Below are positions 1 through 64,000 of a stretch of DNA of 64,000 nucleotides, in pieces; position 1 is the first letter of the stretch, and each line of letters opens with the position of its first letter. The position numbers and the translations under genes are program-made. Source of the DNA: Octopus vulgaris (lineage: Eukaryota). The notes below the pieces were generated by a model. That model did no database searches. It saw only the letters and a program-made list of their open reading frames with translations, and had not been told where the DNA came from. The stretch lies in NCBI GenBank assembly GCA_951406725.2, contig OX597816.1:9486001-9550000 (forward strand), in the 5' to 3' direction.

Positions 1-339
1 ACCTGTTAAGTACTGGGGTTAAAGCAATTGACTACTCACCTCCTTAAAATTTCAGGCCTTGAACCAATATTAGAAAGAAGTATTTTTCCTATCTTACATA
101 TTAATTTCACTGTTATTTACCCTTGTCCATATCTAAATTAGGAAATGACGATAAAATTCAAACTTTATATGTATATAGGCAACTTTTAAACAGCTTTCAG
201 ATTCTCCCTTTAACCTAGCAACACATCTTGATGGAAGGAAGGTTTTGTTGTTAAGAGTGGAGGATCCTGAGAAGCAACTTAGAAACATCACAGCATTTGT
301 AGCTAAACAAAGAATTTTATATCCTTTTTTCATCATTAC

Positions 340-680
340 CTTTCACTTGTTTCAGTCCTTAGAATGACTTGAATGAATTAATCCTAATACTTATTTTTAT
401 TATTTTAAAGCCTGGCACTTATTCTATTGGTCATTTTTGCAGAACCACTAAGTTATGAGGGTGTAAACACATCGACACAGGTCATCAAGCAGTGGTGGCA
501 AACACAGACACAAAGACACATACTCACACACATACACATATGACTGACTTCTTTGTGTCTTTGTCTACTAAATCCATTCACAAGTTGAGAACATCTGCCT
601 AAGGTGCCAAACAATGGGACTGAACCTGGAACCATGTATTTAGGAAACAGGTTTCTTACCATACAGTTAAGCTTGTGCCT
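340..680 (-). mobile_element. Degenerate tRNA-derived CORE-type SINE (family A)
   Basis: Reverse complement matches the family A copies (gggactgaacctggaaccatg, aaatccattcacaag, tttcagtc tail). Confidence 0.75.
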
Positions 681-2217
681 ATATTTTATATTTACTTTCC
701 ATTTGTCTGTGTATGACAGTACACTTGAACTAGAAGCCTTCTAGATTTCACTAAAAGATGTAACAGACCAAGCAGGTGATAACAGGAGGGAAATAGGATG
801 AACAAAAGAATAAAGAAGATAACAATAGGAAGGCAGAAAAAAAAGAAAGAGTGCAAAAGAAGAAGAAAATGAGAAATAATCATAATGATGATAGTAGAAA
901 TATACATAAGTTGTTGCAGAAAAAAAGACAAGATTTTAGTGAAAGAAAAAAAATATTTGCTGAAAACTTGAAAATGTCTTTTTAAAGACTCAGTATAAAA
1001 TATTTCTTTGCAATAGATATAATGATTGAGATTTCAGATAAGGACAACAATCAGAACAAACAGTCACCAGCAGTAAAAGAACAAATAGAAAAATTCAATA
1101 AAAACTTCTAGAAACTAAATATTTAATCAGTTTATCAGATAAGAAAAAAGAAAAAAATAACCCCCCACAAAGCAAAAAATACCCTACCAAAAAAAAAACA
1201 GTTGAATTTTAAGAAACTATCTCTGGGAATATATAAAAAAAGAGAGAGAAAAATATTAGTATGTTGCACTGATGCAAAGACAATACAGGAAATAATTTCT
1301 TGAAAACTAAGAAATGATCAAAGATGGTAGAACAATATCAGTTGAACAAGTTCTAATGAATCTTTTATTAAACATTTACAATAAAACTTATTGTGCTTTA
1401 CCAAAGAATAATTTTCAGTAAGAATGTACTTTTATCTTGCAATACAGCTGACAATATGATGTTGAAATTATTTTTGAACATCAGGTCAAGTTATTAAATT
1501 CAGATAAATAATAATTATTTTCAATTTTTACTGAATCCAACAAAAATGAAATCATTTGATCAATGATAAAATATATTTGTGTGGAAAACTATGTCATTGA
1601 ACATTTGTATGTACCACACTGTATTGTTCAGTATATGAAGAAAAGTTTCCTTGTTTGTTTGCATCAGTCAGCTTTCTTCAAGTAGACAGATAAAGAGTTT
1701 ATGAGTAGCCCTTGTACTTTGCACCAGCTATAGTCTAGTCTTGAACTGTAATAGTGTGGTAGATAGAGTATGTTTCTATGTGACAAACAGGAGAACACTG
1801 TATTGATTTTAATGCCTGATTTGTTCAAGTCTACAATGAAAATAATCTTAGAACATGGTTGTTTTGAATATTTGGCAATAAGTGAAGAATGTGTAGCAAC
1901 TCAGTACAAAATTTAAGGCGTAGTGTAGTAGTTTAGGCTAATAGTAGAAATGTCTTGTTTTATGATGACAAAATTTAAGGTTGAATGTTAAAGTAAAACA
2001 GAAGGATTGTTGTCATTGCCATCGTGGATGTTGCCAAAGTCATTGTCTCATCATTGTTGTCATTACCACTGTTGCCATCATCATCAACATCATTTAACAT
2101 TCATATTTAATGGGGGCATGGATTGGACGGTTTGACAACCCAATAGTTTACCTGTGGTTAAGATATCTCAATGTAGTGTCGTACTCCCAGTAGTGAATTA
2201 ATACAAACACAATTGTG

Positions 2218-2265
2218 TATATATATATATATATATATATATAGATATTATATGTATATATATAC

Positions 2266-2325
<60 letters not shown>

Positions 2326-2330
2326 ATATA
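2218..2330. repeat. (TA)n microsatellite, one of many (TA)n, (CA)n, (TAA)n and (CAT)n tracts in the window
   Basis: Seen directly in the sequence. Confidence 0.95.
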
Positions 2331-2473
2331 ACGGGAAGCTTTATGAAAATAGACAAAAGACGAAGGCAGGTGGAAAACAAACAAACAATTGTATTAGTAT
2401 GGCACTCAGGAAATATAAATAAAACAAGTCTTATATATATATGTGTATGTATATATATATAGGTATAGATGTG

Positions 2474-2522
<49 letters not shown>

Positions 2523-4118
2523 TGTGGAAGTGAATGAATATGAAAAGTTGGATGGACAACATCAAGGAATGGAAACCTAAAGTCTAGCATGCAACCATGA
2601 CAGATGAAATGACAAGAGTATAGTATGTCATGACCACATCCCTATGACTCTATTACAAGTTGAGGTTTTAAGGAAGTGTATATATGCATATGCATATGTG
2701 AATGAGTGTAAAGCACATTGGTGCACTAAGCCACTCCTATGGGTTTTGTGATAGGTAAATAACATGTTTTAATAATGATATTGAAATGTTCACAAAATTT
2801 GCAAATTCCCCCATTCCCCATATTTTCAAACACATTACCATCATGGAATCTCGCATACTAAATCTATGAAGAATTCGAAATTATGTTTAACTATCACTCC
2901 GTTTTTGTAGTTTATTGGCATTACACCTCAATTTTAAAGTCAAATTCTTCCAGCTAGATTTTTATAGTCTGTCTTTTGACATTCAAAGAACTTTAAAAAA
3001 GACAAAATGGTCTATTCATGTGTTTACTCACTCTCCCAAAATAATGCTTTGTATCATATTGACTAGCCTGTATCATAATAATCAATATATTTAGTTCATT
3101 TGAAAATTCTATTTCACTAGAAACACTTTCCACTTTATCATAATAGGTATTTGTTTTATTCTTTTTGCTTCCATTTATTTTTACTCCCAAAATGTTGTTC
3201 TGCAGAGACAAATATCTGGGAGTACTTTATTTGTTTATTTACTTACTTGTTTTTAATAGTATGATTTCTAGATAGAAATAAAACAATTATCACAGTAAAT
3301 ATGTCGTTACATTAACAGAAACAGATGAGTTAGTTGTATTTTTATTTCATGTTAAAAGAACATTTAGTTGTGTTATTACTAATGCTTCTTACTTGATTTG
3401 TTTACAACTGCTTGTTTGTTTTTTGTTGTTGCTGTTTTTACTGTGTATTTTGATAGAAAGTGAAACATTTTATGTGAGAACATAAAGATTTTATCGTCTG
3501 CAACATTAAAGACTGGGTAGACATTACTCTTGTTAAAATCCAATTATTTCTAGCAAAACAGCATCTATTCCATCCAGCAAATCACTTTGACTTCACATCC
3601 ACATCAAACTAGCTTGTTTAATATGAAAAACCATACAGCTTGAACAATACAAATGTAGAAACATAAATTATAATTTTGTGTATTTTGAAAAATAATGGAA
3701 ACTGCAAGCAAAGATAAAATGTTATTTACTTTCTGTCCATTTAAAAATGTCTGTTTTGCAGTATTGTTTTTGAACAGTTTGCTGAGTAGATTCTTTGACA
3801 GAATATTTTCACCAAGGTAAGCAATAACACCATCGTCATTTTAGTGTCCAGTTTTCTATAGCTGCATAGGCCAGACAATTTGTTGAGGCAGATTTCCTAT
3901 GGCTGGATACTTTTCTTGTCACTGACCCTCAATTCTTTCCAAGCAAGGTAATAATCCCCAAGTCTATTAAACAAGGAACAACCAGGACATAATTACGAAC
4001 CTTTCTGCTTACAAAGAGTATACATCAAGAAGCCTAAACATGCTTTTGCATTGACTGTCAGCATATGATACTACCTGTTTTAATAGCAAGACTGTTGTTT
4101 TATTTACAGTCACCAAAC

Positions 4119-4290
4119 AGGCGCAGGAGTGGCTATGTGGTAAGTAGCTTGCTAACCAACCACATGGTTCTGGGTTCAGTCCCACTGCGTGGCACCTTGG
4201 GCAAGTGTCTTCTACTGTAGCCTCAGGCCGACCAAAGCCTTGTGAGTGGATTTCGTAGATGGAAACTGAAAGAAGCCCATCGTATATATG

Positions 4291-4327
<37 letters not shown>

Positions 4328-4540
4328 TTGTGTGTCTGTGTTTGTCCCCCTAGCATAGCTTGACAACCGATGTTGGTGTGTTTACGTCCCCGTAACTTAG
4401 CGGTTCGGCAAAAGAGACTGATAGAATAAGTACTGGGCTTACAAAGAATAAGTCCCGGGGTCGATTTGCTTGACTAAAGGCGGTGCTCCAGCATGACCGC
4501 AGTCAAATGACTGAAACAAGTAAAAGAGTAAAAGAGTAAA
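4119..4540 (+). mobile_element. Full-length tRNA-derived CORE-type SINE (family A)
   Basis: tRNA-like head with A box (TGGCTATGTGG) and B box (GGTTCAGTCC), CORE-like caccttgggcaagtgtctt, internal (TA)n(TG)n, and an (AAAAGAGT)n tail. More than 10 homologous copies occur in the window. Confidence 0.9.
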
Positions 4541-5604
4541 CAAATAAAGGTAAGGAGAACTTACGCAGATATGCATAAGTGTGTATGTATACACACACAC
4601 ACACAAATCCTAAAAACACTTGATGCATGAAATGTTGTTTATCTGACTGTGATCTTTGTGTTAACATACCTAGTCATTCTGGCATCCTACAAGCTGATGT
4701 GCACTTTCAACTTCTGCTACCAATTTCACTCACAAAACTGACCTGCAACTCTAGCATAGATCATTAACCAACAATACTCACACAGTGGAACTGAATCTTT
4801 AGCCATGTGGTTCAAAGGTGAAATTCTTTATCTGACAGCCATGCCTGTGCCTAAAGAATTAGTGATCAAACATGGGCTGCTTGAAGTGAAAGTCAGGAAT
4901 CCTAACCAGTAGACACATTGGTAAAATATCTTTTAGCTCTTAATTACATGTAGTATCAGAAAATTGAACAATTCTTATATGACTATTTTTTGTGTTTTTT
5001 AAAAGTAAAAGAGAGAAAAAAAATTCATTATATACATACTCTGAAATTTTATTTTCAATAATTAAGTTTTCCTTTTAAAGAATGGAGTGAACTTTAGGGA
5101 ATAAAACAATGATATTATATAATAATGATGACAATGAGGATGATGCTGAGCATCAAATACTCTAAGAAACAATATCATTCAAATACTAAAAATTTTTGCT
5201 AAAATTGCACTGACAAAATTTTGCTTTCTCATTGCAACAGAGACAAGCTGACAAAGGAGCTTCTGTGTAGTTATTTGATCCACAAGAAATAGCATTTAAA
5301 TCTCCCTCAAATCACACTTCACTATCATAAAATCAGGATTCATGTCTGTCCAGGATATAGTAACTCTTGATAAAATAAACTATCCCTTGAAAAAGACAGG
5401 ATGATCAACAACAACAGGCTACTAGAGTTGCTGCTGCTACCACTACTATTGCTACTACCACAACTACTAGTACAACCTCTTTCTCCCCCTTTTCCTCTTT
5501 CTCTTCCTTCTTTCTTTCCTCCTTCTACTATAAATATGCCTTCAATGTACTTCAACATACTGTACTGCTCTCATATCAAAAATGGCATTTATCATTTAAT
5601 CATA

Positions 5605-5720
5605 CTTTGCATTCAGAAGAAAGTCTTCTACTTGATAAAAAGATCAATCTTCAATGCCTAACCTATCATTCTGCTCTATCCTTTCTCTGCCACTTTGAAC
5701 ACTATTGTATTGAACTGTGT
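5605..5720 (+). mobile_element. CR1/Jockey-group LINE ORF2 C-terminal relic
   Basis: Peptides CIQKKVFYLI and LQCLTYHSALSFLCHFEHYCIELC resemble the conserved RIQ..A.RLI and LQ.L.HRR.V.SL..FY.YY motifs. Same type as 62680-63200. Confidence 0.5.
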
Positions 5721-5721
5721 G

Positions 5722-6165
5722 ATGTACAAGACTTGTTAACATCCTTGAAACTGCAGCAGCCAAAGTCAATCTGTTTCTCAATGCAAAGAAAACTGAACAC
5801 CAGGCTATCAATGAAGATAAAAGTCACCTGCCAATTTGTTCAAACAATGGTACACAACTCCAGGTCAGTGACTTCAGATACTTCAGGACTAATCTTGCTA
5901 ATAGTTAGAAAGATTTACTGACATGCAAAGGACAAGTGTGAAGCACCTGTAACAAACTTCATATTATCTGGTAATCAAGTATTTCAAAGTTAACAAGGCT
6001 GGCCTTCTTTAAGGGCACATTTAGAGAGCATACTTCTCTCTGGAACTGAAAACTGGACTATGAAGAAGGAGCTTCAAGATCATTTCGAATGGTATATTCA
6101 CTAGGCTTCTAATGAGGGCTAAAAACATTGTATGGCATGAGCACAAGACCACAGAAGAGATAAAA
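5722..6165 (+). mobile_element. RTE-clade LINE reverse transcriptase relic, pseudogenised
   Basis: Manual translation across stops and frameshifts: LETAAAKVNLFLNAKKTE...DFRYF...CNKLHIIW*SSISKLTRLAFFK...ESILLSGTENWTMKKEL...GIFTRLLMRAKNIVWHEHKTTEEI. These are typical RTE RT thumb and C-terminal motifs. Confidence 0.85.
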
Positions 6166-7153
6166 TACTATATAACAAGGATCTTGTTAAATTTCTTCCA
6201 CCCACTTTAAGTTTTTCAAATTTTCAGATTATTTTTTAAAAATGTGGTGCTGATGTATTTTGTATGCTGATGATGAAAATTGTGCTATGGGATTTTTTGA
6301 GAAATAAATAATAAAGATCTTTGTGTTAACATACCTAGTAAATGGTAGAAGCATTTAAAATTATTTAATAGTAGCCAATCAAAAGCATTTTCTTAAAGTG
6401 ATTGAAAGAAATTTAGCAAGAACCTACAACAACAGTTGATTCATATGTAATTCTCAATTTAATGTAGCAAAATTATTAGTTTTCCTACTGTGGCATGAAT
6501 TATCTTGCCAAAAACTTATAACTGCACAACTTTAATTATAACAGATGGTTCTTAACAAGGTAAAAGAAAAATGCTTCTTAGTGAAATGTTAGTCAGTTGA
6601 ACTATTTCCTCCTCCCTCTACTCAAGTACGTTACACAAATGCTATTAATTTGAAAGGAAAAGTGGATAATAGTGAGATTTGATTTCAGAACACATAAAAA
6701 AGCTAAACACAATAAAACATTTAGTACAGCAACTTACAATCTCAACCATTTCTCCATCATAACTTCCATAGCTCCATAATAACTTCCATTTCAGTTTCTA
6801 AAATATTTTAGATCATCCAGTGGTACTGACATATTGACAGAACATGAGTAGTAACAGTAAAATGGTAATTTTAGAAGTGGTGGTGGATGCTATATCAATC
6901 ATTAAATAATATTGTGATTTGAAAATGGATGAGAAAAAACTAAATTGTAATATAAAAATGTACTAGTAGTTCAGTCAGGTTTTAGTCCAGAATTTTCTTT
7001 AGAATGAATGATTTCAATATCATAAAGTATATATACATATATGTACAAAAATATATACCAGCATGGAAAATGGACATTAAAAGGTGGTGATGAGGATGAT
7101 GATCTCATTCACACAGACACACATACACACAAATACATACATATGTAAATAAA

Positions 7154-7211
<58 letters not shown>

Positions 7212-8736
7212 TTTTATGCAATCATTTGGAAATGAGCAGTGTTTCCTGTTTTGAAAGTAGTAGTACATTAGAATATCATTGAAATCTATAAGCTTCTTCA
7301 GAATAGCTAAGAGAAATTGAAGAATATATTTTGCATGAAGAAAATTCCAAACAAACAAATATATAAATAAAGTAAAAAGTAAAAATAAAGAATACACACC
7401 AAGCAAAAATAAAAGTATTAGAAATACTGGAAATGTTTTGAAAACACAGAAGCCATAAAGTAACACAAAGTGTATAATTTAAATAAATCTGCCAAAGCTA
7501 AAGTGAAATCAAACAAAGACAAAAAGATGTTACATGCCTAATTCATGACAGCCATATTGAAATAAATCACTTATTCACTAGTAAGATATATATAAGACAT
7601 TCAATAAAATAAAGGACAATAATGAGAACCATTATGTTGCTATTGGAATAATATGGATGATATGAAGAATTTTACTGATTACAGTAAGGTTAACATGTCT
7701 AAATGGAATAAAGAAATAAAAATAAAGTTGAATAATGCAAAACAACAACAACAACAACGACGATGATGATGATGATGACGATGACGATGATAATAATAAT
7801 AAGAAGAATACCAAAACTAAAAAAAATAACCATCAAAGACTGAGAGGAATGAAAGAGAAAAAAGAGAGAAAATAAAAGACAGGAAATAAGATGAAAGAAT
7901 GAAGGTACAGATTTGGAAGTAAATAGGAAATTTTTATGTGAAGAATCATTTGGATAGCATTGATAAGGCAGAGAGGGAATATTTCTTAGAAATTTCATTC
8001 AGTTGAGAGAAAATGGTAGAAAGTAAGTGAGAAGTGAAAGATGAATTAATAGCAACCATTGATATTACAACTGGCTCTATCTTTGTATCCTGACATATTC
8101 ACATAAAAACAGACTTGTAAAAGATTACAAAAGTCAGGAAATCCTTCATACTATGAAATGCTTCCTTGTGCATATGCATTTTACATACTAATGACCTAGT
8201 AAATAAGCTTTAAATTCTACATTCATTATATGCATATATATACACAGATGATGATGTTGATGATGATGATACATATATGTGAATATATAGATATATATAT
8301 AAATATATGTATATATATATTCATGGTCTGTCTATAGCACATATATAAATATAGTAATAATTTTATATTTGGGTAGACACCTTGTTGTATGCTGTTTAAA
8401 GACCATCCACAGTATTTGGTTACCTGAAAGTTATGGAAGTTATATTTCATTGGATTTACTTCATACTATCATACTATTCTTTTGTCTCTTTAGAATTTAT
8501 ATAAAAATATAAGAGACAGAAAATGGAATAGATGAAACCCTTTATTCAGAACCATTTCAGATCATCATGCATCCATACCTTACAGGTGAGATGCTGTACA
8601 ATCAATTGACATGCATTATAGGTGCAGCTGTATTTCTTCCAATAAATACCTCGTTTTTTATCTGTCATTTCACTTACTTCTATAACAATGCATTTTAGAT
8701 TTTAGTGTATACATAAATATATAAATCGAAACATAA

Positions 8737-8767
<31 letters not shown>

Positions 8768-8995
8768 TTTATATATGATGATGATGATGATGATGATGAA
8801 TTGGGCAGCTTTGTATATTTGCATGCAAATCCAGAAACATGTAGGAATGTAGGTGGGTATGTATAAATATACACTCATATTCATACTCTGATGTAAAAAC
8901 CAAATCATGCAGGGTTGTAAAGAAAGTTCACTTTACCAGAATCTGAAGAAGACATTTTGAGTGAAAGGAGACAACTATTTAAGTCAATCAACAAT

Positions 8996-9574
8996 AGGAG
9001 TGGCTGTGTGGTAAGTAGCTTGCTAACCAACCACATGGTTCTGGGTTCAGTCCCACTGCATGGCACCTTGGGCAAGTGTCTTCTGCTATAGCCCCGGGCT
9101 GACCAATGCCTTGTGAGTGGATTTGGTAGACGGAAACTGCAAGAAGCCTGTCGTATATATGTATATATATATATATATATAAAAAACACCCACTACACTC
9201 ACAGAGTGGTTGGCTTTAGGAAGGGCATCCAGCCGTAGAAACACTGCCAGATCTGACTGGGCCTGACGAAGCCTTCCAGCTTCACAGACCCCAGTTGACC
9301 CGTCCAACCCATGCTAGCATGGAAAGCGGACGCTAAACGACGATATATATATATATGTATGTGTGTGTCTGTGTTTGTCCCCCTAGCATTGCTTGACAAC
9401 CGATGCTGGTGTGTTTACGTCCCCATCACTTTGTGGTTCGGCAAAAGAGACCGATAGAATAAGTACTGGGCTTACAAAGAATAAGTCCCGGAGTTGATTT
9501 GCTCGACTAAAGGCGGTGCTCCAGCATGGCCGCAGTCAAATGACTGAAACAAGTAAAAGAGTAAAGAGAGTAAA
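8996..9574 (+). mobile_element. Family A SINE with a nested family D insertion (9180-9343) in its internal (TA)n
   Basis: Both flanks match the 4119-4540 copy; the insert matches 38996-39290. Confidence 0.9.
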
Positions 9575-10416
9575 ATAAGGTAATTTTTCAGATTTAGCTT
9601 TTTTATCTCATATTTATAATCAACTGCATCCTAAATTGACAGTATGTGTATGCATATATTGAATTAGATTGCCTATATTCATTCCACAGTAGGAGAAAGG
9701 CCTCAGTATGTTCTCTCCACCAACCATGGGATGATGTGGAGGCTTGAATTTGAGCTTGTGATCATCCTAGTTTAATGATCCTACTCTGCCACACTGGCTT
9801 AACATTGCTTAGCAGAGGAATGCAGTTTTTATACTCTTGCCTAGGAGTAGTTGAGTTGACTACGTGTACACGCACACACATCTATGCATTGTATATATAC
9901 ATACACACACACACACGTGCGTGTGTACATGTGTATAGGCACATACATGGCTGTGTGGTTGAGAAGTTTCCCTCTGAACCATGGGATTTCAAGTTCAGTC
10001 CCGGTGTAACACTATGGGCAAGTACTTTCTACTATAGTTTTGGACTGATCAAAGCTATATGAGTGAATTTGGCAGATGGAGACTGAAAGAAGCATGTCAC
10101 ATGTGCATGGGTGTGTGTGTTTGTGAGTGTTTGTTTAAAATTTGCATTCTATGCAAGTTTGTTGAATGATGTCACTGTTGTCACTTTTTATGACAAAAAA
10201 TTATCAAATCATCTACTCACTTCACATCGTCAAGGACATGCTAAATAAGAGATCTCGTTTGAAAAATAAATGAGGATTAGTGACAAGAAAGGAATCCAAC
10301 CATAAAAAAAGCCACAATAATATATCCATCTTGCTCATACTTGCACAGAAAAATGGACATAAAAATAAACAAACATATGTGTATATACACACACACACAT
10401 ACACACAAAAACATGG

Positions 10417-10638
10417 CTCTTTTACTCTTTTACTAATTTCAGTCCTTTTCACTGTGGCCATGCTGGAGCACCGCCTTTAGTCAAGCAAATCGAACCCAGG
10501 ACTTATTCTTTGTAAGCCTAGTACTTATTCTATCAGTCTCTTTTGATGAACTGCTAAGTTACTGGGATGTAAACACACCAACATCAGTCGTCAAGCAATG
10601 TTGGGGGGACAAACACAGACACACAAACATATACACAC

Positions 10639-10704
<66 letters not shown>

Positions 10705-10867
10705 GACAGGCTTCTTTCAGTTTCCGTCAACCAAATCCACTCACAAGGCTTTGGTCAGCCCGAGGCTATAGTAGAAGATACTTGCCCAAGATGCCATGCA
10801 GTGGGAATGAACCCGGAACCACGTGGTTCATAAGCAAGCTACTTACCACACAGCCACTCCTACACCT
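10417..10867 (-). mobile_element. Full-length family A SINE
   Basis: Reverse complement of the 4119-4540 type. Confidence 0.9.
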
Positions 10868-10868
10868 A

Positions 10869-11175
10869 TGAGAGATCGTCATATCGAGTGTTCGACGTAT
10901 GACATAATGAGATAATAAATAATGTTCTTGCAATTGTGCTACTCAAGATACACAATACTTGTAATTACACTTGACAATACGCAACTCTAGGAATCACAGC
11001 TCACAGCTCACCGAATCTCTCCCACACTCTCTGTGCATGTCCATTTATATCGTGGCACAGTCCATTAGGAGCCAACCATATAGGGGTGTTCTACTTCCAC
11101 ACAACAGGGATTATATTGCAAGTGTACAAAATAAATACAATACAACTCTAACATTGAAATTTTATGGTAACTACA
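10869..11175 (-). mobile_element. Possible solo LTR
   Basis: TG...CA ends, TATA-like gatataaatg on the - strand, retained CpGs, and a terminal hairpin (gtcatatcga...tcgacgtatgac). No clean TSD. Confidence 0.3.
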
Positions 11176-11324
11176 CTAATGTTTCTCAGTTCAAATCTTG
11201 GCTCAGTTGACTTCACTTGCTTTTGAAAAATCATGCGAGCTACCAAGTGACAATAAATTATTTTTGTATTATGTCTGAATATAATTCAGGTTTTCGAAGT
11301 GTAAATAAGTATATATGCCTTTAC

Positions 11325-11708
11325 TTCTTAGTTTTACTTGTTTCAGTCAACAGACTACTGCCATGCTAGAGCACTGCCTCAAAGAGGTTTTAGTGGAATG
11401 AATTGACTCCAGTACTTTTTTAAGTCTGCTTTTTATTCCACTGGTTTCTTTAATTGAACTGTTAAGTTATGGGGATGTAAACAAAACAACACCGGTTGTC
11501 AAGTGGTGGTGAGGGACAAATACAAACACACACACACACACAAACACAAATACAATGGTCTTCTTTCAGTCTCTGTCTACTAAATCCACTCTCACAAGGC
11601 TTTGGTTGGCTCAAAGAGACACTTGCCCATGGTGCCATGCAGTGGGACTGAACCCACAATCCTGTGTCTGGAAAGAAAACTTCTTACAATATAGCCACAC
11701 CAGCACCT
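11325..11708 (-). mobile_element. Diverged family A SINE
   Basis: Homology to family A. Confidence 0.8.
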
Positions 11709-12126
11709 GAATAATTAACTTCAGTCTTATCCTGACAATTTTATGAAAATTTTAATTTAAAAGTTGAAGTATTCAGTAAAATCTTGTCTTCTTTTCACTT
11801 TTCTATTAAAAAATATTATTTCATAATTCATATTTTCTCCTGCTACACATATTCTTTTGTTTTTCGTTTTGATATTTTTATTGACAGCAACTTAACATTA
11901 TTGTGGATATCTGCTCATGTCCTATAAAAGTGGGACCACATTCATTTGAAATTTGGGGACATTTTTTTTTATTTGTTCATCTGGCAAGATAATTTAAATA
12001 ATAATAATTAATAATGATGATGATGATGATGATGATGATGACGATGATGATGGTGGCAGTGATGATGATGATGATGATGATGATAGTAATAATAGTAGTA
12101 ATAATAATAATAATAATAATAATAAT

Positions 12127-12365
12127 ATGATAAAAAAATATTCAGACAAATACATAACAAAAACACCAGGACTTACAAACACATATAACATACAGAAAAT
12201 TGCACTACTAGGCACTGCACACATCCTACGCAGAACACTTTCCATACAATAACCATCAGAGCATCACAACAAATCACAGCACATACCCAAGGCACATAGA
12301 GCTGCGCTCGGTAGTGAAGTGAAAGCACGCTATAAAAATAAAACTACTGAATAATAATAATAATA
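12127..12365 (+). mobile_element. R4/Dong-type (RLE) non-LTR retrotransposon 3' end inserted in (TAA)n
   Basis: MIKKYSDKYITKTPGLTNTYNIQKIALLGTAHILRRTLSIQ* (12127-12252) carries the RLE C-terminal motif QK.ALLGTA.ILR. (TAA)n lies on both sides. Confidence 0.85.
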
Positions 12366-12866
12366 AAAAAAGAGATGAAAGTATTAACCATCTGTTAAAT
12401 AAATGCAGTAAGATAGCATAGAAAGAGTAAAAGCACAGCCATGACAGAGTTGGTAAAAGAGTATATTGGGATATTAGCTGGTGCATGAAGTGTGGGCATT
12501 AGTATCAATGTTATTATCATTCTGAGTAAATTTAGAATAGATAAGGACATAGCTAAATATATCAAAGCATTTAGTTTGGTGCTCTACCGGTTCCATGATG
12601 CAATAATATTCTATTGTTAATCAGTAATGATTTCTGAGATAGGCATCAACTTCACAAATTCTGAAAATTCAGCTAATTGTTGCCAGTCATACACACAAAT
12701 GCTCATAGCTAAACACACAAAAACATAGTCCAGCAGTTAAACTTTGGTAAAATAAAATTGGGACATAAAACAGTGAATATTTCATATGAGTTTGAGATCA
12801 GCAGAAGCTAAAGGTGTAACACGTCTATTCGCAATAAACTTTATGTTTTTAAAGCAAGAATATTAT

Positions 12867-13158
12867 CAGTGGTGGACTGGCCAGGTTGCCAACTTGCCTG
12901 ATGTGCCATTAGAATCCATATATGGGGGCCCATCCCCTCAAGTTTGAGAATTTTTTATTCACTCCTGGAAGAATGTTTTAATTATTTCAGCCTGGCTTTG
13001 TTTGTAGACAGTTGAAAAATATTCTATTGTTAATCAGTAATGATTTCTGAGATAGGCATCAACTTCACAATGATTAGCATTGAAAATTGCAGTTAATTGT
13101 TGCCAGTGGGCCCTCAAATGCTCCTGCTAAACACACAAAAAACCCATAGTCCAGCAGT
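12867..13158. mobile_element. Degenerate hAT-like MITE
   Basis: Left end cagtggtggactgg, degenerate right end tagtccagcagt, and internal gggccc motifs. Confidence 0.45.
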
Positions 13159-13853
13159 TAAACTTTGGTAAAATAAAATTGGGACATAAAACAGTGAATA
13201 TTTCACTGTGGCCACCACAAGACTTTACATCTGTACACGTCATGATGGTCAGCGTGTAAACCATGAGATGCTTTCCTCAGAAGTGTATTTTTTCATTTTC
13301 CTCTCCTTTCTTCTTCCAGTTTCTCATTCTCCCACCTTTCTTTCCATTCTACACCCTGTCTGAAATGTTAGAGCAATTAACTCTTTCTATTTCTCTGAGA
13401 GTCAACCTCATAATTTTGATTGTGAACTTATCCCATCTTGCTGGTGTTTTTTTTTTTGTATTTTGCTTTCAATTCTTCATCTCAAACACAAACACACATA
13501 AATACACACAGATACACAAACACGTATATATGACATTTGAGATTTCTTTAAAATTTCAGTCATAATAATAAAAGAAATGCTAGCATGGAAAGCGGACGCT
13601 AAACGATGATGATGATGATGATGATGATAATAACAAAAGCAATATTAATATTCATATTGAAAATTTTATATTTATATCTTTAATAAACCTTACTTTTATG
13701 TGTTTTGACATTTTTTATGTTCCATCTTTTTTTTTATATTGATGAGGATGAAAATAAAAATCTTTAGTTTTAAAATCATTGGTTTAGAAATCATTACTGA
13801 AAGAGAGAATGGTAATTCTCTAATAAATATATATTATATATGCACACACACAT

Positions 13854-13890
<37 letters not shown>

Positions 13891-15992
13891 AATAGATACA
13901 TAAAAGTTACATTCCTCTTATGAGCATAACTTCAGATAACTTTTGATTGCTACATGAAAACGTTTTTACAAAACTGTCATTGTAAATTGAAGCAATAAAA
14001 CAGAGGAAAGACTACAAAAGTATCAAATATGGTTTATTAAAGCAAGCTGATTAGTCAACAACAGCCGTTAAAATTTAGTTGTTTATAGATAAAACATGTT
14101 TGAAACTTTCTTTAAATATTTCACTCATCTGATCACATTTATTATTACATTTTTCTTATTAGTAATTTTAGATAAATACATTAAAATTTATTTAAAAAAA
14201 AAACCTACAGCTTTGCTTTAAAACATGGAAACAACTAAAAATACATTATTCAAATAAGCATATTAACTAGACAAATAAAATAAAATACAATAAAGGTTAT
14301 TAAAGTCCAGCAGTCTCTATGTTGAATATTTTTCTACTGTGCATGCCAAATTTGCTTGTTACTCATGAGCTTAGAGGAATCAATTTTTACAAATGGCTGC
14401 ACTCCAATGGCTGAATTAATTGATAACTTACAGGAGGAATGCAATTGAGAGCATAAGAATAATAATACCAGACACTTCACAATGTCTAACATGAAATGCT
14501 AGTTGCGTTAGTACTTCTACTAAGCTCAGTATAATCACCAATAACCACAACTGGTAAATACTGTTTTGATGTGAATTATGAATGATAATGAAATCATCAT
14601 CATCATAACAACACAATATCAAACACAAAACAAAACACTGGCAAGTAACAAAGTTTTTTTCCTATTTTATATTTTACATATGTACTGTTTATCATTTTTG
14701 GTTAAAGACCTCCTTTTTTCAATTACACAGCCGCCTACGAGTCCTAGCCTCATAACCATTATCTACAATATTCTTATAGTGCAACACTGATGCATTTTCA
14801 GTGGTTATTTTTGTGAATCATCACTTATCAACAGATAAATGGAACCAAGTTAATTCTGTTCAATATTCTCACAGCATTGACTAACAAAAACAAATAAGAT
14901 TTAGAGAGCTGCATTTTGGCAGTTCTGCTCAACTAGATCTAATTGTTATAGAAAAGAGTTGCATGGAATATTGATTTCCATCTCTATTGCTAAAGCAGAT
15001 GAAAAAGAGGCTATATTGGCTGGATTTATTGATCTGATTAGACATATACATATATTTATATCTGTTTATATATGTGGATAAATGAAAAGTACATTCATAT
15101 ATTCATACACATGCATACATAAAACACACACATGTAAATTCAGAGAAATTAGGAAAAGAGATGCATACACACATACAGAAGTAGCAAGAAACCTATGTAT
15201 GAATATTTGTATGTATAGCTACACACACTTTCATACATATAAGTGTCCAGATATACATGAATCTATGTGAGAGAAACGAAAAGTTACACATACATAACAC
15301 ATAAAGAGACAGACACACACACACATATATATTTAACTAATAATGGGAAAAATTACTACATGTCTATCTGTGTATAAATATAGGTGTGAATATGCGTGTG
15401 AGTATGGATGTTGAAATGTATGAAAAGTATTCATAAATGAGTGTCTAAAAATGTACATGCAAAACACAAACACATACTTACACCCACACACACACACACA
15501 TGCATGCATGCACACATACACACACTCAAATGCTGACACATATATTTACAGGAATTTTCATTATGTCTAATTAGAGTGTTATTATGTAAACTAATGATTA
15601 TTTACCATTCAGCTATTTGGCAATGAAATGGTTTACATCATTAACAAGACAGCATTCATTGACTAATATACTAAATCTCTTTCTTTCACAGCTGCATCAA
15701 TGAGGAAGGACTTTTATAATTAATACATAGTCAGATTTAGAGATGTATTCTCAGCAAACTTCTTAATGCTAACATGAACCTGATTTTTATGCAGCTCTGA
15801 ATTGCTTATGCAAGGTTATAAAATGTTTTGTTTTCTGAGAGAATGCTATAAGTATAGAATACTTCATTCTTTGAAAGCTTTTCATTCAGGAAATATATAA
15901 AAATCTTATTATAAGCAGCAATATTAATTTGACTATACTAATTGAAATGAAGTAGTTGACTGAGCTCTTTCAGCTATATATATATATAGAAT

Positions 15993-16032
<40 letters not shown>

Positions 16033-16033
16033 A

Positions 16034-16079
<46 letters not shown>

Positions 16080-17034
16080 GCTGAATCTATCTATAATTAG
16101 AGTAATAGACATGTTATTTTAATATTACCATATTGTGTGGGATGGGTTGATGTCTAGACATATAAACATTAAATATATTCAATAGTTTTTTTTTTTTAGT
16201 GTCAGTTCATTTACCTTGATAAATGTAAGCATTAAAAGCTATGCCCACAAAACTTTAAGAGTATGAGAGGAAGTGTGTTGATGTTTAATTTAATTGGTTG
16301 TACACTAATATTTTAGGAGAATATTTTTTATAAAGAAGAGGGATTTGAAAAACTTGTAGATCCGGTTACTAACAAAGTTATCAGATTAAATGTTTCAGAG
16401 GAATTCTACAGAATATCTTGAGCATTAAACATACTATGAATTAATATCAGTTAAATCTGTATTATAATTCTTGGAAAAATATCTATCTACAAAGTATATA
16501 TGCATTTAAGTATATGCTACAACACTGTTAGAATAGAGTACAAGGAGGAATCTTCTTCCTTCTCTGAGTCTGCAACAAGACTAACACTTTGAAGGAAGTA
16601 GAAATAATTCATGCTCTGCTATTCTAACCATTCTCTCACAGGAATTAGCAATGAAAGTGTCCTGAAACAGTCAAAACTCTGAAGCAAAATCCAGTTACAG
16701 CTCGGCTTTGCAGCTGTAGACCAACAGAGCTAACACTTTTAAGGGAAGCAGAAATTTTAAATGCTTTGATATTCTTACCATTCTCAAAGGATTACCAATG
16801 TAAATATTGTGGAATAGAGACAGTGTCAAAGCAAAATGCAGTTGCACACTTGACCTTGTTTAGAATTACTTAGCATTCAGCTAAGATGCTTTCCCAAAAA
16901 TAGTGTCTGTGACAGAGTTGTGGTTTCGGTCAAACTTTGATTATTCCTTTTCTCTTCAAGAAAAAGAAAAACAATGGATATTTCAGAAACATCATATAAA
17001 TATCATTTAATAATGTACTGATAAATTATACTGG

Positions 17035-17246
17035 TTTCTAATTTTGGCACAAGGCCAACAATTTTGGGGGAGAGGATTTATTGACTACCTCAGTCCAAGT
17101 GCTCAAGTGGTACTTATTTTATCGACCCTGAAAGGATGAAAGTCATCATCAGCCTTGGAAGAATTTGAACTCTAAATGTATAGAAGGGCAAAATAATGTT
17201 GAGCATTTTGCCTGGTGGGCTAACAATTTTCCAGCTTGCCACCTTA
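17035..17246 (-). mobile_element. Family B SINE (Meta-domain-like), diverged
   Basis: Reverse complement of the 29814-30042 type. Further copies lie near 41217-41430, 41552-41760, 49793-50000, 50072-50250 and 62260-62390. Confidence 0.8.
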
Positions 17247-19044
17247 CTGATATTAATTCCAATGTTGTTGTTTTGCTCCACGTCAGCTCTGTTTACATAG
17301 ACTTATGATCAAAGGTATTCCAGCTCTGGTGACCATCCTGCCTGTTGCTTTTAGTTTTTTTTTTTTTATCCAGAGTTATTCTTTTCAGCCAGTAGTATTT
17401 GATTGATATATGGCTGTTATTTTTTACTGGTCAAGTGATCATGTAGAGGCTCTCTCTAACTGGCTCAATTCCAAACATTTTTTTTATATGAGTGCAAGAG
17501 TGAAAAAAAAAAAACCAAAACGAAATTGAAATTCAATTAAAATAGTTTTCATTTTGTGATAATGTCTATAATTAATAATTATAAACATAGTCGAGATTTT
17601 CATAGATTGGATGGCAAATGTTATATGTTTTGGTTGAACACAATAAAGTTGAAAATGAGACTGACTATAAGGGTTGTTTCTGATTTGAGTGATGTCTGTA
17701 AATAGTGGAAAATCAATAGAGATTAATTAGAGGTGTCTCCACTTTTACAGATCAAAATATTGGCTTTGGGCAAGAATGTTTTACAGTTTACAAACTGTAG
17801 TTTAAATGGTTAAAAAGATAATCGACAAAAGAAAAAAATACAAGTTGCAAACTTCAATGAAGAATGTAAAAGAGGAAGATATTTTTAGATGAAGATTTGA
17901 ATAGTCCTTGTAAACAATCAGAATGTCTATAAATTCAGCCTATAAATGATTAGCTAATATTCTTGTGCTCCCATTTACAAGTTATTTAGAAATCTATAGT
18001 CTGCTGAAATTTGCCACCCAATTTCAATGAAGTCATTAAAAGTGTTAATAACAATTTTCTTTTATTTAGAAACCATTAAAAAAAAAAGTAAAGTGCAAGT
18101 GCACATGCGCATTCGCACACACACATACACACACATTGATATGGTACAAAAAAATTATTATATTAAACAAATTAGAAAGAATGAAAGTTAATTGACTGAA
18201 ATAATTTTTGTGGAATATTTTTCTCTATATGTTATGAAAGCATGGGAGAATTAATAAAATTAAAATCATATTGTAGAAACATCTTGATTGCTAAACTGAG
18301 ATACTGCAGAAGAAATGTAAACTAGATTCCAGTAAACAGCATCACTGAAGTGTGCCTGTAATATGAGATATGCTATACCATTGAAGGATTAAACTTATGA
18401 TGTCCTTTGATAATTATACTCTGTATGCCTTAGTGTGGTTTGCAATTTTATTTCAAACCAGCAACATATTAGAGGATACTGTGTGATGATTATGATATTA
18501 TAGAATATTAGCATTACGGTAAAGGTACTACTAAGTGTAAGAAATTTCATCATCAGTGATTATTTAACATTCTCTTTTCCATGATTGCACAGGGCAGATG
18601 GAATTCACTGAAGTAAAGTGCTACAGCTGCATGCCCTTTGCATCACCTATATCAAGTAAGATAAGTTTCCCAATGACAAGATATGTTTTCATGGTGGACT
18701 GGAATCAAACAACACTGCTTGTATGATGGTAAGGCTTGTTTACAACTGGCACATGGTGTCAAAACAGAGAGACTCAAACACACAAGTGCACACACACACA
18801 CACACGCATACACACACACACATGCACACAAACACACACACACACACACATTATAGCTTCTTTCAAATCTACTTACAAGGTTTTGGTAGAAAACATTTGC
18901 CCAGTACTATGCACTGGGACTGAACCCAAAAGCACATGTTTGAGAAGTGAACTTCTGAACCACACAGCCATGCCTGCATTTACAGTTGTGATAAAATGCA
19001 TGAAGAAATAGGTTGCTATCAGATAAAAAGAATAGGATTATAGT

Positions 19045-19211
19045 GTATCATTATTTATATTATTTACATTGGACGGATATGTGTCCTCGTCTTGTTTGTT
19101 GTTACCACAACGTTTTGACTAATTTACTCTCCATCCTTCATCAGGTGTCCTGGTAGAAATTTGAACCCAACCCTGGGTTCTCATTCCTAAGATATTTTTT
19201 ACTGATGTTAC

Positions 19212-19263
<52 letters not shown>

Positions 19264-19341
19264 TATTCAAGGCACTGCCGGGAAATGAACTTGGAATCTT
19301 AGGGTTAATAGCCCGAGCTCTTATCCATTACACTATATGCC
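19045..19341 (-). mobile_element. tRNA-headed SINE-like element with a hammerhead-bearing Penelope-like tail
   Basis: On the - strand: tRNA-like head (19341-19270), (TAA)n, a spacer, then gacac-CTGATGA-aggatggagagtaaattagtc-AAAAC-gttgtg (degenerate hammerhead), then a tgtaaataa tail. Confidence 0.7.
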
Positions 19342-19360
19342 TATAAGCATATAGCATAAT

Positions 19361-19550
19361 TCCCTCAGGACACCTGATGAAGGCTGGAGAATAAATCCAC
19401 CTAAATTCCACCAAGGATACCTGATGAAGGCTAGAGAGTAAATAAGCCGAAACACTGTGGTAACAACAAATAAGATGACACATATCTGTCCAATGTAAAT
19501 AATGTAAATAATGTACAGAATTCCTCATCTCTAAAACATAGAACAGTATA
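19361..19550 (+). mobile_element. Inverted partner arm (one partial and one full hammerhead unit) of the 19045-19341 element
   Basis: CTGATGA at 19374 and 19421; stem II ggct/agcc; GAAAC at 19449. 19403-19515 is the reverse complement of about 19045-19162. Confidence 0.7.
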
Positions 19551-20383
19551 TTGTATTATTGGCAAAAAAATTATTGTAGATTTCTATATTTTTAGTTTCA
19601 TTGGATAAGTGGATAAGCCTGAAACATATTCAACCCTAACTATCATTTATTGTATTTCTTCTTAACCTATTTTTTATACATTAGCTCTATTAGTATTATT
19701 TAATTTATTATCAACAGAGAACCCAGTAGATCGCTATCTAATTTCACCTTGTCCTATTTGCTGTGTACCTTGCGATTATTTATCTTTCTTGAAAATAATA
19801 TTTAAAGTTTATCTCTCCAAAATAAATTTCAGGCCACTGATCCTAAACCATCTTTTTAGCTTACTTTACTTAATATCATTAGAATCCTCAAACACACATT
19901 AAATATCCACTAAATCATATGAAGCATAATCTTTAGATTTTTAACTTTTCCTATGCAATACAAAATAACATGTGTATGAAGGACTATCAATATGGTTGAA
20001 TGACTGCCAATCTTAAATGGTATTTTTCCTGTTTTTTCTTTAACCTAATGCAAGCAGATAAATAAATAAATATCTTTAGAAATTAAATTTTATTTCAGTC
20101 ACAGAAAATATCTAAATAGAATCTTGCAAGTAGTATTTGATAATAGTGCTTGAAATATTATTCATACGCTAAGTTGAGTGGAACACATAAATCATTTATA
20201 AATAAACTTGAAGATTCTAGGTTGGAAAAAAATGTAATATATTCTACATTCTCAAATATTTTCTTGATGCTTTAATGACAGCATATTATATGGTTTTAAA
20301 TAATGTTTCTCTATGCACAAGTAAATAAAGATCTCAATTGAGCAGAAGATTTAAATACTTTAATCAACACACACATGCACACA

Positions 20384-20429
<46 letters not shown>

Positions 20430-21019
20430 TCATATTATATTCATGTTAGGTTGTCATTCAATAGATAAGATTTCTAAACACACAACTTGAAAGTTCTAGA
20501 AATCAGAGAATACAGATATGATTCAAAAGCATGTATCTGGTACTTACACACATTCCTGTTGGTACACAGATGAAATACAGTTATTAAGTACACATGATGT
20601 GTATGTATGTCATTGTCGTCATCTTCATCACCACCATCTTCCTCATTGTTTTAATGTTCACTTTTTAGCACTTGATGAATTAGTAATATTTCCCGAGGCT
20701 AGTTATGTTTTTTATAGAAGAATGAAAATGAATAGCATTGCTTTTATGATGCTGACACTCATTTACAGTTATCAGGTGATGTTAAAACAAAGACACACAC
20801 GCACACACACATACGATGGGCTTCTTACAGTTTTTCATCAAATCCACTTACAAGGTTTTGGTCAGTGCAGGCCTGAGGTAGAAGACAGTTGCCAAATTGT
20901 AGAATTGAAACCAAAACTGAAACCAACAAAGTTGGGACACAAGCTTCTTAACCACACAGCAATGCCTGCACTTATAGTTTACCATGTATCAAATGCATGG
21001 TATATGTTATATATCAACT

Positions 21020-21300
21020 GGCACTCCACTGATTACAGTGATGAGGGTTCCAACTGATCCAACAAAGGGAACAACATATAGCTAATGTGCAAGTGGATGA
21101 ACACTCCACAACACACACATAATATTAACATAGTTCTTAGGTAGATTTAGCATGTCACATAATGTGACAAGGCCAGCCTTTTGATATACAGGTACTACTC
21201 ATTTTTGCTAGTGGACTGGAGCAATGTGAAATGAAGTGGCTGGCTGGAGGAATTAAACTCATAAACTTACAATCATGAGCTGAATACCATAGCCACTAAG
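21020..21300 (-). mobile_element. Diverged family C SINE
   Basis: Homologous to 35881-36267. Confidence 0.7.
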
Positions 21301-22419
21301 TCTTCACTGTGTATATATTAACATTAGATGAACAAAATCGGTGTATGGAACACAAAATCAGTGCATATAATATTTTGCTTGATCTGAGTTATGTCCCTTT
21401 GTGCCAAGGTCAACTTGACTTTTTTTTTCCTCTCTTACAAGATTGAGAAAATAAGTTCTTTGGTTGATATGATTAAAAAGAAAATATCCATTGAAAGGCA
21501 ATGCATCAGCATGGCCACAGTCCATTGACTGAAACCAGTCAAAAAATAAATTAAGAAATATAAAGAATATCTAAGTCTACCCAATCAAAAGACATGTAGT
21601 ACTTTAATTCTATCACAGAATTTTTAGTATGCTGGTTGCGAAAACAACAGCAATTTGAGGGAAACTCTAATTGGCTGAATGACCAACTAAAAATAACAGC
21701 TAAGTGTTCCTCAAATTACACATTGTACTGTATAAAAATGGTAAGATACATGGGATGATTATCCTTCGATGCATTGCGTACATCAAACATTTACATAAAT
21801 AAGTGGAGGACGGTCATAGCTGAAATGTGTTTTGATATATTCAAATCAATAAATGATTGACCTGTGACTAACCAACAATAACAACTGCAAATACATGCAA
21901 AATACCAAAACTCAAAGACAATTCCTGCTAATGATAGTAAAAGAGAAATGAAAATATGAAAATATACATGTTGGTGTAATTATGGAGACAACATGCTCCA
22001 TAATGTGTCAGAGGGGGGGGGGCGGGGATGGAGTTTTAGCCAGAGAGAAATTAGTGTAGACATTAAGTCTAATGAAAGCTTAATCATTCAGACTTTGTAG
22101 TGCCAACTAGTTTCCATCGAAAAATAAGCGGAGGTGGGGAGACAATGATTCACCACAGGACAACCTAATGTCTCATTGTTGAAGTCATTTGCTATGCTAA
22201 TTTGTCAGCAGTCATCACCATCGGATACAGCATGACCATCATCGTCGTCATCATCATCATCATCATCATCATTACCATCGGATACAGCATCATCATCATC
22301 ATCATCATCATCATCACCACCACCATCACCATCACCATCATCATCATCATCATCATCTCAGGGAAACAACCACACTACCACTAACAACAATAACAGCATC
22401 CATTCTTAATATGTATGTT

Positions 22420-22457
<38 letters not shown>

Positions 22458-22705
22458 ACTCAATCAATGTTTTCTCTCTCTTTCTCTCTCTCTCTTTTTA
22501 TATATCTGTATACACACAGACACACACACACACACACACACACATATAGAAAGAGAGAGAGGGAGATAGAGACAGAGAGATGATAGACAGACAAACAGGC
22601 AGACAGATTTAGATAGATAAATAGATACACTCATGCAAACACACAAACAAACTCACATGTATATAGGTGGGGGTAAGATGTGAGTGTGCACATACAATCA
22701 AACAA

Positions 22706-22746
<41 letters not shown>

Positions 22747-24717
22747 TAAACGAGCAAACAAATTGTAAAGAAAAAGCTTGGCAGCAGTTTGTTGTATAGT
22801 TGTGTGTTTGTCAAAATTACACTAAAGACATACCTTCACTTAAAGGTTAACTCCTTCTTAGTAGTATTAAAAGAACAACATTTTGTTCACAGAAGAAAAG
22901 GTATAGAAAATTAGTGTTCTTTCAGTGGGCCATTGTGAAGTCTGTGGAGTGAGCAATGTTCAAAGTTTTGTTGGAGGAGTTTCACCAGGTATGGTTTTAT
23001 TAGTTACATCTCTGCAGACAAATCTTTAATTGAACTGTTTTCTTTTTCTTGTGATTTGCAGCTTAAAGCTGCATGGTCTGTGAAAGCTTACAAGGAACAG
23101 AGGATAAGTATTCAACAATTTCAATAGATCATTAAAACCCATAAGAAAATATAGACATATCTAGCAAAAGAGAGAGAGGGGGGGGTAAGTGTAGAGAAGT
23201 AAATAAAACTAAAAGAAGAAAGGAAAACCAGGTATAAGACAGATAAAATTAAAGATTGAATTTGTTTGTAAAGATGAAGAAATGAGGAGAATGTGAGGAT
23301 TAGAGGGGAAAAGAGAGATGAAAATAAGGAACAGATAGGTTCAGTGTTAGGTTGACTTAAGAATGATTTGAGTAGAGTGAATTAAATGTAATGATTCAGA
23401 GCCATTTGGTGGTTTATCACCATCATTTTATGTCTATTTTTCATGCTGACATGGGTAGGATTGTTTGAAAGGATTCTGTGAGTTGGAAAATAATGTCTTG
23501 TTTGAATGCTTCAGTTTTGGCACAGTTTCTATGGCTCAATGCCTTTGCAAACATCAACCACTGTAGAGAGTGTACTGGGTGCACAAAATATTGTTTTGTA
23601 GCACCTGTTTTATAGAGATTGCCTTATCACCAGCAATACTAAAGACCCCTCTGAAGCCTGGTGCTGTTGTTACTCAAGCCAATTACCAATCACCTAGAAT
23701 GTACTGGATGCTCTTTGTGGTACCAGCACTGTTGAGACCACTTTTCATCTTGCAAAGTAAATGAGATATCCACTGAGAAGCATAGCTTTATTTAAAAACC
23801 ATGAACAGTGTATTGGTAGAGTCCTTAAAGCATCACAATATATTGCAGTATTTTTTTCTGTCTCTCTGCACTCTGGGTTCAAATTCAACCAAGGTCAACA
23901 TCGTTATTCACCCTTTGAGAGTCAATAAATACAGTATCAGGCAAGTACAAAACATGATTTGTCTCTCTTTTCCTTCCTTCTCTCTCTTTCTCTTTCATCA
24001 TTCCTCTGTTGCATTGTCTAGTTATGGAGAACCATTCATAGTGCAGCTTTCTCCAAACATGGAGAATGGTTGACTAAGACGTCTACTAGTAGCTTTTTTC
24101 TCATAGAAAACAGCTGGCATATTACTGGAACCATTCAAAAACAGATTGATGTGCAATACAACAAAGAATGGGAACAAAGAAAATATGTTGTATGCGTGTT
24201 TAACAAATGCAATTACATTTTTCTCAGAGTTTTTTTTCAGTGACCTGAGAGACTTAAACAAATTGTGTGATACAACTGAATGATAATTTTACAATTCATT
24301 TATAATTTTGCTAATTATAATTACAATTTTACTAATTATAATTTTACTTGCACCTTTAATTGTTTCTGAGACATTCCTCTTCATAGTATATTCAGTTCAA
24401 CAGCACCAAAATAAAACACATTTGGTTTATATGCCAATCTAAAATCCAAGACAACTTGGAGGAGTGACACTGAAGTATCAAGTGTGTTCGATTCTACATC
24501 TGGTAGTGTAAACATGTTCTAAATTAGGAGGAGTGAGCACATAAGATAAAAAATCACTGTGACACATACCAAACAATTTTAGTTCATTGCTGTTAGATTA
24601 TGCAAGATATTTCATTAGTTATAATATACGTAATTGTATTTACATTCATTAATTTCATGTTCCAGTAACAATGTCATTATGTGTGAAATTTACAACTGCT
24701 GATTTAGTGATATAGAT

Positions 24718-24899
24718 CATCATCATCATCATCGTTTAACGTCCGTTCTCCATGCTGGCATGGGTTGGAAGGTTCGACCGGGGATCTGGGAAGCCAGAAG
24801 GCTGCACCAGGCTCCGGTCTTATCTGGCAATGTTTCTACAGCTGGATGCCCTTCCTAACGCCAACCACTCCGTGAATGTAGTGGGTGCTTTTTACGTGT
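24718..24899 (-). mobile_element. Family D SINE-like 3' fragment with a (GAT)n tail
   Basis: gttaggaagggcatccagctgtagaaac...ccatgccagcatggagaacggacgttaaacgatgatg. Many copies occur in the window. Confidence 0.85.
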
Positions 24900-25105
24900 G
24901 ATTTGAAAAAGATGAAGCTTCATAAGATTGTCCCATGTCAAGAGGTTATGATGCCAGGGTTTGTTTTGGGTTCTTCAGATGTCAACGGCCACAACCCATC
25001 AAAAGAAATTGAGCAGACAGTTCAAAAACATAGGAGGTTGGTCAAATAAAGTAATGACTCCAGAAAATTCTTACAAAGCCATGTGATTAACAAAAAAAAA
25101 ATAAA

Positions 25106-25142
<37 letters not shown>

Positions 25143-25285
25143 AAGAGATTCGACTTTTATCTCACAAGTGAACTAAAAAGTTAAAAAACATTGTTGAAAA
25201 ATGTGATCAGTGGGAATGGTCACTCACCTTGCTTCCCATTTACATCTGAGTTTCCCTCTTTTGTGACTTGTGTAGGAGTTGTACA

Positions 25286-25369
<84 letters not shown>

Positions 25370-25371
<2 letters not shown>

Positions 25372-25528
25372 GGGCTTCTTTCAGTTTCTGTGTACCAAAT
25401 CCACTCATAAGGCTTTGGTCAGTCTGAAGCTATAGTAGAACACACTTGCTCAAGGTGCCTTACAGTGGGATTGAACCTGGAACCATGTGTTTGAGAAGCA
25501 AGCTTCTTACCACACAACTACGCCTGTA
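25370..25528 (-). mobile_element. Family A SINE 5' half
   Basis: Homology to family A; ends in (CA)n. Confidence 0.8.
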
Positions 25529-26932
25529 GATACCAGTATATGACAATAATCATTTATAAATAGTGCCTCTTTCAAACAGTTCTGTGAAGTGAGGTACATC
25601 AAATAAAGTACACTACTCAAATCAGAATTAAATGCTTTTGTTATTTAGAACACAAAATCTATGAGTTTGCAGCTATTTACCACATCTGCTCATCCATTTG
25701 ACTTACCACCTGTTGTATAAGCAATGACAATGATCCTCTCTGTTTTCTACAATATTATTGAAGTATTATTGTGATAAATGTAACATACCACAATTGTGCA
25801 TTTTAATTAGGTGCCAGCTCTGGCAACTGACCCTTGAAATGGATTTTGGAGTATAAAAGAGAAATAGTACAATAGGATATATTCCTTTATTTCTCTACTT
25901 TCTATCTGTATAACTACAACCGCTCTCTTCCTTGCTCTTTCTCCCTCCCTCTCTCCCTCTTTCTCTCTTTCCTGCTTTTGCCTACAATCAGTTATTCATC
26001 CAGAAGGTTATTAAGTTAGGTAGATGCTTCAATTTGATTTGTTCCTCGTTTGCATCGCATCAATCAACAATTGCTTCATAAAGAGAGCAGATATATCAAT
26101 AACCAAGATAACCGAATGAAATGTTAACCACAGGCAGAGAAATGCTAAATAAATTAATAAAGGCTCAATGCAAAGAATCCATTGCTTCAATGAAGATAAT
26201 TTACAAAATGTGATAAACAGTATGAACACAAGCAAGTCAAAAGTGCTCTCTTTTATAGGAATTCTATTGAATAAATAGTCTGCTTAGTGGAAGAGGTTAA
26301 AGATAAGTGAAAAAGGATAAAAGCTGGTACAAAATTTACATTGTTACATTAAGATTATTCTAATCTCTTTAAGTCATGATCGTAGTGAACAAAGCCATAT
26401 GGAACTAAAATTTTAGATCTAATTTCTATTCATAATTTTCAAATATTGTTTCTCTGTGACCAAGGTCGGCTCATTCATCTTTACATAATAGCAAGCAATA
26501 CTCTGCTAGAGGTCAAGGTGAGTTATAAATCTGATTAAGCTTTCACATGCACACAAACACCAGAGATAAAAATATCATGTATATTAAACAGTGAGAACAT
26601 AAATGTGTTTGAGTGTGTAATTTGTGTGAAGTGTATATAACACACACTCTCTCTTTCTTTCTTTCTTCTATTTCCTTCTTCTCTCCCTCGCCCTCTTTCT
26701 TTCTCTCAGTTCTTATGTATTGTAATTAGTCACCTCTTATGCAGATGCTATCACCTTTCAGTCCTCCTTAACCTTTTGCACACAGGCGTCATCAACATGC
26801 AACCTGTAAACCTCCCATCAGACAGGCATTATTTCTATGAAGAAAGACACAGAAATAGCCTGCAGCAAGGACATAGCAACCTAGTTTCATTCAACAGTAT
26901 TATAGGACTAAGTTATGAGACTCAGTTACTAC

Positions 26933-28852
26933 AATTTCTGGTGTTCATGCAGCATATATGATACACATTACCGTTTTTTTTTCAACCACTAGAGTAACTT
27001 AGGACTTGTGAAAGGAAAGTTTTATGTCACTCAGAATATATGAAACAACGACTAACTAAAAGCCTGGAAAGAAAATGCAGTGACATTTAGGACAAACTTG
27101 TGAAAATGATTTGGACTGGTAAAGGGTTAAAAGCATTGTATGTACTTTTTGCAATATTGTCTTATCCCTAAAAAAGAAAACTACAATATACATAGAAGCT
27201 TCCTCTAAACTAATAAAGTTATGGTGATCAAATTTCAGTTCAATCCTTAACAGATCAGTGTATTAAGAGAAAATCTAAGTAGGTAGGAATTCCAAAGAGC
27301 TACGGTTTTGAAAAGAATCTAGGGAAGAGTAAGGGATCTTGTGGAGTGAATCATAAGTTTAATACAGACTTGGTTGTAAAACTCAGTATTATAATACACT
27401 ACAATACTAAGACACAGTCACTACAGTATTATAAGAGTTAGTTACTGCATCACAACAGTTCTGTAAAACCAAGTCATTACAGTATTGTAGCAATATTGTT
27501 TTCTTCATTGCTATCTTCACTGTTTGAGAAAAGTATTAAGAATGATCTCGTTTGAGATTACAAACATCTTTGGCTAGTTTAACCTTGTTGTGCCCACTAT
27601 TTTGATTGGTTAGCATCTAAGCGCAGTCTGTCTCTCTACTTACTTCGCGCCAGTGTGTAAACTGACCAATCACGGCTTTCGGATGGGACTTTTCATTTGA
27701 GCCATCTTAACTCTTTAAATTGGCTGATATATCACGATTCACTGTCTTTTGGCTTAAGACCTTTTAAGGTCTTAGTCGGAGACCACGCATTCGTTAGGGA
27801 TGCGACCGTGTGACTTACCTATGTCACCAACCTCCACATACGGTCGTATTTCCTAGACTGGTGACCCCGACGTGATTCAAACACACAGCCATTATTATTT
27901 CCTACACTGGTGACCCGCCGTTTTCAAACATGCAGCCATTATTATTTCCTACAGTATTATAAGACACAGTTATGAGACTCAATCACTACACATATCAATG
28001 AAGCACACAAACAATATTTCTCATCCCTCACAAATCTAAAACATTCAAAATGTCAACAGATTATAGTTGATTATATTTGATGACAATTCATTTTCATGGT
28101 GATTACACATCTATAATATTGTGGTGACTCCAACCCAGCCACTGAGTTAATTCCTCTTCCAGACAATAAAATATTTCAGCAATAAACAATTTATGACTCT
28201 GTTAAAATAATGCTCATGCATCTGGAATGGTACGGATGCTACACACATAAATATTTCATATGAATTTAAAAACAAAAAATGCCATCTGACTAATAGCAAA
28301 CCTCCACTCACCAACACAGAAAACTACTAATCCATTTTTTCTGCAAGTACTACAATGGTTTCTTCTCCTCTGACCTTGCAGACTGTGAACCAACAGCTGT
28401 ATTTATTTCCCCTCATCTGTATTAAACTTATGATTCACTCCACAAGATCCCTTACTCTTCCCTAGATTCTTTTCAAAACCGTAACTCTTTGGAATTCCTA
28501 CCTACTTAGATTTTCTCTTAATACACTGATCTGTTAAGGATTGAACTGAAATTTGATCACCTTAACTTTATTAGTTTAGAGGAACCTGCTATGTATATTG
28601 TAGTTTTCTTTTTTAGGGATAAGACAATATTGCAAAAAGTACATACAATGCTTTTAACCCTTTACCTGTCCAAATCATTTTCACAAGTTTGTCCTAAATG
28701 TCCATGCATTTCCTTTTCAGGCTTTTAGTTAGTCGTTGTTTCGTATGTTCTGAGTGACATAAAAACTTTCCTTTCACAAGTCCTAAGTTACTCTAGTGGT
28801 TGAAAAATAAATGGTAATGTATATCATATATGATGCATGGACACCAGAAATT
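26933..28852. repeat. Long inverted repeat, arms 26933-27368 and 28416-28852 (~435 bp, near-identical)
   Basis: Arms are reverse complements over their whole length, with scattered substitutions and 1-bp indels. Confidence 0.95.
27486..27953 (+). mobile_element. Solo-LTR-like element (Gypsy-type) ending in tandem PBS/LTR-end units
   Basis: TGTAG...CTACA termini; 4-bp TSD GTAT (27482-27485 and 27954-27957); CCAAT boxes; tRNA-Trp PBS TGGTGACCCCGACGTGAT at 27859. Confidence 0.8.
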
Positions 28853-28989
28853 TTGTGCTGTGAATCATGTGATACAAATTACAGTCAAAGGGTAAAGTCA
28901 TCAGACTTGTAGTGGCATCACAGAATGCATACACACCTTTCCAAAGAAGGAATCCTGGTAGAAATTTCCAGTAGGTGCATTATATCTTG

Positions 28990-29216
28990 CTGTTGCTGTT
29001 GTTATGTAGCCCTGAGTCAGTCCTGATTGAGAAGATTTATACTTAGAGATAAGTCAGAGATGACCATCACATTTATTTTCAAATACAGTATATCCTAGGT
29101 CAACATTTTTCAATGTGTCCTTCCTTTTTATAAGACAGTGGTATGTTATATGAGGGGAAGCTTGGCAGCTAGTTCTAGAAAGTCAAGTAGCTATGTAGGG
29201 GCACACTCATTGGCTT
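28990..29216 (-). mobile_element. Old dispersed repeat (family E), also near 5240-5400, 17262-17468, 21660-21880 and 39650-39765
   Basis: Shared motifs gctgttatttctag..ggtcaagt..ccatgtagagg and tgaccatc among the copies. Strand assignment is tentative. Confidence 0.55.
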
Positions 29217-29813
29217 ATATTTTATGATAATGGTATGGAACAAAAGTTGTCTACTGGTGTGACAAGGTAAAATTGTGTTGAAGGAAAACAGGAATAATGA
29301 GCTAATATAGGCTTTACAGTCTTCATACACTGACTAAAAATAGAACGTGTGTGTGTAGTCATCATTGTCATCATCCTTATCATCATCATCATCATCATTA
29401 TCATCATTTTAACATTCACTTTTCCCGGCTTACATAGGTTAAACAGAATTTGTTGAGACAAATTTTCTAAGGCTGGATGTAAGACACTATTTCCCCATAG
29501 TCAGGCGTGTTTACATGGGAGGCTGGAAATGAACAATACTGTCTGTATGATGTTGTTGCTAGTTTACGACTGTTGCACAATGTCAAGAAGACAAGAAGAT
29601 ACTAGCACAGACACACTCATTTATTTCCACAACAACAGACTTCTTTTAGTTTCCCTCTACCAAAGCTATTTGCAAGGCTTTGGTCAGCCTACAGCTATAG
29701 TAGATGACATTTGCTAAAAGTGACACGCAGGGAGATTGAACACAAAATCAAATGGCCATGAAGTGAACATCTTAACCAGACAGCCATACCTGCAGCTACA
29801 GAACCATGTCTTG

Positions 29814-30042
29814 TGGCGAGCTGGCAGAAACGTTAGCACGCCGGGTGAAATGCATAGCCGTATTTCGTCTGTCGTTACATTCCGAGTTCAAATTCCGCCG
29901 AGGTCGACTTTGCCTTTCATCCTTTCGGGGTCGATAAATTAAGTACCAGTTACGCACTGGGGTCGATGTAATCGACTTAATCCCTTTGTCAGTCCTTGTT
30001 TGTCCCCTCTATGTTTAGCCCCTTGTGGGTAGTAAAGAAATA
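29814..30042 (+). mobile_element. Young full-length family B tRNA-derived SINE (Meta-domain-like central region)
   Basis: Head GGCGAGCTGGCAGAAACGTTAGC, B box GAGTTCAAATTCC, central gactttgcctttcatcctttcggggtcgataaattaagtaccag. CpGs are intact. Confidence 0.85.
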
Positions 30043-31982
30043 TATATGCGTGTGTGGGAGTGAGTGCATGTGCACACACGCATATGCTGTACTGTTTCAA
30101 GTATAAATATGAAATTGTAAACATATGCACGGATAGATATAATTTATATACTCCATATAAGGAATAAGGATATATCTATCTATACAGTTATCTCCTTGTA
30201 CTTTCCACTACTGTGCATTTCTTTGTAAAATTTCCCTTTACTGCTGTATTCTGCCATTAATTTCTTACATGAATCCATTCATTCTGCCCTTTTATAACTC
30301 AAGAATTTTGCTTCTGAATTCAATACTACCTGGGAAGTATTCTGACTGTAGTCATGTCACATCTCTGTGCTCAGTGTACATATTTGAATAAGAATGCTCT
30401 TTTACCAGTTCAGTTTACCTCTGGAGAGTTTACACAAGTACAAAAAGAAACAAGAAAATTTTTAAAAATTTTTATAAAATGTTAAGAAGGAAGAATAGAA
30501 AAATTTCAAAAATAATACTTTTATAGCTTTTATAACTTACGTTTGTTTTGTAAGCATTCTATTCTCTCTAGCATTCTTCAAATATTCCACAGTCGAAAAA
30601 ATGCATAATTGATAAAATTCAGTTGAAAACAGACTTGAATGCATGCACATGCACACATATAGATGCATGTTGACATATGTTTAATAGTTATAACCAGAAT
30701 TAAAAGTAACCAGACAGCTTTCTAGGGGAAAACCTCTTTCATATTCTATCTAGATTCTGATCTTCTGTCACAGATGAGAGAAATAAATATAAAAATTTTT
30801 AATGTTTGATAAAACTACAAAGAATTACTAAGGTATTGAGGTATTGCTTTGGTTTTCTTTGTACTAATAGATGTAATGAGTTCTACAGTCTGTGTCACTA
30901 TCAGCAATATTAGAATATTAGCTAGTCTTATGTTTGTTCTTGATATCTTTTATTTTTACTTTTTGTTACGAAAGTTTCCTATATTTGTCTTTTTCAATTT
31001 CGTTTATCCCACCTCAAGTAACAGTTGTTAAAGACATTTACTTAATACAGGCAATCTTTAAAACACACATACACATATACATAGAGAGAGAGAGAGACAG
31101 ACAAACAGAGAATAAAATACAATGATCTATAGAACAAGGAACTTTGAATTGTAATAGAATAATACTTTAGCTTCAAACAGACATATGAAGTAACTCTCTT
31201 TGTCTCATACACACACACACACACATACAGAATATGTGGAGTAACTATTTCATTCATATACATACACAAACATACAAACACACATACACATATAATATAT
31301 AGTATAACTTTCTTTGTTTCATTCATATACATACACACACAAACACACGCACATACACATACACACTCATTTAAACACACAAATGCACACATAGAATAAA
31401 TGAATTCATATAGTTAGCAGCCTCTACCCTTCACCTCTGTTCAATTCCAAAATTTCACTCCCCAGCTGTTATTTCATCATTAATTTCCTCCATGAATGCA
31501 CACACACACAATGAGGATCCCTCATAGAAGAAGACGAAGATATTAATCTGATACTAGATGCATGTGCATGACAAGTTAACATGCAAAGGGCTATTGCATA
31601 CCAGCCAACATGTGCAACCTGTAATTACAATAGTAGACTGTAGTCTCAGACTTGCCATTCCCACTGAACATGTCTGTGTGCATGCATGTGTTCCAAACAT
31701 CCTCCTCCACATTGTCCTCATCATCACTGACCTCCTTCTCTGTTACTGATGCTATCACCACAACCACAACCTCCTCTTTCACCCAAATATTTTAATGCCC
31801 ATTTCTTTATCCTGCCACAGATTGGCCAGGATTGTTTTGCATCATACTGCTTCTCACGTTAATCTTTTATAATCTCATCTGTAAAGCCTATCAGTATGAG
31901 ATCCAACCTCACTGTTTCTTTTCATGTATTCTATACTCTGCTACTGAAGCCCCACTCAACTCCATCGCACACGCACACACAC

Positions 31983-32037
<55 letters not shown>

Positions 32038-32796
32038 CACAAATAGACAGATATCAAATGAAGGAGTGAAACTATCTTATAACCCTTAGTAATAAATACA
32101 GAAGGCTTTGTCAGTTGTGTCTCTAAGTATCCATGTTATAGATTAGTTACATATAAATGAATTTGAATTCTTTTGACAAGGTACAAAACTAATTTCTGTA
32201 GATGGCATTTTCATTTGCATTGATTCTCAATAAAATGGTGGATTTTATGTTTTTGAACTCAATAAAAAAAAAATAAAGAAATTTAACCATAACAAGATTT
32301 GCAACTCAGAATATATAGAAGCAAAACTAAAAAAAAGAAAAATACCAGGAAGTCGTATACTTTCACAGTCTACTCTTTTCTCTCAACTCTCTGAACATCT
32401 GTTGCAAAAATACCTAAGTTTCATAATTTCTGGCACCATTCCCTATGGGACTTTATTACAGACAACTAGTAATTAAATGGCTTAATCTTGATGTTACAAT
32501 TTCAAATTAAAAGTTTGATAATTTTATTGTGAAATAATATAATCATTTGAATTTTTTGAATCATTATTTACTGTCATTCTTTACATCAAAACCACATGGA
32601 AGATAGATAAATGCAAAGAGGACCTAATATTGATTTCTTTTGACAAGATTAAAGAAAACCTAAGGAGTTAATTGAAATTTTAATTATTGGTACTAATTTC
32701 ATTAACTTCAGATGATTGAAAGAACGAAGGTGATGACCTGAAGAAGATTTGAATGCTAATATTTCAGATATCAGAACTAGATACTGTAAAACAACG

Positions 32797-32850
<54 letters not shown>

Positions 32851-35800
32851 TGTGTGTGCATGCGTGCACACATTCATGTGTATGGATACATACACACACA
32901 CACTTTCTCACATACATACAGGAAAAATTAGGCATATCTGAGAAGAACATACAATAGATAGAACAAATGGAAAAATTCTCATCACCAGTTCATCTCAGAT
33001 ATTCTTGTGGTTTTGACTACTGAGGACAGTAATGCTAATCCTAGGAAAGTCAGTAATCTTCCAATATTGTTGTTAGGGATTGGTGTAGTGAAGAGATGAT
33101 GGATAATGATGATGGTGAGGACTTGTGTATACCTTGTTATCGGTAGTGGTAATGTAGCCAGTGATAAAAATAAATGATAGCAACATTGCCAGTGAGATTA
33201 TATATCTCTTCAGTATTTGCTATAATTCTCCACCCTTCAGAAAACATATAACACTTACTAAAGATTACAATTGAATTTTGCAGGTGACTCTATAGTCAAC
33301 CGAATATTTTTCACTACACTACTAGTATTTATTTTATGAATTCTGGGGATAAACAAAAAAAAAGAGTTAATTTGAAGAGAATAAGATACTATAGAGATAA
33401 AATAGAAGTTCTTAAGTCTGAGATTCTGCAGGTTTAGCCATCTGCACCTCTACCACCCTTCGCAAATCATAAAATGTTGGCTCTTTCTTTTTGATTAGAC
33501 ACAAGGGCCATCTTTTATAAAAGAATAAATCTCAGTAGATTAGAGTGAACAGAAAGTAGGGGTGGAATAAAAAGCTAAATACTATCAATCATTTATTTAA
33601 TCAAATGCTTGACAGTTTCTGACAACTTGCTACAGAAATTGGTTTCTTTTGACTAAGAACAAAGATACTATATTTTAAGAGAAAGGAAACATAGTGATAA
33701 TGGTCAAGCAAGTTCCAGGTTTATAGTGATAAAGTGGGGAAAAAAAAACCTTAACCAACAACTAAAACAGTTGGAATCTTGACTTTGTAGGTGGAATTTT
33801 AGCATTTACTGCAACTATATAACCTTAAAAACTGCTTTAGGTATGATTTTTGATGAAATCAACATATAAAATCTGTATTCTCTGTTTGAATCCAAACTAT
33901 CAGATCATGAGACGAAGCCTCCATCATTGTGATAGTGGTGATGGTAGTGGTGGTAATAATGATTCTAATAGTATTGATAGTGATGATTAGTATATACATT
34001 GTCATTGGTGGTACTAATGTACTTGGTGATAAAAATAAATGATTGCAACTTTACTAGTGAGATTGTATGCAGCAGTGATTGGGAGAATGATAAATGCAAC
34101 AAAAAAGAAAACTTTAAAAAAAAAAGGTGTCTGCTATAAAAATATATAAATAAATATCAAATCTTGATTTTCTTTTCTTCTATATTATTGTAACAAATTT
34201 TAGTTTGGTGTATCAATCAACTGAAAACATTGATATCTATAAAGAATTTTTCTCTTTATTTTATTATTATTATTATTATTTTTTTTTTTTTGGTATCATC
34301 CTTATCTTTGCCTCAAGCGATACAGAAGAGATTCCTACATTCGCTCGACAATGATAAATAAACTACATGGTGTTTATTTATAGATGTTTTATATCTCTTT
34401 ATCATTTTTTTCTCTCCTTTCATTTGATATGTTTTGAAACAAAAGCTCCAGAGTAATAATCAATTTATGATTTTTGACATAGCAATTTTTTAAAAATTGT
34501 TTTAAGGGATTAACTATTAAAAAAGATATGTAAGAAATATATGTTAAAATCAACAGCAATTTCAATCCATTGTGAATCCAGTTTGTTTATGTTGAATTCC
34601 ACAGATTGCAATCATAGAAAAAAATTTTTTAAATGAAGAAAGAATGGTAAGATGTAAAAATGTTTCATGTACAAACAGAAATATTTTTACATAGAACTTT
34701 CAAAAAACACATAGTTGAACAAACCGTATCAGAATATAAAAGAATTGCACTGAGTTTTTAGTCTATTTTGGTATTGCTAACAGTGAAATGCTTAAATAAT
34801 TCTTTTAATAACAAGTAATTGGAAATAGTCATGAATTATACAACTAATTATTTGTCATGCTTGGATTGTTCAATATACATTAAATATAAATGTAGGCATA
34901 AATAGAGAGAGAGAAAGAGGGGTAGAAAGTGAAAAAGGGAAAGAGTGAGAAAAGGAAAGAGAGAGAAAGGGAGAGAGTGAGGAAGGGAGGAGGGGAGAGA
35001 ATGAATATCATGAGAAAAAGGAAAAATATGAGTGCCAAAAAGAACTAGGAATACCTTGGCAAGTACTTGAATGAATTTGCCAATTATACTGTCAGCTTTA
35101 TGCTATTTTTCACTGGGATATTCTTGTGTCAGTCTTATAAGGTTGTTGCCTTCAGGGTTATCACTATCATCATTATCATAACCACCACCAAAACCACCAT
35201 TCTACATCTGTATTTTATGCTGGCATGAGCTGGCTTGTTCAACAGGATCTAACGATCTAGAGGACTGTGTCAAACTCCAGTGTCGGCTTTGGCATGTATT
35301 CTACAGTTGTGTCCTTCTTTTTAATACCAGCCACTTTAAATACAGAGTGCATTGGATGCTTTTTATCTTTTTCATGGCACCATCGCTAGAGAGGATATCA
35401 AGTAACTCACAAGAGAAAACTAAAAAACAGAGTGAGCCCCATGACAGAGTGGAAGTGTAGTAGTAGTAGAGAGAGGGGTGGGTGATAATATGCCAGGTGT
35501 TGAGAGGCTAACATATAATAGAAGGATAGAAATACATGCCTTACTATAGAGAAGGTACATGGCTACTCTGCAGTATATAAACGCTGGTGAAAGTAGCTGG
35601 GTCAAACATCAGTGGAAGATAAATAAAAGATGACATAATGTTTAGGAAATATAGATCACTGATTTCCCTTCTTGATATTTATGAAATTATAATATAATTC
35701 TGATCTCATAATTAAATGTCTTTATACAAACTATGTTAGACTATGTTAGCAATTCTTGTATTAAAATTATAGAATGATCGGTTCATTGATAGAAGATTGC

Positions 35801-35880
35801 TATAATGCAATCTGCTGAACATGGAAAATAGAGGAGTAGTATTTGTTATGCAGAAAATTGATATAAAAAACTGAAGAGAA

Positions 35881-36267
35881 TGGATGGAAGCACTCTGTCG
35901 GTTATGACGACGAGGGTTCCGGTTGATCCGATCAACGGAACAGCCTGCTCGTGAAATTAACGTGTAAGTGGCTGAGCACTCCACAGACACGTGTACCCTT
36001 AACGTAGTTCTCGGGGATATTCAGCGTGACACAGAGAGTGACAAGGCTGGCCCTTTGAAATACAGGTACAACAGAAACAGGAAGTAAGAGTGAGAGAAAG
36101 TTGTGGTGAAAGAGTACAACAGGGATCACCACCATCCCCTGCCAGAGCCTCGTGGAGCTTTAGGTGTTTTCGCTCAATAAACACTCACAACGCCCGGTCT
36201 GGGAATCGAAACCGCGATCCTACGACCGCGAGTCCGCTGCCCTAACCACTGGGCCATTGCGCCTCCA
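35881..36267 (-). mobile_element. Young full-length family C tRNA-derived SINE
   Basis: Head GGAGGCGCAATGGCCCAGTGGTTAGGGCAGCGGACTCGCGGTCGTAGGATCGCGGTTTCGATTCCCAGACC with A and B boxes, a ~310-bp body and a (TCCA)n tail. Confidence 0.9.
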
Positions 36268-36872
36268 CGAATACTTAGTTGCTAATCTAATATTATACTT
36301 TTTTATGGTTTAAGAACAAAAAAAAAAGACAAGAGACTAAAACAAATAAGACACTGAATGAATCAAGTAAATGAATGAGTTTTACAAGCTGAGAACTATA
36401 ATCTGAAATTAAAAACTAATTCCTTCAATACAAGATTCAGACTACTGAAAGAATGAAGAAATCATAGAAAACCTGGCACTGAAAAGAAGTGTGAAAGAAT
36501 AATCAAAAAAGAAGAAAGAATCAAACAAAATTGTCTATGGCCAGATGCCCTACCTATTGCCAGTATTCTTATGTTTCTAGTGCAAGCTAATGTATTGCCA
36601 TAGTCAGACATGGAGTTTGTGGAGGATCAGAAATGATCAATATTGCTTAATTGTGATGCTTCATTATAACAATCACGTGATCTTGAGAGATACATACCTA
36701 CACACAGATATGCACACACATGCACATGTGCATACATGTACATGCACATGCACACACACAAATATTACTGATTTCCTTCAGCTTTTGCCAAAGGCTATAG
36801 TTGCCTTAGGTACTGCACAGTGCTACTGAACTTGAATGCACATGGTTGGGAAACAAGTTTCTTAACCACACA

Positions 36873-36913
<41 letters not shown>

Positions 36914-36914
36914 A

Positions 36915-37122
36915 GTTAATCCAAACATGAAAACACAAAGAGAAAACACAACAACGTGAGCATATGAAACAAGTATAGTGTTATTGGATGCTCAGGAAAG
37001 GAAAGAAAGAAGGAGGATTTGTTTTGAGTGGAACTCTTCGTCAGAGATGTAGAAAAAGTAAAGGTCCAAGGAAGGGAAGATGGAGAAAGAAAATCGCCAT
37101 TGATACACACACGGTCACATAT
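36915..37122 (-). mobile_element. Penelope-like terminal-repeat fragment with a degenerate hammerhead (37021-37044)
   Basis: - strand reads CTGACGA-agag-ttcca-ctc-AAAAC, with G12 mutated to A; adjacent to (TA)n. Confidence 0.5.
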
Positions 37123-37133
37123 TGATATATATT

Positions 37134-37816
37134 CGTTTGGTACAATGTGTTTATTATGGTAGTTTTGACTTTAGGAGTCCCTCCTAGTGTGAGGCATTTA
37201 TGTATAGTTATGCCCTTAATATAAACAAATATATCTAAAGGGAATAATAAATAAATTTTCCCCTTATGAAGTTTTTCATGCTAACTACTTGATAAATTTT
37301 TATAAAGATCTTATCCTATTTTTAAATAGTAAATTTAACCGGAATATATTCAGTGCTGAATTTTTTTCCGAATAAACACGTGTACCAAGATGCAATTCAA
37401 AAAGCCCGCCTCTTACATAGATATATAAGTGTGAACAATTCTATGTACTATGCTGGATACATTTGGTGTTCGGCTGGTAAGTTGATTTTTTTGTTCATTT
37501 TTATGTGTCTTGATTATGCCTGCACTGACGATTAAAAAGTGCATTTTGCAATCTAATTATGAAATCATATGATCTGTGGCTGAATCTGTTTTTAAAAGGC
37601 TCGCTTCAAGAGTTGCATTCCCTCACGTTCAGTACATGTTTATTATGGTAGTTTTGACTTTAGGAGCCCCTCCTAGCATGAAACATTTATGTATAGTAAT
37701 GCCTTTAATATAAATAAATATATTTAAAAGGAATAATTAATAAATGTTTCCCTTATGAGGTTTTTCATGCTAACTACTTGATAAATTCTTATAAAGATTT
37801 TATCCTATTTTAAAAT

Positions 37817-37817
<1 letters not shown>
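37134..37817 (+). mobile_element. Partial tandem repeat (copies 37134-37328 and 37626-37817, period ~490 bp) containing a hammerhead motif; Penelope pLTR or retrozyme-like
   Basis: The direct repeat is seen directly; the hammerhead core lies at 37520-37579. Confidence 0.65.
37520..37579 (+). ncRNA. Minimal type I hammerhead ribozyme motif
   Basis: ctgca-CTGACGA-(imperfect stem II with tgca ttt tgca)-GAAA-tcatatga-TC-tgtgg. Stem III is palindromic (ATCATATGAT); the cleavage triplet is AUC. Confidence 0.55.
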
Positions 37818-37890
<73 letters not shown>

Positions 37891-38589
37891 ATTCATTTCA
37901 GTTTCTATCAGTCAAAACCACTCACAAACTTTTTAGCACCCCAGGGCTACAGTAAGCAAGGTACCATGCATTGGAACTGAACCTAGATCACCATGATTGG
38001 GAAGTATGCTTCTTAACCACACTATCATGCCTGTGCACATTTTAATCAAATTCCTGAAAATTCCACAACTAACCATCAATGAAAGGTAGAAAAAAATTCA
38101 AGAAATACTTGGAATGTTTTATTTCAAAATGTAATTCCTTGCAAAAAGACATTAATTTTTTTCTCCCTGCTTTTCTGGTCTCTTCCAAAATGAATGGAGA
38201 TTATTGCGACAATTTTAATGATGATAACTCTCTCTCTCTTTCATTTTTTTCCTATCTGAATATAAAGTATTGATGATATAATGGCGATCATCAATCACTA
38301 TTATATCATCAATACTTAAAATGTTGATTATTTCTATGAAGGCATACAATATTTAGTCAACTAAATGTCAATACTGGCTGAGAATCTAGAATCTTATTTA
38401 ATTTTTTTAATTATGGTTGGAATTCCAAGATGTTTTTGTTAACCTACAGAAAAAGAAGAAGGCCAATACTAGTTGATCAGGTTATTTAAAATTTAATATA
38501 ACAATTAAAAGTTTAAAAAAAGCACCACAAAATAGTTGTAAAGTGTAGGAGTAAGAAATTACAGAAAATGTGCCTTTTTTGAAAATATT

Positions 38590-38975
38590 TTTTATCTTTT
38601 ATTTGTTTCAGTCATTAGAATGCAACCATGCTGGGACAACACCTTGAAGAATTTTTAGCCAAATGGATTGATCCCAGTGCTTATTCTATCAATATCTTTT
38701 GCTGAACTGCTAAGTTACAGGGATGTAAACACAGCAACACCAGTTGTCAAGCAGGGATTAGTGGCAACACAGACATACAAAATCACACACACACGCACGC
38801 GCATGCACACACACACACAGCAGGCTTCTTTCAGTATCTGTTTACAAAATCCACTCATAAGCCTTTGCTCAACCTGAGACTATAGTTGAAGACACTTGCC
38901 CAGTGTGCCATGCAGTGGAACTGAACCCAAAACCATGTGGTTGTGAAGAAACCTTCTTACCACACAGCTATCCAT
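38590..38975 (-). mobile_element. Diverged family A SINE
   Basis: Homology to family A. Confidence 0.8.
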
Positions 38976-38995
38976 GGACATGATATATATATATA

Positions 38996-39290
38996 CCGGC
39001 ACGGAGGCCAGCCGTACCAGCCTCACCTGGCCTCTGCGCCGGTGGCACGTAAAAAACACCATCCGACCATCCGAGCGTGGCCGTTCGCCAGCCTCATCTG
39101 GCACCTGTGTCGGTGGCACATAAAAAGCACCCACTACACTCACGGAGTGGTTGGCGTTAGGGAGGGCATCCAGCTGTCGAAACACTGCCAGATCTGACTG
39201 GCCTGGGTGCAGCCTTCGGGCTTCCCAGACCCCAGTTGAACCGTCCAACCCATGCTAGCATGGAAAGCGGACGTTAAACGATGATGATGA
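38996..39290 (+). mobile_element. Young family D element (GC-rich internal repeats, (GAT)n tail) inserted in (TA)n
   Basis: Two internal units (gccagcctca.ctggc...cggtggcac.taaaaa.cacc) and the conserved tail catgctagcatggaaagcggacgttaaacgatgatg. Confidence 0.85.
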
Positions 39291-39316
39291 TATATATATA
39301 TATATATATATATATA

Positions 39317-39544
39317 CATGAGTGAGGGGGGTGGGGGTGAAAAGTTCCTGACGTAGGATAAAAGAAAATATAGGTGGATCAGTTAATCATGATTCGATCC
39401 AACATATTCTCCTCTCAGATTCACACACTTATAGTAGCAGTCCTTCAGTTTTTCTAAGTCTTGTAATAGAACTTGGAAGGTTAAACCTCCAACCAGGCCC
39501 TTTGTGATACTCATAAAGCCAAGAACTTTTCAGCACCCTCTTGT
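39317..39544. mobile_element. Mariner-type MITE
   Basis: Degenerate TIRs gagggg..tgaaaagttcctg and caagaacttttcagcaccctc, in a TA context. Confidence 0.7.
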
Positions 39545-41149
39545 GTGTGTGGATGATGATGATGATGATAATTTTATACACACACACACACACACATATA
39601 TTCATTTAGATACACAAACAAAAGCAATTCAGCCTTAACCATTCCATTTTTATTTTGAAGTACATTACTTAATATTCTCTTTCTTTAAGATGGTAAAACA
39701 TGATTTGGGCGAGATTTGATAGCTATTGCTAGGAAGTCAAGTAGCTATGTAGATGTTTCCTCTTTCACTTGGTGTGGGGTATACTCTTTTACTAGTTTCA
39801 TTCATTGGACTGCAGCCATGATGGCGCACTATATCGTTGGGTTAGGTCATACAAATTGATCCCAGTACTTATTTTCGTCTGGTACCTATTTTATCAGTCT
39901 CTTTTACTAAACTGTGAAGTTAAAGAGATGTAAACAAGCCCACACTTGTTGGTCTGTTAACATCTTAAGTTGAATGTTACAGGAACAAACACAAACACTT
40001 GCACACATATACATACTTCTACACAGTTTCTGTTGATGAAATCTATTCACAAGGTTTTAGGCAGCCTGTGGATAAAGTAGAAGACACCTTCTCAAGGTGC
40101 GATGTAATAAGTTTGAACCCGAAGCCATATGGTTGCAAGCAAACGTTTTAAGTACCTAGTCATGCTTTTGCCTTCGTTAATATTTTCCCATCTTCAAGTC
40201 TGCTTCTGAAAACCTAGTAGGTTCTGTTGGTGATTCAAACAGAAGCAAGTAAAATGTACTCTGTTAAAGAATGACTACTTCTATTCACTTCATAGTTGAA
40301 GGGTAAGAATACAAGATATAACCAGACCATAACAACAAGCTGTAACAATTCATACGTAAATATTCAAATTTGATTTAAAATAAAAGAAGAAAGAAAAGAC
40401 AAAAAAATCTTATCCCAGTCATGCAGGAATGGAAAAAAACAAATGAATAGAAAACCGTTTGAAATATGCCGTCACATCAATGTGTTATATTAAAATTAGA
40501 AATACGACTGCAAATAATGGATCTATGTTCTTGAAATTCGAAGTGAAAGTCAACACAAAAAAAAAAAAAGAAAAATAACAAACTACCTATTGCACACTTT
40601 GGAAATCAATAAAATTAGAAATACTTTTTATAGACCTTCATATTTATATTGATTTGTTTCTATTTAGGAATAATTTCTTGTGTTTTATATCTACTGACTA
40701 ATAGCAGTTCTTCAAAGTAAAAGATTTGATTAAAAAAAGGTGAGCCACACAATAACTGTTTTGAAGGCTTAACTGGTTTTCTGAAGACATTAAATATTGA
40801 TTTTAATGCAGAGCTGTGAACTCTCTAAGATGCACTTGTAGTGGGTCATATTTGATGAAAGTTAATTTGATTATTCCACTGCTCTTTTTTATCTCTTTTT
40901 CCTTTTTTTTTTATTTTTCACAGAATCACAGTTTTTAACCAATTAAAAAATCAATACATATATATGCTGAAGCTATTAGAGAATGCTGGAATAAAAGGAA
41001 AAAAAATAGAAGTGACATCCACTGCTTGTTGTATAAGTTGATACTCTTTAAATGTTTAGGAAAGCAATATTTAGATATTTTTAGCTGTGATAGTATCTAT
41101 TCAAATCAGATGTGTGGTTGGAATTCAGGATTTAGAATCATAAAATTAA

Positions 41150-41216
<67 letters not shown>

Positions 41217-41763
41217 TCTTTTCACTAAAAGCACAAAGCCTGAAATTTTGGGAGAGGGAACTAGTTGATAACAGCAACCCCAGTGTTTGATTGGACTTAG
41301 TTTATCAACCCCGAAAGGATGAAAGGCAAAGTTGACCTCGTTGGAATTTGAACTCAGAACATAGCAGTGGACAAAATACCACTAAGCATTTCGCCTGGTG
41401 TGCTAACATTTCTGCCAGTTAACTGCCTTGAATAATGATAATAATAGTAATAATAATAATCATAATAGGTATATTGGGCTTCAAATGATTATACCTCAGA
41501 CCCAAATATCACTTTGATGGCGTGTGCTACTCTCTCAATAATAATAATAGCAATCCTTTCTACTAAAGGCACAAGACCTGAAATCTGGTGGAGTGGGGCT
41601 AAGTTGATTACATCGACCCCAGTGTTTCACTGGTACTTAATTTATCGATCCTGAATAGATGAAAGACAAAGTTAACCTTCGCAGAATTTGAACTCAGAAC
41701 ATCATGTTGGAGAAAATGCAAAGCATTTTGTCTGGTAGCAGTAATGATTGTCAGCTCCCTGAT

Positions 41764-41834
<71 letters not shown>

Positions 41835-41861
41835 AAGAAGAAGAAGAAGAAGAAGAAGAAA

Positions 41862-42058
41862 GGGATGTCAGAAACATCTAGATAATATCCCAGGTGAACC
41901 ATGTCTCAGAGAAAACCAAAAGATTGTGTTGACAAGTACTGCCCACAATCTTAGAAACACCCTATCAATTTAAATGGTTGTGTTGCATTACATGACATTG
42001 TAGTACATCTTCAGCATTAGAAGCTGTGCAAAGGCAATTATAACAATAACAATAATAA
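41862..42058 (+). mobile_element. R4/Dong-type 3' fragment
   Basis: KGCQKHLDNIPGEPCLRENQKIVLTSTAHNLRNTLSI*, followed by a tail ending in (TAA/CAA)n. Confidence 0.7.
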
Positions 42059-42061
42059 TTT

Positions 42062-42422
42062 TGTTATTTATTGCCTTTGCACAGCTTCTAATGCTGGAGA
42101 TATAATACAGTGTCAGCTGTTCACTACCCGTGAACTAAGGTAACACCTCTTATTTTTCGAGCACCATCCGGAGTATTTGAGCGGTTCCAAGCAGTGCTGT
42201 TTTCTGCAAGTGCTCCACCCTTATTGCAGCCCCTATTTGTTCCACATACTTCTTGAGATTTTTGCTCACTGTTCCCAGGGCTCTGGCAATTATTGGTACT
42301 ACTGCTACCTTTTTCATCGACCACAACTGCTTAACTTCCCAAGCTAACCCGTCATATCTCTCAACTTTTCTTTTTCCCTTATCGCATACCTTGTTGTCAG
42401 CTGGGCATGATATATCTATGAT
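42062..42422 (-). mobile_element. R4/Dong-type non-LTR retrotransposon 3' end (RLE domain)
   Basis: Open frame 42422-42150: IIDISCPADNKVCDKGKRKVERYDGLAWEVKQLWSMKKVAVVPIIARALGTVSKNLKKYVEQIGAAIRVEHLQKTALLGTAQILRMVLEK*. TAA-rich repeats lie at both ends. Confidence 0.9.
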
Positions 42423-42448
42423 ATATTTATTATTATTATTATCATTCT

Positions 42449-42550
42449 TATGGCATATTGGTTAAGAGCATGGGCTACTAAACCCAAGATTCCAAGTTCG
42501 ATTCCAGGCAATGATCTTAATAATAATAATGATAATAATAATAATAATAA
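42449..42550 (+). mobile_element. Second tRNA-like head plus (TAA)n of the 19.3-kb SINE family, truncated
   Basis: tggcatattggttaagagcatgggctactaaacccaagattccaagttcgattccaggcaatga matches the reverse complement of 19270-19341; B box GTTCGATTC. Confidence 0.75.
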
Positions 42551-42551
42551 A

Positions 42552-43185
42552 CTTATTGTATGCAGTATCAATGTGAACTCAGGTCCATAGCTCAGTGGAC
42601 AACGGTGAAGGGGAGGACTTAAAACAGCTATATGTCAGGTAAAGAGCATTAGTAAACAACATTGGTAACGAAAAGTGCATAAAAGTATACAGAATAAAAC
42701 ACAGGCAGAGAGAAAAGTGAACATTAAAAAAGCCATAAAGAGGAAAGGGTGGAGAGGATGTCAGGAGTAGGATTGGGGAATTTCAGAAAGTATACAATTC
42801 TTGAAGGATATTCTGTCTGGACAGCTAACAGTCATTGCGGCTAGTTTATTCCATGCTTTGACAATTTTGAACATGAAAAAACAAAAAATGATTCTGAAAG
42901 TAGTGGATGTTGTGCTGTTTTTTGAATTTATAAACATGCCTACGAGCAGTAGAGATAATGAATTGTAAAAGGTGGTCGAAGTTATTATTGCTGATAATCG
43001 CGTGGGTTTCTACCAAGTCAGATGATTGATGTCAAAGGTTTAGTGTATCAAAGCCCCAGAGAAAACAGGGTGTTCAAGGTATTGTGACTGCCAGAAGATA
43101 TTCATCAAGCTACATGTTTCTGAACAGGTTCTAGTTGGTCGATATTCTGGACAAAACAGGGGTTCCAGACTGGAGATGCAAACAT
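42552..43185 (-). mobile_element. CR1-type LINE 3' relic
   Basis: FASPVWNPCFVQNIDQLEPVQK...IVKAWNKL are CR1 RT C-terminal motifs, interrupted by stops. Confidence 0.8.
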
Positions 43186-44399
43186 TAACATTCACTATCA
43201 ACTGCGCACCAAACAAATATACAATCTCAGAGTTGAAGTTATAAAGTATTCCTGCTATCCAGTGCTAACTGCAACAATATATTGTGCTTCAGTATATGTT
43301 GTAAAGTTTAAAGAAATTCTGATAGCCAGAGTTTCTTTCAAATCAAAACATAAGATCAAAAGATATCATGTTATTTGAATTCTGTACACATAAGTGTGGG
43401 AGTGAAATTTGCTTAAGGGGTGCAAACCCAGGTCCAAAATTGTTTACAAAGTTGATATTTTCAATCTTAATATCAAAACAAATACAGGTATTATAATAAT
43501 AATAATAATAATAATAGTAGTAGTAGTAGTAGTAGTAGTCATAATAATAATATTTGTACATCAATGAAATCAGATAAAACCACTAATGGAAAAGTAATGT
43601 TTCAACTGAGTCAAAAACTATTTCTATGTTTGTTTTGGTGGTGAAGTTTTTCTTGAGAATGTACAAATCATTTTCATTTCCCTCTTCCCTGCAAAAATCA
43701 TTTTAGGGTTTCTACTTGCTCCCCATGCAACCCCTGTTCCTGAGCCTACATGATAAAAGTTGTTGCAAATAATAGGAATGTTGATTATAATACACACAGC
43801 TGAAAACCCAGTCAGCCAATCTAGCACCAACTTCACCAACTAAATATGCCAACAATATGTTGATGAGATCATAAGATCGAAATATGTTCAGAGTTGTCTC
43901 CACTGCAAGGGGAAAAGTGTTTGACTGATACTGTTTTCCTTTTCTATCTGAGTATTTTATATGTAATTAATATTTTTAATGCTCTGTGCTGTAAACATTA
44001 ACTTGTCATAGAAGTTGTATTTAGTGCAAACTTTCTGCAGATCCACAACTGTTCAATCAGGGTAAAAATAGTCAGAAAAAACAAGATTGGTTATGAGAAA
44101 AGTGTAACTTGAATATGTAATAAATAGATAAAAGTTAGACATTAAATAATTTATAAAAGATGCTACATTAACAAAAACATACTTAGCAAAGAAAATATTT
44201 GGTCTTTGATAGAACTTTACAACTGTTTAAAAAACTGAGTAGCTAGTTGAAGCAATGATGTGTCCTTATATACATTTATGTATATAAGGAAACAGGAAAA
44301 ATGTGTCAAAGCCATCAGGAGGCGTCGATGCTTCCTAGGGCTAAACAGCAGTGGTGTACCCCCTACTGTCACGTTCGTGTTAGATCGACAGTATACAAC

Positions 44400-44442
<43 letters not shown>

Positions 44443-44859
44443 TCCTCCCCCTTCTCATCATCATCATCAAACATCTGTTTTCCATGCTGATGTGGGTAGG
44501 ATGGTTTGACAAGAGCTGGCAAGGCTGATAGCCATACCAGACTTCATTGTTTTGACATTGTATCTACAACTGGATGCTCTTTTTAATGCCACCCACTTTA
44601 CAGAGTGTACTGGGTGCTTTCCCTAAACTAATCTGGTCATTTACCAGCTCACCTTACTATAGAGAGCAGCAAATATCTGTCTCCCAATATTTTCTTAAGC
44701 TTTACAGTTTGGGGAATATGTAAGCTTTACAACGTAACCACTGCAGCATCTGAATATCACCAGGAATTTCCAATGATTGATTCCATATTGAATATAACTT
44801 TGAAGTTTTTTTACTGAAAGGCAATATAAAAAATACTTTGAACAGTCGCAATAAAAGAA

Positions 44860-45845
44860 ACTAATATTGATTTACCAGATTATGATGAGACTGAAGAAGA
44901 AGAGAGTGAGGTCACAGCACTAAGATATATTAAAGAATCTATAACACTAGCTCAATGTTGGTGAATAACCCCAATCTTACTCCAATTATTTTCCCTGAGT
45001 TTTCTTCTGATTACTCATCTCAATAACAGTCTAACAGCAACTCGACCCCGGGACTTATTCTTTGTAAGCCCAGTACTTATTCTATCGGTCTCTTTTGCCT
45101 AACCGCTAAGTTATGGGGACGTAAACACACCAGCATCGGTTGTCAAGCAATGCTAGGGGAACAAACACAGACACACAAACACACATGCACACACATATAT
45201 ATATACATATATACAACGGGCTTCTTTCAGTTTCCATCTACCAAATCCACTCACAAGGCTTTGGTCGGCCCGGGGCTATAGTAGAAGACACTTGCCCAAG
45301 GTGCCACGCAGTGGGACTGAACCTGGAACCATGTGGTTGGTAAGCAAGCTACTTACCACACAGCCACTCCTGCGCCTGTAGTAGATTATCTTTTAAAAAT
45401 TTATTCTTCTAACAAATTTTAGGGAAAGATGGAAACAGAAACAATTGAATATATGAAATTATTTCAAATGAACCAAGAATGATAATAAATGGCTGCCCAC
45501 TTGATTAGATGAAATGAGTACTTCAGAAATGTTATGGAAGCAACTGTCAAAAATAATAATAACCAAATATAGGAGCACATATGAATGTTTTGGTGATATC
45601 TGTATTGTCAGTCTAATGAGTAGGGATCGTTTTATGTCACAAAGGCATTATTTTCAACTGAGGGATATTCACATACAGTCAAAAGAGGATGATACAAATT
45701 ACGTCCTTTATATAAAATGTGATGGATCAAAACAATTATGCTCCAGGCAAAATGTTATCTATGAAGAAGGTGTAGCTGGATTTGAACACAAACTAAAGTT
45801 CTATCAATATATCTCAGGAAAGCTGACTTATGAAAATGTGTGAAA
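44860..45845 (+). mobile_element. piggyBac transposase relic interrupted by a family A SINE
   Basis: Acidic N-terminus DYDETEEEESE; VDYL...METETIEY (F...ETN.YA-like); KWLPT*LDEM; SLMSRDRF..RHYFQLRD; VIYEEGVAGFEHKLKFYQYISGK (IDE.M..F.GR..F.QY...K-like). Confidence 0.7.
45036..45377 (-). mobile_element. Young family A SINE, 3'-truncated
   Basis: Near-identical to the reverse complement of 4119-4475. Confidence 0.9.
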
Positions 45846-48800
45846 TTGATACATCTATGACAAACAATCTTGATTTTTTTTTTATGACATCGCTGTTTCC
45901 ACCAGAAAGGTGTCTTGCAAACAACTTGCACATGCAAGTGCTACCAGTTAAAAGCTCCCATATCGGAAGCTAGCAAGTGTATGGGGTCATCAGGAGAGAA
46001 TGCGCGCCGTTTCGGGGCCTACCTCTCGATGACATCAATGCGCACCGGCCCCCCTCACTGATATGAGGCCCCGTTTGCTAGATCAGCTGGTTATGAAGAA
46101 CTCAATATACTTCTAGCCATCGCTCATCGTCTCTTTTTAACCAAATCCAGTGGCTAGCCTTCTCCACTGTAGATTGGATATCAGTCATGGTGGATGTGTT
46201 TAAATGTATTGAATCAGCTATGACATGGTCAAGAATTTCTCCTGATTTTACCATAATTAATTAAATTTTGCTTATTTTAATTGTTTTTTAGCAGTGTTAT
46301 GTTAGCTGACAACAGCAACACATTTATGTTTATGCTTTATCATTATTGTCCTCATCATTCAAAGCCCACTTTTACAGAATTCACTGGGGCAGATATTTTT
46401 ACAACTGGATACCGTTCCTTTCACAGACCCTTACTTGTTTCCAAGAAAGGTAATATTTCCCCATTGCTTGATATGAATTTTTTGGAAAACTGGAAACAGA
46501 CAATATCGAATGTATGATGGTGATGCTTGTTTTACATTAATCCTATGATGTCAAGACAAGAACACACATGCTGGGCTTCTTTCAGTCTCTCTCTACGAAA
46601 TCCACTAGCCCAGGTCTGCAGTAGGATACACTTGCCTAAATTTCTATACAGTAGGTAGGTGTCTTCTACTATAACCTCAGGTCTACCAAAGTTTTATCAG
46701 TGGATTTGGCAGCTGGAAAATGCAAGAAGCCTGACACACACACACACACATATAAAATAAATCGAAAATGTCTTTGTTGAGAAACAGAGAAGATAAATCA
46801 AAATGATGTAGCGAAAACAAAAGAAACAAATCAGTCACAGAAAAGAAAAATATGCCTGATATTCCATTCACAGCAAATGGCAAATAAAATTACTGTCTCT
46901 GTGCGTTGAGAGTCATGAAAGTTTTATGTAGTCATGCATAGAAGACAGTGTTGATTAGTTACATTCACACTCATGTAAAAACTTGAATAAAGAGGGGAGA
47001 TAAATTGCTTGATATATATTAAATTTTAGCATAGTTAATACTGATAGCATTATTTCTAAGTTAATTAAAAAAAATAACACATTATAATCACCAGTATCTA
47101 TTTTAATTTGGTGTTGTTAGAAAACTAGAAACATAATGTTGGGATTCAAAGCCAAAAGTACTAAAAAAAGAAAAATAAGAAATTTTTAAAAGAGAAAGAA
47201 AATATCTTAAATTTACATAAACTAATCCAAACAGAAGAAAGGAAAGAATATTCTCAACACAAAAGAAAAACTTTATCTGGTTGTCCTGTCAAAATATTAT
47301 TTCATGTGTGGTGCACTGTTATGTAAGTTACCATTTTGTAGCTCTGGGTATTCTACAACTTTTCATGAGAAGAATTTAATAAATCGATTTAAGTCACTTT
47401 TCTTCTTCCTTTCCTTTTTTTGTGTTTTGGAATCCTCTAAGTAAACATTAGAATTTGAATGGAAAATGTCTGGTGAGAATTGCCCAGCTAGCATGAAATG
47501 CGTGCTTTGATTTCCATTATACATTATCACATATTTTCCTTTCAATGGTAATGTTACATATGTCTATCACATAGAACTGTTTAGAGAATGACTAGGAGAT
47601 GCCTCTCTCTAAACAATTTAAATTTTTCTACATCAAAAATGTGCTTTCTCTTACATTTACTTAGTGATTCTGCCATTACTAGTTTGGCAATTATGGTGAC
47701 GAAGTCATAATAACATGAAAAATGTCAAGAGTTGTCTACCATACTTACTGATATCATTGAAATAATAGAAGTCATTGACAAATATTATTTTCTTCCTTGC
47801 ATAATTACTGTAAGTAGCATTTTTATATCCCCTTCAATGAATACTTAACACTAAATTGCTATAACTTTTATTCATATATACATATGCAAATCCATATTCT
47901 TCCCTTCCCTTTCCTTCATACTCTCCTCCTTCCTCTTCCTCCTCCACTCTCACCCCAACATTTTTCTCTCTCTTATTCACTCCATTACCATTTTCTCACA
48001 ACATAGCTGCTCCTTCCTATCATGAGGTGTTCCCCTTTGCTTTGCAAGCTCCAAAGTAATCCTAACAGAGCTGGTGTTACAAAAAACATCCAGTACACTC
48101 ACAGTGTTTGGTAATCAAGCCAAACTGCAACAAAGCAGAGCTTGAAAGAGCTTTTTAGTCTTGTTGATGTCAAAGCACCCTCAATAGTGTTGGTGCCATG
48201 AAAAATGCATATAATACACTTGGTAAAGTAGTTGGTGTTAGGAAAGATATCCAACTACAGAAGCATATCAAAAATGAGACATTGGAGTAAGATGTGACCC
48301 TTCAGCCAACTGAATCCATGTCAAACCATCCCACACATGCTGGCATGAAAAGAAGATATAAGATGATGATGATGATGATGATATCTGTAATACAGACATA
48401 TGAAGTTATTGATATATTTCAAGTAAATAACTTTCATTACCATTTTACTTATTGACATTACCTTCATTTTAATTTAGCCAATTAAAATTCTATTTGATTA
48501 GATTTCTGTAAATTATAATATTCTATCAATGTCTCTAATGTTTTCAGGGGAAATAGCTGTAATTTTGACAAAGAAATGCTATCTGCTTTGTTTGCAGTCT
48601 GTTGTTCTAAGTATGCATATACATTGTTGTTAATCACAGGAATATGAATTTCATCTGCCTCACCAGCATCTCTGATTTCTTTAAGAATTTTCATATTTTG
48701 AGTGAACAATACTTAATGAACTAAATATTTTTAAAATGCATTTGTCATATGTATAATTACTATTCAATGATTATAAATCAATTTGCCTGCAATTGGCTGT

Positions 48801-48934
48801 TAATTAACTTAGTTCAATTGAAATCATTACAAAAGTAATATTATTATTATTTTCTTAAGCAACTGTATTTTTCAATGTTAACTCAATTTTGATAACTAAA
48901 AAAAATGAATCTTAAAAAAAAAATATTGACAGCG

Positions 48935-49065
48935 TGTTGTTTCCTAACCATATGGTTTCAGGTTCGGTCCCACTGTGTGACACCATGGGCAAGTGTCTTC
49001 TGCAATAACCTTAGGCCAATCAAAATTTTGTGAGTGGGTTTGGGAAATGGAAATTGAAGGAAGCC

Positions 49066-49126
<61 letters not shown>

Positions 49127-49350
49127 AGCATGTGTGTGTCTTGTGTCTGTGTTTGTCCTCTACCAACACTTCATAACTGATGCCGGTGTGTTTACATCCC
49201 TGTACATTAGCAGTTCAGTAAAAGAGACTAATAGAATAAGTGTCAGAATCAAGAAATAAGCACTAGGGTTGATTTATTTGATTAAAATTCTTTAAGCTGG
49301 TGCCCCAGCATGGCTGCAGTCTAATGACTGAAACAAGCAAAAGATAAATG
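48935..49350 (+). mobile_element. Diverged family A SINE
   Basis: Homology to family A. Confidence 0.85.
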
Positions 49351-52239
49351 ATAACGTTTTTAAAGTATTTTTCATATCATAATAAGAACTTACAGATTTG
49401 TGTATTGGTATGTAAGGAAGATTTATTTTGAATGCCATCGAAGCATGCCAGTTGACATAAAAGTTTTGTTTAGTTCAAGACACCTAACTATATGTTGGAT
49501 TCTCAGGTCATAGATCATTGAAAAGTTTTAACTCACTTCAACAGTAGTAACATGTATACCTGTTTTCATTTGCCAAGGTTAGAATTAGAAACTGTAGCTG
49601 TGGCTTCAGTGAATTTGAAGAAATGAAATAAAAGTCAGGATATTGTCTGTACTATATTGTTGATCTGCTCACATATTTCATTTACTTATTTTTTATACAG
49701 AAGAAATAATGAAGGATAATATTAGGCTAATATATTAAAGATAAAGAACAAAATGGGCTTGTGTAGTTGTGCTTTATGGCTACTAAATATATCGGTTTCA
49801 AAGTTTGGAACAGAGCCAGAAATGTTTAGGGGTGGGGTAAGTAAATTACATTGACCCCAGTGCTCGATTGGTACTTGTTTAATCAACCCCGAAAGGATGA
49901 AATGCAAAGTTGACCTTAGTGGAATTTGAACTTAGAACATAAAGACAGACAAAAAGCCACTAAGCATTTTGCTCAGTGTGCTAACAGTTCTGCCAGCTTT
50001 CCACATAATGGCTACTAAATATATTACATTTGAATTTTAGATTTTAAGACTGATAAGAAAGTAATTAATCCCAATTTAAGCATAAGGCCAGAAATTTTGA
50101 ATGAAGAAGGTTACTTGATATCATCAACTCTAGTACTTGACTGGTACTTTATTTCATCAACCCCAAAAGATGAAAGGTGAAGTTAACCATGGCAGCATTT
50201 GAACCCAGAGTGTAAAGAATAAAAACAAATATGACAAAGAATTTTCTCTGATGCTTTCTTTCAAGTAGGTATAGCGAGGTAACAATAAAAAAAATATCAA
50301 ATTAGACACAATCATTGACTTTCAGCGTTTTAACTGAAGTATCGTGTTTGTTTCACATTCCTGTCATTGGTCTTAATTCCTTGGAACAAAAGATGAATTC
50401 TTTCTGCTCTTCGTTATCTCGTTATATAGGGTGGCTTAATTTGGATCAAGGGCTATGGATCAGTCAGGAATTAATGTCAAATAGAATTAATATCAAGAAG
50501 ATTGTCAAGATTCAAAATTTTCAAATATAAGAATATAAGATATATATAGTTATACATAAGAATATAAAATATATAAGAATATACAATTGTAAATATTCTT
50601 TACATAAAAACATTGTAAAGATATGAAATGTTATAATGTGAAAGTAAAACAAGACTTGAACAAAAGTGTTTACATTCAATGTAGTGAAAAGTGAAAGTAC
50701 AATCCACTGAAAATTGTCTGAGCTGCTTGTTTAAAAATATAACTGATCCCTGGTTAATATAGAATATGCCCCATCACTTACACCAGAATATTAATTACTT
50801 TGACAAAAATCAATATTTAGACTTGGCTTTTAGAAAGTATTTTCTAAATGTTTTTCCAATAGAAAATAATATTTTCTATTGCACTTTACAAACAGTGATA
50901 ACAATTATAGTAAATGTACATTTAAAAATGAACATACTCAAAAAATATGTAAGTATAAAATGACAGAAATGCTATTGTTTTCAGTGAAAAATTCCTCCAT
51001 TCCATTGTGGAATATAGAGTCAACAATACCATACAAACAAAACGAAAACATATTCTGATTTTGCTTTTTCAAAGTCTTTTTAGAACTTATAAAATGAAGC
51101 AGAATAAAATAGAATGACATATTTAAAAACAAACACATTCAAATTTAACCTGTGAAATAATAATACATTTGTTATTAAAAATGTAGATGACAAAATACAT
51201 TCAATAAGGCAGAACACATTCAAGAAATCAGAATTTAATTTAAAGAAAAAAAAAAACTAGATTTCAATTTAATATCAAGTCAGAACCATGCCAAATAGTT
51301 ATTAAAAAGAAAGCAAATTTTTATATAATGGAAAAGTTTCACAAAATGAGAATTTACATTCTTAAAAGTCTCTTAACTCTTTGATGTGGTTCTGTGGGCA
51401 TATAATTAAAATTCTTTGTATTAAGGATTGTCAATAACAACTTTAGGACAAGAAGTTTGTGGTTCAAATGTTATCATGCTCTACTTTATGTCTAATCATT
51501 TTCAAATGTTATGATTCCTAACCTCCAGCCTAGACAGAATTTCAGGCTGATCTCCTGAGTTACTCAGCTATCACATTAATGTATTAAGTTTGAAAGTTCT
51601 AACCCAAATACAATTTCAGCTGGTCTAGCATACTTTATCAACCTCAAAAAGCACAAAGGTTAAATGAGCTGGGGTGGAATAAAGCAATAGAACCAAGCTC
51701 TAAATTTGTAGCAATTTAACTCCAGATGAGTGCAACAGTCCATAAGAAATTTCAGCATTAATCTTTTATGGTGGCCAGTCCAAAAGATCATTGGTTTTCC
51801 AGTGATCTTCTTTGATTTAGTAATTATTTTCCAATTAAAATGAATCAGCAGACTTGACTATTCATTATTGAATAACATTTAATTCAAACAGCATAAACAA
51901 CTTCTTCATAAATCTTCCAAAACAGTATTTTCAAAAGTGGGTTCTGCAATAAATTCCTGGGATTCAATGAGGGAAGGAATTTTTTAAGAAAATTTAATAA
52001 AGTACAATTATAAATGAATGCTATTCAATCAGCTTTTTCAAAGTAATAAGTTAACTTATGTGAAGTGCCACCATCAGTTGAATGCATGCATGACCTCATT
52101 AGAACACTAAAAAAACTGCACTGCTATCATTTTGTTTTTAATGTTTTTGTTGTATTGCTGTTTGTGTGTCTTTATAAATCTGGTGAAATTTTTAATGATA
52201 CATCTCAATAAATTTTATTTCAATTAAAAAAAATTCAAA

Positions 52240-52550
52240 ACAGTTTGTTAAAGAAAACTGGAGTTACTAAAAATGCAGAAACTAGTGAAGCAAGCCATAG
52301 TCTCAGTAGAAGACACGGAGATTGAAGCAAGCATCAACTTCTTGTTCGATTAATTCACACGTAAAATCTGCATTTTTCAGTTCTTTGCAGATATCTATAA
52401 AAAAATTAAATATGAATATGATTGTAATTATTTGTCATTTGGCTTTGCTAAAATTGATGGCAAAGAAGCTCCAGGTGTTCTTTGATTACTTCGTTAACAA
52501 AATATTAACAAACAGTTCTGAAAATTCAATTAAGCAATATTAAAACCAAA
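52240..52550 (+). mobile_element. hAT (Charlie/Buster-like) transposase N-terminal relic
   Basis: EYDCNYLSFGFAKIDGKEAP.VL...KILTNSS resembles the Y...YL.FGF...G.E.PQCV.C...L.N.S motif. Confidence 0.5.
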
Positions 52551-53617
52551 TTTAATATTAAACAAAATATTAAATTTGCTTTAATATTTTCGCTATCTTC
52601 AGAAAATATTAAACAAAATTTTCAGAAGACACCGGAGTTGAAGAAGTAGCAACATTTCTTCACAGTAACCTGTTTTTAATAATTGCTTTTGCTTTGCTTT
52701 TGTTTTTTTAATCACAACAATTACAAATTTAAACAATTAAAACAAAGAACTGCATGCTTATTTTATTGTTTTATCTATTATATTTCACTCTAAAATGAGT
52801 TTTTGTTTTGTTTCAGTCAATGCCTTATTAAAATTAAGGTATAGTGGAGATGTTCATAAAATATTGGTATGGATTTCAATTTTTAGAAAATCATCTAAGT
52901 GTTCTGTTGTTTTAACATATTTTTTCACTAAAAAGGAAAATTAAAAAAGATCCTATATGCTTTTTTCTGAATTTATCGAATGCACATCACCATTACAAAA
53001 ACAGGAAAAACTATTTCACAAATTAACAAAGAAAATTAACACCATTAAGATAAATTATATAAATCTTTTATTCTTTTTGCTTTCATTGCTTACATTCTGA
53101 TTACAAATAATTTCTGGAATCCTTGAATACACTATGAGAGAGTCAGATGGAGACCCATTCCGTAACATTGTGCACAGCGTCTGTCTTGTGGGTGGTGTCA
53201 GCACCAAAGGAAGAACTCCATGCAATGAAGTTGCTAAGCCAGTCATTTGGAAGTATGGCTAGAACAGCTTAACGACTCTTTGCACAGGGCACTTTAATTG
53301 GTTTACTCTGTGACTTCACTCAGGAGGTATTTTCATCAGTAGGACAAGCGCATCTTTATTTCCATATTTTACAGCTTTGATATCGTCTTTATAATCTTTT
53401 TTTTTTATCATAAACTTTAAACTTGATGAAAGTAAACTGACATGTAAACATAACCAATTAGTTTTCAAACTGAGCATGGTTTCATCTAACCATGGTTTTG
53501 GCAATCATATATTTGTATGTGTATATATATGTACGTGTGTATATACAAATATACATACATACCTACATACATATATTTACATATATATATATGCATGTAT
53601 GTGAATGTACATGTATT

Positions 53618-53651
<34 letters not shown>

Positions 53652-53703
53652 GTATGATATATATGTATACACATATATATGTATACATATATGTATATAC
53701 ACA

Positions 53704-53747
<44 letters not shown>

Positions 53748-55949
53748 CATATATACATACACACACAGGTACATTTGTACATATACATTTACGTAAATGT
53801 GTGTGTTCAGATGTATGAATATGTACAAAAACACAATCACATGCATGTATTCATACTCATTTGAAATCACTCACATATTCAGTTTCATATAAAGACATTT
53901 AGCAAATTTCGTTTTTTAATTTTTTTCTTTTACAGTGAATAGCTGTGAATTGCATAAGTAAAAGACCAACCAGTGATCAACCAGATTGCTTAGAAGTAAG
54001 AGATCCTGTTCTTTAGCAGATAAGGTATTTCCAAAAGGTCAAATCTGCAGCTACAAGATAAAAATTAAACAGCAACCCCTTAACAAGGAAACTGAATGTA
54101 GTTTAATGTTTGCCTTGCCAGATGAAGCTAATATTTTTTGCAGTGCAAGTGTACTTCAAAGATTTCTGGTTTTATAAACTTTCACTCAACTAAGCATGAG
54201 ACAATTTCTTTTCTTTCTTCTTTACCTTAATAGAAATATTTGTAATACATGGAGACAAAAAGAGAGACAGATAGACAGACAAACAGACAGAGTGCCAGAT
54301 AGATAGAGAGATAAGTGGATAGATTCATAGATAGATAAATAGAGAAGGGAAGGGACAGACGGAAGAAAAGAAAAGAAGGAAATTGAAAGAAGGGAAGAAG
54401 AGAATGAGTATGCTATGCAATTTTGAAGAGGAGTAAAATATGCTATTATATAGATAAAACAAAGGGAAAATATTTTTTCAGAATTGTTAATAACATTTTA
54501 AGAGGCTAAAATTTTTTTAAATGCAGCAATTATCTTAAAGAACAGTTATCTTAAAATGACTTTGGTAAAAAGTCATCACTTGTAAGTAAATAAGAACACT
54601 CTGAGAGAAAGCAATCTTGGGAGCAATTTTCAGAATAACTTTGCAATATTATGAAAAACACATTACTTAAGATGAGAACTACATTTTTTCCTTTCAGAAT
54701 TAAAAAAAAAATCAAAGCTTCTTAGTGAAAAATTTTAGAAGATTATCTCAGTAGTTAATACATTATTATGGCAATTTTACTCATCAGTAGATATTGTTAT
54801 TATTTTCATACAAGTACGTGTACTCATGAAATCTAAATGCATATTTATTTTTTATAATTAAGAGCAAATTTCCACTGTGCACATTTCAATATTTTAACAA
54901 ATATTCTTTACTTTATTTCTTCAGATTAAATTCAAAATATATATCGTATACCACAAGCAGTGCAGTTCATTCTTCAACATAACTCACTCATAAGCCTAGG
55001 TATATTCCTATATTTCCTCACCTATTCATTCAGAAAAACACACAGACACAAACACAGTAAGAAGTATATACTTTCATAGATATATAAATTCACATAGGTA
55101 ATCATTATGGCAGTGAGAGTAGCTATTAGATTTGTTAAATAAATTCATTCCTTCAGTAATACATACATTCAAATATCATTTTCATTACTTATTTTCTATT
55201 TCATTCACTGAAGCCTAATTTCAACTTTGTTTGGTGCCATCATGACGGTCAATTGTTCAGCTTACATAAGACACTTTGAATATAGCATCATGCAGGCATA
55301 ATTCTTAAAGCTGATTTTTGAAAGGTAAATGCAAATGAAAATCAATATAAAGTTGAACACTAATACATCAACTCAGTAATTTCTTCAACAAGAGACTCCA
55401 AGATTGCAATAGATAAAATATAAGATATCAGGTACGTACACACACACACACATACAAACCAAAACCAAAAACAAACTAGAATGTATTTCTAAAAGCATAT
55501 TGATTAATATATATTCACTCTATTCAGCATAATATAATTAGAAACATTATTCTTACATTGTAAAACATATTCAATCTATAAGTTGACTATTTTAGAACCA
55601 AGAATTGGCAACCTGTCAGATATCTAAAGACAGAAGAATAAAGGATAATGATTATCAGAAATAAAAAGTACAGAAATATTTATTTTTCAAAATGATATAT
55701 GTATAGTATAGAAGTAATAATAAATTGGAAGATTTGATATGAGGAGGCTATGACAGCATAAAATATAATAAGTCAGTATCAGTTATAGATGTATAAGCAT
55801 TCACATTTATGAAAATGCAACATATCATAATTATCTTACTCCTTTTCAGCCATGCTGAAGCAACAATTTAAGTGATCACATCATTTTTCAGAACTTATTT
55901 TAGGCTAGCACTCAATGCATCGATCCTATTTGTTGATCTGCTAAGTTAC

Positions 55950-56168
55950 TGCATCCTTCAAAACTTCAAAACTTCCATGCTTTCTGAGATTCGCCAACAC
56001 TACACCTGATTTTCTCCCCTCCATACACACACAAACATGTATCTGACTCAAACATTGTTCGCTTTCCAGACATTTTTACATTACTGCATGTACTTTATAT
56101 GCACTTTCTGACAAGTTGTGGTGCACCTGAGCACTGTATACAATAATTTCATTATTATTATTATTATA
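55950..56168 (+). mobile_element. CR1/L2-type LINE 3' tail
   Basis: Ends ...gtggtgcacctgagcactgtatacaataatttc(att)n; resembles the tail of 42552-43185. Confidence 0.55.
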
Positions 56169-56264
56169 AAGAACCATAACACAAAGAACGCTCACAGACA
56201 CATATATATCAATATGTAATTGTGAGATCCAAAGATCTAAGTGTAGGAAGTTTAGACATATTAG

Positions 56265-56297
<33 letters not shown>

Positions 56298-58063
56298 GTT
56301 TAACATCCACCTTCCTATGTGTGTGTGTGTGTGTGTGTGTGTGTATGCATATATAATCTGCAAGATAGAAAATGGAATCCATGAGACTCTATATTCAGAA
56401 CCACTATAATTGTTTTGACCCATCATGCACTGACACCTTATAGGTGAGAGGCTGCACAAACAATTGTCATGCATCCTTGATGCAGATGTGTCTCCTCAGG
56501 TGAAAAGCACTTCGTTTTTACAAGCTGTTTGACTTATCTCTATAACAATACATTTTGGTAAATGTAGCATACTAGCATGTATATATATCATGAATGAGTT
56601 TCATTTACTAATTTCATTCACTCAAAATTGGTCAGCCTGATACTATAGTTGAAGAAAATTTGTCCAAGTTATGGTGCTTGAATCATTGTCTTATGCATAC
56701 AGCAATGCATGGATCAATTATACCGAATTTAACATACACACAAACACAAATAAAAAGCAAGTTGTGGCAAAGTTGTTTAGGCACTGAACTTATAATTCAT
56801 AAGTTAATAACTTCAAACCCTAACAAAATATATACATATTTAAACTTTCAACACTTCAAGAAAATAAATACTAAATACTCACTATAATAAAGTTGTTAGC
56901 CAAAAGTATAAATATCTAATGATACAGCTTTACCAAGACCACAAGATGGCATGCAAATGGAGTTTGACAAATCAGACCAACTTGTACAGTATGCAGAGAG
57001 GTGTGTGATGTGAGATATATTTAGATGGCCATATTGATGAATAGATAAATATGTAGGTAGACAGATAGTTGATTAGATAAGGTGAAATAAAGTAAGAGAG
57101 AGTGGGGGAGATAACAAAAGATGTAATGCGATAAACATTTCAATTTATTCTAGACAGCTGACTAAAGAGGAGGGAAAAAAAAGAAATAAGGATACAAGTA
57201 GGTAGAAGCAGAAAGAAAAACTGATTATATGATAAGAAAGAATTAGATGAAATGATAGCAGCATAAATGTGATTCATATAAAAGGGAAAGAGCAAAATCT
57301 TATCAAAAGTTTCATCGCTAAAAAGATGCCACTAATGGAGCCTGAAACACTGAGGGAATATACTTATGGCTGTCGACAGCAGAAACTAATATAATAAAAG
57401 AGCTGAGGGTAAAGACAGAAGGGAAAGAAATGAAAGAAAGAGATAATCAATTGGATAGAGAAAAGAATTTCAGAGAATCTACTTGTGTGTGTGTGTGTGT
57501 GTGTGTGTGTATGGATATGGAGATGAGTTAGGAGCGAAATTTCCAAATACAATTTACAAAGTCAGAATTACAGCAATTTTTGAGGAGGAATAAGCAAATC
57601 AATAAACACATATTTATGTGTGTATGTATGTACACATATGTAGGTGTGTGTATAATTATATGTAAGAAAATGTACAAAGATATCAATAGCAAGACTGTGA
57701 GCTTATATTTGTGTGTGTGTATGTGTGTGTATATACATATATTGCATTTGTAAGTAAGTATATTTGTATATTCATATATACATGCATATCATATATATAT
57801 ACATATACATACAAATATATATATATATATCTAAATATATATGTATAGATAGATAGATAGAGAGAGAGAGAGAAAGAGAGAGAAATATATGTATGATGGG
57901 GTTCTTTCACCTTCTATCTACGACAAGGCTCTAATCAGCCTGGGGCTATAAAAGAAAATGTTTACCTAGGTGCTACACAATAGGACTGAACCTGAAACCA
58001 AGTACTTGGAAAGCATGCTTCTTAAATGCACAACCTACCTGTGCCTATATATATATGTGTATG

Positions 58064-58118
<55 letters not shown>

Positions 58119-58905
58119 GTATATGTATATACATACTTGTTAAGTACAAAAGAAATAAGTAGAAATTATTTGGTGAAAAATTTTAGATGCAGAAGTAGTG
58201 TTGTGGGATCTCATGGAAAGAAGCCTTTTTATGTAGCAGGTGAACAGGGGCTGTTAGCTTTAAGAGTACACGTGAAATAGATTCTTTCAAATGCTTAACA
58301 TACTGTGAAGAAGTAGTAGAAGGCTTTTGTAATCTAGGTAACCTAGTTAGCAGTCATGATGTTTGTTTTAAAAGTTTAGTGGTGAGTAAGACTGGTGTAA
58401 TGGGGAAGTTCAGAGATCTTTGACTACTGCAGGTAGCAAAAGGACTCTCTCTCTCTCTCTCTCACTGTAAGTAAAGGGTAAATTGTATGATGTTTGTGAA
58501 TGACGTGTGTTGCTGTGTGGTAATGTGATGTATATAATATAACACACCACACACACACCACTCCCTCCACATGCACAGTGGCACACACACACACACACAT
58601 TAAATATAATGTACATACACACATGCATATCTATGCATATATATATATATGTGCACATACTGAAATTAATTAATAAGTACACAAGGGAATGATAATTAGC
58701 ATAAAGCTGTAGAAATTTATACTTAACATGCTCATGAACATTTAAACAGGGTGAGACATTCTCTGAGATAATTGTCTTGAAGAAGATATTCTTATAATTT
58801 ATGTGTGCAAAAATAAACTGAGCTTGACAAAGATCTGCATACAACAGCAAACTGTTTATATATAGGAACAGCAGTTCTTACTCGCCTATGAATAACTGGT
58901 GATGT

Positions 58906-58950
58906 TTGTAACTGATGAAGTGCAGTTATGCTGAAACATGTGTCTTGCAG
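58906..58950 (+). ncRNA. Minimal type I hammerhead ribozyme with a canonical core
   Basis: ttgtaa-CTGATGA-agtg cagtta tgct-GAAA-catgt-GTC-ttgcag. Stem I has 6 bp and stem II 4 bp (both including G-U); stem III ACAUGUGU is self-complementary; cleavage triplet GUC. Confidence 0.65.
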
Positions 58951-59475
58951 TCCAATGATAGCATTTGCATTCCAGCTCAATTTTTTACACTCATAGTCTA
59001 TGACGATAATGTATTTTCTGAGATAATTTCCACAGGGAATATCTTTCCATATGTGAGTGTACATCAGAATGTTAAATATAGCTGTACACAGGTTTATTTT
59101 ATTCTTGCTTAGTGTATAAAAACAGATATGCAGCGAATAACATTGAATATTTTTGGAATCTTTTGCTTGCGCTTGTGGTCATGATGCTCCCACATTCCTG
59201 AGTCTGCAACCAATATTGACACTGGATATCTTATTCTGGCTTGTCTCTGGATTATGTCAATAGGTGGAGAGAGCCTGTGAGGTATTGTGCAAGTCTTATA
59301 AGATCTAAAATATTAGGCTGTTGCTCGGTCAAGTAGGAAGGCACCATAGCAAGTTTGGAAGTTGCATGCATGAACCCAAGTGATGCTAACTGTAGGTGCA
59401 GTAACCTTATGCATGACCACTGCCAACATTTTGCATGGTCAGCGATGGTTTTCCTCAGTCACAAGTGGACAGCCA

Positions 59476-59554
59476 GTGTGTATGTATGTGTGTATGTATG
59501 TATTTATGTATGTATGTATGTATGTATGTATGTATGTATGTATGTATGTATGCA

Positions 59555-59587
<33 letters not shown>

Positions 59588-59802
59588 ATGTGTGTGTGTA
59601 TGTATGTATGTATATGTGTATGTATGTATGTATGATGTATGTATGTATGTATGTATGTATGCGTGTGTGTGTGTGTATGTATGTATGTATGTATGTATGT
59701 ATGTGTGTGTGTATGTATGTATGTATGTATGTATGTGTGTATGTATGTATGTATGATGTATGTATGTATGTATGTATGTATGTATGTATGTATGTATGTA
59801 TG
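59476..59802. repeat. Compound (TATG)n/(TG)n microsatellite
   Basis: Seen directly in the sequence. Confidence 0.95.
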
Positions 59803-60396
59803 CACTCTCTCTACCTACATACATATAGACATGCAATGAGAGAGAGAGTGAAAGAGAGAGAGAGAAAAAACAGAGAGAGAGTGAAAGACAGAGCGAGAGA
59901 GAAAAAGAGAGAGAAAGAGAGAGATGGAGAGAGACGAACAGACAGTATGCATATATATTTGTGCTGTGTCTTCATGTACAAACATATGTTTGTGTTTTCC
60001 CCCATGATATACTTATAACAAGTTGTTCAAATATGTAGATTAAAAGAAAGGTCTGGTCAATGCTTGTTTTTTCCTTGAGAGTACTATAATAGGTTGTGAG
60101 AATGATTGGTTTTATATTGATTAGATATGAATAAAAGATACACAGAGACAGTCAAGATGGAGAAAATGGAATGTATATGAGAAAGAGAAAAAGGAAAAGG
60201 AAATGTGGAAGAAAGAGAAGAAAAGACAATGAATAAAACCAATATCAACATGGAGATGTGTTTAATATAAATTATGAAAATATGTATGTGTGTATATGTG
60301 TGTGTGAGAGCACATATGCATGTATGTGTGTATACATATGTATGCATATATACATGTATATGTGTGTGTGTGTATGTGTGTGTCTGTATATACATA

Positions 60397-61115
60397 CAGA
60401 GGATGATGGATAAATTGTAACCATTTTACATTTTTAATTTCACACATGCACATTATTTCGTTTTCATTTTGTCAGCTACACAGTATAGTAGGGTCAGTTG
60501 GGCACTATCTGTGAGAAAAACAGCACCATGACACAATTCACTCAGCAATAAATTTGGAAATGACATGTTGTACTGTTTTGCATTCATGCCAGAAACTCCA
60601 ATATGAACATTTCAGACTGTTTGGGTGTCGAGCAGAGGGCATGTACTGAAAGTGATGGAAAAATCAAACATCCAGTCAACATCATGCAGTTTGGAGTGAC
60701 AACTAGTGATGGTGACGTTATGCCTCCATTCATCTTCCCACATGGCCTCAGACTCAATATGCAGTCCTAGATTAAGTGCCTAGAGGAGGTAGTCTTGCTC
60801 TGGGTCAAGACGGTAGTTGCTGGAAGACCTTGTCTGGCAACAAGACTCTGAACCATGCCACTCAAGCAAGAGAACCCAGTCATGGCTGTGAAACAATTTT
60901 TGCGACCACATCTACCCTAACATCTGGCCACTTAACTCCCCAGGCTGCAACCTCCTTGATTATTATGTGTGGTTTGTGGTTGAGTGAGAGACCAACAAAT
61001 CTCATTTTAACATCAAAGAGGAACTGAAGACAAGCATGACGGCAGCATTCACCAACTTAAACAAGGAGACCATCCAGAAGAGTCACATGAGATTCTGAGG
61101 TTGTCTGGAGGCATG
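60397..61115 (+). mobile_element. Tc1/mariner-superfamily DD37D (maT) transposon relic, internally deleted
   Basis: KHPVNIMQFGVTTSDGDVMPPFIFPHGLRLN...WQQDSEPCH...IWPLNSPGCNLLDYYVW, with 37 residues between the last two catalytic Asp. Stops and a frameshift are present; the N-terminal HTH part is joined directly to the catalytic part. Confidence 0.9.
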
Positions 61116-62679
61116 TATATATTATACATACAGAAAGAGAGACAGGTAGACAGATAGAAACAAACAGATAGATAAGTAGGCAGAGAGATAGAAGAAAGTG
61201 ATGGTAAGGGATAAAACATAAAATAATAAAAAATCTCTTGAAAGAAAGAGAAAAGACAAATATTGAAAGAGAATTAAATAAGATTCTGAGAAACTGTAAA
61301 TGAAGATTGCATATTTTCTCTCAGATTTGAGGAAAATAAGAAGATTCTTAAAAAAATAAGAAGTCTTGATTAGTAGCAATAGTTCAACAAATGGTAACCA
61401 ATACAGCAGAAATATTTTTATTGATCATATTAATCATATTAATTTACTTTGAGCATAGGAAAATCATTCAAGAAGCAATTATTCCTTTCTGGAAATTTAG
61501 TTTTAACACATGTCTTACATAGAGTTTATTATCAGTGCATAAATATAATTTTTGTATACAAGTACCTTCATTGTAGTTAAGATTTTTGAGATAATTTTGT
61601 CTAAGAACTCAATTATATTCTTTTTGACACTGTGTTAAATTCTAAGTCTTGCTTTCAAATGCAGATAAAAACAAGTGTATGTATGTGTATGTGTACACAC
61701 ACACGCATGAAATCACACACACACATACACATACAAAAATGGGAAAAGCACCTGCCCAAGAACACTTACCAGTGGACACTCCAAGAAGATCTCAAATGCA
61801 CAATAGCCAGTGACATAGGAGTGAAAATAAATAAATGTGTGTGCATGTATGTGTTTTATAGTTATGTTTATATATATTGGTAAAACAACATTTAATTTAG
61901 TAATATTAAATATTGCCTTACTTGTGGGACATCAGATTTGGAGATGTACGTATTTATTGGTTTAACTGTGTGTGTGTGTGTGCTTCTGTGCATATTTTGT
62001 CTTTATAAGCACAAACACCCATGCATTTACATCTGTTTTGATACAAGCAAGTCTGTCTCTAAATGATTCTAAGTAAGTGTAGTGGTGACACTTTCTGTTC
62101 AGAAAACGTATCTTTTAATGTCAAAAGCCTGTCATAGTGCAAATTATAAAAGATCTTGAAATAATGTCCATTAAAGAGGATCATCATTACAAAAAAGTCC
62201 ATTGCTAAAATTGAAAACAAAACAAAAAAAAATTGATAGAACATCAGACAAAATGCTTGGGGATATTCTGGGTTCAAATGCTAACAAGATAGACTTTGCC
62301 TTTCATCTTTCAACAGTCGATAAAGTAATTACCAATTAAACACTGGGGTTGATGCAATTAATCATGGCTTTGTACCTAAGTTAGAAATGATTAGTTTGGA
62401 GATGAAGGAGAGGGAGGAGGAAGAGAATAGAAAGAGGAGGAGGCAGAGGATGCAGTGGTGTTCATATATTTAGGCTGTCTTTGACTGGGAAAGTAAGGAC
62501 AGCTGAAGCTAGGACATTTATTATTTGATTTGGACTCTTACTATTTAGTAGCTGGAGGAAAAACAAGAAAATAATACTTTCTGAAGAATGCAAATCTGGG
62601 TTAGAAAGAAATACAATGTTGTTATTAAGGGCTCTGGAAGTAAACCACTATGGGTGCAATGAAATGAAGAAACAAGTGT

Positions 62680-63200
62680 ATTCTCCGTGAGAAAGCACAT
62701 CCTTAGCATTGCTAGGACCCCATTCTATCGACTTGGATGTGGCCCCAACACCTAATTCTCTACGAAGCTAGAGTGAGGCCTACAATGAAGTAATGCTTTC
62801 ACACTGGTGTTGTCACTAGACATATTCATTCTGGACCACATCAAGAAAAGGACCACTTAACTAATTGGTATTCGATCACTTACAGACATACCCCAGCATC
62901 AAGCCTACAAGCATGCTGTCTCTTCTCTCTGCCTTTCATATAGCTACCAAAATGGCCCCTCTTTATTTGAGCTGTATAGTCTCATACTCCACCACCCAGG
63001 CATCCCCCAACCCACTTGTCTTTCCATAATGCAACCAAACCCCTTGAGCCCTACTCCCACCATCACTAACCATTATACTTAGTCCTTTCTCCTCAGAATA
63101 TCAGTCTTCTGATATTCCTTCCCTGCTCAGGTGTTGATCTGCCACAGTTTAAAGAAAACATTAATGACATTAAGCGCATCAAATTCAGCAACAGTATAAC
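62680..63200 (+). mobile_element. CR1/Jockey-group LINE ORF2 C-terminal relic
   Basis: LILYEARVRPTMK*C..., ILDHIKKRTT*LIG..., HAVSSLCLSYSYQNG...EL, DLPQFKENINDI. Confidence 0.8.
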
Positions 63201-63239
63201 CAGTGTCCCTTCCTCCATACTCAACAAGTAAAGAAAAAA

Positions 63240-63605
63240 AGCTGGCTGTGTGGTAAGAAGTTTACTTCCTAACCACATGGTTCCATGTTCAGTCTCACTG
63301 CAATGTACCTTATACAAATGTCTTCTACTATAGCCTTGGGCTCATCAAAGCCTTATGAATGGATTTGGCAGATGGAAACTGAAAGAAACCTGTCATGTGT
63401 GTGTGTGTGTGTGTGTGTGTGTCTGTTTGTTTCCCCCCACTGCTTGAGAACCGGTTTTGGTTTGTGTACCCTCCCCCTGCAAAAGTGACCGATAGAATAA
63501 GTACCAGACTTTAAAAAAAAGTACTGGAGTTGATTCATTTGACTAAAAAAATCTTGAAGGTGTGCTCCAGCATGGCTACAGTCTAATGACTGAAACAAGT
63601 AAAAT
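63240..63605 (+). mobile_element. Diverged family A SINE
   Basis: Homology to family A. Confidence 0.85.
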
Positions 63606-63954
63606 ATTGGTTTAGATCCGCCCCCACCACTTAGAATCAGTTTATTGAAAAGAAATGAGGCTTTTTAGGCTCTGAACCCTTATACTTACTTTTTTCCAAA
63701 AATATTGTAAGCTAGCATACTCAATTATTTTTCTTTATTTGATAGAATCTTCTCAACATATGCTACCATGGTTCTTCTGGAGTTCTATCGATATATATTT
63801 GAGTTTATATTGATTCCTTTAGGCTAGAGAAAAGATTAAAGCATAGGGCTGTGTTTGGTCACTGCTGGATAGTTTTTCTTTTTTTTTTATATCAGTTGAT
63901 TAAAAAAAAACTATTTTTAAAATATTGAAGCAAAAACGGGGTACTCATTGGAAG

Positions 63955-63992
63955 TCTTCTTTTTTTGTCTTTTACATTTTTTTCTCTCTCAG
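63955..63992 (+). other. Candidate 3' splice acceptor (long polypyrimidine tract plus CAG); an exon would start at 63993
   Basis: tcttctttttttgtcttttacatttttttctctctcAG|acac. Confidence 0.4.
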
Positions 63993-64000
63993 ACACATCC

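What the first reader, a model, noticed from the sequence alone, without database searches (positions are those of the whole stretch)
27841..27957. Solo LTR ending in tandem [extended tRNA-Trp complement + LTR terminus] units, all inside the TSD
Seen: after the first LTR end (tatttcctaga) come c-TGGTGACCCCGACGTGATTCAAACACACAGCC (27859-27890), ATTATTATTTCCTACA, c-TGGTGACCCGCCGTTTTCAAACATGCAGCC and ATTATTATTTCCTACA, and only then the GTAT TSD. Established: TGGTGACCCCGACGTGATTCGAACACGCAGCC is the complement of the 3' 32 nt, including CCA, of metazoan tRNA-Trp. A normal PBS is about 18 nt because m1A58 blocks RT, and it lies outside a solo LTR. The two copies show different CpG decays (cacAc vs caTgc) of the tRNA sequence. 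Inference: RT read through the primer tRNA to the variable loop and an integrase-competent end was re-added, giving a repeat-spacer array that records primer copying. It could let a single LTR carry its own PBS and replicate as a minimal non-autonomous unit.
Basis: partly seen in the sequence, partly recalled or inferred. Interest (0 to 1): 0.75.

Follow-up and report, generated by a model that had tools for sequence, protein, structure and literature searches.

The report
Retrotransposon ends rebuilt after primer overrun
This is a leftover end-piece of a jumping gene followed by two extra copies of its own primer-binding start, likely made by its copying enzyme slipping back; related insertions elsewhere in the genome carry fresh copies of the host transfer RNA and still landed cleanly, an outcome usually thought to be a dead end.

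Summary
The described sequence is real: an internally deleted solo LTR (27486-27857), two 47-49-nt units, then a GTAT duplication. Unit 1 matches host tRNA-Trp at 30 of 32 nt. The units are not fresh tRNA captures. They are copies of the family's own 5' leader (42/43 and 40/41 identical to ordinary leaders), and 24 of 24 young-family extensions share CAAA where the tRNA has CGAA. Each unit joins the last 5 nt of the LTR at a TATTTC microhomology. The same junction occurs at 8 loci; 5 of them end the insertion before a TSD. Three unit-bearing LTRs do not form a clade, so a self-replicating mini-unit is unsupported. The partner is a Gypsy gag-RT-RNase H-integrase element. 25 LTR-type ends carry CCA-containing tRNA-Trp copies running past position 58, with misread bases at positions 58 (9/25) and 37 (7/11). 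Three such solo LTRs in a sister family regain an LTR terminus and sit in perfect 4-bp TSDs. Most likely RT slips back onto the U5 end and restores an integrable end. No earlier scan finding matched.

The parts
27482..27485 (+). Left target-site duplication GTAT
   Evidence: family TSDs are 4 bp
27486..27857 (+). Solo LTR of a tRNA-Trp-primed Gypsy/TRIM family, internally deleted: nt 1-304 joined to nt 1219-1284 of a 1,286-bp copy (L005), junction near 27789/27790; ends TAGA
   Evidence: about 96-97% identical to the nearest copies over nt 1-304
27859..27876 (+). PBS 1, perfect 18-nt complement of tRNA-Trp including CCA; likely copied from the primer in the last round
   Evidence: the family's usual PBS differs at positions 10-18
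27877..27901 (+). Inherited leader: 14-nt tRNA-matching extension (positions 58-45, family CAAA variant) plus ATTATTATTTC; TATTTC microhomology at 27896-27901
   Evidence: 27859-27901 is 42/43 identical to the leader of ordinary element L193
27902..27907 (+). Re-joined LTR terminus CTACA plus the family's 1-nt spacer C
   Evidence: same junction in L045, L186, L187
27908..27948 (+). Unit 2: family-type degenerate PBS, extension and ATTATTATTTC
   Evidence: 40/41 identical to the leader of ordinary element L123
27949..27953 (+). Terminal CTACA, the right end of the insertion (integrase-type end)
   Evidence: same end before a TSD in L189, L191 (CTACA), L190 (CAACA) and L188 (TSD with 1 mismatch)
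27954..27957 (+). Right target-site duplication GTAT
   Evidence: junction held in 4 public runs

Best explanation
This is a solo LTR of a tRNA-Trp-primed Gypsy/TRIM family whose right end carries two copies of the family's own leader head, each joined to the last five LTR bases at a shared TATTTC, most likely by the plus strand slipping back onto the U5 end during reverse transcription. Steps: (1, inferred) an ancestor's RT overran m1A58 and the over-copied tRNA was fixed as leader, giving a 32-nt PBS-like match. (2, shown) The family now inherits this leader with a degenerate PBS and a CAAA variant. (3, inferred) In one round the plus strand copies 18 nt of primer, transfers, extends into the leader to TATTTC, slips back to the TATTTC of U5, copies CTACA-C and re-enters at the template's own PBS. 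This gives unit 1 tRNA-type and unit 2 family-type. (4, inferred) A second slip at TATTTC runs off the U5 end and leaves an integrase-usable end. (5, shown) The product lies in a 4-bp duplication. Whether it integrated as a one-LTR DNA or was reduced later by LTR-LTR recombination is open. It is a recurrent by-product, not a recording device or a replicon.
For: Units match ordinary leaders at 42/43 and 40/41; 24 of 24 extensions at 18 young-family loci read CAAA, none CGAA. Leader and LTR end share TATTTC. There are 10 leader-terminus junctions at 8 loci among 22 pattern hits; the other 12 hits have no family LTR nearby. Five loci end the insertion this way inside TSDs (window GTAT, L189 CTCC, L190 CTCT, L191 GAAG, L188 GCTC/GCAC). 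Three loci have the junction before a further PBS in elements with an internal region (L045 two PBS, L187 four, L186). Junction variants mirror LTR-end variants (TTCCTACA, TCCCTACA, TTCTTACA), pointing to repeated formation. Window and L045 both show the order tRNA-type then family-type, which a chromosomal tandem duplication alone would not give. Three unit-bearing LTRs need 3 changes on a 22-row tree and group in 0% of 200 bootstrap trees. In a sister family whose usual PBS match is 12 nt (9 of 19 hits), L248, L251 and L253 carry 39-43-nt tRNA copies, a re-added terminus and perfect TSDs; the tail is not in that family's leader, so the end was rebuilt before integration. PBS reversion to the primer sequence is discussed for ERVs (PMC7472051, passages).
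Against: No cDNA intermediate was seen; steps 1, 3 and 4 are inferred from products. The window's first LTR end reads TAGA while the re-joined ends read TACA, and L253 and L249 also differ between first and re-added end. A same-template slip predicts identity, so later mutation or a second template is needed. No 3' LTR of a two-LTR element was seen with the tail (0 of 8 junction loci), but with few such elements this has little power. L248 shows no clear microhomology at its junction. The tree used 22 of 33 LTR pieces, only 3 of 19 inner branches are well supported, the window's deleted LTR could not be included, and LTRs here recombine. The right end could be 4 nt shorter because the host has TACA before the left TSD.
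Confidence: 0.62

Rival explanations
1. LTR growth by priming at a downstream PBS: after a leader duplication, tRNA primes at the last PBS, the upstream units become part of U5 in both LTRs, and ordinary LTR-LTR recombination leaves an extended solo LTR.
For: Multi-PBS leaders exist (L045, L187). The single unit of solo L189 equals unit 1 of L045, including the missing T. It needs only standard steps once the duplication exists.
Against: All 3' LTRs seen in junction-bearing elements are plain (L045, L186, L187). The window would need a three-PBS parent primed first at PBS 1 and later at PBS 3. It does not explain L248, L251 and L253.
Confidence: 0.17
2. The terminal junction is a chromosomal microhomology deletion after insertion: an L045-like element lost everything between the second leader TATTTC and the TATTTC of its 3' LTR.
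For: It is one step from an L045-like parent, keeps the TSD, and the window's LTR has also suffered an internal deletion.
Against: Five independent solos would have to use a 6-nt homology beside 1.2-kb LTR homology; 1 of 40 exact LTR ends is such a solo. It cannot create the internal duplication. For the sister-family cases it needs two rare events.
Confidence: 0.14
3. One reading: each unit is a separate read-through of the primer tRNA with an end re-added, forming a repeat-spacer record, and the LTR plus PBS replicates as a minimal unit.
For: 30/32 match to tRNA-Trp; unit number varies from 1 to 4 between loci; the same architecture with fresh tRNA copies exists in a sister family.
Against: Shared CAAA in 24 of 24 extensions, leader sequence following every unit, one tRNA only. 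No clade. No PPT or internal sequence before the tailed solos. Two terminal units occur only at this locus.
Confidence: 0.04

Closest known systems
Animal TRIMs and their solo LTRs with a Gypsy-type partner (ta-TRIM/lennie of taeniids, PMC4558846; passages read)
   Same: Short non-coding internal region with PBS and PPT, TG...CA LTRs, 4-bp TSDs, many solo LTRs, partner sharing primer tRNA and ends.
   Different: Here some solos carry leader copies and a rebuilt end inside the TSD, leaders hold up to four PBS units, and the two LTRs of one copy often differ.
Lentiviral primer over-extension sequence (POS) and HIV-1 strong-stop products P2-P5 (PMC13191261, section 10 read; PMC8599865, passages)
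   Same: Genome complementarity to the primer continues past 18 nt; read-through products stop at later modified bases, including position 37.
   Different: POS reaches only about position 55 and is conserved with an intact PBS; here the match reaches position 45 while PBS positions 10-18 are degenerate. Products stopping at 37 are described as non-functional and over-extended DNA as unable to integrate, whereas L248, L251 and L253 are integrated with perfect TSDs.
Ty1/Ty3 dead-end plus-strand strong-stop DNA (PMC5371799, passages)
   Same: A first plus strand that runs into the tRNA and is not used for normal transfer; repeated priming at the PPT could supply the other strand.
   Different: In Ty1/Ty3 the primer sequence is not inherited; here tRNA-type PBS copies appear in elements (L045, L193, window), and overrun strands appear as insertions.
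Degenerate PBS with reversion in mouse ETn/MusD/IAP (PMC7472051, passages)
   Same: The common PBS is mismatched to the primer and some copies revert to a perfect one.
   Different: The passages read mention no duplicated leader units or rebuilt ends.

Membership tests
Solo LTR of an LTR retrotransposon | TG...CA ends with a short TSD and no internal region | tested here: met
   TGTAG...CTACA, GTAT on both sides; first end mutated to TAGA; no empty site found
Solo LTR of an LTR retrotransposon | Homologous to the LTRs of two-LTR elements | tested here: met
   L045, L195, L055 have this LTR at both ends of an internal region
Solo LTR of an LTR retrotransposon | No PBS or leader inside the TSD | tested here: not met
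   Two PBS-leader units lie inside the TSD; 37 of 40 exact family LTR ends are plain, so this is a variant
Solo LTR of an LTR retrotransposon | Formed by LTR-LTR recombination after insertion | not testable with these tools
   Needs orthologous or allelic full-length copies
TRIM (family to which the LTR belongs) | Two LTRs, short non-coding interior with PBS and PPT, TSD | tested here: met
   L045 (463 bp, GTAT TSD), L195 (TAAT), L055; interiors about 160-230 bp. The window copy itself lacks the interior and PPT
Gypsy (Ty3/Metaviridae) partner | gag, then RT-RNase H-integrase order, same primer tRNA, 4-bp TSD | tested here: met
   L240, L241, L243: DUF7041, RVT_1, RT_RNaseH, Integrase_H2C2, rve in that order; Trp PBS with the same ACGCAGCC extension; TSDs CATC, CTAA, ATAT. 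Frames are broken in all three; clade within Gypsy not tested
Primer over-extension sequence (POS) | Genomic complement of tRNA bases just beyond the 18-nt PBS | tested here: met
   14 nt to position 45, one fixed mismatch
Primer over-extension sequence (POS) | Accepts over-extended plus strands in second-strand transfer | tested here: inconclusive
   0 of 24 young-family extensions restored to CGAA argues against frequent use; L272 in the sister family shows one overrun strand switching into its leader
Acquisition array (repeat-spacer record) | Spacers differ and are newly captured | tested here: not met
   All units are the same inherited leader
Self-replicating minimal non-autonomous unit | Copies form a clade and carry a PPT and PBS in usable order | tested here: not met
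   Not a clade; no PPT or interior before the tailed solos

The most novel reading that the evidence does not exclude
Gypsy reverse transcriptase has an end-rescue route. Plus strands that overrun U5, into the primer tRNA as far as the anticodon loop or into the leader, jump back onto the U5 end, rebuild the att site and are integrated normally. The genome therefore stores single-molecule in-vivo records of primer-tRNA modification (m1A58, m1G37 misreads and stops), and the same route generates extended and tandem PBS leaders over evolutionary time.
Probability: 0.5. Interest if true: 0.68.

Novelty: new variant of a known kind. Interest (0 to 1): 0.5.

Why it matters
Retroviral work holds that a plus strand copied past m1A58 cannot finish and integrate unless a short over-extension sequence accepts it (PMC8599865, PMC13191261). 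Here overrun strands reaching the anticodon loop sit in perfect target-site duplications with a rebuilt end, and an overrun has apparently become a heritable leader. If right, genome assemblies can be mined for in-vivo RT stop and misread spectra on native primer tRNAs, for any primer and lineage, and there is a concrete route by which PBS regions lengthen and duplicate. The window locus itself is a secondary product: a duplicated leader, not a new recording system.

Tried and rejected
Rfam scan of 26000-30000: 6 weak hits, all below gathering score. No tRNA gene in the window. No credible ORF near the locus. Empty site: the right flank is single-copy in G000, and 4 runs laid as contigs show no joint across the insertion; contigs show presence, not absence. 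No listed holder is on record as RNA, which says nothing on expression. Test for tailed 3' LTRs: tblastn of three partner proteins on 30 loci (27, 3) found no same-strand integrase upstream of a tail; only 1.5 kb each side was held, so this is weak. Considered that the partner's leader extends to tRNA position 38 (L055, L241 read ATTCTGATAT), but sister copies read ATTCGTAT, which equally resembles the LTR end; left undecided. Considered that the 32-bp doubled LTR end of the L004/L240 subfamily is an old captured PBS; it fits a plain duplication of the LTR end as well. Earlier scan findings: 8 shown for this genome, none on this topic; 0 by words. Literature searches listed no paper, by title or abstract start, on TSD-bounded LTR + tRNA tail + rebuilt end or on genomic misread signatures from LTR primers. 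The library lacks most subscription papers and repeat databases. Lauermann and Boeke 1997 was not held, and the older Ty1 and retroviral circle-junction papers were not seen. No supplements were read.

Full report
Observation. The sequence is as described: GTAT, an LTR from 27486 to 27857, C, a 32-nt unit head (27859-27890), 16 nt ending CTACA, C, a 30-nt head (27908-27937), the same 16 nt, GTAT. The genome (G000, 2.8 Gb) has tRNA-Trp(CCA) genes: 21 of 30 loci fetched with the unit-1 pattern are called by ARAGORN. Unit 1 matches the mature tRNA from position 76 to 45 at 30 of 32 nt. Contigs of 4 of 4 public runs laid join unit 2 to the right flank, and one joins the left flank to the LTR. The host reads TACA before the left GTAT, so the right end is ambiguous by 4 nt locally; the family's TSDs are 4 bp and the same CTACA end recurs at other loci.

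The family. The window element has many relatives (934 candidates, 40 scored). Full LTRs are about 1,280 bp (L005, L006, L020). The window copy joins nt 1-304 to nt 1219-1284. Two-LTR copies with a 160-230-bp non-coding interior are TRIMs (L045, L192, L195, L055). Related 6-kb elements (L240, L241, L243) have 4-bp TSDs and, in broken frames, DUF7041 (gag position), RVT_1, RT_RNaseH, Integrase_H2C2 and rve in Gypsy order. Of 40 exact LTR-end matches, 37 are plain ends and 3 are followed by a PBS (35 classified, the other 5): one ordinary TRIM, one two-unit TRIM and one tailed solo.

The units are the leader. Ordinary elements begin, after the LTR and one C, with the Trp PBS, the 14-nt extension and ATTATTATTTC, then continue into the interior (L061, L062, L077, L078, L080). 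Window unit 1 plus 11 nt is 42/43 identical to the leader of L193, and unit 2 plus 11 nt is 40/41 identical to that of L123. At 18 young-family loci all 24 extensions read CAAA where the tRNA has CGAA, while most keep the neighbouring CpG, so the change is inherited (the pattern required leader-like bases after the extension and so left out L134, see below). The common PBS differs from the tRNA at positions 10-18; a minority, including window unit 1, have a perfect or near-perfect 18-mer followed by the family extension, as expected when the plus strand copies the primer up to m1A58 (PMC13191261, section 10; reversion discussed in PMC7472051, passages). The gag-pol elements carry the same extension in degenerate form. 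Older relatives (L143, L151, L154, L258) have a near-perfect 29-32-nt match followed by a homologous interior, so the extension most likely began as one old read-through (inference).

The junction. Leader and LTR end share TATTTC. A 2-mismatch search for leader-plus-terminus gave 22 hits (5 for the control pattern): 10 junctions at 8 family loci and 12 hits with no family LTR within 1.5 kb. Five loci end there inside a TSD: the window, L189 (CTCC), L190 (CTCT), L191 (GAAG) and L188 (GCTC/GCAC). Three have the junction before a further PBS in an element with an interior and a plain 3' LTR: L045, L186 and L187, the last with four PBS units. Only the window has two terminal units. On a tree of 22 LTR 3' parts (11 of 33 dropped for short overlap; the window's LTR was not among them) the three tailed LTRs need three changes and never group in 200 bootstrap trees, though support is low overall. 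The junction thus forms repeatedly, and no tailed lineage is spreading.

Fresh read-through elsewhere. A search for CCA-containing tRNA-Trp complement running past position 58 gave 27 hits, 0 for the control. Two are the family leader (window, L153) and were dropped. In the other 25 the match runs 25-50 nt, mostly 29-43; upstream 400-nt stretches fall into 14 groups, and downstream stretches are unique except L143/L151/L154 (an inherited leader) and L132/L138. The base opposite A58, left free in the pattern, is not T in 9 of 25 (4 C, 4 A, 1 G). The base opposite G37 is not C in 7 of the 11 that reach it (6 A, 1 G). Background mismatch is 21 of 855, biased low by the pattern; against an assumed 10% the p-values are 5e-4 and 2e-5. 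Several position-37 cases lie within 1-2 nt of the tail's end and could be junction bases; L141 and L150 continue matching for 3 and 2 nt. RTs misread and stop at m1A58 and m1G37 (PMC5066629, passages); that tRNA-Trp carries m1G37 is recalled, as that paper's text has no Trp entry. L134 is an LTR of the window's wider family with a 37-nt tRNA-type tail and no rebuilt end or TSD.

Rebuilt ends. Of 19 hits for an 18-nt PBS followed within 30 nt by TACA, four outside the window's family are solo LTRs with tail, re-added terminus and a perfect 4-bp TSD: L248 (43 nt, A opposite G37, CGTT), L251 (41 nt, CACT), L253 (39 nt, AACA) and L249 (18-20 nt, GATT). L152 is an imperfect further case. For the family of the first three, 9 of 19 hits show the usual leader with only a 12-nt PBS match, so these tails come from the primer, and the end must have been rebuilt before integration unless two rare events are assumed. 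L251 and L253 have 3-4-nt microhomology at the join; L248 has none evident. L272 shows an overrun strand (A opposite A58) switching into its leader at a shared CGAACA, the kind of event that would found an extended leader.

Mechanism. Shown: inherited leader units, microhomology joins, TSD-bounded products, recurrence, fresh primer copies with modification-type misreads. Inferred: a plus strand that has passed the U5 end, on the tRNA or after transfer on the leader, stalls or is loosely paired (the family PBS mismatches the primer copy), slips back onto the U5 end, and either runs off (rebuilt end) or re-enters at the PBS (extra unit). One round gives the order tRNA-type then family-type seen in the window and L045. 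Against it: first and re-added ends differ by a base in the window, L253 and L249; no intermediate and no tailed 3' LTR was seen. Rivals for the terminal join are downstream-PBS priming with later solo formation and post-insertion deletion.

Comparison and novelty. TRIMs, solo LTRs, degenerate PBSs, primer over-extension and dead-end plus strands are all known. PMC8599865 (passages) states that over-extended plus strands cannot complete synthesis and integrate; PMC13191261 (section 10) lists the position-37 product as non-functional. Nine searches listed nothing on integrated tails with rebuilt ends, judged from listings, within a library that lacks much older retroviral work. Interest 0.5.

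Noticed in passing
window 26933-27368 and 28416-28852: The LTR sits inside a roughly 1.9-kb fold-back structure with about 450-bp arms 95-96% complementary; the inner right part is single-copy in G000. MITE-like or a local inverted duplication.
   Followed up: partly
window 26894-26933, 27386-27489, 27951-27990: Short degenerate host repeats around the target site contain CTACAGTATTATA, resembling the element's end plus TSD; L045 has the same GTAT TSD.
   Followed up: no
L036, L055, L186, L187, L192, L195: The two LTRs of one TRIM copy often differ in length or subtype, suggesting frequent strand transfer between different RNAs or cDNAs.
   Followed up: partly
L044:1504-1770, L056, L210/L255, L230, L132: LTR end plus PBS joined to an inverted LTR piece; L255 is a roughly 100-bp insertion starting with an inverted U5 end inside a CTAT duplication. 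Likely fold-back or autointegration products.
   Followed up: partly
L142:1500-1600, L257:1440-1540: Other tRNA-Trp-primed families also have three tandem PBS units, each preceded by a TTACA-type end.
   Followed up: no
L143, L151, L154, L258 leaders: About 25 nt after the extended PBS lies an LTR-end-like stretch followed by a second truncated Trp PBS, possibly an ancient unit fixed in the TRIM interior.
   Followed up: partly
L155:1500-1600: LTR end plus 29-nt tRNA complement, then a switch to the sense strand of most of tRNA-Trp and back into the inverted LTR: a hairpin copy of the primer.
   Followed up: no
G000:C6:58.38-58.46 Mb (L086-L099): Cluster of at least 14 tRNA-Trp(CCA) genes; L110 is a 5'-truncated tRNA-Trp copy embedded in (TA)n.
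   Followed up: no
L004, L015, L240-L243 LTR ends: A subfamily has a doubled LTR end (about 32-bp period, two TACA ends) in both LTRs, showing that U5 can grow by end duplication.
   Followed up: partly
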